Shown in pieces: positions 1 to 64,000 of a stretch of 64,000 nt of DNA (within the stretch, counting starts at the first letter, position 1; each line of letters starts with the position of its first letter). A model generated the notes under the pieces. That model did not search any database. It was not told the origin of the DNA and saw nothing but the letters and a program-made list of their open reading frames with translations. The position numbers were made by a program, and so were the translations under genes. Origin of the DNA: Schizochytrium sp. TIO01 (Eukaryota; Protista; Bigyra: Labyrinthulomycetes); contig SMSO01000036.1 in the NCBI GenBank assembly GCA_004764695.1, positions 2,480,001 through 2,544,000 of the forward strand, read 5' to 3'.

Positions 1-1421
1 AATGCGCAAATGATCGATTTCAACAAGCTTGAAAATGCACATTCTATTTGATATTCTTCTTGTTACAAAGTTCGGGTGTCTTGAAAGAGTAAAATTCCAT
101 AATGTAGCTGCATGATTCGTAAGCCCTAAATACTTTTTTAGACAGAAGGCAACCCAGTATGCTAATAATCCCATACTACCGAAATGTCGTACAAATATAC
201 ACTCAACTTGACTGTAAATAAAGTACTCCATAGTTCTTTATAGCTCTTCCTAGGTTATGGCAGGTACCCTGCCTGCGAGCTATTTGTAAAAATAAAAGAG
301 CTAATCAGTTGATCAATTTATCTATCCAGACGATAACAAAAACTTTCCTTGTGCATGCATGATATCTTGCAACTTGGATCGATCAGCTGCATTTATGGAC
401 GTCTTCAGACCATTGATAGTGCCGGAATATACACATTCCAGTTTCAGAGTGACTCTCACATAGCTTAGAGCAATGTAACTTCCTTCATTCTGGTCGCTGC
501 AGGTGGCACATTAAAATAAGCCATGGCATTGCAAAAAGCTGCTACCCATGCTTCACTTCCACTAACTCCAAGTCCATAAACACTGTATTCGCAACCAGTC
601 AAGCTATCCATCCTTTCAAAGTCAAATCTACTCCATTTGCCTCATCATCCTCGCCTCACAATTTCATTTATCCCTCCAAAAAAAGAAAAAGGAGAAAGAT
701 TCCAAACTTGGTACGATAATCCCAAACTTCAAAACGATTAGCACTCGTGCGAGAAGTGACAGACTTCATGCTGAATCGCAGCTCCATCCGTCAGCCACCT
801 CCATCTCAAAGAAAGAAGAAATCTCCATTTCCTCAAGCTTCTACCCAGCTAATACCAGCTAGCTGTGGCTACTGGCCAGATCCCACTGTTTCCAAGACCC
901 CAGCAGCAGGCTCAAGGTCCCCCATTCACGACATGGAATCCATCTTCGCCTTCGAAACACGAAGCACGAAAACTTTGTTCGGGCTACCACAATCACACAC
1001 AACGAAGGAACTCAGCACGCGACTGCACGTGGGCTCTTACATTTACCTGTTCCTGTTCCTTCTCCACCTGCCTCTCTGCGCCGCGACCCTCCTTTGAGCG
1101 AGTGGGTGAGCAGGCAGGCTGGAGGTCGCTTTCGAGGGCTCTGTGGCGCCGCCGAAGATCGCAGAGTGACCGGAGCAAGAAGGAAGGCGCAGCTGTCGAG
1201 GCCGTCGAAATGCATGAGAAGCGCGCACGCGAGCACGCACGCACGCAGGACTAGCTAGCTAGGTATGGGCAGCAGCAGCAGCACCACTCGGCTATTGGCT
1301 TTGCAGGCGTTCCGCTCCGCGGCAGTCACTCAGGCAGGCGCAAGCCAAGCTTTCGGAAAGCTTCTGAAGGTCTCACGCGTGCATCGTCTGTGCTGTTGTT
1401 TGATTGGTTATTTGTTTGTGC

Positions 1422-1570
1422 GTTTGAATTTTTGGGCGTTTGAATTTTTGGGTGTTTGAATTTTTGGGTGTTTGAATGTTTGAATGATTGAATATTTGAA
1501 TGTTTGAATGTTTGAATGTTTGAAAATTTGAATGTTTGAATGTTTGAATGTTTGAATGGTTGAATGATTG
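1422..1570. repeat. Compound minisatellite: three ~16-bp units (GTTTGAATTTTTGGGY) followed by about 12-13 copies of the 8-mer GTTTGAAT with variants
   Basis: Tandem periodicity is directly visible; it produces the spurious (NIQTFKHS)n ORFs on the minus strand. Confidence 0.9.
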
Positions 1571-3344
1571 ACTAAATGATTGATTAAAGCGCTTTGAACG
1601 ATCCATTGACAACAATCCGCAGAACTTGAATGAAAAACATCGTCTCTCAAAGTATGAAAGGAAGGGAGAAAGGGAAGAACCCAAACAAAGAAGTAGGCAC
1701 AGCCACGGTTAACGTAAACACTAGGTAGAAGATTAGGGACTGCCGAAGGGAGTCTCTAAAAAGCAAAAGTCTCAAGGTTTCCGAGGAAAGGCTGAGGGGT
1801 CAAAAACTAAGATAAACAAATTGAAATTGAGGCGAGAGCGAGCTCCTCGCGCCGCAAGGAGCCGCCACCTGACAGAGAAGCGTCCTGAGGCGTGCCCAGG
1901 GACGAGCAAGGGAGGAGGCGGCGGCAGCGCCACCAGAGAGACGGAGAGCCAGACAAGCTCGGCACAACTCCGTCAAGCAAAAAGGTTCCACGCGCTTGCA
2001 GAAACTCGATCAAGCTTGGAAAAACCTCTTCTTATTCATCGCTTTCATTATTGTTATTTCTTTGAACTAAAAAAAATAAAATAATAATAATGGGAAAAAA
2101 AGAATAAGAAAACCTTCAACGAAAGAATCTCTCAAAGGCTGGTTCTTCTTCTTCCCAACACGAGTCCTACTTTACCTACGGAGACTCCTACCAAAGGTGC
2201 GCTCGTGCGGCCCAGGCGCGTGCCCACCCCCACAGCGAGGGGAACCCGCACTTCGTTTTCGACCCTGGCCGGACCAGTTCCCTGTGTTCCCTCGAGGAAT
2301 CTGGGGTTTCCCCGCGTTCCCTTATTGTTCAATTTGTTCCATTTCGGAGGGCACGTGGAGAACGCGTTCTGGGTGTTCTGTTGGTTGCTCGTAGAGAACA
2401 CCCGACCTGCGGCCACACGTAAACACAAGACACGGAGTTATGTGTAGTGGTTTGGTATGGAGGAAACGAGGGTTCTGGTGGGAAGTAAGCAAAAAGGCAC
2501 AGCCGCAGTGAAGAGATGGCATGAAAAGAGGATAGGCAAACCGCGTTAGATAAAAGTCCACCTCGATCTGCGGGTCCCTCTCCCGCGGAAAAGCTTTGGC
2601 GTCCACGACGTCATTGGCGGAGGAGGAGAGGCGAAGCTGGAACAGGGGCCTCTGCCTCTATCCAAACGAGCGGAGTAGATAACCAGGCTATCCTCCGGAG
2701 GAGAAGGGCCTCCCGCGGCGGTGTTTTTTTAGATCGAAATCGAATCGTTTGGATTTGACTTTTAATAGTAAAAAAAAGAGAAGAAAGAAGAAGAAGTCTC
2801 AAGCTTTTACGAGGGCCGGTGCAGGAAGACAAACGCGAGCCGAGCCTGCAAGAAAGCGCCTTGCTCGAGAACCAAGCTACGGGGTTTCCTCTCCTTCCTC
2901 CTGCAACTGCCACTTCTCCTTTCACAAGGTCTCTGCTTCGTGAAAAACTTGTCGTATAGGCGGGTTCGCACACACAAACATCAAAAGCACAGAAGGAGGC
3001 GTGTGCTCTAATATATTACTACTGTCTTATTGCACATCGCGTACGAAAGATCAACTTGTGGTCCTTAGAGTATAAGCAACATCATCTCCTTGTGCAAAAG
3101 GTGAGGTTAGATCAGGTCGAAATCGATATCTTCATCAGATTGCTGTTTGAGGATCTGCGACTTTCAGGAACTGGCCACCAGGGACAACGTGTGGGTGCTC
3201 TGAAACTTGGACTGCGAGCAACGAAAAGACAGCACAGCCCATAATTGGTATAAAGGGTCCCTTTACTCTATAGCAGAGTTATTTCCACACCAAAGCGGAG
3301 TAGTTTCCGTGGACGAAACTGCAAACAGCGAACTTGTAAGGGAA

Positions 3345-6300
3345 ATGACAGCTCCTTCACCAACAGTAGTGATGGCCATCGAGGGAATGATGTGTCAGAA
3401 AAACTGCGGAACAACAATTGAAAATTCACTACGAAAAGTAACACAGCAGTTCAGTCCTGTGGAAGTTATCGTTTCGCACGCCTTGTCCGCAGCGCTTGTT
3501 TATGCACCCAAGCAGCATCTGAACTCGAATCAGCTAACTGAGGCGGTTGAGATGATGGGATTCGATGCTATCGAAGTTGTTGAACCTGAACATGCCCAAG
3601 CTCTGGAATCGCACCTCCGCCGTGATGCAATTAAACGTGGTGCACCTCATTTCCAAATTATGGTCTTCAGAATCGAGGGTATGATGTGTCAAAAGTCCTG
3701 CGGAACAACAGTTGCTAATTCTATTCAATCAGTAGCACCAAATTCTCACGTTGTGGTCTCACATCCCTTAGCTGCAGCACTCGTAGAAGGCTTGGAAATT
3801 CCGAGTGCAACGACGGTTATTGATTCTATCGAAATGGTAGGTTTTGATGCTGAGGAAGTCTTGGATCCTAAGGAAGAAGACAATCTATGCAAGCAACTTC
3901 GTGAAGAGGCGCGTCTTCGTTCCCCGCCACCCCTTCCTCAAAAAAAGGCGCAACGGTTTAGCACAATGATCACAATTGTGCTGAAAATTGAAGGTATGAT
4001 GTGCCAGAAAAATTGTGGATCCACAGTGAAGAGCTCTCTTCAATCGGCAGCACCAAATGCAAACATTATTGTTTCCTTTGCGCTTGGTGCAGCACTGATT
4101 GAGGGAGCTGAGATCCCAAGTGCTCGTGATCTCATTGAGGCCGTAGAGATAGTGGGGTTCGATGCAGAGCAGGTTTTTGATTATCGTGAGCTCGCCGACA
4201 AACTTCTCAATGAGGAACGTCTTCGCCTGCAAGATGATTTGTCTCTGCCTCTCCCCCCGAAACCTCCTAAACCTAGTTCTTTATTTCTTAAGCCACCGCC
4301 GAAGGCTATTGCCCCAGAGAAAGTGGTTGTATTGAAGATTGAAGGCATGATGTGCCAAAAGAACTGTGGAACGACTGTGTCAAATACACTGAAAGCTGCA
4401 GCCCCTGGGGCCATGGTTCTGGTATCATTTCCCCTAGCTGCGGCATCTATTCGAGGGCCTGCGATCCCAGACGCCAAGGTTCTTGTCGAGGCTGTTGAAA
4501 TAGTTGGGTTTGATGCGGAAGAAGTTTCTGCCCCAGTGGAAGCCCAATCTCTAGCGCAACGACTTTCTCTTGAATGCACTTCTGGTACACCCAAGTCTTC
4601 AGCTTCTGACAGCAAGTCTTCACAAATGGTTCTTTTACGAGTTTTGGGAATGGTGTGTCAAAAGAATTGTGGTTCAACTGTAACGACTGCTCTGCAGCGG
4701 GCGGCACCTCGTGCAGACCACGTTATTGTTTCTCATCCTTTAGAGGCAGCCCTAATTGAGGGAGATGACATCCCACCAGCACATGACTTGGTAAGCGCTG
4801 TTGAAATGATTGGATTTGATGCTGAAGTCTTGAACCCGGTTGGCCAAGACGTTCTTATTCAGGGTTTGCGCATGGCGACTCCCTCACTCTCGGCCACCAC
4901 CCAACATGCATTGCCTTTCCAAGAACATAGTTCAAGCAACAAGGATCAGGATGATGAAAATGGTGGAAGCGAAACAGACCGCCTTATGAGCTTCCAACCT
5001 TCTGGACACAGCAGCACTGATTCAATTGCAATTCGTGTAGATCAAGATATTTCTTCGCTTGCACATTGTCGCCGTGCAGAGCTCCAAATTCAAGGAATGA
5101 CTTGTGCAGCATGCGTTGCCAATGTCGAACGGAACGTGGGTAAAGTCAAAGGCGTGCACTCTATCTCGGTAGCCTTGATCGCCGAAAAGGCATCTATCGA
5201 GTACGATCCTGCTGTTGTAAACGGCCAGGCACTTGCAGACGCTGTGAGTGGGCTCGGTTACCGTGGTACGGTGCTTGAGGAGGACCTACCCTTCGGAGAA
5301 GGCCAGGCAGGGATGGGCACTCTTTGTTTGAATGTTTGGAGTTTAGGTGGAGGTCCTGGCTTCGAAGATGTCACGAAGCATCTTCTTGAGCCTTTACGCA
5401 ACACTGAGGGTGTCATTTCTGCAGATGTAGATCTCTGTGGGCTCTTGAAAATCAAACATATTAACGCAGAGATCGGCGCGAGGACACTTTTCGAGACTGT
5501 TGAAAAACTGGGGTACGGCTGTGAGCTTGCTCAGAATGAGACCGCTGCTGCTTCTGATGATATGATGGTGTACTACCGCCAAAAGTTTTTTGGATCGCTT
5601 TTGTTCACTTTCCCAATCATGTTCCTCAGCATGGTTTGCCCTTCAATTCCTTTCCTGATGGGGCCTCTCGAGCATATGGTAGGTCCTCTCGCCGTGAACT
5701 ACCATTCGTTGCTACTTTGGCTTTTGACCACCCCAGTTCAGTTCTACTTCGGTGGTCGCTTCTATAGGAACGCCTTTAACGCCCTACGCCATGGTGCAGC
5801 CAATATGGATGTCCTGGTGGTTCTTGGGACCAGCTCGGCTTACATCTACTCCATGGCCTCCTTAGTCATTGCGATTTGCAAAAATCACGTGTCGAAGGAA
5901 GGCATGCGCGATGCTCATTTCTTTGAGACCTCAGCCATGCTTATTTCTTTTATCTTGCTTGGCAAGTTTTTAGAGTCTTACGCGCGGAGTCGCACCGCAG
6001 ATGCAATTACTGCTCTGATGGATCTCCAGGTAGACTATGCTACGCTTGTTGAATATGATGTAGCGGATGACCCAGCGGAGAAATCGAAGAGTTTATCAAA
6101 CAAAAACCATGCGTCAGAGCGTGAAATTGATGTTCGCCTTGTGCAGATGGGTGATCACTTGAAGGTTTTTCCAGGACAACGAGTTCCTGTTGATGGCGAA
6201 ATCGTCTCAGGATCATCAAGTGTGGACGAATCAATGCTCACGGGCGAGGCAGCACCAGTGCAAAAAACAATTGGGGATAACGTGACTGGTTGCACTGTGA

Positions 6301-7925
6301 ATTGTACAGGCACTTTTATTATGAGGGCAACCCGCGTAGGATCAGATACTGCCTTGGCCCAGATCATGCGCCTTGTGGAGGACGCTCAGACAAGCAAGGC
6401 GCCAATTCAGGAATATGCTGACACAGTGGCAAAATACTTTGTTCCAATTGTTGTGATGGTAGCCTTTCTTACATGGTTCGTGTGGACTTGTATTATCATG
6501 TTCATGAAACCCACACCTTCGTACCTGGAGCATCTCGATCCTTCAGAAGAGTTCGTCTTTGCGTTTAAGTTTGGTGTCGCAGTGCTTGTTGTTTCATGCC
6601 CCTGTGCCCTGGGTCTCGCAACACCGACCGCTGTTATGGTAAGCACTGGAGTTGGTGCACGCCATGGTATCTTGATCAAGGGTGGTGACGCGATCGAGGC
6701 AGCTTCTCGTGTAACTGCAGTCGTATTTGACAAAACAGGTACGCTTACCAAGGGAACTCCTATTGTAACTGAGGTACTTAACACAAGTTCGCCACCTATT
6801 CGTGATGAGGAATTGTTTGCGTACGTTGGAGCTGCTGAGAAAGGGTCTGAGCACCCTGTTGCAAAAGCAATTGTTCAGTTTGCAGAAAGACACTGCTCTC
6901 CTGGTGCATTGGGACAATATATTGCAGATAGTTTTGAGGCTTTACCCGGCTTTGGCATTGATGTGACATTTGCAGACCAGACACGTGTCCTCGTAGGTAA
7001 CCGCAAGCTTATGAAGCGAGCTCAAATCTCTATCCCGTCTGAGCATGAATCCTTCATGAACGAACACGAGGGGCAAGGTACAGTAGTTCTTATCGCTTTT
7101 CAGCCGGCTGTTCGGCCTGGAGACATGCCTTGTTTGGAGGTTGTAGGTGCCATTGCAGTTCAAGACCCTCTTAAAGAAAATGCTGCTTACGTTGTAAGCA
7201 TGCTTAGAATGCTGAATGTGCGTGTATATATGTTATCTGGCGACAACCAGCGCACGGCATCTGCAATGGCTGCCCGCTGTGGAATCGACCCAGACTGTGT
7301 GTTTGGCAATTGTTTGCCCAAACAAAAGTCAACCCGTATTTCACGCCTTCAGAAGGAAGGGTATCGCGTGGCAATGGTTGGTGATGGTATTAATGACTCG
7401 CCAGCTCTGACCTTGGCCGATTTGGGTGTGGCTGTTGGTGCTGGCACAGATATTGCCATGAAATCAGCCGACGCAGTTCTTATTCGCTCGAACCTGCTTG
7501 ATGTTGCTGTTCTACTGGATATGGCCCGCGCTACGATTTCTCGCATCCGTCTGAACTTTTTCTTTTCTTTCATCTATAACCTTTTGTGCATTCCGCTTGC
7601 AGCTGGTTTGATGTATCCTTGGTTTCATGTGCGCCTGCCGCCAGCACTTGCTGGTTTCATGATGGCAATGTCATCTGTCTCGGTGGTGTGTTCCTCCCTG
7701 CTTCTTCGCCGTTATCGCCCGCCTCGATTCATGAATGTAGACTTTGATCTTTCAAGTGATACGATGAAGTTTCGCACGCAGCAGCCCCGTTCTTCGGTTG
7801 AAATGATTGACTACAATCTGAACAGACTGCGCCCAGGTCACGGCATCCGGTATGACAAGATTCAGCCGTCCAGCGAATCGGAGAATGACAGCCTCGAATC
7901 AGATGATGAGCCGTTGCGATACTAA
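3345..7925 (+). CDS. ATP7: Copper-transporting P1B-type ATPase (ATP7/CCC2/RAN1-like), ~1526 aa
   Basis: Motifs LTGE, TM CPC ([12 protein letters not shown]), DKTGT, SEHP, GDGIND, YN and MxxSS (the Cu+ P1B-1 signature). Five N-terminal GMxCQKxC HMA repeats plus one canonical GMTCAAC and one Cys-less HMA-like unit. First ATG is 3345; the ORF track starts at a TTG (3207). Confidence 0.95.
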
Positions 7926-9230
7926 TCATCCTCGAAAACGAGAAAAAGCTTTTTCTAAAAATATACCATCTGCAACAGTAAACACTGACCTGAGGCTGTT
8001 TATATTAATTCGCCCGTATAGGCAACTCTCTTCTATTGCTGCATGCAGCATCATGTTTTTTTAGTTGAAATAGAATCCCTATAAATTGACTGTTTTATTA
8101 CTCTAGCTAGATAGATGTACCTTTTTGCGTCATGCTTCTTCCTTTCTGGAAAGGAAAGAAGCCCCTCCTCAGTCCGTCGGGTGCCCTTGACATCGTGTCT
8201 ATTACTCTGAATATTCGAGTGACTCGCACTAAGCCAGCACTAGCGGGTCTGGCTGCATCAGCCGTTTGTATGCTTACTATTCCGAACGTTCCACTTGCAG
8301 GAATATTTGGAATTCTTCAGCGTGGATTGATTCGTTCTTCGGACTCTTTCCATGTTAACATTGAGAGCAAAAGAACTCTCTACTCTCCTGCTACTACTAC
8401 ACCTCACCTCCATTGCCAACAACCTGCGAACGAACCATAGCCCACCAACTCCGCATCCAAGCGTTCCATGGAGCAAGAATCGTAGCAGTTCACGGCCTCG
8501 TTTTGATTCATCTCATCATCTCATCGAGCGCCTTGCCTTTTGTACAATCTTCGTCGAAGAAGTATTCCCTAACCAACTCATAGAGGGCACGCTAGGACCC
8601 CGCAAAAGCAAAACCATCGCAGAGGCCATGGAAACGCAAGAATTGCAATGTCCATCGACGACCTCGAAGGTACCTACCTACCCACCACCCACTTGGTAGC
8701 CCAATAGTGGTCCAGAAGCCTCGCTCTCTGCACCGACCTCCACCGCAGCAGCGTCTAGGCCGAGTTCGCGAGCCCCACGCACGCAATGAGGTCGTTGAAA
8801 GCAGCCCGCAGCTTTTCCGGAGGGAGCGGGACCCCTCAAAAGCCCAATGCAATTAACTAATCAATTAAATGCTCAATTAATTGATCCATCCATCGATCAA
8901 TGAATCAATTGCGCTTCTTTGGAGCTGTTCTTCATCACTTTTGCTCTCGAGAGCTGAGATCGAATAGTTCTGACGACTGACGGAGAAGAAGACATTGGCA
9001 GAATCAGCTGTCCCTGAACAGATAGATGGCAATGGCGATCATGGCTGGATGGCTGGCTCGCTTCGAATCGCTTCGAGGCGACAACAGTATCAGAGAGGAC
9101 GATGGAATTGCAATTGGTACGACGACCATTGTCGATGCGGACACTGACGTTGGAAACGAAGTGAGCGAATCAATCACATGAATGACATGAATACCTGTGC
9201 ATCATCCATCTATCTATAAACAAACCAACG

Positions 9231-9316
9231 AACAAACAAACAAACAAACAAACAAACAAACAAACAAACAAACAAACAAACAAACAAACAAACAAACAGA
9301 CAAACAAACAGACAAA
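9231..9316. repeat. (AAAC)n microsatellite
   Basis: About 20 tandem AAAC units, with AGAC variants at the end. Confidence 0.95.
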
Positions 9317-9755
9317 GATGGACCTGTCCAACCAAGTCTCGTGTAGATAGGCGCAAAAGTCGAGAGGACTCATTGACAGAGAAAACAAACCTAAGCAATG
9401 AAGGAATTTCGAGGGCCTATATGGCGAAAGAGAAGGAGAATGAGAAGAAGAAGCAGAAGGAATTAATTCATTCATTAATTTAATTAATTTAATTAATTTA
9501 GTTAATTTAATAATTGACGGGAAATGGCTTAAGAGGGCACTACAGAGCGGTAAGAGGTAGCTTGCTCGGTAGGAGTGTCTAGTCGTAGTTATAGTTAAAA
9601 TATAAATATAATCGTAATTATAATTGAGTGATTAATTGATTGATTGATTAACTGAATCAACGCATGAAGATAAAGAAAGGACTTATTGAAAAGAAGGAGC
9701 GAAGACATGCCTCGGAATGAAGGGATCATCGATTGATCGCTCAATGGGATGCTCA

Positions 9756-9794
9756 TTGTTTGTTTGTTTGTTTGTCTGTCTGTCTGTCTGTCTG
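9756..9794. repeat. (TTTG)n(TCTG)n compound microsatellite
   Basis: Directly visible; it is the opposite-orientation relative of the 9231-9316 repeat. Confidence 0.85.
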
Positions 9795-10128
9795 TTGCGA
9801 CTAATCATCTGAGAAAGGATGGAGGTAGGTGCTTGCTGGGTTGTTTGTTGCTGTTTGTTGCTGTTGTTGCGGATATTATTAATAATATTGGCGATGACAG
9901 TAAATGAAAGATAAATAATAATATGGAAAGAAAACAAATGATATTCATTCAATATTTAATTTCGTTGTTCTTCCACAGGAAAGGGCAAGGCAAAGCCAAG
10001 TCTGCGGAGGCGCAGAGGAAGAGCAGGGACGCTCTTGACAGACCTCGACGGCGGCGCGTACGCACGATCTGGACAGGCCGGCCTTCTATCGCTTCCTTCC
10101 TTCCGGCTCCCTCCCTCTCTCCTCCGCC

Positions 10129-12580
10129 ATGGCGGACGAGGAGTCCCACATGCCTGCCTCCACGGAGGCCATCTCCCTAGAGGCCTCCACGCACAACCCG
10201 TCCTCCGACGATGCCGACGACGCACCCCTCGCTGGCATCGAGGATGCCGACGACCGCCCCCGCGACGACGATGACCTCGAGGAGCCCTCCGCCGGCACCG
10301 ACAACCGCTGGCACGACGTCCTCGGCGGCGGCACCGTCATGCGACGCACGGTAAGCCCGGGTTCGGGCCCGAGTCCGGAGTACAAATGTGCAGCATACGT
10401 GCACTACGTTGCACGCATTCAAGGTCACGAGGACACGTATGAGAATACTCGGGACCTTGGAGAAGATCCTGTGGAGGTGGTGATTGGGGACAATATTATG
10501 GAGACCGTGGTGCCGGGTCTGATGTTGGGTATTAGATTGATGAAAGAAGGCGAGATTGCGGACATAAAGGTTAACCATCGGTTTGGGTATGCCGACCAAG
10601 GGTTCAAGGACTTGGTTGGTCCGAATGAAGATATTGAGTTCAGAGTAGAACTGGTCCGGGTGGGCGAAAGGGAGAAAGAACCGGTGGAGATGGACCCCCA
10701 GGAACTTATTCATCATGTGCGCAAGCGCAAGGAGAGGGGAAATGCGTTCTTCGCGCTCGATCGCATCGATAAGGCGTTGCAATGCTATCAAGGATGGACT
10801 CAAGAGGAGTGAGTCTCACCTACCGCCAGCACCACAACCTGGGGAAGAACCGCCCCCGGAGCCGGAACATGACCCGTACAACGATAACCCAGAACTCATC
10901 AAACTGCGAGCTCAGTGTGCAGGAAACGCCGCTGCATGTTTCGAGAAACTCAAGAAGTGGAAGGAGGCAGGAGATGCATGCGTTGCAGCGCTCGCACTTG
11001 ACCCGCAGAACCTCAAGTATCTCCTTCGCGCGGCAAATGTATCAACCATGCGGGGAAACTTCGAGGAGGCCAAGGCCTGCCTCCACACAGCTAAACTCGT
11101 GTACCCGGATAATCCGTCTGTATCCGTTGCAGTGCGCAAGTTTAAGTCTCATGTCAGTGCTTATAAGGAGAAGGAGAAGGAAGCATACGGTGGCTTCCTT
11201 CACCAGTCGGGAGCTTCCTCGTCATCATCCTCATCGTCTTCTGCACAAGCTGCAGAAACAACAACAACGCCCTCCACACGGGCAACATCTTCATCATCTT
11301 CAGCATTCGCCTCTTCGCCTCGTACAACAGGATCTTCATCGTCTTCATCCTCCTCTTCAATGTCTGCTTCGCCACAACAGTATCAATCAGGAATAAATGA
11401 AAGTGTGCCGCACGAGTCTGGATCTTCAGGCGTAGGATCCTCATCCTCAATATCTGGTTCGTCTTCTTCAGTAGCGTCTGGATCTGCTGCTGGATCACCT
11501 GCTTCGAGCACAGACTCTCCAGCCGCTTCTGATGACCCTCATCCCGTGGCAGCTGGGGAGCCAACATCTGGCACGCACAAAAGAAGACGTCGCATGAGCA
11601 CTCAGCAGCGTCTCTTCAACCTCATGGTCCTTCTTGCTCCGACTTTAGTTGCTGTTCTTGCATTTGTGGTTATTCTTCCTTCTCAGGCTACCGCAGCACC
11701 AGTTCTGGCAAAAGAAACAAACCTTATGGGGGCATGGGCAAATGAGTCTAAAGACCTCGCTCAAAAAATTCTGCGTGATGCATCTTTGGACTCTCTAACT
11801 TGCGAGGGAAGGCAGCAACGAGGATCCTGCTGTATCTGCCAAAATATTATGCAGCAGGCTGCAATGCGCCAAGAAAAGGCCAAGAATGCCTACCCGGAGC
11901 GCTCTGTGCAGGTGGGTTTTCGTCAGGACGGAAAGCGCTTTTTGCCATTCCACCTCTCAGAAGAGGTTGGACTCACCATTTTAGAGCGCATTTGCGGTCG
12001 CTTCCCAGTAGATATCCCGGCTGATCACCCAGATATGGATGAAGCTAAGAGGGCTTCTAACAAGGCTTGCCATGCCTTCCTGGACAGCTTTCACGATGAC
12101 TTCCTCAAAGTGTTGACAACGCCATTTCCAGATGAAGCATCTTTGATCAAACGAGCCTGTTCTGAGGTTATTGGGGTTTGCCCAGTGCGCACACATAAGT
12201 GGTATGAAACAATTCGTGAACTTGGGTTTGCATACATGAACATGCCGTGTACTGTTTGCACTGGCGTAAGTAATTTGCTCACTGAGACAAAGCAGAACAC
12301 CGATCTCGATACTCTTTTGGCTTTGCTCCGGGCCCCTTCATCGATGTGTGCTCAGTTGAGGGTAAATATTCCAGCACAGGAAACAAGGGTTTCCCAAGTG
12401 GCCAGTGTGATTGGCGATGCATGCATTGATTTGATCTACGAAAACCGCGCTGTGATCAAGGAGATTCTGAAAGGCGACAACTCTACGGAGGGTAGCTCAT
12501 CTTCCTGTCCTCGTGAGTTAAATATTCAGCTTTGTGCTGCGCACTGCCCTGCCAGTGTTCTTGAAATGGCTGAAATATAA
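10129..12580 (+). CDS. FKBP-type PPIase + TPR + Ser-rich linker + TM/signal-like segment + two saposin-like (Canopy/CNPY-like) domains; interrupted by a +1 frameshift at ~10788-10789 (~816 aa if repaired)
   Basis: FKBP domain (VHYVARI...VVPGLMLGIRLMKEGE...FGY...IEFRVEL). TPR1 KERGNAFF..DKALQCY continues as KDGLKR in the +1 frame, then TPR2/3 (GNAAACFEKLKKWKEA..ALALDPQNLKYLLRAA). KRRRR precedes hydrophobic LFNLMVLLAPTLVAVLAFVVIL. Two CxxC...C...C...C...C saposin patterns follow. Confidence 0.8.
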
Positions 12581-13381
12581 TCAGCATGTAACAACATCAA
12601 TAACATCAACAGCCAATACCACATATTTCGCCATCATGGACGAGATGTAGCTGGGGATGACGCTACTTTCGTTGTGTTGGGTGCTAAATGCTTCAACTTT
12701 TACCTTTCAACTCGTATATTTTACATCATTTAAAAACAGAAGAAAGAAAAATGGCAGAAAAGAAGAGACCTCATTCGAATCGGATTGTTAGCTTTGGGGT
12801 TTTGTTTGGTGACGGACTCGGTCGGTTTGCCTGCCTTTTTTCCCTTTCTTTTTTCACGCCCGTAACAACACGAAGAAGCAAGGATCAAGACGTTGATTAG
12901 CGGATATGAACCAAGGATTTGCTTGTCACTTTGACACAAATAGTTCTGGCTCAAACTTTGGCAAGAACAAGGAAAAGAGAAGAAGAAGAAGAAGAAGGAA
13001 AAAAAAAAAAGAGGTTTCTCCTGTATTAAGCATACCTTCATTCATCCGCGTGGTGGCGCCACGAAATTTAGCTTGAATAGCAAGAGAGAAAAAGAAAAGA
13101 AAAGAAAGAAAAGAAAAGATTAATATCGCCTCAAACAACGAAGTTGGCAGCCGCAAAATAAGCACTGGAATGTGGAAGTTGAGACGCTGCATGCACATAC
13201 AAACGTTGCAGCAAAGCTCGTATAACCTGCGCCTATTTCTATATTCTTGGTATTCATAACTTTAAACATAAAGTTCTATTGCTACCCTTTTACTAATATG
13301 CAAATTTGCTCAATCGCCCCCCGCCCCCCCTTATCGTTGTTGTGTTTCTACGTCATGCTGTGTTTGTACACCAAGAAAGAT

Positions 13382-14788
13382 TCATTCAGTTTCTTGGGTC
13401 ACCTCCTCTACCTTTGCCTCTGCTTCTGCGCCCCGGACCTCTCGCTCTAAATCTTGATCAAGTTTAATCCCGGCAGCGTCCAAGGCCTCGCAGACCCACA
13501 AAGGTACCTTATCTCCAGTGAATTGGTTACGCAAGAATTCGTTGACAAACGCCGGGTACCGGTCCTCCAGGATAGCCTTCCGCATCTTGCGAACAAGCTG
13601 TAAAAGATACACCAAATTGTGATGCGTGACAATGCTTGCAACGCCATTATCTGCGGCCTGCTTAAAGAGAAAGTGCAAACTAGCACGTGAAAAAGCGGGA
13701 AAACTAGCCCCTTCCTTTGCCGGGCGACAAGCCTGGCAAGGACAATTCGGCGAGATTGGGCTAGCATCCGAAGCGTACTTGGCATGTTTGAGTTTCATGA
13801 GCCCAAAGTCCGTGAACGCAGTGCCAAACCGGGCCGTGCGAGTTCCATACACAGAGTCATACATGTCAACACCAAGTGCGCTGCAGACAACAATATCTAG
13901 AGGATGTCCCACGCCCATGAGGTAACGCGGCTTATGCGTCGGCAGATGGCGGCAGCAGACATCAACAACGCGCCAGAACTGGTCTTTGGACTCTCCTCCA
14001 GCAAGGCCTCCAATGGCGTATCCTGGAATATCTTCATCACGTTTGGCCATCTCGGCCAAGCATCGCTCGCGAAGACCGCCTGGAGCCACATCCAGACCAC
14101 CCTGGACGATTGCGAAAAGGTTTTGATGCTGAGGTCCGCTCTTGTAGCCATTCTTGGCATCCTCCTCACCACCACGTTTATGTTCCTTAATACAGCGGTC
14201 AAGCCATCGAACTGTGCGGTCCGTAGCCTCTGCAAAGCGCTGATCGTCCACAGTACAAGAGTGGATGACATCGTCAAGCATCATCACAATATCTGACCCG
14301 ATTCGATGCTGCGTGCGAATGGACTCTTCTGGCGTGAGCATGAGTTGAGTTCCGTCGGAGGGAGACTGAAAGTTTACACCTTCTTCAGTAATCTGCGCGA
14401 GACGCAGCAGCGAGACCATTTGGAATCCACCAGAATCCGTCAAGATGTTACCATTCCAGTTCATGAATTTGTGAAGACCTCCCATACGGCGCAAGCGGTC
14501 CGCACCGGGTTGGTTGGCGAGGTGGTAGGTGTTGCCGAGAAGGATTTGACAGGAGATGGGATCATCCCGCATCTCCTGCGTTGTGATGCCTTTGATCGTG
14601 CCCTTGGTGCCCACGGGCTGGAAAACCGGCGTCGCCACAGGTCCATGAGGCAGACGTAGCGTCAAGGCGCGGGCCCTGCCGCACGTGCTCTCTACGCAGA
14701 CGCTTAGAGCAGGTCCACACACAACGAAGCCATCGTCACCGGAGGCAGTGGAGACCTCTACCGCGGGCGTGCCATCGATCTGCGCCAT
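13382..14788 (-). CDS. QTRT1: Queuine tRNA-ribosyltransferase catalytic subunit (eukaryotic TGT), 468 aa
   Basis: Motifs TPVFQPVGT, GNTYHL, TDSGGFQMVSL, LDDV, QGG, GGLAGGE, YLMGVG and the Zn site CPCQAC...H. The Val and Gly at the specificity positions are of the eukaryotic queuine-inserting type. Confidence 0.95.
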   Translation of the reverse strand: MAQIDGTPAVEVSTASGDDGFVVCGPALSVCVESTCGRARALTLRLPHGPVATPVFQPVGTKGTIKGITTQEMRDDPISCQILLGNTYHLANQPGADRLRRMGGLHKFMNWNGNILTDSGGFQMVSLLRLAQITEEGVNFQSPSDGTQLMLTPEESIRTQHRIGSDIVMMLDDVIHSCTVDDQRFAEATDRTVRWLDRCIKEHKRGGEEDAKNGYKSGPQHQNLFAIVQGGLDVAPGGLRERCLAEMAKRDEDIPGYAIGGLAGGESKDQFWRVVDVCCRHLPTHKPRYLMGVGHPLDIVVCSALGVDMYDSVYGTRTARFGTAFTDFGLMKLKHAKYASDASPISPNCPCQACRPAKEGASFPAFSRASLHFLFKQAADNGVASIVTHHNLVYLLQLVRKMRKAILEDRYPAFVNEFLRNQFTGDKVPLWVCEALDAAGIKLDQDLEREVRGAEAEAKVEEVTQETE

Positions 14789-17650
14789 GGTCTTGGCAAC
14801 GGGGTCGATGCAGACGGATGGATGTCAGTGGCGCGAGAGAGCGAGAGAAGAGCTCTCTTCCTTTGAAGTGAGCGAGCCGCTTGCTGAGAGGAGACGTGCG
14901 CGGGTCCCGGCTTTCAACGGGGAGCTGAACGCAAGCGCCGGTAGGAAGACGGCACGCGAAGGAGCGCGCCACGCCCCGCAGATTGCTTCTTTGGCGCGAA
15001 CTTTTAATGTCGATCGTTGTCCGAATCCCAATAATATGTGAGGGAATGGAACATCCAAAAACAAGCAAGCAAATACAACACAAAATATGCAAAGTACCCG
15101 CCTTCTTCTAACTAACAGCTGAGACTCCCATGTGAAGAAGATTGCGTCTTCAAGATAATCGAGGCTTCGGCATGAACTCCAGACAAGACATTGGCCATGA
15201 GCTGCTCAGCCTCGATGAGGTTGACAATTTTTAGTTGGCGGTCGTGGGGAAGCATTGGTCGAAACCAGTGCGTTTGTGGTGGGCTGAGGACGAAACCTGT
15301 GGCTCGAGAGGGGACCTGAAACCTTTGGCGAATTATGCAGAACAGCAAATCAGTTCTGGAGATGCATTCAGAGTATGCCGACTTTAGAGCACGAGGTTTG
15401 TTTGAGGAGGGTATCGGGAAATCTGTAGTCGAGTCGCAGTTTATGATCAGAGCACGCACATCAATCAAGCCGAAGCTTGCTTCGAACTTCTGGCTGAGAA
15501 TCGAGCTCGAGCACAATGCGCAGACTGTCTGGATAATCTAGCTGGCGTGGCGGATAAGAGAAAACCTCAGCTCAGGAGAGGTCACTCTCGAACTTGGAGT
15601 GACTTGTTTCGCGTGGCGTGCCTCTAGACACTTATTTCTTCAGCTGGGAACCCTTTCAGCTCCTCGCCACCTTTCAGAACTCATACACGGTTTGCATATT
15701 CGAGGCAGCTCCGGCAATGGTCCTCGTGGAGGTCTTCACTCGCTACGCAAAGTAGTGGTCAGTATCGATCTTGATTGATTGCGATGCAGTATCGCATCCC
15801 ACAGATTCCTAAACATTCCTCGTAGGATTGCCTCGAAGAAAGAAGTCACGCCGCCTTCAGTCAGAATGGAAGTGGCCAACCCCCACGCCGAGGATGCCTC
15901 CGGCCCGTATTCAACTTGCCAGCCTCCGCAGGCAATCCCGCCTGATCGACCGAATATATATATCCAAGTTGTCAACTTCTCCGTAAGACCTTTGACGTAA
16001 GAACTGTGCTCTCGGTACCTAGAAAGGTATACTATTATTATTATCATCTTCAATTTATTCTTAATCCTCATTATCACAACGATTAAACGACGTTATGAAA
16101 AATCAAACATTAACGAAAGAAAGAAAGAATGAATGAAAGAAAGAAAGAAAGAAAGCGTCAATCTATCATGGGCATCCATCTTCCCATGAGTGGCCACGCT
16201 CCCTTTGGGCCTACCGTTTAGCGTAGGTAGCTTTAGTGCTCATAGATTAGGAGTCGCTCGCAGTTTTAAGGTCAAAAACACCGAGACGAAGTCGAAGCTG
16301 GGTCAAGAAATGAAGAAGTGTTGAGATTGAAGTTGAAAACGTGAAGGGGCGATACCAGAAGGGGGCTACTTAGTGACCTGCTCTCCTGACGAGACTTCAA
16401 AGATCCTGGCTTGCATACACGCCAGGATGTCCACTTCTTATTTTGAGAAGAAAACGGGAAAGAAAGAGAATCTTTATTTAAATAAAATTATTATTTACAA
16501 AAAACAAAAAAACAAAACAAAAAAAACTCATTTGTCTATATTTATATATTATTTTTAGATTCTTTTTTATCTTTCAAGTGCGCAAGTAGGTTGTATTGTT
16601 CTTTCCCAAGCAAGGACGTGCATATTGATGTGTGAGACACCGAAGAAGTCTAAGTGGCCGTGTCGTAGTAGTAGTTATGATGTACTTAGACCAGGGCTGT
16701 TCATTTCTGCTTCTGTACATGGGCAAAAATTGCTACAAACGAGTTCATCCCATCGAAGAGGTGGATGTGGCGCAAAGAGTTTATGCCAAGTTACGAAGCC
16801 GCGGATTATTGATTGAACTGAGGAGGGTGGCTGACAGGTGCTCTGGCCGAGGTTGGTCATTGCCCAAACGTGTTTCGCGAGCAGAGTTGTGTTTTAGAAA
16901 GCCTTTATTTGCGGTCTTTTCAGAAAAGTTTATTGCTATATTGCCTTTATAAAATTTTTATAATGGATGGTAAAAGGGATCATGAAATAAGCAATAGTGA
17001 CGCATACATATATGTTCACTCCGCTCAAAGAATAAACACAAATCGAGGATCAAAGCGAGTGCCGAGGCCTTGGCCACTCACGATGGTCTCTGCTGCGCTG
17101 ATGGCGATGAGGCCAGCGGACACGCACCTGAAACAGGTCCAAGCACGCATAAACTCGTGCGAGAGCTGAAAGCGGCCATTAGAAAGTCACTGCGATCGAC
17201 GTTAAAACTATGGTAGGAACGTCATATTTACAGTTAAAAGAAAGATATTCCTCCTTTCCTTTTCTTTTCTTTTTCTTGGTTTTTTTCTTGATTTTCTCAA
17301 CTTCTGCAAGCGTGGGTTCCTCAGGAGTATGTATCTAAAAATGTACAAGGCGACCACGCATTAAAACGCAAGCATCGGTGGTTGGACCCCTTTGTCCGCT
17401 GCCTCCTCGGGCCTGCAGCGATACTATTCCTCTTCTGCAGACTGCAGTCTAGTACTGGAGTTGAGTCCGGTTCGTGGAGCGGTCTATAGCCTATAGTAAA
17501 CCACCAATAGGCCTTTTGCGACATAAAGTAGAGAATACGCAGAGCAAGTAGAGTATAGTCGGTGCTGCTGCTTGACACTTTTTTAGTAGCTGCAGACCAT
17601 TTCAATCAATTTATCTTTAAATGATTGTGATTATCTTCAAGTTTTGATGG

Positions 17651-17704
17651 ATTGATGTATTGATGTATTGATGTATTGATGTATTGATGTATTGATTGAT
17701 TGAT
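17651..17704. repeat. (ATTGATGT)5 plus (ATTG)n tandem repeat
   Basis: Directly visible tandem units. Confidence 0.85.
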
Positions 17705-18009
17705 TTTGCAAACTAAAAGTAAAATCTTTGAATGATTGATTCTAAAATTGATTAGGTTAGCTAATCGATACAGTAAGTAGAGCACCACTACCAATGGTAC
17801 ATGAGTATATTTTCTTTTAAGTTTAATGCGACTCGAAATCATGGCACTCATTGAGCGTATAAGAAGAATGTAGAAAAGAAGAAGAACATGATATGATAAC
17901 ATTGGAGTTGTTATCGCTTACTTTCGCAACCACGCGTAGTAGTGGAGCAGAATCCTAATTCGAGGTCGGATCGCGACCGGAGGGCGCGCTCGGCTTGGAT
18001 CGGGGCAGG

Positions 18010-19530
18010 ATGCAGTTCCGGCACGCCAAGCAAAGCCGCGACCGCGATGCCTTACGATATGAAGGGCCGAAGCTGGTGGTCTCGGTGGTTGTCTTCCTAG
18101 GCGTGTCCGCGATCATCCCGCTGTACAACAAGGTTGTCTTCGAGGGTGCCGCGGGAGATAAAGGCTTCCCGTACCCGCTTACAATGACGTTTCTGCAGCT
18201 CGGATTCACAGCCGTGGCTCTGACGATTGGCGAGGTGTTCCGCAGATTTTGGAGGCTGGCATGGGCTCGACGAGACCAGGATTACTACCACCCGGCGACT
18301 GTCCTGCCAACGCAGAATTCTGCATTACTTCGCGAGGGGAGCTGCTCAAGCATCACGAGCACCCAAAGCGAATTCCCATGCGGCCACATGGCTAGTCAAG
18401 ACAGCCCTGACGAAGCACACGAAGAGCATACGGCTCTACGCATTGATAGAACTACCTTCCAAGGACAGTCTGTGGACTCACTGAGCTCGTTGCGACCGGA
18501 CCATGAGGAGATGACTTATGAAAGGCTCCTCGAGCAGAGCTGGATCTTTGGTCCTGATCTGTGGTACAAAATGAGAATCACAATGCCTATTGGCACCCTC
18601 TTTGGAGCAAAGTACGCCGTTACTAACTGGGGTCTCAAGCTCGTTCCGCTTGCACCGCATTTACTCCTCCAGGCCACCGACCTTATGTTCACAGTGGTGT
18701 TTGCGCACATGATCAACCGTGAGCGCCTCAACAGACTTGAACTGATATCCTGCATCGGATCCACCTTCGGCACAGTCCTCGTAGCATACCGCACGAACCA
18801 GCTCCTCCCGCCTGGCACGGGACTCTATGCCGTGACCATCAACTTAATCAGCCCCGTACTGCTTGGTCTCTGTGTCACGCTTCTACGCAAGGCCTCTCAC
18901 CATTTGCTTGTGCGAGAGGCGGGTCCCTTAGGTCGCGTTCCCGGGATGAACCCGGTTGAACTCACCGCAATTAAGCTCTGGTGGAGCTGTGCTGTAATTT
19001 TCCCCTTTGTGATTCTCTTCGAGGACGGTGGCTTGCAGAGGCTGGGCATCTCTGCACCCAGTAGTAACATTCCCGTCTCAGTCTTTGCGCAGACAGAGAG
19101 CCCTGGACTATTTTTGGCTGCTCTCGGAGGTGGTGTGTTTATTCTAGTTTTCCAGGTCAACATGACCTGGATGAGTACAATGGCCACTGCTGTCACGGTG
19201 GGCGTGATCGGCAGTCTCAAGGTCTTTCCACAGTGGGTCGTTGCCATCCTTTACGCTGGTAATCTCGACCTCAGTCTCACAAATGTCACAGGAGCGTTTC
19301 TTCTGCTCCTCTTTTGCACGGTATGGGCCTACTCCCGCTACGACGCAGCAATCACTGATTCCAGACTGCAATACACCACTAAACCAACGAAACGCCGATC
19401 CTCCTCGATCCGCCGCCACCAAGCTCGTGTACATCGAAACTCAAAGGGCTACGGATCCATCGGTACCGGAAGCAACGCTAGCTCACTCAGTGAGACCACT
19501 GCGTTGCTAGCCAAGCAAGCACCAGCGTAA
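18010..19530 (+). CDS. Triose-phosphate/nucleotide-sugar transporter family protein (DMT superfamily, SLC35-like), ~506 aa
   Basis: YNKVVF...FPYPLTMTFLQ start motif, TNWGLKLV, TAVTVGVIGSLK and about 10 hydrophobic segments. First ATG is 18010. Confidence 0.8.
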   Translation: MQFRHAKQSRDRDALRYEGPKLVVSVVVFLGVSAIIPLYNKVVFEGAAGDKGFPYPLTMTFLQLGFTAVALTIGEVFRRFWRLAWARRDQDYYHPATVLPTQNSALLREGSCSSITSTQSEFPCGHMASQDSPDEAHEEHTALRIDRTTFQGQSVDSLSSLRPDHEEMTYERLLEQSWIFGPDLWYKMRITMPIGTLFGAKYAVTNWGLKLVPLAPHLLLQATDLMFTVVFAHMINRERLNRLELISCIGSTFGTVLVAYRTNQLLPPGTGLYAVTINLISPVLLGLCVTLLRKASHHLLVREAGPLGRVPGMNPVELTAIKLWWSCAVIFPFVILFEDGGLQRLGISAPSSNIPVSVFAQTESPGLFLAALGGGVFILVFQVNMTWMSTMATAVTVGVIGSLKVFPQWVVAILYAGNLDLSLTNVTGAFLLLLFCTVWAYSRYDAAITDSRLQYTTKPTKRRSSSIRRHQARVHRNSKGYGSIGTGSNASSLSETTALLAKQAPA

Positions 19531-19620
19531 ACTAGTAGAGGCAGATGTTTCATCTGCCTTTTGGAGAAACCCTGGGTTTCTTTCTCTCTTTTTCTTTTAG
19601 TCTGTATGCACGCGCAAGCG

Positions 19621-19622
<2 letters not shown>

Positions 19623-19652
<30 letters not shown>
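19623..19652. repeat. (TC)15 microsatellite in the 3' flank of the transporter gene
   Basis: Directly visible. Confidence 0.95.
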
Positions 19653-19656
<4 letters not shown>

Positions 19657-20402
19657 ACTAGCTTGCGATGTTTTTGTTGCTGATTAAAAGGAGGGCTCCT
19701 CTGTAGCTTTTCTCAATACCTTTGATGTTATTGCTCTAATTCTCCCTCACTCTTTCTTCGCTTGGTTTGGCGTAGAAGTCTCAAGTATGACAAGATTTTG
19801 ACGTTAAAAGTTAGGTTCCTTTCTATCTATACATGCGCGCTTTTCCCCACTGATGTAAAAACTCAAAAGTGTCGCTTCAAGTTGGTACCCTGGTAACCCT
19901 TTACCCCCTCTCGCTTCCTCTCTCCCATTAAGTACTAGTGCTACCTTTCTCTTTCATGTTTTGCTTCATGTTTGCTCATTTCTATTTTAAAATCGAAAGT
20001 CTCTAGTGTGAATTTCGTTTGGCTTTCATGAAGAATTGAACAAATCTCGAATTTCCGACAAGATTTGATACCTCTCGATTTGCTCTTCCCCATGCCTGCT
20101 TTAATTTTATTTTTACATTTATCACTTACCCAAAGGCCACAAATTAGCTTCTGTAATTAACATCATCTCCTGATATCTAGCTGCATTTCTGAAAGAGCGT
20201 CATCAAAACACTAGCTAGAACCCCAGGTGATTATACTATTCCACGCCGTTCAGTTTTGTATATTTTTATGCAAAGAATCTATGAATCTGCAAACTGAATT
20301 AGCGCACTTCATCGAGCATGGCCCATCATCACAGAACCTGCCACTCTCAGTGCCATTGCTCATTCTGACGTAACATCATCGGCACTATAGCGGCCTATCC
20401 TC

Positions 20403-20620
20403 CTCCTAAAGAGGCCCAACGACCTTTTCTCTTTCTCTTTTCTTTTATCACGTCGGACAGAGCGATCCTTCGCATCGCAACGGCGAAGAAGCAGGCAGAA
20501 GGGACTTAATTAAATACGGCGTCCTAAAAAGGAACGCATTAATAGTTCTATATGAAGGGCCTCTTTTTGGACCGTCCTAAAATATGTAGTAATAATGGAT
20601 AGGGTACGTCCTAAAAGAGG
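20403..20620. promoter_or_regulatory. Cluster of five GTCCTAAAA(R)AGG-like motifs upstream of the proteasome beta-2 gene
   Basis: CTCCTAAAGAGG 20403-14; CGTCCTAAAAAGG 20520-32; reverse GTCCAAAAAGAGG 20560-72; CGTCCTAAAA 20573-82; CGTCCTAAAAGAGG 20607-20. The regulatory role is inferred from position only. Confidence 0.45.
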
Positions 20621-21000
20621 GCGGTAAGTAAGATTCTTAGTAGTTAGCTAATGTGGCTAATAAGAGAGAGGCAAATAAATAAATGAAAAGGATAAAATAG
20701 AGAGGAAGAAGAAGAAGAGCGAATAGCAAAGAAGCGAGCAAATCAAAGACGCGAAGAGGTCGCTGAGACCGACTTTGCGAAGGCAAGCGACAGGGTTTCT
20801 GCGTTGAAGGGAGGCTTCAGTCGCTGTTCCTGTAACTAGATTCTGTACTGATTCTGCTGTGTCGGTCGCATAGGCGGTTCGACGGTTGTGGATTGACAGA
20901 TTGGGGGAGCGAAGCTTCTTCTTCACTATCTATCTACAGTAGATAGATAAACCAGCAGAGCGCTTTGAAGAGAAGCTGCGTGTTTGCTTGAGCAAGAATA

Positions 21001-22290
21001 ATGGTTGAGGAGATTCGTGCCGACAAGGCCTACCCGCATGTGGACGGAGGCTTTAACTTTGACAACTTCAAGCGCAATGTCTCTATTATGAACGCGTCCT
21101 CTGGCATCAAGGGCACTATGCCCAAGGCCTGGAAAACCGGAACCACCATCGTTGGTGTCGTCTTTGACGGCGGTGTTGCCCTTGCCGCCGATACCCGTGC
21201 CACGGGTAATGTAATTGTTGACAAGAACTGTGAGAAGATCCACTACATTGCACCCAATATCTATTGCTGTGGTGCTGGTACTGCCGCTGACACAGAAATG
21301 ACTGTAAGTTAGAATTCGAGTTGGATCTTATAACAAAGGCCGTGAATCATGTGCTATGTTTTGCTGATGTGCAAACCTGCCCGCACAAGGCATGCTGAAA
21401 GCATAGTCGTGGGTATTTATTTCTATTATATAGAACGATGAGAAGAGTCTTGATACATAATTATTTGTCTGGGAAATGCAATGCCGTGTTCACTCACTAA
21501 CTCTTCATTACAATGTGGATAATTTACTGCGTTTGATTTCGGGGTGACTTCTTCAATCGATTGAAAAATACTCAGACTGGCCAGATTAGTTCTCAGCTGG
21601 AGTTGCTGCGCCTCAACACAGGCAAATCTTCACGTGTTGTGACAGCTATGACTATGCTTAAGAGGCACTTGTTCAACTACCAAGGTCATGTTTCCGCCGC
21701 ACTGGTCCTTGGTGGTGTTGACTCCACTGGTCCTCATCTTTAGTAAGTTTTATTGGTCTATCCCTCATCCTGGTTGCCACCAACATTCTATTTGAAATTT
21801 CAATTCATGGCGGTGGATAATGGTTGCATATCTACACAAGAAGACTGACAATGCATTTCTCTTTGAACTATGCCTCTCCTTTACCTTTCCCGTTTACAGC
21901 ACCGTATACCCTCACGGATCCACTGACAAGCTCCCTTACGTGACCATGGGATCTGGTTCCCTTGCTGCCATGTCTGTTTTTGAGACTAGCTACAAGGATA
22001 ACCTCACCGAGGCCGAGGCTATCGACCTCGTCGCAGAAGCCATTAAGGCAGGTATCTTTAACGATCTCGGCTCCGGTAGCAATGTAGACGTGTGCATCAT
22101 CACAAAAGACAAGATCGACATGAAGCGCAACTACATTACCCCCAACGACCAAGGTCCTCTCCGTGCCTCTGTCAACAAACCGGCTACCTTCGGCTACTTT
22201 CCCCCTGGCACCACCAAGGTCGTCTCCACCAAGGTCGAGAAGCTCGTCTCGGTCACCACCGATGTTGAAATGCTTGACGCTGCCTCTTAA
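21001..22290 (+). CDS. PSMB7: 20S proteasome subunit beta-2 (PSMB7/PUP1), 3 exons: 21001-21303, 21576-21742, 21900-22290 (286 aa)
   Basis: Propeptide GGFNFDN, cleavage site KTG|[36 protein letters not shown] and [19 protein letters not shown]...CAG introns at 21304-21575 and 21743-21899 restore the frame (split codon TA|C = Tyr). Confidence 0.96.
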
Positions 22291-22830
22291 ACACAGTCAT
22301 TACAATATACTTTACCCTTTTGACGTCTTCTTCTGTTTCACAACTGCAATCCTAAATCTGCGCATTCCTTCCTGCTAACGCTTTTTAGTTTTATCCTCAA
22401 CCTTCGTTGGCAGGTCCATGATGCAGAGCCTTGCCAACCATCGTTTCAGTCTCTCCCAGCCTGCGACTAACTTGCTTCAGCCTGATCTGTAAGTCTTGAT
22501 CTGCAATTGCTGCGCCCTCTGAGCCGTAGAGCCCAAATCATGCGGGTTCTAATAATTTACATTTTCTTCTTCTTCTAAGTATCCTAGTAGTAGCACCTTA
22601 GTAGCTAGTTCTTGTTTATGTTTTACCCTAGATTTAAGATAAACTACAAAAGAAAGGTTATGATGAAGTGACTTTGGAGAAGCCAGAATCGCTTCACTCA
22701 AAAGCGCGAACGCGATCGGAGGGAGAGAACCCTACGTTTTGCGAAGCTTCGTTTTGATCATTTCCAGAAACGAGGTTTGCGGAGCGTCGGAGCTTGCTTG
22801 GATGCCATCGATTTAAACAAGAAGACCCAA

Positions 22831-24804
22831 ATGAGCTCCACAGATGGAGGGCGAAAAGGCGGCCCAAGTTCCCAGGACAAGCAAGGCCCGACAGCGAAGA
22901 AAACCTCCAAGCAAGGGAGAGTAGCGGCAAGCGCAAAGAGGATACTAGCTGTTGCTGCCTGTGCTAGCATTTGCACTCGGCCTCAAGGTGCTGAAGCTTT
23001 GGAGAACTTTCGATTCCCAAATTTTCAGAATCGTCCACACTTGAACCTGAACGGGGATGCCGTGACCGAAATTGGAGATCTCGTCCTCACACAACCCTCT
23101 ACGCACCAAGTAGGAGCAGTGTGGTATGACCGAAGTGTCAGTGTTGATAATGGGTTCACAACTCACTTCGGCTTTACAATCACAGATGTGGAAAATAGTG
23201 CAGGCGAAGGGTTTGCATTTGTGTTACAATCGGAGGGACCTTACTCTATTGGCGGCAGCGATGCAGGCATCGGCTACGATGGCCTAGGACCTGGTATTGC
23301 TATTGAGTTTGATACTGTTCAGAGTGCCGCCATGGATGACCCACCACACCCGCACATTTCTGTTCATAATGGACTATTTACTAACGGATTGAGTGCTCGC
23401 GAATCTCGTGAGGGGAGCTCCAGTTTTGTGGGCTCAAGTATCGCTACTTGGGAAGACCTTGCGACTTATGATGAGTCATTGGACAACCAACTGCTTCCGC
23501 GTTTTGTAACCATCAGTTATGATCCACTAGAAGGTGTGATAAAGGTTTCATATTCGCACAAAAGTAAGGACAATCGATATGTTCACAAAGACTTAGTACA
23601 AGCACAAGTAGGCGCGATCTCCGAAGAATGGTACGTTGGGTTCACAGCAGCAACAGGAACCTCGTTTGCCCGCTTCGCGATCCTAAGCTGGGCATTTGAA
23701 GCAGCAGGGCCAGGTGAGTCACTCAAAGATGCCGGGTCGTATTGTAGCCTTGGTTTCGAAGGCCCAAATTGTGCTGTAGATAATGCCATTGCAGAGCGCG
23801 AGTGTCCACGTCGCCTCGCTTGTAACGTCTGCACAGAAGATGTCTACAACTGCGCCTGGTGTAGTACAGACGATAACACCGACCGTTGCATTGTTGGGAC
23901 TGCTGACAACATTCGCAAATGTTCTTCAGTGGCACTTGAACCTCTTAGTTGCACAGCTGGTCTCTCTCGTATTTGGATTTATCTTCTTGGAGCTTCATTT
24001 CTTGTCATCATTGTTTTTGCCGTCGTGTTGTACCGTATGTTGCCTGCTGTGCAGTCGTTTCGAGCAATTTCTTTGCTGGTGGCCCTGGTTGGCGGTTCTC
24101 TGTCTGGCATGCTTTTGTCATATGTTGTCTCTGTTTCACTTGTAGAAATTTCAGAGACTACATTTTTTGGGTTTGCCTATGGTCTGTTCTTCATGATGCA
24201 ATTCATTTTCATATCCACCCATATTTTAAAGATTGAAGTGCCTGATCGTGGTTGGAAAAGTGCACATGTTTTTCTTCTCAGTCTTTGCAATTTGTGTGTT
24301 CTTCTCTCTGCCAGTGCATGTTTTTTGGTAGATCGGCGTTTCATTGTTTGGCTTCCAGAGCGCCCGAAGGTGCTTTTTTATATCATCTTAGGAGCCACTT
24401 TAAATTTTTGCATTGTGTTTTCGGTTGTCGAACTTAGCGACGAAGCATACCAGTATTATCGACTGCGCAACTCTCGGACACGAAACATAGCATCAACATA
24501 TGAACAGCGTGAAGGTCGAAGGCGCTCCTCAGTGGTTGGTTCGCAAGCACGTGCCGCTCTTCTTGCTGCAGCAAGCGTTCTCTCCGGTACCTTTTTTGGT
24601 TTCATGTTTGGTACATTGCGCATTGAAGAAGAAGCACAATATCGAGTAGCACTGGCACTCCAACAAGAAGCTGCGTACACCTATCCGATTGGAGCGCTCG
24701 TGGGAGGAGTTTCAGCCATGTTACTGCAACTATTGCAACTACCCATGGCTACAGATGAACAGATCGACCGTATCTTGCGTGAGAGTAATCGTGATGGATT
24801 GTAA
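22831..24804 (+). CDS. L-type (legume-like) lectin + EGF-like + PSI ectodomain with ~7 C-terminal TM helices, ~657 aa
   Basis: Signal-like segment ending GAEA|LE. Lectin motifs FTTHFGF, GEGFAFVLQ, IAIEFDT and YVGFTAATG..ILSWAF. EGF-like CSLGFEGPNC; PSI CPRRLACNVC....CAWC. Seven hydrophobic stretches. Confidence 0.85.
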   Translation: MSSTDGGRKGGPSSQDKQGPTAKKTSKQGRVAASAKRILAVAACASICTRPQGAEALENFRFPNFQNRPHLNLNGDAVTEIGDLVLTQPSTHQVGAVWYDRSVSVDNGFTTHFGFTITDVENSAGEGFAFVLQSEGPYSIGGSDAGIGYDGLGPGIAIEFDTVQSAAMDDPPHPHISVHNGLFTNGLSARESREGSSSFVGSSIATWEDLATYDESLDNQLLPRFVTISYDPLEGVIKVSYSHKSKDNRYVHKDLVQAQVGAISEEWYVGFTAATGTSFARFAILSWAFEAAGPGESLKDAGSYCSLGFEGPNCAVDNAIAERECPRRLACNVCTEDVYNCAWCSTDDNTDRCIVGTADNIRKCSSVALEPLSCTAGLSRIWIYLLGASFLVIIVFAVVLYRMLPAVQSFRAISLLVALVGGSLSGMLLSYVVSVSLVEISETTFFGFAYGLFFMMQFIFISTHILKIEVPDRGWKSAHVFLLSLCNLCVLLSASACFLVDRRFIVWLPERPKVLFYIILGATLNFCIVFSVVELSDEAYQYYRLRNSRTRNIASTYEQREGRRRSSVVGSQARAALLAAASVLSGTFFGFMFGTLRIEEEAQYRVALALQQEAAYTYPIGALVGGVSAMLLQLLQLPMATDEQIDRILRESNRDGL

Positions 24805-25295
24805 ACATTAGACCTCCTTGCAGGTTAGCCTTCACTTGGTTCTGCTTCATGACAGTATAATTCTCACTGACTTTTCTGGGGAAAAAATAAACAAAAAACA
24901 TTCTCTATATGAAAGCAATCACTAAACTCACAATCACTCTTTGACACACTGTTGTCGTTTATATACTTGATGAAGCTCAATGCATGCCAGTCAGTATTTA
25001 GGAGGAATTCTATTTTCACCTGCAGCAATCAAAATTCGTCGAAGCATTGCAAAGATTTGGTAGCCTTTTCGTCTTTTCACAAGATTCTGTCTTCAATAGC
25101 ATGAGTCTTTACAAGGGTGAGAATGCATGTGGAAGAAATGTGCGAGGAAAAATAGTTTAGAAATGCTGGTCCTTACTTTTTCAATATTTCAATGTAACTT
25201 TTCAAAAACATGTGCGTCTGTCTAAGGTTTTTGCTTTCCCAATTCACTTATTTCAGAACACAATCGAAAAGTGTAGTATGTGGATCGATGCGGAA

Positions 25296-28200
25296 TTAGT
25301 CATGCATTGTATCAAGCTGCATTGCAAATAAAAGGTTCGGGAACTTGCGTGCAAGAATCAAGAACTCATCCAAATCTACTGTACCTGATCCATCACGGTC
25401 AGCCTGCTTCATGACGGTATCGACCTTACGGCGTACAGCCTTGGCGTCTGAGGCAAGGTGGTTAGCCTTGAGAATCTCTGTAATCTCATTACGATCTAGG
25501 TTGCCATTGCCATCCTCATCATACATCATGAAGCAGAAACGACATCGAGTTTCAAGTGGTGCATTGGCAAAGTTGCATAAACCAAGGAGGATTTCGCGCA
25601 TGTTCACTTTGCTAATATTCTCGTAGTCCATGAGCTTAAAAAGTTTCTTGTACTCTCCTGTGGGGTCTACAAGCAGAATATCGCACATTGTTGCAAAATC
25701 AACGAGACCAGTGTTTCCTTGTCCACGATCAATCAAGCGGAACTTTTCAAATGCACGCTGCAATGTGGGCATTGAAACATCGTTAGCTTGAGAGAACAAA
25801 CGCATAAGGTTAACCTTTTCGAGTTTTGTTGCTTCGTCACGCTCCTGGCGAGAGGCAATATCTTTTGCGTCAAGACCAAGCGCAGCTGCTGTGGGCGTTT
25901 CTTCGATCAACTCTTTCATGGCACTAATGTCAATATTTGCAGGGTCTGGGTGTAGCATGAGCAAGCGAAATTCTGCGAATGATACTTGACCATCTCCATC
26001 AGTATCAATCATGCGCACCATTTCATCAACTTCTTCATCGGTAATGAGTTCGCCCATACAAACTAGAATATGCCGAATCTCACCTGCACCAATATAACTA
26101 TTCTTGTTGAGATCAAAAAATTGAAAAGCAGCCTCAATATCTGCATCTGAGAACTCGTCGGAGGATCCGGGTGGGCGTCCTCCAACGAGGCCACCTTTAC
26201 CAAAGTTACTCTCCGCGGTTTGATCTTTCTGCTCCTGAACCTCGTCTCGAATGCGATTTTCTCGCTCGCTGTCATCAAAAGTATCCATATCAGGTTGTAA
26301 AAGTGGGTAAGCGACGCCTGGTTGGGCAATAAACTCCATGTGCAAATGAACCTCACCGCATTTTGTGACACGTCCCCAGGTGTCTTTGTTTCGTAGTGTA
26401 ACCCATGTATCAATGACACCTTTCCTAAAGAGTGGAAGCAAAGAAAAAGAGGCTTTTCCAATCAAATCATCCGCACTTATTTGATCCTCATCGTAGACCT
26501 CCATGATCAACTCATGATGATCCACGATCGGCAGCCGCATCATCTCATCCCACCTTGGATCTGTCCCTCCATCTGTGTCTGTTCTGGTTCGCATTTTGTA
26601 ATTGGATGTATCATAGTCAGATTTCATCATATACACAATATATGGATCCTGACGGCCCATGGTATCTTTGTCAACGAGATGGCGAGCTTCGATAGTCTGG
26701 AGCTCAAGAATACCTGCAGGATAAAACTGAATCCGCAGTTTAATTTCTCCCGAAAGCTTATCAAGATTCTTTCCCTGAAAAATTTTGTACCACTCCTCGT
26801 GTATTCTCCCCATTCCGTCTTGCTCAAATTCCTGCATTGTCTTGGCATCAGACATAAACTCAAGCAAATTGAAATTTCGGGCTCCGATCAAATCATCGGT
26901 GCCAATATCTTCGTCGTAGCAAGAGAATTTTAAAGGCTCTGTCCATGTATTAGGACGAATCCATAATCGAACCTCCTCTGCGTCGAATGAACAGTCTGTA
27001 CCTCCATTTTTAATTGTTTTGGTGCGTACTGGTTTTTGCTCAAAAACCTCAAATTTACAGTAAGGGTCTTGTTTCCCCATGACTTCCATGTTTTTCATTT
27101 TTCGACCCTCCATACAATGCACAAGAAGATAACCTAATCTTGCTGGATAAAACCTCATGCGGAGTTTAGCTCCTCCAGCTGGCACTTTTGGATCTGCCTT
27201 ACGCTTTTGATAAAACAATGGATATTCCGCAGTTTGCTCAAAGTTAATGAGTAGCCCTGCGACTGAGATATCTGCTTCGCCTATCAATGTGTCAGAAAGC
27301 ACATTGCTATTCATAATTCGAAACGATAATGTAATGTCATTATCTGAAACAAATTGTTCAGGCTCAATAAGGTTGAATTCCATGGTCTCCTGGAATGATA
27401 CATCTCGACCTTGATTTTTAAGAATTCTCCCCTTATACATTGGTGCCTTCTTCTGATTGCCCAATGTGCATTTCAAGTAAGGATCAATTCTAGTTTCTGT
27501 AATAGCTGAGGATGCATCGTGTTTCGACAATCCGAAGCATTCGATGACTTCCACTACAAGTTTACCAGGAACCAGTTTAGGAAGAATCTTGGCCACTGGC
27601 TGAATATTGTCATCGGCATCGATAGGCGGAGGCTTCTCCATAAGCTCCGTGAGATCCTCTTCAGCATCAGCAGGAGGTCCAAACGCAGAAGCATCGTATC
27701 CCGGTGCATCGGGGAGGGGAATTTCAGGTGGTGGAGGCGAAATAGGTTTGGCTCCTTCTGCAGGAGGTGGTGATGCTGGAGGAGGGGGGGAGGTAGGGGG
27801 CGGTCGCTGTAGTGGGGATCTTGCTTGCGATGGAGGAGGTGGGCCTCCTGCAGGAGGAGGGGGCCTGCCTCCTGGTGGCGGTGGGCTTCCTGCTGGTGGC
27901 GGCGGGCTTCCAGCAGGAGGTGGTGGGCTCCCAGCCGGTGGTGGTGGGCTCCCAGCTGGGGGCGGTGGCCTCCCAGGAGGTGCAGCTGGGCGCCCAAGTG
28001 GCCGTGGAGGCTGTCCTACAGGTCGAGGTGGAAGTCCTGCAGGTCGAGGCGGAAGTCCTTCTGGCAAAGGAGGACCGTCGCGCTTTCTGGCTGGGCGTGG
28101 AGGCTGGCTGTCTGGGCGTGGAGGCTGGCCTTGAGGGCGTGGAGGGGCTCCGGTAGGTTTGGGAGGATTTGCAATTGGTCTTGGAGAAGATCCTGCAGGA

Positions 28201-29004
28201 AGAGGAGGCTGCCCTCCAGGTCTTGGCGGCAGTCCACGAGGCAAAGGAGGGGATCCTCCTGGTGGACTTCGTGGGCCACTTGGCAGTGGTGGCGAACCAG
28301 GAGGACTTCGAGGTCCACTAGGCAAAGGTGGTGCGGCATATCCTGGAGGACTGCGAGGTCCACTAGGCAGAGGTGGTGCGGCAGCTCCCGGAGGACTACG
28401 AGGCCCCCTAGGCAAAGGTGGAGCTCCAGAAGGTAAAGGAGGTCCTTGAGGAGCATTTGGACGAGGTCCAGGAGGCAGTGGGCGGCCTTGTGGTGGACTT
28501 CCAGGAACAGTCGAAACGCCAAGCTTTGGCTCTGCTGGAGCTGGTGGAGATCCTGGAGGAGTAGGAGAACCCGGAGGTAAAGGCGATCCTGGTACTCCTT
28601 TGGCTGCTCCAGCTGGCATCAACTTTGGTTTTTTGGGAGGTGGAACTCCTGGTGGAGGCTTGTTTGGATTTAAAAGATTAGCTCCTGCAAATATTACGGC
28701 AAAGTTTGTTGAAGAGATTGCAGATGGCAATAATCAATACGTTAGGAACCAAACTCTCAGAACTTGTGAATTGCTTTATTCTAAACTTACCTGGGCCTCG
28801 CGGAGGAGGTGAACGAGGCATCCCTACTCCACCTGGAGGTGGGGATCTTGGTCCTGGTGGTCCACGTGCTCCAGGGGGGCCTCGTGGACCAGGAGGTAAA
28901 ATTCCCCGAGGTGGCCCACCCGGAACGCCTGCTGCTTGGTTCGTTGGAGAGCCCCCTGGAACCTTTGGAGGAGGCCCTCGTGGCCTTGGAGGAGGACGGT
29001 CCAT
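25296..29004 (-). CDS. Proline-rich, three-C2-domain, multi-EF-hand Ca2+-binding protein; exons 29004-28791 and 28684-25296 (~1200 aa)
   Basis: C2 motifs (IDPYLKCTLG, KQDPYCKF..CYDEDIGTDDLIG, RQDPYIVY..VYDEDQISADDLIG). EF loops DLNKNSYIGAGE, DTDGDGQVSFAE, DEDGNGNLDRNE and DRDGSGTVDLDE. A GTAAG...TGCAG intron (28790-28685) joins the upstream Pro-rich ORF in frame (G|GA). Confidence 0.9.
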
Positions 29005-29798
29005 GGTACCCTATGTCTAATTTTTGTTCAACGAAAGATTGATTCCTTGCCTCCCACAATGTTTGAGAATGTAAAGTTCGAGTGGCACCACTTTGGGATT
29101 ATTCACTTTCCATGCATGCGGCTCTCAAAATTCTCAAGAACAATCTCAAAGATTTTGGCTAAGTTATAGATTGATCGCTCGAACACGGCCTGATTGACTG
29201 CAGCCTTCTGCAAATGGGCCACACCAGACTAAGCAAGATTGCGCAACTCCACTGCTCCTTGTTGCTCATACAGCGAGAAAAGCCACAATCGTGGTTATAA
29301 AACGTCAAAGTTAACAAGGTGCGCCAGCACAGCGTAACTGGGCTTTCGCTCTATATTCTACTCTGATCGATCCCATTTATAGAGCAATCAATACATGTCC
29401 CATCTTACGTGTTTCAACGGCTTTTAAAGCCCTCTTTGAGATAGCAACTCCAAGGTTCAAGCGTTACGATTCCTAGGCGTTCTGTACGCGTTCCGTAGGG
29501 TGTGTACTTGGTAGAGTTTTGTGAACTTGAGGTTATTTTGATGAATTATGATGCTGATAATAATGGAAGCTGATAGAACTCTTTTCAAAATAATTGTGAG
29601 CATGTAAATTGACTCTATAGTAGATGAGTCTTGCTGTGATAATATACAAGACAAATAAGAAGATAAGGATGAAAGAATATTATAGTGACTATTCGACATC
29701 AACTACTTACAGGCGTGCATTATAAAGCTGGAGGGATTTGCACATGCCATGCAACCCTGTGTAAGAACGATTTCTATCTTTCATAGCCGATTAACGCA

Positions 29799-32204
29799 AT
29801 GGCGGACGATGGCGCAGGCCATGAAGATTCGGAGCGGGCTCCATCGCCTCGGGATAGTAATGACAGTATTGCTCCAACGCAAACTAGCACAACTGCGGCG
29901 ACGGCACGGAGTCGGGTTGAAGCCTTGCAAAGTAATCGTAGGTTAACCACCACAGGTGCAGGAGCGGCGCATGAGGCAAGGAGGTTACGAGAAGCACAGG
30001 AACAACGAGAGGTTCAGGTGAATAGCCTTCGTGAACACATCAAAACTCTCCAAGCCAAGCTACAAGCAGAGACAGAGGTAAACCAAAAGCTAGAAGATGA
30101 AAACACTGAGCTAAAAGAAACTTTGAAGCTTCAGCAAAGCGAACTTGACGAAGCCAAGCAAGCAGCTGCTCGACGTGCAGAGCAAGTTGAGGATGCTGCA
30201 AAGCGGGCCCAAAGTAACGATGAAGACTTCGATATGCTCAGTGAAGCCCTTGCAGAAAAGGAGCAAGAATCTCGCGTGAGGGCTATGCGCATTGTAGAGC
30301 TAGAAGAAACGTTAGAGCGCATGCAAAGTGAAGACGTACGCCTTCGCACAATGCTCCGGAAAGGAACAAATGCTTCAGCTGCTATTGATCTAAAACCAAA
30401 AACGTCCACTGAAGATGTCTGTTTAAGTGCTCGCAGTTTTGCGGAAAACGAGCTTGTTGCCCTCCGTGATGAAGCACTTAATATAAAAGAGAAACAACTT
30501 GCATTACTGAATTCCAGTAATGTGGCTCTTCGTGAAAATATTGATCACCTTGAAACAGAAATGCAACGCATGCAAGTTGATCTTATTGCAAAAGACAAGA
30601 TGCTAAACTCTATGCGCGAGAGCAAAGATGCGGCAGAGTCCCGCATTGAAGAGCTTTTACACAAGATAGAAGTTAAAAAGGGTCGGGAGGCAGCTATGGA
30701 GGTTGCGACGCAACAGAACGCACAGTTATTACTCTTGCTGCAACAGCATGAGGCATCAAATGAAGAGCTTCAATCACAAAATGAATCATTGGAAGAGGAG
30801 CTTCAGACAGCTAAGGAAAAGGTTAAAAATGTCGTGCGTCAGAATGCAGATCATGAAGCTAATGTTACGACCATGAGTGCAGAAGTAAGTAGGCTAAAAC
30901 GTGAATTACTTACAATGCGTAGCTCATGGGAAAAAGAAGAAACACTGCTACGAAGAAAGCTTAAAAAGCTAGAGGCAGAGTCATCGAAAACCATTTCTGT
31001 GCAAAGAGATGAATTACGGGACCGCCGAGAAAAACATTACCAAATGTTAGAGCGTATGCAAATCGCAGAAGACAAAGTTCGTGCAGCAGAGGATAAGGTA
31101 GACCTTATGAATAAGGAGATGGACGAATTCGACGAGGAACGTCAGGAGCTACAGGCTCGTGTTGCAGAAATTCGCCGCTGGGCTGATTCACGGGAAGCAC
31201 AACACCGCGAGGCTCTTTTAGATGCACACAACCAGCGTGATGAAGCTCGGAAATACGCTTCAGAAATGGAGAAACAGCGAGCAGCATTGACGCTGCAGCT
31301 TCATGAGATGTCAGGAACTGTATTGAAAGCTGTTGACAAACAAAAGGGAGCAATTGAAGAAGTTTCTCAGGCCAAGAGTGAGCTTACAGATAAAGAGATT
31401 GAGATACAGCATCTTCAAAAGCAGATGATTCGAGAAGGAAATCTGCAAGGTAAGCGTCGCATGAAGGCCGAGCTTGAGCAGCGCACACTTGCATCACAAC
31501 TTGATTTACTGCGAAGGGAGAATATGGCACTTGCTGAAGCAACGAATGCAACATATGAAGATCAAGCAAGTCGCTCTGATGCACTAGCAAAACGTTGTCT
31601 TAATTTAGAAGCTCAAATTGAAGAAGCAACCAGTGCTTTAGAGGCTCGTTTGCATGGAATTATGACGTACGTCGAAGCAGCTGTGCTTGTTCGGGGGAAC
31701 AATGGCTATCAGTTCAGTTTGCGTGGTTGCCGTATTGGGTCCACACGTACGATTGATCCTATCACTGCAAATAAGGTTGTTATGCAGGTTTGCAAGCATC
31801 TAGCTGGACTCTTAAGTCGTTGTAAAGCTGCAAATGACGCAAGTGTAACATTGGACCTTGCCAACAATGCTCTGTCAGATGAACATGTTCCAGAGGCTTT
31901 GGGTATACTTGTTCAAGCGCCGTTCATAGCATCTTCCATTACATTAAATCTGTGTGAGAACGAGATTTCCCCAGCTGGTTTGAGACTGTTGGTGCTTGCA
32001 CTACAGAAAAACCCACGTGTGCAACATGTTTTCGTCCACCGGGATGGCACGATTCAAGGTTTACGCGGCTCGGAGGTCGTTTATACACTTGAGGTCGCTT
32101 CAAACAAGCAAAGGCCCGAAGATTCATGGACTCAACCAGCTGCAGTATTAACCCAAGATACTATTCCTTCTCCTCGAACATTGCCACGCCTCCCCTCGAG
32201 GTAA
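29799..32204 (+). CDS. Long coiled-coil protein with C-terminal RNI-like leucine-rich repeats, 801 aa
   Basis: About 560 aa of E/K/Q/L/A-rich heptad sequence, then LRR motifs FSLRGCRIG, LDLANNAL and LNLCENEIS..GL. Confidence 0.85.
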   Translation: MADDGAGHEDSERAPSPRDSNDSIAPTQTSTTAATARSRVEALQSNRRLTTTGAGAAHEARRLREAQEQREVQVNSLREHIKTLQAKLQAETEVNQKLEDENTELKETLKLQQSELDEAKQAAARRAEQVEDAAKRAQSNDEDFDMLSEALAEKEQESRVRAMRIVELEETLERMQSEDVRLRTMLRKGTNASAAIDLKPKTSTEDVCLSARSFAENELVALRDEALNIKEKQLALLNSSNVALRENIDHLETEMQRMQVDLIAKDKMLNSMRESKDAAESRIEELLHKIEVKKGREAAMEVATQQNAQLLLLLQQHEASNEELQSQNESLEEELQTAKEKVKNVVRQNADHEANVTTMSAEVSRLKRELLTMRSSWEKEETLLRRKLKKLEAESSKTISVQRDELRDRREKHYQMLERMQIAEDKVRAAEDKVDLMNKEMDEFDEERQELQARVAEIRRWADSREAQHREALLDAHNQRDEARKYASEMEKQRAALTLQLHEMSGTVLKAVDKQKGAIEEVSQAKSELTDKEIEIQHLQKQMIREGNLQGKRRMKAELEQRTLASQLDLLRRENMALAEATNATYEDQASRSDALAKRCLNLEAQIEEATSALEARLHGIMTYVEAAVLVRGNNGYQFSLRGCRIGSTRTIDPITANKVVMQVCKHLAGLLSRCKAANDASVTLDLANNALSDEHVPEALGILVQAPFIASSITLNLCENEISPAGLRLLVLALQKNPRVQHVFVHRDGTIQGLRGSEVVYTLEVASNKQRPEDSWTQPAAVLTQDTIPSPRTLPRLPSR

Positions 32205-32594
32205 ATTAGGCCACCCCCATATTCAAAAGCACATAGCTACTACAACACGGTGTAATATGTAAAAGAACATTTTGTCAACTTTAAAATTAAAAGATCAATT
32301 TTTGGAGGGACCGCCAGAATGCCTTTACTTAACTGTAGCCCCTTCCTTTCTGTGCTCTACGTACACATCATCTGCCTCGTTATATTTTGCACATCTTGCA
32401 CTTTCATTTGGGATCATCTCAGAAGATGAGGTCTTATATGTACAACTAGTATAAAATATAGAAGTGTTACCGAGGCTGATCGTTGAATTACAATGTAGTT
32501 TGCAACCCAAAGTAGTTACAGCTGCTTTGTTGACGCAGCTGTCAGTCATCGTAAGCTACGCCCAGGGAGACAAAGGCGAGAAGCTACCTAGACT

Positions 32595-33368
32595 ATGAAT
32601 GGGACTGGTAAACTTGGCAAAGGGCCCAAGGCGGTAACGTGCTACATTTGCGGGCGTGGGTATGGGACGAACTCAATTGGCATTCACGTGAAACAGTGCC
32701 AGAAACTCTTTCTGGCTCAGGAAGCGCTCAAGCCAAAGAATGAACGAAGAGCGTTGCCACAGCCACCAAAAGGCACGGATGTGACGGAAGAGGACATCCT
32801 TAACATTAGACCTGGCCAGACTCAGAATGTCAACTGGGAGAAGTTTAATGACGCTGCTTTTGATACTTTCAATAAAGAGGCGTTGATTCAATGTGAATAC
32901 TGTGGTCGAACGTTTTTGCCAGATAGTCTTAAGCACCATCGAAATGCGTGTACTGCAGAAAAGCCCGCAAGGCGTGTGGGTGAGTCGGTGCGTCTTGGCG
33001 AAGGCCAGGACCAAGTTGAGGAGAAATCGCCCGTTGTATCAAGAGCCAGGCCAAAGTCAGCCTCGAAGGGGCTCCATAATCCAGCAGCAGGGCGTCGCCC
33101 AAACACGGCTTCAAGAGCAAGCGCGTCGTTAAGTCTGGGTACTCACCAGCAACGTGCGAAAGAGATCTCAGATCAGACTGATTTTCCTGCTTCTCATGAT
33201 TCCTCATTCACACGTGACGAAGGAGCAGGCCATTCTTCAACCCCAGCCATGCCAACTCTCGCTCCGGGCCTGGATATATTACGTGCAGTCGTGACGGACT
33301 TAAAGGCTCGTGGAGTATCAGACTCGGCAATTATTGAATGTGTCAAGACTAGTCTGCAGTCGGCCTAA
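32595..33368 (+). CDS. Two-C2HC zinc-finger protein (ZNF474/ZC2HC1-like), 257 aa
   Basis: CYICGRGYGTNSIGIHVKQC and CEYCGRTFLPDSLKHHRNAC, with the family-type linker RRALPQPP...NDAAF. Confidence 0.88.
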   Translation: MNGTGKLGKGPKAVTCYICGRGYGTNSIGIHVKQCQKLFLAQEALKPKNERRALPQPPKGTDVTEEDILNIRPGQTQNVNWEKFNDAAFDTFNKEALIQCEYCGRTFLPDSLKHHRNACTAEKPARRVGESVRLGEGQDQVEEKSPVVSRARPKSASKGLHNPAAGRRPNTASRASASLSLGTHQQRAKEISDQTDFPASHDSSFTRDEGAGHSSTPAMPTLAPGLDILRAVVTDLKARGVSDSAIIECVKTSLQSA

Positions 33369-33773
33369 ATCGCGCCTGTGGTTTGTTTGAAATTATTGTC
33401 CCTAGAGACTTTATTTGTGAAGAAAGGACTTTGGTACAGATTCAACCTGTGCACCCATGCAAATATATGAGCAAGCCAGCTTCGCGCCACAGTAGTTGCA
33501 CATGCAACTGTCAATCAAGCTGATTTATAAGAATTGAAGAAAAAACAAAGCAAAATAAGAAAGTAAGAAAGAATTCGGTTTATAACATGTCAAGGCCATG
33601 AGCAGCCCAATATCTATCGTGTTGACGAATTTGAGGACACCCAGCCGTTTACAAACACGACAAATAACACAAAAGTGTTGAGTTGACTGCTTGAAGAGTC
33701 GTAGCACTTCGCTGAATGACCTTGCAGCTCAGATTTGTTCATTATTATTTGGTTGTTCAGCTCTAGGTTACCT

Positions 33774-35246
33774 TTAGACCATAGAAATGAACTGGCTCGT
33801 GTCCTGAGCAACCTTAGGGCAGACAGTAAAATCCGGGCGATCACTGCGCAAGGGGTCCTTGTCAAGTGCAATCGCAACGTTCTCGCAACCACGCGTCCAA
33901 AAGTTAACCATAACAGTAGGTCCCATGTTCTGAATGTGGTGCCACCAGCCAGCGGGCAGGTAAAGCATCTCGCCGGCCTTGAGGTCAATCGTGATGCTCT
34001 GAAGAGAATTCATGATGGAGCTCTGCCTCTCAGTGGGGTTCGGGTCATTCGGATACTTGATAGATGCCCAGCAGAGGCTCTGGTGCTTGCCCGTGCAAAG
34101 AATAGGCGCAAGCTGATGCGCCTCCGTGGGGGGCGCAATGAACCAACGCTTGGTGCCCTGGATCATGCTCACCCAATTGTCACAGCAATCGTGGTGCAGC
34201 TTAGTGTCCGAAGTAGAGGTGCCCATCCACATTGTTGGAACCTGAAAGCGCTTCTTGGGCACAAATGGCGGGTATGAGATGTTCATCATGGCCATGTACT
34301 TAGGGCCAATCATCATATTACGGGGGTAGTTGCGGAGGCCAGAAGCCTTGGCAAGTTTGGTGTCCTTTTCAATGGCGTAAAGTCCAGGTCCAAAGTCAAG
34401 GTTGGCATTTGTGAGTCCAGCTTTGCTGTGGTATTTGACATACGGCTTCTCGTTAGGGGAAGGTTCGTACGGGAACTCTTTGCGGAGCTCCGAAAGGGTC
34501 CATCCCTCCGTGAGGAATCCAAGATGGCGCATGAGGTGGAAAGGGATGATAACTGGGGTGGAGGTCTGCCGGAAAGTCTCGTGAAACTCCTGACGGCTGA
34601 TACGTTGGGCCAGGCGCGGGATGTAGCGTCTGTGAGGGAATTTATTGAAAAAATCATCGTGCATTTCTTGAAGAGACCAAAGCTTGGAGTATTCTGCCTT
34701 GGACTTGCCCTGAGGCGAGTTAATCACAGGCGATGCGAGGTACTCTGCACCATCGCTGAAGAGCAAGTTACCGAGTTCCCTCACACGCACAGCGCCAGAT
34801 CCTTCAGCTGCAATTTCCTCTTCCTGTGCAACTTCCTCATCCATTTCCTGTTCGATAAGCTCGAGGGACTCCTCCTCCATCTTGAGGACCTCCGGGGAAT
34901 CAGCATCTTCATCCTCACTGTGGCCAGGTGCAAGTCCTTCGTCGTCAGACTGCTCGGGATACTCCTCCTTTGAGGGTGCCTCAGGAAGGTCGAGGTCCGC
35001 AGCGTCATTGCGAGCAGCTGGGTGCAACGCAGCGTGTTTCTCCGGAGCTGTCAGGTCGATGTCGAAGGAGCCGACCGCAGCTGCAGCAGCTCGTGAGCGC
35101 TCCATGGCCTCTTGTTGAGATGTCACGGGGGAGTATGCGGAGTATAAAACCACAAACACGACCAGCAGCAGCACGGCGGCTACAAGCTCCACCTTGCGCG
35201 GTTGAGACCCGCCGCGGGCCTTCTTGGCACCATCTTCGGAGCCCAT
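33774..35246 (-). CDS. Type II membrane JmjC (cupin-like 8) 2-oxoglutarate/Fe(II) oxygenase, ~490 aa
   Basis: N-terminal basic stretch plus TM (VELVAAVLLLVVFVVLYSAY), acidic stem, and JmjC core MWMG..TKLHHDCCDN..QGTKRW..LKAGEMLYLPAGWWHHIQN..VMVNFW. Probable start is ATG 35246 (MGSEDG). Confidence 0.9.
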   Translation of the reverse strand: MGSEDGAKKARGGSQPRKVELVAAVLLLVVFVVLYSAYSPVTSQQEAMERSRAAAAAVGSFDIDLTAPEKHAALHPAARNDAADLDLPEAPSKEEYPEQSDDEGLAPGHSEDEDADSPEVLKMEEESLELIEQEMDEEVAQEEEIAAEGSGAVRVRELGNLLFSDGAEYLASPVINSPQGKSKAEYSKLWSLQEMHDDFFNKFPHRRYIPRLAQRISRQEFHETFRQTSTPVIIPFHLMRHLGFLTEGWTLSELRKEFPYEPSPNEKPYVKYHSKAGLTNANLDFGPGLYAIEKDTKLAKASGLRNYPRNMMIGPKYMAMMNISYPPFVPKKRFQVPTMWMGTSTSDTKLHHDCCDNWVSMIQGTKRWFIAPPTEAHQLAPILCTGKHQSLCWASIKYPNDPNPTERQSSIMNSLQSITIDLKAGEMLYLPAGWWHHIQNMGPTVMVNFWTRGCENVAIALDKDPLRSDRPDFTVCPKVAQDTSQFISMV

Positions 35247-36344
35247 AGTGGCCAAGAGTGGACTTTGTTTGGTCTTTGATTGATTGATCTCCAATTGATT
35301 GATCGATTTATCAATTATCATTACTTATTTTCAGAATGTTAAAAACTAGTTAGATAACTAGTAGGACATACTACTGTCTCTATTTAGTGTTATTTTCACT
35401 CAATACTCCATTCAATATATTCCATTCCATTATAAGTTGTTCCAAAGTTTTTAGGATTGTCAACGATTGTATCGCTACCTTCTTCCTAGCTTTACCAATT
35501 AAAAAATAGAAACCAGAACAAATACTAGAACCGTTGTTGCCGCAAAAAAAGGTCAAGCAACCATGCTAGCGAGATCTCAGCCTGATGAAGTGCTAGGGAG
35601 GCTTTGTGTTTAAGGGGTTATTTGAAGGAGGTGAGGGTATTTACTCTTTTTCTTTTTCTTTTTCTTTTTCTGTTGAAAATTAAAACAAAAAACAGACGAG
35701 TAAAACACCGAAACGTGATGAAATCTCTAATACTATCCTATAGGTTTCGCTAATTGCGTGAAAATGCAAAGTAAAATTTCTATGTTATGTTTTTAGCGGG
35801 TGAATTAAGAAAGACCTTTCAAGAGTGCTGCTCAAAGCGATCTTCGTGCCTGCGACAATTATCCCTAAGTTTACAGACATCATTGAGCTCACGGATCTCA
35901 CAGGACCTTCGAGCGAGATATACCTGTGGCATTTAGTGCCACCAGAGCATTCCTTTCTTCTTCTCTCACCAGCCTTACAATTTCTACAGTAGTTGGCTAA
36001 AACAAGGGCAACTTGAAATATGGTGCGCAGAACTTAAAAACTTGTTATTCCCACGAAAATATAGGGCAGCCATTGATTAATTGATTCATTGATTCACTCT
36101 TTCATTCATCCTAAATCATTCTAGGCTTTTTGGAATTGGGCTTGTACCGAAGCAAGTAATAGAGACAGAAGCCCCTGATTCGTGACAAAGAGAGAGCAAT
36201 TGGGTTGATTATAGAAGGTGCGGTAGTATTATTATAGCTACCAACCTAATTCTCCTACTAATAGCAAATCTAGTCCCCAAAGTTTGCCGGAAATCCGGGA
36301 CTTCGACTTCTGTGCCCAGTGTTCCCTAGGCGCGGAGAGCGCGG

Positions 36345-36374
36345 GGTACACACCTTGAGAGGGAGGTGTGTACC
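36345..36374. other. Perfect 11-bp inverted repeat GGTACACACCT-N8-AGGTGTGTACC in a divergent intergenic region
   Basis: Arms 36345-36355 and 36364-36374 are exact reverse complements. Confidence 0.7.
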
Positions 36375-36764
36375 GCCACGGTGGGAGTCCGTGAAAGAAG
36401 CGCTCTTCGAAAAGGAGGGAGTTTAGACGGAGGAATTACAGGAAAGCGAAGAAGTTCGGATTTAAGAAAACCAAGAAGCGCGGTAGAGACTTGCGAATCT
36501 AATTTGGAGAATCAAACGCGAAGATATGGATCGCGAGAGAAGCTAGGGTTCTTCTGGTGTTTGCAACTTTACGAGGCCATTGAAGGCAGAGGTGGAGAAG
36601 CAAATCGGAAGGCGTGAGCTCTCGCCGCGGATAGAGTTTCGTTTATTCAATCTGAGTGCCACGGAAGACACCGAAGACGCCTCGAGTAGTTTAGACAGGA
36701 TTACGAGACTATTGGTATCAATAACTAAAATTTGGTGAGCAAGGCGCGACCAAAGTTGAAGAGT

Positions 36765-39700
36765 ATGCCGGCTGGGCCTAGCCAGGTAGCACATCGCCGG
36801 TTAGGAAGAGGGCGGGGTGGTAGTAGCACAATACCAGGAACAAGAATGCAGCAAATGGCGAAGCACCGCTCTGAGGACGGAATACCACATGGGGGTGCAC
36901 AGCTACGACGGAAGCAGCCAATAAGTGGTTCACCAGAACAGTTCAAACAACCACAAAAACATCAGCAGCAACCGGGAAAGCAAGCAAAGTCTACTGCTCA
37001 TCGATCACAACCCAAAGCGCCGTCCGCTTCAAGCGGGAGTGCCGCAGACGTACCTGAGGAACTAGCTATTTGGCTTCGAGACCTTGGTCTTCTCCCGTCA
37101 GAGGTCTTGCACGGGCCCGTGACAGCAGCAGATGTCAAATTATTACGTTCAGGTGTCGTGGCCGCCCAAGTCATGCAGCAGTGTCTCGCTCGTGAGATGC
37201 CTGATGCTATGGTATTGGGGTCAGCTAGCCCTGCAGACACATGGGCTGAAGTCCTCCGTATTGCTAGTGAGTATACTGTTGCTACAGAGATCACCACACA
37301 AGATGGCGTCGCCAAAGAGCTTGTGCGCGGCAACCTGCGTGTGATTGTTGAACTTCTTGTGAGGCTACAGGATATTTTTCAAATGATACGAGCCAATGAA
37401 GAGCTCCTGCGCAACCCCCCCTATGGTAGCTATTAGTGTCTCAGAGGCAGAGATGAGCCGCCTTCGCGCTGGCGCTGATGCAGACTCACTTGGAATGTTC
37501 CTCATTGGTTCGCTGGCTGGACGGGTCGGGGTGACCCTTGAGCAGGCAGCGGCACTCTTTAATGGCGCAAACACCAATTATTTGAGCCAACTTCTCATGC
37601 ATGGCCCACAGCACAACATCCGTCCCATCTTTGATTGGGTTCATGAGCTGTACGAAAGTAGAGAGCTCCTAGCAGAGCTCGCTAAAACAGTGCCTTCAAT
37701 TGATGACAGTACTGGGCTTTTTCGAATCCTAGGGATGTTTTTGCTTGCCCCTGATGAAAGTGTCTGTGTTAAAGCATGTACATTATTTGCAGAAGTTGCC
37801 AAACAAGTTGCCCAGGAGGTAAGCGAAGCACCTCCCTCGCCTTCAGGTGGTCAAGAAAAGCGACAAGTCTACCCATGGAGCGCCCACGAACTAAGTGATA
37901 CTCTTTGGAATTACATGCGTTCTGGCTTTGGCCTTGCCTCTTTCCTTTCCTGTTGGATGAATATGCCAAAGTGTCGCCCTCTACTCGCAAATATTCTCAG
38001 CGCTTCTGCGGCAGCAGATTCTGGTTCTGATCTGACATCATGGTTTCGAGTAGACGTGCACCAGGCACTACCCAACGCAGTCGTGAACATGAGCTTTGTA
38101 CAAGAGCTATTGCAGGTTATTGATGACAACGCACTGCCGCTCGCCCATGAACTCAGCCAGCGCGACCTTCCTCATAGTCTCACAACCTACGCTCTTCGAT
38201 TTGCAGAGCCATGTCATTGTAAACCTGTTCGTCAAATGGCCATTGGTCTCTTAGCTCAACTTTGGGCAGTCTTCACCACAGACATTGAGCGGGAACCAGG
38301 GCTTCCAAAGAGTCTTCTGATCACAATTAGCAAGGGGTTTCGAGAGACTGGTTCTCAAGAACTGCAATTGTACAGCCTTTCTACCTGCTTCAAACTACTT
38401 CAACGATTTGCAGATACTCACCAGCCCTTTGCCCCCTTCCTTTACAAGACGCTTATTTTTGCGCTTATTGAATTCCATCGAGATGAAACTACGCGTAACT
38501 TTATTGTGCAGCACATGGCGGCAGCTCTGGCACGTATGCCCTTTGCGCCTGTGAGCGTGCTGGTCATGCCTTTGGTTAAGCAAATTACTTTGCAAGGATT
38601 TTCGGAACTTGATCTAGCATTTTTACACGCGTTAGCACAACATCAACGTCTTTCAGATAAAGACGCATTAAAGCTTGCAGAGCTTGCTGCACGTATTGCA
38701 ATCAACGATCAGGAGTACAGTAACCATGCAGCTGACCTATTACTTGCTTTGATTCAGCGTTTTGCGCTGAGTCATGTTATTATGCGCTTCGTCATTCGTC
38801 TATTTGAGGTTTGTGCGAAATTATTGGAAAGTCCTGAATCGTCGCCTGAAGAAACTGCCCGTAAAGGTCTGCGAGTTGGACTCTTGTCAGCGATATTGCG
38901 TCTTGGTATTCCACAACTCAATGATCACCTTCTTTCTGGTGTTATCGAGCGCCATGAGGTGTTACATGGCCTCATGGATCAAGCAAGTAAATATCGGAAA
39001 GCTGTACCTAAAAAACGTCCACGTATGCACGTTGATACAGCTCCAAATGCGATCGACAGTAACGGGGCTGGTCTGGGCTACTACTCACCATCTCCAAAGA
39101 GCGAGCCGAGCCCGCAAATAGCTTCTCCAATGGGCTCCATGGATGCTCAGCAACCATCAAACTCTCCGATGTTATCTCCTGCATCGATTATTGAACCTTC
39201 TTCTCCGTGGTCTTCGAAGTCAACAATGGCCCCAATCCCAGTGCCAAATGTTGAAGAGTGGGAAAACAATGCAAGCAAGACTCCACAGCCAGGGACTACT
39301 TTTCATGAGTACCAGCAAGCCCAGCCAGCGGTAAAGCCTCGGCAAACTGATGTACAAACAAGGGCTGCTCACCGTAAGACACTCTTGATGCTTCCCCAAG
39401 CCTTGCCAGAATTCGATGAAGATCTCTTGAAAGAGCGACTTGAGGAAGACACCATTGGGCTAGGGACTGGAGTACGAGAGCCTCGGTTTGGTACAGGCTT
39501 AGCAAAAGCAAGGCGCGAGAACATGCAAAAGAGCAAAAAAAGTGTCAATACTGCTCGCCAGGTTCTTGAGCGAGCACTCCCCTCGTTTCCTGGCCTCGAG
39601 CAAGCATTTGCTGCTCTCGACGTAGCCGACCTTGGATACGTAGACAAGGTTGTATTTTTACGAGCCATCAATTCTGATGAAGACAGCATTGCAAAACGTG

Positions 39701-42285
39701 CAATTCTTGCATGTTCCTTCTCACAAGCAATGCGAGACCGCAAGGTCCAAGAAAAGGTGAGACGTTTCCAGTCTTTGGAACCAGGTTCTATCCGATTAGT
39801 TGAGCTGCAGTCAGTTCTTGTTGATTACTTTTGGGCAAAAGAAAGAGAGCAAGAACAGGAGCGAGCAGCAGCTTCCCGCAAGGGCAAGGTTTTGGCATCG
39901 AAGACAACTTTGCACCCATTCAACCGAGAGCCTACCTACTCATCTTTTCCGCAAGCTGTGGCAAAGGTTGTTCAGCAGGATATCGAACGTTGTAGACAGA
40001 AACGCCTGGCTGTGCAAGAAGCTAAACAGACCATGATTGAAGTGGAAAGACGTAAGGCACGTGAGAGACGTCAGATTTTACGTCAAAAGTATGACCAGCG
40101 CATCCAAGAACGACGCGCACGTGAGGGAGATCCATTTAGTGCAACTCCTAATAAAATTCATCAGCAATTGGATCTTGCAAAACCCAACGACAGCTTTTCG
40201 AGCAGGAATTCGGGTGAAACTTCTCCAAGGGTCGGTGCACACACACAATATAGTATAGATTGTCGTGGAGAGATCCGTGCACTTGTGAGGTTTGATGATC
40301 TCTTACGAACAATATTTCGCCATGCCGTGGAGCCTGGCACTGGGCTTGGGGTACAACTTGGTAAGTCATTTGACGAGATGCAGTTACAACGCGGTCTACT
40401 TTCTGTTCAACATTGGTTACGACTTTTACGTAGCTATCGCCTTGTACCTCAGGTGATGACACAAAATGAAGCCAAAGCAGCGTTTTACAAAGGAAAATCG
40501 AAGGATTCCGTTGATGCAACCTATGAAGAATTTGTCCATTCTTTGGCGTACTGCGCTGCTACAATTACACCGTTTTCACTTGAGCCTGAGCCCACAAGAC
40601 GGATTGGTGCCTTACTTGCCTATCTGCGTGAAACAGCAATAGAGGATGCGCCTAAACAGGTGCATCAAGAGCATGTTGACCCGGTTCAGAAACGCATCAT
40701 TATGTCTTGGGCAGGAATGGAGGATGTTCCAGAGTATCGACACATGATTCCTGAAGGTTTGGTTGAGTCAGATACCCGACAAGAAGCGTTTGGTGCAGCT
40801 CTGGAGGTTCTTGATGATATCTTAGCCTCGACTTTCAATATACACCTGCTCATTCCATTGCCCACACGTCCAAAGAATAAGCGTAACGAGCTTCTGCAGG
40901 CTGTAGTAGGCCCTACAAAGGAATTTGAGCCCACAGTTCCCATCGATACGCGTCTTTATCCAGCAGCGCGGATTACTGAACACCAGGAGGAGCTCCGGCG
41001 TCAACGTCAAGCAAGAGAAGAACGTGTAGGATTTGGCCGAAACTTTGCTCAAGCTCCTGGTGTGTCCACAACCCACACCAAAGAGTCCGCACATGCAGGG
41101 GATGGTGCGCTACCAAAGTCACCTCCAGTAAAACATACAGCTCCAGAAGTGCCACCATTATCAGCGGTGGAGCAAGCCTTTTTAACGCGAATGGAGGAGA
41201 AAGCAGCGGAATCTAAGTTCTTACAATTCCGCCAACAAGAAAAGGCCGAAGTTCGGCAACAGCGAGAGGCCAAACTGAAAAAGCTTGAGGACAAAAAACG
41301 AAATGAGAGGCTCATAAAGCGTCGTGCAGAACTCGAAGCACTCAAGAGAGAGCAGGCTAAAATCCGCGAAAATGCGGAAACTGAGGCACGCAAATCTCAA
41401 CGCGAGCAAGAAGAGGCTGAACGTGCTATGAAAGAGCGCAAGCAAAAGGAATTTGAAGCTCGGCAAGCACGAAATCATATACTTCTGGAAAAGCACATTG
41501 CTGAGAAACATGCTAGAGAGCAAGAGGAGGCAAAAATGAAGGACGAGGAAGAACGAGCTCAAAGGAAAGCAGTAAAAAATAAATTCAAGGTCATTCAAGG
41601 CCGACAGGCTCAAGAAGCCGCAGATGAGGCTGTAGCTCTCCGCTTGAAACTAAATCGAGAGCTCGAAGCTGCTTTAACAAAACAGAAACGCGAGCTTGAT
41701 ATTGATAAAAGACGAGTGGAAATCAAGGCGAAGAGCAATGCCGCTAGTAAGCGTGCAGAAGAGCAGCGCATGATGAAGGAGTTAAAGCAGAAGAAGCGAC
41801 GAGAACTCCAAGACGAGCGTCGAAAAAATGCTGCAGAAAAGCTTCGAAAAGAGAAAGCTACTGCCAATGCACGAAAGGCAGAAATTGAGTTAGAGGCCCA
41901 ACGCAAGGCTGATGAAGTGGAGGAACGACTGCGCGCAAAGAATGAAGAACAAGAACGACGCCGAAGACAGACTGAAGTGCGTCAGAAAAAAATCAACAAG
42001 CTTGTGAATAATTTCCAAGATGTTGCAAATCAGGAACTCGCTGATATGGCCAATAAGTTGGATGTCGACCTTCGCGAAATCAATACATCTGCTGCTCGCG
42101 CTGTTTCTCCTGCTCCGGATGATTCGATCCAGAGTGATGATATCAAGAGCCTAGAGCCAGCCAGTGCCAAAATACAGGACACCACATCGACTTCATCATT
42201 TGTGGATAGTAATGTGAAAGAACAGAATGATGGTGAGATCGAAGCATCCATTTCTGAAAGCAAAGATGCTAAAGAAGTTGAATAA
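36765..42285 (+). CDS. Large protein with an N-terminal CH-like domain, helical ARM/HEAT-like region, degenerate EF-hand-like motifs and a charged C-terminal coiled coil; +1 frameshift in the C7 run at 37415-37421 (~1839 aa if repaired)
   Basis: ORFs 36732-37436 and 37396-42285 overlap; removing one C gives ELLRNPPMVAISVSE. CH-like pattern ELAIWLRDLGL..LLRSGVVAAQVM..W..ELVRGNLRVIVELLVRL. The family assignment is tentative. Confidence 0.75.
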
Positions 42286-42463
42286 AGGAGAAATCAAAGA
42301 GATACCTTGTACCGATGAATACAATAAAACTATTAATTTTCGACCTATCATAACCTCAGGTTTCTTTGAGACAAGTATTTAATTAAGCGTTCCACTTTAG
42401 ATAAATTGCTTGAGTTTGTTTTCAAGTTGTACACAAGCGAAGAATCGCAATGACACTAATATG

Positions 42464-43402
42464 CTACAGCCAATTCATATGGAAACTAACATGCTCGTTC
42501 TTCTGAGGTCGCATCGTCTGCCGAAAACGTGGGTCGGCGAGAAGCGAAGGACCTGGCTTAACATTGACGTCTTGAAATGCTTGAGCCTCATGATTTTTTG
42601 GTGTCCTCTCAATTAATTTACTGAAAAGGGTACGAAAAACACTTGTACATCGAATATTGGTCTTGGCATCGATCTCATAATAAATCATGTCGTGCAAACG
42701 GGCAATTGATTCTGCCTTTACTTTTGAAACTTCCCGAGATCGATCCATACAGTTGTCTTTATTTCCAATAAGAAACCGAATAGTTGATGGGGCAACGCGA
42801 TTCATAGCATTCAGCCAGTTCACAACCTTTTGAAAGGAAGCTTCAGAATTAAGATCAAAAAGAATAAACATAGCAAAGCTACTTCCACAGAGCTGTGCAG
42901 TTTGTGAGCGTAAACTCTCAACTCCTGGGCAATCCCAGAAGGCCAAGCGGTAAATGCGGTCATCATATTTATAATCTCGGGTCTTTATCCGAATAACAGG
43001 ATTTTGTTTGGTATTATCAAGGTGACGTGGTTCGAAAATGAGTTGAGCAGGGGCTGATTTCTGTCGCACAACAGATTGCCATACACCTTCAATCGGCCCA
43101 GGTCTTCCATCAAAAGAGTTTTCTGCATCAACGAAGGTCGTCTTCCCAACGCCGGGTTCACCTAAGATAACGATTTTAGCTGCGTAATCATATGCAAATT
43201 TCTTTTGTCGAAGAAGCTTCTCCTCAAGCTCTAAATTGAAGTCCTTATTTGAACCATTTCCTTGGCGACTGTGCGTGCTCCAGTGCCCACTCCCGCCTGA
43301 TAAACTCGCAAATTGCCCACTGCCTGGTGATGATGGCAAAGATGCCTTTCCAGAGATTGGGGAAACAGGACTGCTCAGAAGACGAAGATCCTTTGTTGAC
43401 AT
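42464..43402 (-). CDS. Atypical Rab-like (RabL) small GTPase, 312 aa
   Basis: KIVILGEPGVGKT (G1), RLAFWDCPG (G3), LIGNKDN (G4 variant), YYEIDAK (G5 variant) and FDLNSEASFQKVVNW. No C-terminal prenylation cysteines. Confidence 0.85.
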   Translation of the reverse strand: MSTKDLRLLSSPVSPISGKASLPSSPGSGQFASLSGGSGHWSTHSRQGNGSNKDFNLELEEKLLRQKKFAYDYAAKIVILGEPGVGKTTFVDAENSFDGRPGPIEGVWQSVVRQKSAPAQLIFEPRHLDNTKQNPVIRIKTRDYKYDDRIYRLAFWDCPGVESLRSQTAQLCGSSFAMFILFDLNSEASFQKVVNWLNAMNRVAPSTIRFLIGNKDNCMDRSREVSKVKAESIARLHDMIYYEIDAKTNIRCTSVFRTLFSKLIERTPKNHEAQAFQDVNVKPGPSLLADPRFRQTMRPQKNEHVSFHMNWL

Positions 43403-43727
43403 TGTTCAGGATTGTTTCTTGATCTATTTACTAATATCTTAAAGCGTATTTCCTTGAGACAGATCTCCTTACTCAACCCCAGACGAGAACTCTGTTTTGC
43501 CTTCACAGCAGCAAGCAAATTTATTTTGCTTAAGTGCGTTGCTTAAGCGCGTCGCCAGGGTTCCTACGTTTCCCGTCGATTAAGTTGCCCTCTCCACATG
43601 CACCTGCACTAGCTACATCACCAATACGTCTTCGTCTACGATACTTTTTCTTCATTTCCCACCTACAACTTTTCCCCAAGGTTGCAAAAGATGGAGGAAG
43701 ACAGAAAGAAAGCCTTGGTTTAAGTTG

Positions 43728-43785
43728 AGTATTTTAAAAGGTGTGTACTTAGAGTTCAAGTCAAGTATTTCAAAAGGTGCGTACT
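43728..43785. repeat. 22-bp direct repeat AGTATTTYAAAAGGTGYGTACT (two copies, 36-bp period) in the divergent promoter
   Basis: Copies at 43728-43749 and 43764-43785, with 2 mismatches. Confidence 0.75.
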
Positions 43786-44282
43786 CAACGTTACTAGGAT
43801 AAGTCAATCATAACCGCGAGGTGTGTATTGTGAACTTTCGCCGAGTATCATTTAAGAAAATTAGAGCTCGTCCATTTTATTCTTGCTGCTGTCAGGGCAA
43901 CTAATATGCCAGAAAATCTACTGAATCACTTTGTTGAAGTGGGTGCGTTGAGTTGATTTCGATTGACTAAATTTCCCCTGAAGTGATCGAAATATAAGCC
44001 CTCTGCAGTGTTGAACCTCTACTAAATAAAACATGATGTTCTCAGTTTGTCGGCGAACTTTGATTGTGCACAGTGTGCATCAGTAGTAATATCAGGTGGT
44101 GCATGGCGGGAATCGAGAACTGTGACTGTGTGTTGAAGAGGACGTTGCTCCTATGTAGTGCAAAGGAATTCTACTTCTAGACTTATTGTATGCTTGTTTG
44201 TTTGCTTGCTTGAATGATTAATTGATTTGTTTTTCTATATTCTTCTCAGGTCGCCAAACCCTCGAAAACCTCTTCCTGAAGG

Positions 44283-46588
44283 ATGGCAGGCGACGAGTTG
44301 GGCAGCAAACTACCCAGCAGCTTGCCAAGCCTGGACAGCATTGGAGATGGCTCTGTTCTGAGCAGTGATGGGGAAGATGTAGATGCTGACTTGATTATTG
44401 ATGATGATGATGAGGTAAGTTGAGGTGGATATGATAAGGTACGGGTGTCTGTCAGAAAACTAACCAGCTGGTTAACTGTATTTGTGCGTGGATGCATTTT
44501 AACGTGAGCAACCAAAAGGATGGATATGGTACTGATTCGTTTGAGGATGAAGTTAATCGCATAATTCAGGCAGATGTAGGACGACCTGCCTCAGCACGGC
44601 CAAGCTCAGCGAGGCCAGGTTCGGCTAGATCAGAGTCTGCACATGATACTCAGAGTCAGGAACTTGCGTTGCCCTACGAAGCCTCGGCAGAATTGAAACA
44701 GGCCAGCCCTGAGCAACCTGATACTGAGCAAGTCCCGCTTAATTTGCCATCTCCTTCGCCGACAACTGTAGAAGAAATTCCGAAGTTTCATCAGGAAGGC
44801 TCAAATGCTGAAAATGAAGAGAAACAGCTTGAGAGTAAAAGTATCACGTTTGCGCCAGGAAGTGCAATGAATTCTCAGGAGCCACATGCGCATGTGCCAG
44901 AGAAGCTTAAACATCCTAAGAACTTTGACTCGGACAAAGTAGCTAAGTTAAACTTCCCTGATCTGCCAGGCAGCACCAAAAATGATGATAAAGCTCCAAG
45001 GCTGTCGATTGAATTGGAGCCCTCACGAATCAAGGTAGAAACAATGAATATCGATACTGTAAAAGCCTCGCGACCGCGGAGCGCTCATTCTGGAAGTGTT
45101 CGGTCAAATGCTGCTCCTCCAAGCGATAACAAGCAGAGTAGATCAGCTAGAGGGCCTGCAAAGTTGGTACAGCCTAGTCGAAGAAAAAAGTCTTCGACTC
45201 AAGTGAGAACTGACCGCAATCAGAGTCAGTCCCCAAGAGATCCCCAGGTAGCATCTCCGAGTCCTCGCCGCCGCCCGAAATCATCTTATGGTGTAAGGAC
45301 CCCCCATGGGCATGCTCTTGAGCGAGCAGATAAGCGCAACGCTCAGCTTCTTGCGGAAAATTTATTATTAAAAGCTGAAGTGGAGAGATTAAATCGTTAC
45401 CAGCATCAACTTCCAGCAAACCAGCAACAACAACAAGAGGATCATACTGTTTATCCACAACAGACTGTTGATTTCCTCAAGCCCAGCTCAAACTGGGCAC
45501 TCCAAGTACCCATTCGTAGTACAGGAGAATACCGTGAACGTCCAAAGACTGCAGGCACCTTTCTTCTCAATGGAACTATGACGCCGCAAGAACGTACAGA
45601 GCTGGCGAAGCAGTTCAGCAGAGCGAGCAAACCAACTCGAGAAGATGCTCTTCGTCGTCGCGAGGCTTCCTGGGATTCCACTACTTCAGTACCACGCAAT
45701 CTTCTCTCGCGGTACCTTCCACCACCTATAAAGCAACCCCCCAATCATGTGCTTCAAGCTGCCAAGCCTGAAACCAAGCACCTATTACCTCGGCGACCAT
45801 CAAGACCTGCTACTGCGATGCCCAAGTCGAAACGAGGAAAGAGACTTGTTGCTTCTCTTGCAAATCCAAAAAGTGGAGGCAAACCACACCGACCTAGACA
45901 CGTAGAGAGGAACGACTTGTCTCGTAAAAAGGAAGCAGCTGACTTCGGGCCCCGCACAGGCTCTCCCCCGTTAAGACCAGCATACCTTGATGATACTGAG
46001 GCAAGCCCGAGGCATCATCGTTTAGAAAATTCTCAAGAATATGTGAACTGGACTCAACAAGGTCTATTTTTAGAGAGCTCAGAGCGTCTACGTGCTAGTT
46101 CGCGCGACATGTCTCAAATGGATGTACTCTTGCGAGCAATTGACAATCCAAAACACTTGAAAACTTCCTACGAACAGGCATGTGGACTAGTCGAGAAACT
46201 CTGGGCGGATTTATGCACAAATGACAAAGAGACGCAAGAGTTCCGAACAGAGTTTTTCGGAGAATGCTCTACTGGAAATTATGCGCATGTACTGTCATAC
46301 ATGACTCGTCTTACAAGTCTCCGCAACAAACTTTTGAATGTGTTTGAGCTCATCAAGCGTCGCGAGCGCCTTGTAGACTCAATGAGCAAGGTTCTCAATC
46401 CTTTAGACACTCGTCCACAGTCCCCAAGTCGAGTGACAAGCGCTGCCGAGGAAATGGTAGAATTAAGATCTTTAAATCACAGCGTTCTAGCGCTTATTTC
46501 AGAAATTTCAAGAGAAACTGGTGAACCTTTAGTATTACATGGTCTTAACTATGCTCACAAGGTCCGATGTGACCTGGTGCTTCCCTAA
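44283..46588 (+). CDS. Disordered basic/Ser-Pro-rich protein with a C-terminal helical domain resembling the CCDC87/MAP65-Ase1 family; exon 1 44283-44414, exon 2 from 44519 (or 44570) to 46588
   Basis: ATG 44283 exon ends GAG|GTAAGT; in-frame acceptors end at 44518 (AAG) and 44569 (CAG). The C-terminus LVEKLWADL...IKRRERL...TGEPLVLHGLNYAHKVRCD resembles my recollection of the CCDC87-type GEPVxFxGxxYxxKM motif. Confidence 0.7.
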
Positions 46589-47133
46589 ATTTCATCATTA
46601 TTATAGAAAATCTAAAGTATGCGGCATGACTTTTCAAATCTTTCTTGTTCCCTTGTTTGTATATGGATGTATTGCGTCCTTCATAAAAGGATAAGAAAAA
46701 GTGTAGATGATAATACTAGGTGCTCTCTGTCATAAAGAACATAACATCCATAAATGATGGAGAAGCAAAACATTATAAAAAGACTTCTTTACTCATTCAT
46801 TTTTTGAGTACGTCCAACTCACAATAAAACGATGAACATTCATTCATAAGACAGACAGACAGAAGTAAAAAGGAATGGGAAGCAAAGAAAGAAGAAATCA
46901 ACAAAAACAATAAATCAGAAAATTAAACAAACAATGAAACCAGGAGTAAAAAAGCAATCAAAGGGAAGAAGTAATACATACCTGTTCCCGAGGGGTTTTT
47001 ATTGTATAGTCATCGGGAAGTTCACCGATGAAAGAAGAAAAGTGAGAGTTGTGTAAGTGAAGAGGGTTATTAACCAGGGGAAAAAAAAGAAGAAGGGACA
47101 GCCTTCTTCTTTGTGGCAATCAATCCTCATCGT

Positions 47134-50100
47134 TTAAGGAGAATAGTGCGCTGTGGCATAGCGCGAAATGCGGTTAGTATTGCCGCGGGTTTTAGTGAGC
47201 TTTCTCCAATTACGCTCTTTCACCTTGGGTCCAACAGATTGTGTGGCTTCCTTTGTGGTGTCCTCGAGACGCTGGAGGTTGTCAATTTGGGCGGTGAGAA
47301 TGCGAACAAGCTGATCACGTTCCTCATGGGTGGCCAACCAGATCTGGACCTTGCCGATCATAGTCTGGATTGTTCGCCCAGAGTCAGCACGATGAAGATG
47401 CGTCTTATCATCACCCTCATCATGGTCGTGCTCATCGACAACTCGGGTTACGTAGGACATCACAAAACCAAAGCACTCAGCCTCGTCGGGTTCCTCAATA
47501 TTTTTAATGGAACACTTGTGGAGATCAGCGCGCAGAGTAATGGCCCCGGCCAGAGCGCGCAATGCACCATTGCTGCTGTGATGGCCGAAGGAGTTAGAAG
47601 AACCAGTGGTGGAACGGGAAGTGCGGGTAATGTGAGCACTAGCGGTGGACCCGCCACCGGAGCTACGCTTATCAGATTCAGTACTGTGCGTGCTTTTGGA
47701 GGATGTACGACGAAATAGGTTCATCTTGCTATGAAGAGATGAGGTAGTCGTACGCTTGGAACCAGCGGTGGATTTCTTCAAGCTCTTCTTCGAGTGCAAA
47801 CGACGAAGGCTGCCAGATCCGGAACCATGGTAACCAACAGGTTGATGCATAGCAAAGACCAGGTGGTCGTTGAACATGTAAAGGCGGTGCTGAATAGGCT
47901 CCTCTAAGTCCTCAAAAGGTGGCTGGCGCAAAAGGATCTCGAAGTTATCGACAAAACGACGGCTAGGAGCAATGAGACCAGGAACAGCAGTTTCTCCTCC
48001 GAGCTCGGTGTACACTTGCATCATCTTGCCAAGGTTCTCTTGCTCGCCGACCTTTTGGTCCACTGACTTGGCAATTTTGTCAACAGTAGACATGGCATTA
48101 GAAAGCTCCTTGACGAGCTCATCGAGGTTGTCCACGTCAGCTCCTGCAAGGATCTCATCGTTTACATAGGGTACAACGGACTTTAGAAGCGCCTGGAAGA
48201 GCAGAGGGTATTTGCAAATACGCTGCACAGGCTTGATGAGAAGGTGCATGAGCGAGGTGTGGGTTTTGGCCTCCCTTTGCTTAATGAGGTCGTCAAGGGT
48301 CTTATTCTTGAGTCTAGAACGAAGGAGCTTGTCCTGTGCAGCGGTGTATTGGTGGCAGTAAAGCGAGTAGATTCTAAAAAAGGGCATGACGCGGGTGAAT
48401 GCCGGAGCAAAGATGCGTACAAGGTCGGTAATGGTAACGTTTTCAACTCCCCTTGAATCAACAGCCTCTTGAACCTTGCCATTGAGAACATCGAGGAGCT
48501 CGGCGTTCACCTTCACAAGCATTTCAAGATTGATAAAGATTTCACGAATCTCATGGGCTTCGAGAATTGGTGTTGTGTCACGGCTCATCTTATGGCAAGT
48601 CAAACGAGGTTGATGGTGCTCGCAAAAGGTAGACCCGGCAGTGACATCCTTGCACCGCACGTGATGCACAGTGCGGCGAATAGGCAGCAAGTAGTCACCA
48701 ACAATGACACGCAGGTCGCGCACATAATCACATTCTGTTTTGAAGATCTCCCCGAGGGTATTGGCACAGGCACGCACATGATCCGACTCGGAGTTAGCAA
48801 GGTATTCGAATACGTCAGTAGTATCCTCGTCTGTGGCGCGCTCTGTGCCTGTTTTACGATACATGGATTCAAGCTCATCTAGAGAGATGATTCTGGTGCC
48901 AAAGCTTCTGTTATGGCGGCGGCGCATCCAAGAACGTTGACCGTCACTCGCACCTGAATCAGATCGATCCATTGTGCGTCGGGCAGTGCGTGTGGAAGCA
49001 CGTCCCGCACGAGCAGTAGATGCAGCACGACGTGCAGAGGCACGTTGTTTACGTGCTTCAGCGCGCTGAATGTGGGAGTTGACTGTGAAGTTGCGCATGA
49101 ACTTGAGCTCAACCGGCCGGGGAGCGGACTTGATCACTTCGACGGCATCGCGCCATGGCATGTCCAGGGTGATTTCAGTATCGCCAATTTTGATTAGGCG
49201 ATCACCAATCTCAACCCCTCCGAACTCGGCCATGCTATGATCTGCGAGGCGGCCTACAATGACGCCAAGCCCGGCGCTAGAGCTTAGGGAAAATCCCATG
49301 GGACCTTCGCCAAAGACAACTGTGAACTCAGCCTCATGGCGGTCCTCGTCTTTCACATTCACTTTGTAGCGGCTCTCAAGGTCTGACAAAGAAAGACCAG
49401 AGTCACTTTCGTGTCCCCCATCGGTACTGCCCGAGGCGGCGGAGAAACGACGATGACCTCCGTCGTCGCTGTCTTCGGAGACGGCGGAGGCTCCACTGGA
49501 TGCGAGAGTTCGGCGTGAAGAATTGTGTCTTCGGATGTTCCGCTTTGCCTTAGCCCAGCTGCGAATTGGGGCACCATCAGTGGTTGTGGACTCTGTTGCA
49601 GAGCTTGCATCACTTACACTGCCGTCTTGAATGTGGCTTGCCTCAACTTCTTCATGTGAGGCATGCGTTTGCTCAATCTGTTCGTCAATGATCTCGAAGA
49701 GCTCGTCAGCTTGCTCAGCAGAACTGCACCAGACTTCAACCATATCGATCCGGGTGGCGGGCTTACCCTTGGCATCGCGAGCGCGGTAAACATGAGTAAG
49801 TTGGAATCCGCCTTCGTGGTGATTTGATGATGCTCGCTTAATGGTACATTTCTCGAGGTCAAGGCGATGTGTGAGCTTGTATGGTGCTGGCCCGGAGGCA
49901 TCAGATGCGACAGAGCGCTCCTCAGATGCCCTCCTGCCTCCCGAGCTGGAGGAGAGACGGCGTGAGATACGCTTGCCTTGGTTTGCGAGGGTACTGAGCC
50001 ATTTGTTTGAAGAAGACGTTTCTCCACTTGGTGTGAGGTTGTTGGCGTCGTCAGCGATAATAAGGACGTCGCGAAAGAGAAAAAGATTGGACGGGTGGCA

Positions 50101-50268
50101 TTTGTTGGCACTGAAGGGAGCGATCTTTACATCAACAGACTCTTGACGAATGAAGCGACGGTACGGTGTGACAAGATCATGAATCTTTACTTCCCTCTCT
50201 GCACCAAGTGCTTTGTATACCCTGAGAACCTGCGCGAGCTCGTCAATGTCATCAGACCATTCTGCCAT
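47134..50268 (-). CDS. Dbl-family Rho GEF with PH-PDZ-DH-PH architecture, 1044 aa
   Basis: PDZ (FGEGPMGFSL..GVEIGDRLIKIG..AVEVIKSAPRPVELKF), DH (EIFKTECDYVRDL, IFINLE, YSLYCHQY, LLIKPVQRICKYPLLF), and PH domains (LFLFRDVLII, LYMFNDHLVF). Confidence 0.92.
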   Translation of the reverse strand: MAEWSDDIDELAQVLRVYKALGAEREVKIHDLVTPYRRFIRQESVDVKIAPFSANKCHPSNLFLFRDVLIIADDANNLTPSGETSSSNKWLSTLANQGKRISRRLSSSSGGRRASEERSVASDASGPAPYKLTHRLDLEKCTIKRASSNHHEGGFQLTHVYRARDAKGKPATRIDMVEVWCSSAEQADELFEIIDEQIEQTHASHEEVEASHIQDGSVSDASSATESTTTDGAPIRSWAKAKRNIRRHNSSRRTLASSGASAVSEDSDDGGHRRFSAASGSTDGGHESDSGLSLSDLESRYKVNVKDEDRHEAEFTVVFGEGPMGFSLSSSAGLGVIVGRLADHSMAEFGGVEIGDRLIKIGDTEITLDMPWRDAVEVIKSAPRPVELKFMRNFTVNSHIQRAEARKQRASARRAASTARAGRASTRTARRTMDRSDSGASDGQRSWMRRRHNRSFGTRIISLDELESMYRKTGTERATDEDTTDVFEYLANSESDHVRACANTLGEIFKTECDYVRDLRVIVGDYLLPIRRTVHHVRCKDVTAGSTFCEHHQPRLTCHKMSRDTTPILEAHEIREIFINLEMLVKVNAELLDVLNGKVQEAVDSRGVENVTITDLVRIFAPAFTRVMPFFRIYSLYCHQYTAAQDKLLRSRLKNKTLDDLIKQREAKTHTSLMHLLIKPVQRICKYPLLFQALLKSVVPYVNDEILAGADVDNLDELVKELSNAMSTVDKIAKSVDQKVGEQENLGKMMQVYTELGGETAVPGLIAPSRRFVDNFEILLRQPPFEDLEEPIQHRLYMFNDHLVFAMHQPVGYHGSGSGSLRRLHSKKSLKKSTAGSKRTTTSSLHSKMNLFRRTSSKSTHSTESDKRSSGGGSTASAHITRTSRSTTGSSNSFGHHSSNGALRALAGAITLRADLHKCSIKNIEEPDEAECFGFVMSYVTRVVDEHDHDEGDDKTHLHRADSGRTIQTMIGKVQIWLATHEERDQLVRILTAQIDNLQRLEDTTKEATQSVGPKVKERNWRKLTKTRGNTNRISRYATAHYSP

Positions 50269-53200
50269 TCTCGATGACGAGAAAAAACGCGAAATTTTTC
50301 AACTCCAGATGTATGAGCCGACCTCGCAGCGATCCTTTCGCCCACTAGCCAGGTTCAATCTACAGCACGATTTATAAAATAGGTCTTTGAGCAATCAATG
50401 CGGAGCAGGACCTTTCGCTTGTGTTGACCCAGTGAGGAGTTGAGCGCAGATTTGAGATTACCTACAAGGTACAGCCCAAGCTTGATGACGGTTGCTTTGC
50501 TTGATTGATTGAAGGGGGGGTTGAGCTAGCTTTTATTTTGCCCACGTAAGCTGCAAGCTGAGTGAATTGTTTTTATCTCAACAGCTTAAATACCAGCGGC
50601 GATTAGGTACGGATGCAGATATATATCTGTATGCGTGTATATATATATATTGTCTGCTCTAGGTGGGAGGAGCCAGGCTGAGATGCGATTCCGAAAGCAG
50701 GAAGAGGGTGCCTTGTAGCTGCCCTGATGCCTCGTGCACGTGAGTTTTTACTTGTGTGATGTAGCTCGAAGGAAGAAATGAAGGAAGAAGGGCTTGAGGA
50801 TCAGCGGCACTTCGCTGGAATTTCTTCGTTCTAGCCAGACAATATATTGAAAACTGCTAAGTAAAGACAGACGCACGCCGGGAACACAAGACTCCTGGCC
50901 GAAGTTGAAAAGCTGGCGAATATATATGACGGTGATGGCTAGATCGCCTTGATGGAGCGGTCAGCGCGGCTAGAGTATCTACGCTACTGAAAGCCAAAGC
51001 CACAGAACGAGAGAGCACACAGAATAGAAAGGAAGAAAGGAGGCTCTCTATGTAAATTATATGAAGAATGCAGAAATGTAGACGGGCACAGAGCTCGCGA
51101 CGGAATCAACCGCCTTCTCCGCAAGGCAACCTCGTGGCTGCTGGTTCTCCAGAGCTTATGCGAGAGATAGGCTTTGGCGTGAGAGAAGAAGGGCGGAGTA
51201 GATGAGGAGGAGGAGCGCCCCTTCTTCTACTCTTTCTTCTTCTTTGAAAGAGTGATGTCCTCGATCGGCACGTGGCGGCTGCGGCTTCGGCTTCTTCAGC
51301 CGGACTGCCACCGCTGCTTCTGCTGCTTCTGCCTGGGCTTTGCGATTCTGTCGGCCGGGATGGGGCACTCTCGCACGCAGGTCCTGGGCGGCGGGAGGCG
51401 ATGGAGTTTGCTGCGTGGCCAAGCCCCGACGCGGTGTTGCGGTGCGAAGTGAATTTAATTTGTTTTGATGAAGCAATTCTCAACTAAAAAAATAAACACT
51501 TTTATTTTATTTTTATCTCCATCTAAAAACCTTTTTAAATATATAAATAAAAAAGTATTTTTGTTAAGAGCTTATGGATAGAAAGAAAACAAAGGAAGAA
51601 AAGAAACGTCCTACTGTAAACATTATACAGGTTACCAAGGCGTAGTCGCGCGCTATTTCTAAAGTTCTGCGCTTGTAAAAGTCGACTATGTAGAAGAAAC
51701 TTCAAGTTACTTTGTTGAAAGGATTAGCAAGGTTAGTTTCTAGTTGGGCCTGGGAGAGCCCCTGTACTCGCGTTCGCGGCGTAAGTGAAGGACAGCCGCG
51801 GCCGGGAGCTTGCGTTGATGCTCATCTTAGAGTCTGAAGAAGCTGCTTCAAATGTTACCCTTTTAGTTTTCTTTTGTCCTGGCGTTGCCAAATCAGGTCT
51901 TTGCGGCACGTGAACGTACAAGACTCTACTAAATGTGCAAATACTACAATATGATACACCATGTCGGCGTCGAAGTGCACCACGTCACGTGCGAATTGAA
52001 CGCGCGCCAAGATCCTGCTGTTCCTTTCACCTTAAAACAATGCTATTTTCATCACAAAACTCGACTTTTATTAAGGCTCATATGTAAATCGTGGGATGGC
52101 GCCAGCATGAGAGAAAGAGGAAAAAGAAAGAGGGAAAAGAAAGTATGAAAAAAAACGAAAAAAGAAGTAAGCACATAGGCAAGCGCTTGATTGTTGTTCT
52201 CCTCTTCGCGAAGCCCTATCTATTATGCTACTACATAAACTTATTGAATAAGAGGGGCCTGGCAAGAAATTATCATTCACCAGATAGGAAGTTGAACATG
52301 GTAGGTATTTATTTGAAAAAAGAAAAAGAAAAAAAAAGGGTTGGGATGGGGATGTTCTACTAATACTACTCCTATTGTTTGCTATAGATGTTTCATTATA
52401 AAGAAAACCGAAGATTTCGGAAGCGACGCACGTTTTTTCCCTCTTTTCTTCTTTCCTTCATTCCATAATTATGTGGTTTTCGAAAGTTCCAGCCGCAATC
52501 AAAAACTATGAAAAGAATACCTTTCTACGCAGTAGTCAGGTACCTACCTATCTACGTAGCTGATCTGAAAGAGCTTTGGAGTATCGCAATTGATCGCCAG
52601 CATCGGTTGCAAGGTTTTATAGTTTTCAAGCCTTGTATACACCAATACAGCCTTTAAGTAGGTACGAAAGTAGAGAATATATCGGCCTTCATACGAGTGA
52701 ACTACTGCGTTGAAGGACCAACTTGAGACTTTGAGAACTTTAAACATTATGAGCCATGACGTACAGAATTCAGATCAAAGATGCAGGGCAGAAAGCTCAA
52801 TTGCATTGCCTGAATCTCATCTGTACTTGCAGTAGTTCTCATTGTCAATCGGTTAACTCCTTCCCTTTTTATAGTTGGGGAGCAGGAGTAATTTAGTACC
52901 AGTTGTTAACAACATCTATTACTGCTTACCTAGTTAGAGCTCTTAATTTGTTTCATTTTTAAAATTCCATAAAGTAGGATTAATAGAAATATAGTCTACT
53001 ATATTTTGTTTTAACATGTTATGTTTTTCAATGCTCGAGTTCTTCCTGCCGAAGCTGCGCGTGTCTCACAATCGAGTTTCCCTCGCCCGTTTGGTTCAAG
53101 CACCAGCTTTTTCTGCTCGGACCTCTTCATTCGAGTTTGAGCTCATTCATACCCTCGCGCCCATCTGCTTGCATAGCTTAGTGGTCCTCTCCGAGCTTTC

Positions 53201-56200
53201 TTGCATTTTCTAGCCTTGGCGAACTTTGACAAGGAATGCGATATTTGCTCACTTGAGAGCAAACAACTTTGTCACCATAGATAGCGATGATTGGCTGTCA
53301 AAATCATGCTCGATCATTTAATTCTACACTACGTAGGCACTAAGGCAGCTAACATCTCGTCGTGAGCGCGGCCTTCACTATGGTCCATCATTTGGCCTTA
53401 GTTCTCCACCCGAGTCCTCATCATGATTTTTTAGAGCTACCAAACACAAGCACGCAAGCAAATTGCAATCAAAATACAACCAACCTCAGAGACCATGAGC
53501 TCAGCTTGAGTGCAGTAGGCATTATCATCAATCATCGTGATGCATGATCTTCTTCTTTTGCAGCTTTCTGGGAAGGTTTTCACTGCGCTCGATTGTCCGA
53601 GACCTGGTAGCGGATCTAACTTAGGAAGCAGCAAAGAAGCGCACACTGCCGCTCTCTCTCAACCCTTACCGTTTGCGCTAGCGGTGCCTAGCGCCTAGAG
53701 GGAAGGAGCCCTCTCGCTCTTGGTACCTGCTGCGCTGGCAATGCTCCTGTAGATCGAGGCGGGCCGCTCTCGGGGGTCTATTTTACTGCTCTTAATGAGG
53801 GCGCGATCAAAGCTCCGATTCATGATCGATATGCTCATCGTGAGGCACCACCTGTATTAAAGGCTGTTGATCATCATGGATGAGGAAACTAACGAAACAG
53901 TCAGCAGCTGAAGAACCCGTCTCTCGAAAGATGGCCTTGGAATGGTTTGGTTTTGAAGGGATCGATTGAATTGCAGCGATATCCACCATCTTTTTAAGTT
54001 GGGGGATCTTGAACTGACTGACTGGCGTGATTCGAGCGAGAATCGATAGGAACAGGTTACAGTATCGTCAGCATTTCAACTCGGGTTGTTGGAGTGAAGT
54101 TCGCTGCGGATGGAGAACCCCAAAAGTCCAAAATCTGAAGGAGGGTTTCTGCCAGAGATGTTCAAATGCCATTTCCACACTGCTGCCAGAGGTTTGAGAC
54201 TATGGGTTGAGGGAGGCTCTGGAGTACTATTTCGAGCCCAATTTTTTTTTTATACCTTTCAAGTTCTTTTATATATTATATATATATTAATTTTATATTA
54301 TAAATTTAATGATTTTGTTTATGTTATTTAATTTTCAAGGGTATCTAGAAATAATAAGTAAACTGGAGATGAGCTCCGTCCAATAGTTGCTTACAGGCTG
54401 GGCACATTTAGGTGAGGATGTTGGCACTCGTAGCACCAAAGCCGCTGCGCACTACAATGCAGATGGATAGCCAGGTTATCAACCGTTTCCCAACTCGTAA
54501 TGACCAACACCGTTAATTCCGAGTCTGTTATTCTTCCTTCGTGGAAAAGGAACTTCAAGGAGGAAGAAAGCAGAAGAAAGCAAATTTCTTTTCCAGAATT
54601 AGGGAAGAAAATGACAAGCAGGGGTGTTATCGTCATCAATCGGAGAGCGAGATGAGCCGATCAGCCGGTCCTAAGGCAGACCCGCTGAGGTGGAGCATGA
54701 CCGATTGACGAAAGCGTCCAGAGAAAACTAAACCGATTGAGGGTCAATTTCGGACATAGCAATATTATTCTAATTGAAATGAAGTTATCTTTTTCTTTTT
54801 CTTTTTCTTTTTTTTAAAATTAAATTTAACGTTAAAAAAAATATCTTTTTAAATTAATTAAAAAAGAACAATTAAAAAAAACAAAAAAACATAGTAGGCC
54901 TATACTAATTAAACTAATAATTGCGCACCATGAGGAATTACAAATGATATTGAGGATTAGAATGGTTTGGGAAAACGAAATGCCGCCCCCAAAAAAACAG
55001 CGATAGAGACCATTTGAAGCACAATTGCCTTAAGCTGACTAAAGACGTAGGTAGGTACCTACAATCTTGGAGATATTCTGAGGCCTCAAAGCGAAGGACA
55101 CGGGAGGTACGAAGAAGTCTCCGAGTTACGAGGGTATACCAAAACTGAAGAGCGAGAAAGAGCCTCAAAACTTCGAGTGTGCTCGGTTTGGATTGATTGC
55201 AGAAAGACAGGAAGGCGAATCTCTGAGATCCGTGCGTAATTAAAACGCACCAGCACACAAGAACCCGAGCTAGCTAGTACGTGGAGAGGTTCTGCAACAA
55301 GCTTAAAGTTGGCGAAGGTAGTACGAGTTTAATTTTGCCAGTTCGCATATTCTGGGACAGCTGTCCTCTCAAAGTCTTGAGCGTCGTAGTTGCTATATTG
55401 TGTCGCTCAATTCACAATTGTCGTGAGGTCACTTGTGCTCACTAACGATCGAATGTAAATAGGATTGTGTACTCCACGGCTTCAAGTTCAACTCCTTTTA
55501 GGTACTCGTAGCATGATGCTCGTGCCGATTGTTTGCAGCACCCTCTCTCGCGCAGCTCAAGACACGCGAAGCGTCATTAAAATCATGCAATCAATGCTTC
55601 ATCACGAATCATGAAGGACATGCCGGCTCTGTGTTAAACAAAGTGCCTGCTATTCAAAGTCAGAGTCCTTCGAGTTCTTTTTCAGGCTTAATACAGGGCA
55701 ATCCAAGCTCATCCCATGAAGAAAAGTCGGCAAAGTAAGTTGCCTCGATTATGGTGATGATAGTGGTGATGACTTGAAGATAAGAGGTAATGCGTTTTTG
55801 GCTGAGCGGGCTCTAAGATCTCCCTTCCGGACAGAAGGAAGATCTCTTTTCGCCAACGTTTCGAGTGCCGCACACGTACCCAAAGAATGAGAACTTTCTG
55901 CGGCTCCATTTCAATCCTTTCTTTATTTTATTTTTTAAAATTAAAAATTAATATGTATATTTAATATTGATATATTGTAGCAAGTAAGTTTATAGCTGGC
56001 AATGTTATTTTTGTTGTTGTTTAAGCGCCAGGAAATAGAGAGAATAAGACGCTCTCCTCCTCTCTTGATCGCAACACTGAATACAGTGAAGGGATTTAGC
56101 CGTAAGATAGCAATCGATTCGATTTCAGGAGACAACTTGAACTTGAAGATAGGGCCTTGCGCTCAAGGGTTTCCATGAAGCAAGTCTTTTACAGCTTGAA

Positions 56201-58671
56201 GGTACCTACTTGGAACGAGAGCTGCAGAGAAGATAAGAATTACAGAAAGTTTGCCTGATTTGGACGTCACTTTACCTTGGAAATTGTTGGTTAAACTCGA
56301 AGTTAGCTCAACGCAGCAAAGACCCTCGTCGCAGTACCCACAATGTTGGAATGACTCAAAGTAAGCACGATCAATTTAGCCACATTCACTTGAAGCAAAC
56401 TTCAGGTTTGTCCATGCAATCCACGATATGCATATCATTCTTTCAACAAAAGCTTCTTCACGAACTCACAAGAGGGCGAGGCGGCTCCACGGGAAGAGGA
56501 ACTTGGAGAGCTCGAGTTGGAGGCACTCGAAGCGTGCGGAACTCAGCGGAGCAAGCCGGAGTACGCTTGGGAGGGTAACGGCGTACCCAGGCGCCGCCCG
56601 TGCGGATGGACAGAGCATCATTTTAATGACTCCTGGGTGTATGCAATGTATGCGCTCGCGTTAATTGCCTGCGGTTGGAAATTATGACTTAGCGATATGT
56701 AAAAGGAGGGCTTTGCACACATGGTCCGCCACACTGAGCACGTAGCGAGAGGAAGGAGCAGCAAGAGCTCCTTGGTCATCCATTGAAGAAGACTATCTTG
56801 TCCAAAGACCTTTTCTTTGAGATGTTCATCTCTCTGCAAATGCAGGGCTTCGAATTTGATGAAATTTGTAAATGCCGTACATTCTTGATTTTATTTGTTT
56901 TCCTATAAATAGATTGGTTGTCTTGTGGTACATTTGTGGACCTGAGCAGAAAATACGAGAATACTTTTGCTATCGTGGCAAGCTACGAAGCTGGTACCTA
57001 GGTAAAAGCAGATGTGCGATGTGCTTGCTCTCAGAAGATTTATTCGACTTTGTGATTTACAAATTCATACTTTTACATTTACACCAGCACATTACATTTC
57101 TATTTTCTTATAGAGCATATTCTGTTAAATTCCATGGAGACTAATGTTGCTGGTGCTGGTTCTGCTATTGATGGCGATTCAAGATACCAGCAGCTCGATT
57201 GCTGTCGTGTCCTTGGCCTGCCTAGCTCTTTGCTGCAACAATCATTGCAAGAAGATGCAAAATCTATTGCGGAACGAGATCTTTGCTCTTTTCTCTTTTG
57301 TATAATTCATTTTTATTTATTTTAAATAAAAATATAAAAAAATAAAAAAAACTGAGTATAGTAACTTATCTTCTTTTTATTCCATATTTTATATATTCCT
57401 TTTTATAAAAAGTGTGATAAAACTAGTCATAAAAACTTATGAATATTATTAACTACCTTGAAAAGAAAGCAAAATCTATAAAAGAAATGGCTTTTGCACG
57501 TGCGAGCGAGGGAGACAAAATGAACGAATCAAGAACTCCACTCTTTGAAGTACGAAAACAGGCACGCGCTGCCTTCATCTCAGAAAAAAGGGGTCACCAA
57601 GAGCGCCTTATCATACATAGCCTAGCTAGTTTACTGTCACCTAACTTTGAAAGTCCGCTATAATTGACAAATTAAGTAGCACTATCAAAACCATCATCAA
57701 AAATAGCAACGATCAAGAGAGCCTCGCCTTCGCTTGAGTTTTTTGACTGGAAAAGCAGCACCTACCTACGTAGATATTGTGCATAGCAGAGTGACCACTC
57801 ATGGTAATGGCAATGTTGGCAAAGGGAACAACTACAAATGCTGTCTCAGCGAGTGGGGCCGGCGCACGTCACTTTTGAAGTACAACTTGAAGGGGGTTTC
57901 TGAGCATTTGAAACGCCTCAAGTCACCCAACCAAACTGCTGCATCGCGAGTCATTATCGTATCAAGCATTGGCAGCCGGGACACCAGAATCAGGACTCAA
58001 ACGATTGATGGTCAGCAGCGTCGGAGAGAACACTTCAAGTTGAGCTCCTAGTGTTTCAACCTGACGACACTTTTCGCGCAACTTGCAGTCATGACAAGCC
58101 AAGGACTCTGATCATCCGCTGATGCCAACTTAGGTAGGAGTACCTGCTACTACTTTCTTGATGCTGATTCAATTGACCGAGGACGCCAGCCCTTATCCCC
58201 AACACGAGGTAGTAGTACCGCCATCGCGCCTGCTATTGCTATAAGTGAGCGCCATGACGATGCGGAGCCCTTGAAGTTGGAGAGGTTTCCAAAACATTGT
58301 CAAATTGTGCGACAAAAGTAAATGTCAAGGTGTGTACAAAGTGGGCTTCTATGTTTTTTGTCACACGAAAAGGTGTATTTTAAGAATTAAAATATAAGCA
58401 TTCACTTTGTCCCATATATAATAATAGGTGCAAAGTGCGGGCGTCGAGGACTGTTCTCGTCTGTCGCATTTATAGTGGTGATGAAAAAGTGCTTGGCATC
58501 GTCATGAGCATTCATCATTGCCAATGGTTTTCTTCACCAGAGTGCCCGATTGGTTGGCCTTGAGAAGGCAAAGAAGCAGCCCCAGTAGTTGCAGTGGTAG
58601 GTAGTAGCCTCTTCAGGAAGCAAAAAAGGTGTATTAGTAGCTATAAAATGTTTCCCACCATGAATCACTGG

Positions 58672-58700
58672 CAGCTTGAGACTCTTCAAGTCTCAAGCTG
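58672..58700. other. Perfect 12-bp inverted repeat CAGCTTGAGACT-N5-AGTCTCAAGCTG
   Basis: Arms 58672-58683 and 58689-58700 are exact reverse complements. Confidence 0.7.
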
Positions 58701-60834
58701 TTTGTAGATTGGTAGTGAGAAGAAAGCTGACTGGAACCTGTCATCAGGGCCGCATGATGACTATCTTGAAGTTTTTGTAGATCTGTGTCAACAAGGTTTC
58801 AGGCTTGCTGGCTGATTTTGGCTTCGTTTACACTGAAGAAGGCTGCACTGTGACATGGGTGCTTCTGGTCATTTTATTCCTTGGAACAACACCATAGCAT
58901 TCATGTATACCTCAGCATGAAGCTCATTTTGGGGGTTGTAATGGTGGTCCGTCGATTGAAGATCTCAAAAAGAATGTCTTCTAGTTCTTGTAAGTGTCTA
59001 AGGTAGGTACTTTCGGGAAATACTCGATAGCTATGATAGATTGGATAGATGCTGATCACGATGACAACTACATTTCTGTCTCACGCAACGAATACTCATT
59101 ATTTCGACAACAATCAAGTCTACACGAGTAAGAATGGTTCCTGAAATTTGACTGTTTTATCACGGAGATTCTTGAGATTTTTATTTGTTTTAAGATGGCT
59201 CCATCCTAGATTGTAGAATAAAATGAGGAAATTCGTTTTCATAAAGCTAGAGTGTTTCTCCTATCTTGTTGCTTTCTAAGTCAGTATAATTATAGATCTA
59301 CGGTTGGCTTTTTCATTTATCTTATTTACATGCTCAAATTTTGGTCTCATTTCGTATAGACCTTACCTCATTTCTTTCATTCCATGCAGATACTTTTCAA
59401 GATACCCTGACCTATCGCATTGTCCTGAGAAGTTTATGTCTCTAGAGAAAGAAACACTAGTTCAGGATAACGTCGTGTTTCAACCGAATTTCTCACACAG
59501 ATTTATAAATGTAGCTTTAAATCATTATCCAAAACATTCGTCCTATACGGTTTAAGTATTCGGCGGTGCAATAATCATGAATATAAAATTTAAGTTTACG
59601 CAAGAGACAAATATATATATTGAGTCTGCATCTGTTGCTCTTGCACGCCAAGATAATCTTTCAAATAGCTCGCGGATAGTCATTTTATATTAGGCTGCCT
59701 GCTCAATAATAAATATCGTGTACTCGTTTTTCAAGCCAGACTATGTTGCTGCAAATTCATTTCATGAACTTCATCCATATGTGACAGCATCTGCTCAGTT
59801 TCTAGCTTTTTAGATGATTTCGTTTGAACAAAAAGTCCCTTGATGCCCAGAAGACCTGTAGATAGGTGCATATGTATCTATGAAAGAGCACCAACGTTTT
59901 AGTGCCACCTGTTCCCATTCATATCCCCTGAAATTATCTGGACTACTATGCCACCTCCTGCAAAACATGCAGCGCTGTAATAGTAGTATGTGTTCCCTGT
60001 TTCCTTTTTTTACTCTTTTTCTTTTTCGAAGGTTCTGACTCATCCAAAATATGCAACAACGTGCCTGTGCGCTATCTCTATATACACCCACCCTCCCGCC
60101 ATTGAGTAGTAGACTTTTCTTCTCCATAGTTGCGCAACACCATCCCGTGCATGCGAGCGGTCTCCCCTAGAGCGAAGCAATGCCACAACCATCACCAAAA
60201 GTACGGGTACCCATGAGCTAGCAATTTACCAAAACACAGCGACTGATCATGTTAATTTTAACCATCAAGATCGTTGAATGAGAAGCCAGCTCGCACGAAG
60301 AAACAAGCCAATCAAAACTCTTCTCCTCACCAAGCAAGCAAGTAGGCCGGCCCTCCAAGGTTAATTAATCGTCGAGCACCTCTCGATGATGGGGACTACC
60401 CCAACGCTCGTTCGCAAGAAGGACTGCACTGCCTTGAGCCAATAATATCCGAATTGAGCTATGACCTATCTTGAACGATTTGGCCGTCTCCTCAAAGCAA
60501 GCAAGAAAAGGAAAAAGGAACTTATCCATTGACTGGTCGATTAGGACTTACCTAAGGCTTGGTAAGCTTTGAGTCTCATTTTAGGCCTCTTTCGGTTCTC
60601 CACGTTGTTGATACGGTACCTACTTCCCTCTATCCAAGTGGGAAGGCTCGGAGGCTATAACCTATAGTAGCCTGTCTCCGCAAGTGAAGTATTGGGGAAT
60701 AGGCTACTGTAGAGGTAATGTATACAGTGGAGCGAATAGAAAGCAAGTGGAGCGATTGAAGACAAAAGGTCGATTAAGCGGTCGATGTCAAGAATCGATT
60801 GCGGGCTCGAGGGTAGTCCAGCTCCACGGTTGCG

Positions 60835-63800
60835 ATGGATTCGTACGGGTCTCCGCGGCAGCGTCGCAGGTCAGACCTGCGTCTGCGGATTCCACCGCTG
60901 TCGGAGGAGGAGGAGGTATTAAATGAGGAGGAGGGCGTCCGCGCCGCTTCCGGCATTAGCCAGTATAGACGGCTCAACTCAACCTCATTGGCCTCCACGA
61001 GCGCCACAGCTGCTGCGTCGAATCCAAATGCTTTGAATTTAGACGCAAACGCAGGTTCAAGTTCTGCCATGGCCGACGAAATGCTTTCACATACGCCTTT
61101 CTCGCACGGCAGCTCGAGAAACAGACCAAAGTCGCCACGAAGGAGCCCTGGGTTGGGCCCAGGAGGACCAGGAAGACCCAAATCACCGCAGAGACGTAGT
61201 CCAAATCTTTTGCCACAGCAGCACCCGCAGCAACATCATGGCAAAAGTTCGCAACGCAAAAGTAGCCCAAACTTGGGCCCTTCGTCGATGTTGCTGCAAA
61301 GATCGCCTCAAAGGTCACCTCAAAGGTCACCTCAAAGATCTCCACAAAGATCTCCACAAAGATCTCCACAAAGGTCACCTCAAAGAACTTCACAAAGAAG
61401 AAGTCCTGGATATGGACCCATTGCAGGTGCACTAGAGTCGACTTCAACCTTCGGAGGGTCACCAAACTCTGGATGGGGAATGCCGCCTCAACATCAACAC
61501 CGTCGAAGGCTAGATACGGGAGATACATGTTCAACATGCGGAGATCTAGACATGGGTCCAAGACATAGACACCTCAGACACCTAGAAGGCGAACCTTTTC
61601 AGGAAGGCATGGTTGCCAAACCAGCCAAAGGGCCCTTCAAGTGGCTAAGATGGGGGCGCACAACAATGCAGGCTCCGGAAGGCGCATTGAACCTAAATGA
61701 TATTGAGAATCAGATTCCAACCGTAGATGGGCTCAGAAGGCCACGGTTAGAGTCATCGGGTACTTTTTCGTCAAGGTCCTCGTTTTCGTCTATACTTTCG
61801 TCTAACTTAAAGCGTGTGCGCTCGATTTCGAACCTACTTGCGCAGAACCAAAATCACCCACACCACCATCACCATCACCACCATCACCATCACCATAGTC
61901 ACCACAGCCATTATTCCCAGTCTCAGCGACTGAGCGACGCACAATCCTCGTCTCAGTCCAGTGAATACTCCATGTCCGACGTGTCTGATGATCCTGACGC
62001 AAGTTGGTCCCGCCGAATTCTATCCCGTGATCAGTGGTATCACCAAAGTACAGGTGATATGATTATTGATCAGGTTGGCTCACAAGGTCTTTTACGCGAA
62101 ATCTTCAAGCTATATCAGGATGACTGGTTTCATGTAGCCCTTACGCAGCGAACCTACATCCTTTTTCTTGGCGTCATCTGCATTTATACCATGTACTTGG
62201 TTGTCTTCGCTGGCATCTACACGGCATTTCGAGATCCGTATAACACACGTTGTGCTCTCGATGTTGTGGATCCATCCGAGCTTGCGCGCCACCCGTTCCT
62301 CATGTCGTTCTCATTTGCCCTTATGACTGCAGCCACAGTCGGCTACACTCTACCTGATCACCAAGAAGGCGCCTTTTGGCATGACTGCTTTGCGATGCCC
62401 ACTGTGGTTTGGTGGCAAAGTTTTTTTGGAGACTTACTTAATGCACTTTTGGTCTCTCTAGTGGTAACTCGCGTGGGCCGTGCTGATCTGCGAGGTCATC
62501 AAGTTGTCTTCAGTAATAAGGCTTGTATCGTCAGCCGAAATGGTAAATTTTATTTTGCATTCCAATGTTACGACCTGGACATGTCTGCACCCATTGTTGA
62601 AGGCCATGTGCGCTGTTATGTGGTTCTCAACGAGACTGATGGTAATACTACTGCAAACTTCCAAACCCGCCACATGCGCCTGGTCAACCCTGATGACGCT
62701 CTCGGTGCAAATCTCTTTCTTAGTATGCCATGTGTTGTAGTACATGAGATAGACCAGTGGAGTCCACTTCTGCCTCCCACCATGCGCCGAGAACATTGGC
62801 AAGCTCATAATGATGGCTTCGTGCATAATCCTGCAAACCGCTACCGTTATCCTAATGTTTGTCTGCGTGAATCCGACGGAATCTCAGGTACCCGTGGGGC
62901 AGCCCAGTGCCCAGTCTGCGCATGGACCTTGTACACGGACGAGCACCTGCTTCGACATGTCCGCTTTCATCAATATGTCGAGCATGCAAAGTTTGAGGAG
63001 GATTCTGATGTTGAGGAGGAGGAAGATTTATGCGAAACCCCTCTACGCCGTCGTGAGATTTGTTGGAGTCCTCGCGACAGCCTCATCAGAAGCCTTTCTG
63101 CCTCAATTGATGGCGTTGATCGCGGCGGAGCATTTCGTTTAGATGGATTTGCCTTGGGGGGCTCTAAGGGCGGCAGCTTTAATCTTCCACCCCCCCTTCT
63201 TAAACCCAACGTTGTATCATTTCGCAGTCTCAAGAAGAAAAGTAGCTCTTCTGATGACTCGGAGCTAGATGACGAAGAAGAAGAGAAAGCAGGGGCTGAT
63301 TTTGGTGCTCGTGGAGCTAGGCATTTTGATTTTCAATTAGACAATGATGATGACGATGGTCTGCCCAAGGATGGTGCCCCCCCCCCGTTGGATTTAAATA
63401 ATGACGAAGAGCCTAAACCTGCTTCGGTTGCTAAATCTCAGCAGCCTGCTGGTAAATCAATTCTGCACTCGGTCAATTTTCGCATGGATACAGAACCTAA
63501 ACGCGCTAATGCCACCACCACCAGTGACAACGACAACAACAATGACGAAAAGGCACTTCAAATCGAGCAGCAAGAGCAACAAGATAAGGCATCACAGGGC
63601 GCGTCCAAACTCCATGGGCTCTTTAATGCGCCACCAAATGATGAAATCAAGACCTCCACATCGATGCCTGCGCGTCCAGAGCGCAGTGCTGGCGGGTCTG
63701 AAAACACAGACATTAAAATCACTGCTACACAGTCCTTCAATTCTATTGATGTTGGAACAGAAACTGGACGCAAACGAGAGGATTCACGCTTCAGTGTGCA

Positions 63801-64000
63801 TAGTCGAAGCTCGCGCCGCCGTAGTCACAGCCACCACCATAGTAGTTCGCGTGCTAATAGTGTTCACGACAGGCTGGAAAAGGAGTATCAAGAGCAAATC
63901 CGTCGCGGTAGGTCACGCCGAATTCATCAACATAAGACAGTGAAGCTCAATTACCTGGAAAGTTCAATCGATGAACGTCTCAAGGATCTTTCTGATCTTA
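60835..64000 (+). CDS. Inward-rectifier-family (Kir) potassium channel-like protein, >1055 aa, 3' end beyond the window (absent from the ORF track because it has no stop)
   Basis: Translated by hand in frame 1 from ATG 60835 with no stop before 64000. Slide helix YQDDWFHVAL, M1 ILFLGVICIYTMYLVVFAGIY, pore SFSFALMTAATVGYT, M2 QSFFGDLLNALLVSLVVTRV, then VVFSNKACI, VEGHVRCY and LFLSMPCVVVHEIDQWSPL. Confidence 0.92.
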   Translation, partial: MDSYGSPRQRRRSDLRLRIPPLSEEEEVLNEEEGVRAASGISQYRRLNSTSLASTSATAAASNPNALNLDANAGSSSAMADEMLSHTPFSHGSSRNRPKSPRRSPGLGPGGPGRPKSPQRRSPNLLPQQHPQQHHGKSSQRKSSPNLGPSSMLLQRSPQRSPQRSPQRSPQRSPQRSPQRSPQRTSQRRSPGYGPIAGALESTSTFGGSPNSGWGMPPQHQHRRRLDTGDTCSTCGDLDMGPRHRHLRHLEGEPFQEGMVAKPAKGPFKWLRWGRTTMQAPEGALNLNDIENQIPTVDGLRRPRLESSGTFSSRSSFSSILSSNLKRVRSISNLLAQNQNHPHHHHHHHHHHHHSHHSHYSQSQRLSDAQSSSQSSEYSMSDVSDDPDASWSRRILSRDQWYHQSTGDMIIDQVGSQGLLREIFKLYQDDWFHVALTQRTYILFLGVICIYTMYLVVFAGIYTAFRDPYNTRCALDVVDPSELARHPFLMSFSFALMTAATVGYTLPDHQEGAFWHDCFAMPTVVWWQSFFGDLLNALLVSLVVTRVGRADLRGHQVVFSNKACIVSRNGKFYFAFQCYDLDMSAPIVEGHVRCYVVLNETDGNTTANFQTRHMRLVNPDDALGANLFLSMPCVVVHEIDQWSPLLPPTMRREHWQAHNDGFVHNPANRYRYPNVCLRESDGISGTRGAAQCPVCAWTLYTDEHLLRHVRFHQYVEHAKFEEDSDVEEEEDLCETPLRRREICWSPRDSLIRSLSASIDGVDRGGAFRLDGFALGGSKGGSFNLPPPLLKPNVVSFRSLKKKSSSSDDSELDDEEEEKAGADFGARGARHFDFQLDNDDDDGLPKDGAPPPLDLNNDEEPKPASVAKSQQPAGKSILHSVNFRMDTEPKRANATTTSDNDNNNDEKALQIEQQEQQDKASQGASKLHGLFNAPPNDEIKTSTSMPARPERSAGGSENTDIKITATQSFNSIDVGTETGRKREDSRFSVHSRSSRRRSHSHHHSSSRANSVHDRLEKEYQEQIRRGRSRRIHQHKTVKLNYLESSIDERLKDLSDL

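Follow-up and report, generated by a model that had tools for sequence, protein, structure and literature searches.

Several chaperone-related proteins, among them DNAJB12/14, ERdj1/Sec63 and CRELD1, have portions on either side of the ER membrane, and CRELD1 combines a DUF3456-type region with membrane helices. None of these is known to combine a luminal Canopy protein with a co-chaperone of cytosolic Hsp90. Human FKBP8 (FKBP38) and Arabidopsis FKBP42 (TWD1) are tail-anchored proteins in which one FKBP domain is followed by three TPRs, a helix-7 extension and then a membrane helix. ER-anchored FKBP8 folds ABC transporters with Hsp90, which requires K308/R312, helix 7e and the hydrophobic client-binding cluster 94/96/97/158/162, and its residues 92-100 are unique among the human paralogs (PMC13470449). 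HSP90 is also bound by TWD1, which controls the biogenesis of ABC transporters (PMC12484997). The coordination of cytosolic-domain folding with the membrane and luminal parts is described as poorly understood, and the same study, in whose main text CNPY and GRP94 do not occur, asks about dedicated ER factors (PMC13470449).

The Canopy proteins (CNPY1-4 and MZB1, the last also called CNPY5 or pERp1) carry DUF3456 and are defined by a six-Cys saposin pattern, and a C-x6-C element is described for CNPY1, 2 and 5 (PMC6566547). CNPY2, 3 and 5 have been found with Grp94/BiP (PMC6566547), and CNPY3 is a gp96 cochaperone (PMC2982182). The gene described here joins these two known kinds of chaperone helper. 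It lies in a 64,000-nucleotide stretch of the Schizochytrium sp. TIO01 genome, which is called the window below; the gene's features are collected in Table 1.

Table 1. Features of the fusion gene, in window coordinates
Feature	Position	Strand	Basis
Fusion gene	10129..12580	+	One ORF, 816 aa in intact copies; P0016 mapping
FKBP domain, FKBP8/TWD1 type, W-x-D-hydrophobic-hydrophobic-G-x-G motif	10309..10665	+	Pfam FKBP_C E 6e-12; P0024 PDB matches
Three TPRs and helix-7 extension (xYGGFL)	10714..11200	+	TPR_2, clamp residues, helix-7 motif
Extra base, frame-shifting	10790..10792	+	Missing from 8/8 sequencing runs examined
Ser-rich variable linker ending in KRRRR	11201..11593	+	12.6% mean pairwise identity; alignment
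Internal ATG, non-conserved	11594..11596	+	C at -3
One hydrophobic helix with predicted N-cytosol/C-lumen orientation; Pro conserved at mid-helix and at the end	11612..11680	+	Hydropathy, identity
Signal-peptidase-like small-X-small site (ATA/A)	11681..11695	+	One register in 6/7; shuffle P 0.003
Unit 1, Canopy-type predicted saposin fold, CCxC, beta-hairpin insert, C-x6-C	11735..12181	+	DUF3456 20.4 bits; model and fold search
Unit 2, repeats unit 1 in degenerate form, lacks the hairpin and a KDEL-like tail	12200..12547	+	hhalign; saposin C; caenopore-5

As written, the window splits the gene into two overlapping plus-strand ORFs, one (10129-10812) covering FKBP_C and the start of the TPRs, the other (10649-12580) the TPRs, the Ser-rich linker, the hydrophobic helix and the Cys-rich tail. 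One base at 10790-10792 is absent from all of the sequencing runs that were checked (eight of the 24 listed, from eight studies). In addition, P0016, a natural transcriptome ORF of 816 aa, is intact; it maps to the window at 10129-10791 and 10790-12577 (~99%) and differs from the two halves at nine of 816 residues. The frame break is therefore an error or a private lesion of the window's assembly; a single ORF encodes all the parts, as the initial annotation had held. Programmed frameshifting was ruled out, since the extra base is missing in all eight runs. The contigs of these runs show no intron joints across the gene. A pyrimidine tract ending in CAG, at 9960-9979, lies just upstream of several contig starts (9964-10043) and is possibly where an intron of the 5' UTR has its splice acceptor; the contigs showed no joint there.

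The genes next to the fusion offer no functional clue. A heavy-metal P-type ATPase of 1526 aa is encoded at 3345-7925 (+); about five repeats at its N terminus carry another motif where CxxC would be usual and are followed by a standard HMA domain, the only HMA domain that Pfam reports at E 1e-5. A queuine tRNA-ribosyltransferase gene at 13382-14788 (-) is convergent with the fusion gene, and one contig of run X19 covers both. At 8331-8856, two runs differ from the window by 10 inserted bases at 8628 and the loss of 3 bases at 8682, and the reading frame here may be broken in the assembly too. Three further plus-strand ORFs, at 29799-32204, 37396-42285 and 44492-46588 (801, 1629 and 698 aa), have no Pfam match at E 1e-5.

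Relatives were searched for with the 328 residues from ATG 11594 against all 50%-identity representatives, which gave 11 matches. P0005-P0010 make up six FKBP-TPR-helix-Canopy fusions, the three proteins P0012-P0014 are Canopy proteins that lack FKBP, and P0011 consists of two units only, with neither helix nor FKBP; P0015 (ankyrin/helicase) was discarded as a chance match. Together with the window's own cluster there are seven fused proteins, 37-54% identical to one another, and the order of parts is the same in all: an FKBP domain, then three TPRs, a single hydrophobic helix and a pair of Cys-rich units. The initial annotation had proposed looking for the same fusion in related organisms, and the named carriers include Hondaea fermentalgiana, whose protein is publicly annotated simply as FKBP42, and Mucochytrium quahogii. 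An identical architecture in seven distinct proteins argues against a chance joining; the fusion is real and conserved in several thraustochytrid-type marine protists. In the residue comparisons of the seven, P0016, P0020 and P0024 stand in for their clusters.

When the luminal profile was used in word-index searches, the sole addition was P0025, which resembles P0011; these searches missed known members and are thus insensitive. Both P0011 and P0025 lack a signal peptide and begin within a unit or directly ahead of the conserved Trp, and may therefore be gene-caller fragments. Scans of metagenome contigs found no relative of the fusion, and two ESM Atlas queries gave no match at >=0.9, which counts neither for nor against it. 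Judged by title and abstract start, none of the literature matches listed describes the architecture (supplements and most subscription papers lay outside the literature searched), and the FKBP8-Canopy fusion has apparently been undescribed so far, as was first supposed.

The Ser-rich linker varies in length among the fused orthologs. Its KRRRR, at 11579-11593, is confined to the window's lineage, as is Met 11594, and in none of the six orthologs do the 15 residues ahead of the helix include a Met. Neither a special role for KRRRR, which is not conserved, nor, as a conserved feature, the secreted isoform from ATG 11594 that the initial annotation had suggested is supported. A broader version, in which a second start at this ATG or a separate transcript yields a secreted Canopy, or in which relatives have two genes, is very improbable. 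In run X17, two contigs (9989-11322 and 11451 onward) do part in the Ser-rich linker, and P0011 and P0025 do carry two units alone. However, the latter look like fragments, the Met is missing in all six orthologs, single contigs cover the whole ORF in six of the eight runs (X1, X7, X2, X15, X19 and X20), and fusion ORFs are complete in transcripts from two species. The contigs of run X10 part around 10683-10784. Gene-sized contigs in X1, X2, X15 and X20 look transcript-like, which is not proof of transcripts.

For the N-terminal half, the general label of FKBP-TPR protein can be narrowed. The best PDB sequence matches of P0024 are FKBP8 (two entries) and AtFKBP42, with E values of 2e-20 to 5e-18, and FKBP51 and FKBP52 rank below them. 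W93, D95, G98 and G100 (FKBP8 numbering) are invariant in the seven fused proteins. FKBP8 positions 96, 97 and 158 are hydrophobic in all seven, position 162 in six and position 94 in two, single changes at position 94 being tolerated in FKBP8 (PMC13470449). TPR_2 matches three stretches in P0004, and the helix-7 motif xYGGFL is present in every fused protein. The five clamp residues K, N, N, K and R, of which K308 and R312 are given in PMC13470449, are also kept in all seven. By best-match ranking, motifs and clamp, the N-terminal half is classed as FKBP8/TWD1-type; it keeps the N-terminal WxDILG motif of these proteins. At the FKBP12 active-site positions, placed by motif, D37 is never D and W59 is L or V. 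Both are changed in 7/7, so the PPIase site is likely degenerate and isomerase activity low.

On the luminal side, the landmarks of the initial annotation are in place (the CCxC at 11828, the VQVGFRQDGK segment, the CxxC at 12248 and the last Cys at 12547), and the FKBP domain, the three TPRs, the linker and the helix also lie where it had put them. Its two saposin-like units fared differently: the first stands, including its Canopy-type segment, while the second is a repeat with weaker fold evidence. DUF3456 passes the Pfam cut-off in five of the seven fused proteins; the window's unit 1 scores 20.4 against 21.1, and P0004 and P0005 have no DUF3456 match at full length. The Cys residues of unit 1 are invariant in the six-Cys saposin pattern, C-x6-C is found in 7/7, and the hairpin insert is shared with Canopy and MZB1. 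A structure model built from 12 sequences reached a pLDDT of 87.8 and a pTM of 0.77, against a pLDDT of only 38 from single-sequence prediction. By sequence and model, unit 1 is Canopy-like with a predicted saposin fold.

Fold searches leave some room for another function of the luminal units, namely as membrane-tethered saposin-like domains that handle lipid or sterol, or that bind clients without GRP94, in which case the link to the ER Hsp90 would be wrong even for an uncut chain. The five best VIA-align rows align to unit 1 and are all saposin-fold proteins: saposin D (Z 8.7, rmsd 2.1, 77 aligned), granulysin (Z 8.4), NK-lysin (Z 8.0), Na-SLP-1 and pERp1/MZB1 (Z 7.2, rmsd 4.3, 113 aligned). 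MZB1 thus stands below saposin D, granulysin and NK-lysin by Z, although Z differences of up to 1 count as ties, values of this size are middling for helical domains, and the MZB1 alignment is the longest among the saposin-fold rows. Foldseek ranks MZB1 first (E 0.35, probability 0.97), with no row at E <=0.001. CNPY4 modulates membrane sterol, but the recombinant protein, according to a section heading, does not bind the ligands tested (PMC9065090). The sequence affinity is to DUF3456, with weak matches to SapB_1 (E 0.04 or worse) in the fused proteins, and unit 1 has both the hairpin insert and C-x6-C; a lipid role, or client binding without GRP94, is decidedly unlikely.

Unit 2 aligns to unit 1 in hhalign with a probability of 88.8 and a score of 40.7, the best of 40 column shuffles scoring 18.9, and by this comparison it is a degenerate repeat of unit 1. 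It weakly matches saposin C (E 0.044) and likely has a saposin fold. Its best saposin match, caenopore-5 (Z 5.1, rmsd 2.9, 78 aligned), is outscored by unrelated rows (Z 5.5-6.0). On the luminal units, a surface for GRP94 binding could not be made out. Unlike Canopy and MZB1, the fusion has tandem units, an extra Cys pair and an attached cytosolic co-chaperone; it also has no N-terminal signal peptide and mostly no KDEL-type tail.

Also related to the luminal half are two Canopy proteins of stramenopile type that stand alone, P0014 (oomycete Globisporangium polare) and P0012, which the unit-1 profile matches at 83 and 100 bits. They have the same Trp...CxG...CCxC start and the same Pro-spacer-Trp geometry as the fusion but differ from it in having a short N-terminal signal peptide, an xQEL tail (KQEL in P0014, HQEL in P0012) and no FKBP-TPR part. 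P0012 has an unusual Canopy architecture of its own, with three Canopy-like units and EF-hands, a signal peptide in front, HQEL at the end and the shared N-terminal motif.

The two halves are joined by a single hydrophobic segment, located 362-494 residues from the fused proteins' N terminus. Its best hydropathy window is 2.4-2.95 in all seven, the next best being <=1.8, and its identity is 45% (core 65%) against 13% in the linker and 16% in the spacer after it. K/R outnumber D/E ahead of the helix in six of the seven, which fits the predicted N-cytosol orientation. In P0012 and P0014, a signal peptide of 9 and 13 residues, respectively, ends in Pro and is followed by a small-X-small site and, five residues on, by the conserved Trp. 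The fused helix shares this Pro/site/Trp geometry and is 18-21 residues long (18 in four of the seven), which suggests that it likely descends from a Canopy signal peptide that was lengthened. This apparent origin sets it apart from the membrane helix of FKBP8 and TWD1. The fusion also has about 280 predicted luminal residues past the helix, and is thus not tail-anchored unless cleaved. With no tail anchor, no N-terminal signal peptide and mostly no KDEL, it would act like an FKBP8/TWD1 plus a Canopy protein yet strictly belongs to neither group.

The initial annotation had proposed either a bridge across the membrane or cleavage after the helix, and the evidence on this point conflicts. If signal peptidase cleaved here, it would give back the two ancestral proteins, FKBP8 with a tail anchor and a tandem Canopy in soluble form, and the fusion would merely provide 1:1 co-expression. 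The small-X-small site lies 3-5 residues past the end Pro in six of the seven proteins; in the remaining one it comes one residue sooner. Its middle residue is polar or charged in all seven, and the site-to-Trp distance is +4 or +5 in four, matching P0012 and P0014. The -3/-1 register, conserved in 6/7, has P 0.003 under within-spacer shuffles, in a test that was devised post hoc, is anchored on a chosen Pro and counts related sequences as independent. A precedent is provided by iRhom2, an unrelated protein that also has a long cytosolic N terminus, then a helix and a signal-peptidase-type site, and in which signal peptidase partially cleaves the chain next to a helix that lies ~400 residues into the protein (PMC7618786). 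One ortholog, P0024, retains the tail TKEL. Against cleavage stands the length of the helix, as signal peptidase excludes segments over 18-20 residues (PMC8584900). The KDEL-like tail is also missing in six of the seven fused proteins, so that a cleaved luminal product would not be retrieved by the KDEL route; one of the six has a possible xxEL relic, and the window protein ends in MAEI. A cleaved polyprotein is rather less likely than not, but close behind the reading favoured below.

The reading favoured here, tentatively and at a little less than an even chance, is that of one chain, mostly uncut in the ER membrane, which would act on shared membrane-protein clients from both sides. The chain would have a type II topology, and we infer its ER residence, its binding to Hsp90 and a partnership with GRP94 or BiP. 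The cytosolic FKBP8-like half would recruit Hsp90 at the ER membrane, as FKBP8 does, while the tandem Canopy half would help to fold luminal domains, perhaps with GRP94 or BiP, both halves presumably serving common clients. Such a protein may have arisen when an FKBP8 gene captured a whole Canopy gene, the Canopy signal peptide taking the place of the tail anchor.

An intact chain is consistent with the retention of the fusion at 37-54% identity, with the conserved clamp and hydrophobic FKBP8 positions 96, 97, 158 and (in six) 162, and with a helix longer than the signal peptides of P0012 and P0014; loss of the xxEL tail would be expected if an anchor had replaced retrieval. Counting against it are the small-X-small site, kept although the spacer is only 16% identical, a helix that in four of the seven is at the signal peptidase limit rather than past it, the TKEL of P0024, the scarcity of hydrophobic residues at FKBP8 position 94 and the iRhom2 precedent. 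Partial cleavage would fit a mostly intact chain too. A stricter form, in which the single chain is a bridge coupling cytosolic Hsp90 to ER GRP94 on one client and the old signal-peptidase site serves as an uncoupling switch, is unlikely.

The natural joining of an FKBP8-type protein to a Canopy protein suggests a candidate luminal partner for FKBP8-type folding. If the chain were cleaved, the locus would encode a cellular polyprotein in which a signal peptide has been reused as a tail anchor. If the bridge is true, FKBP8 and CNPY, which are separate proteins in animals and plants, would be predicted to pair on shared clients.
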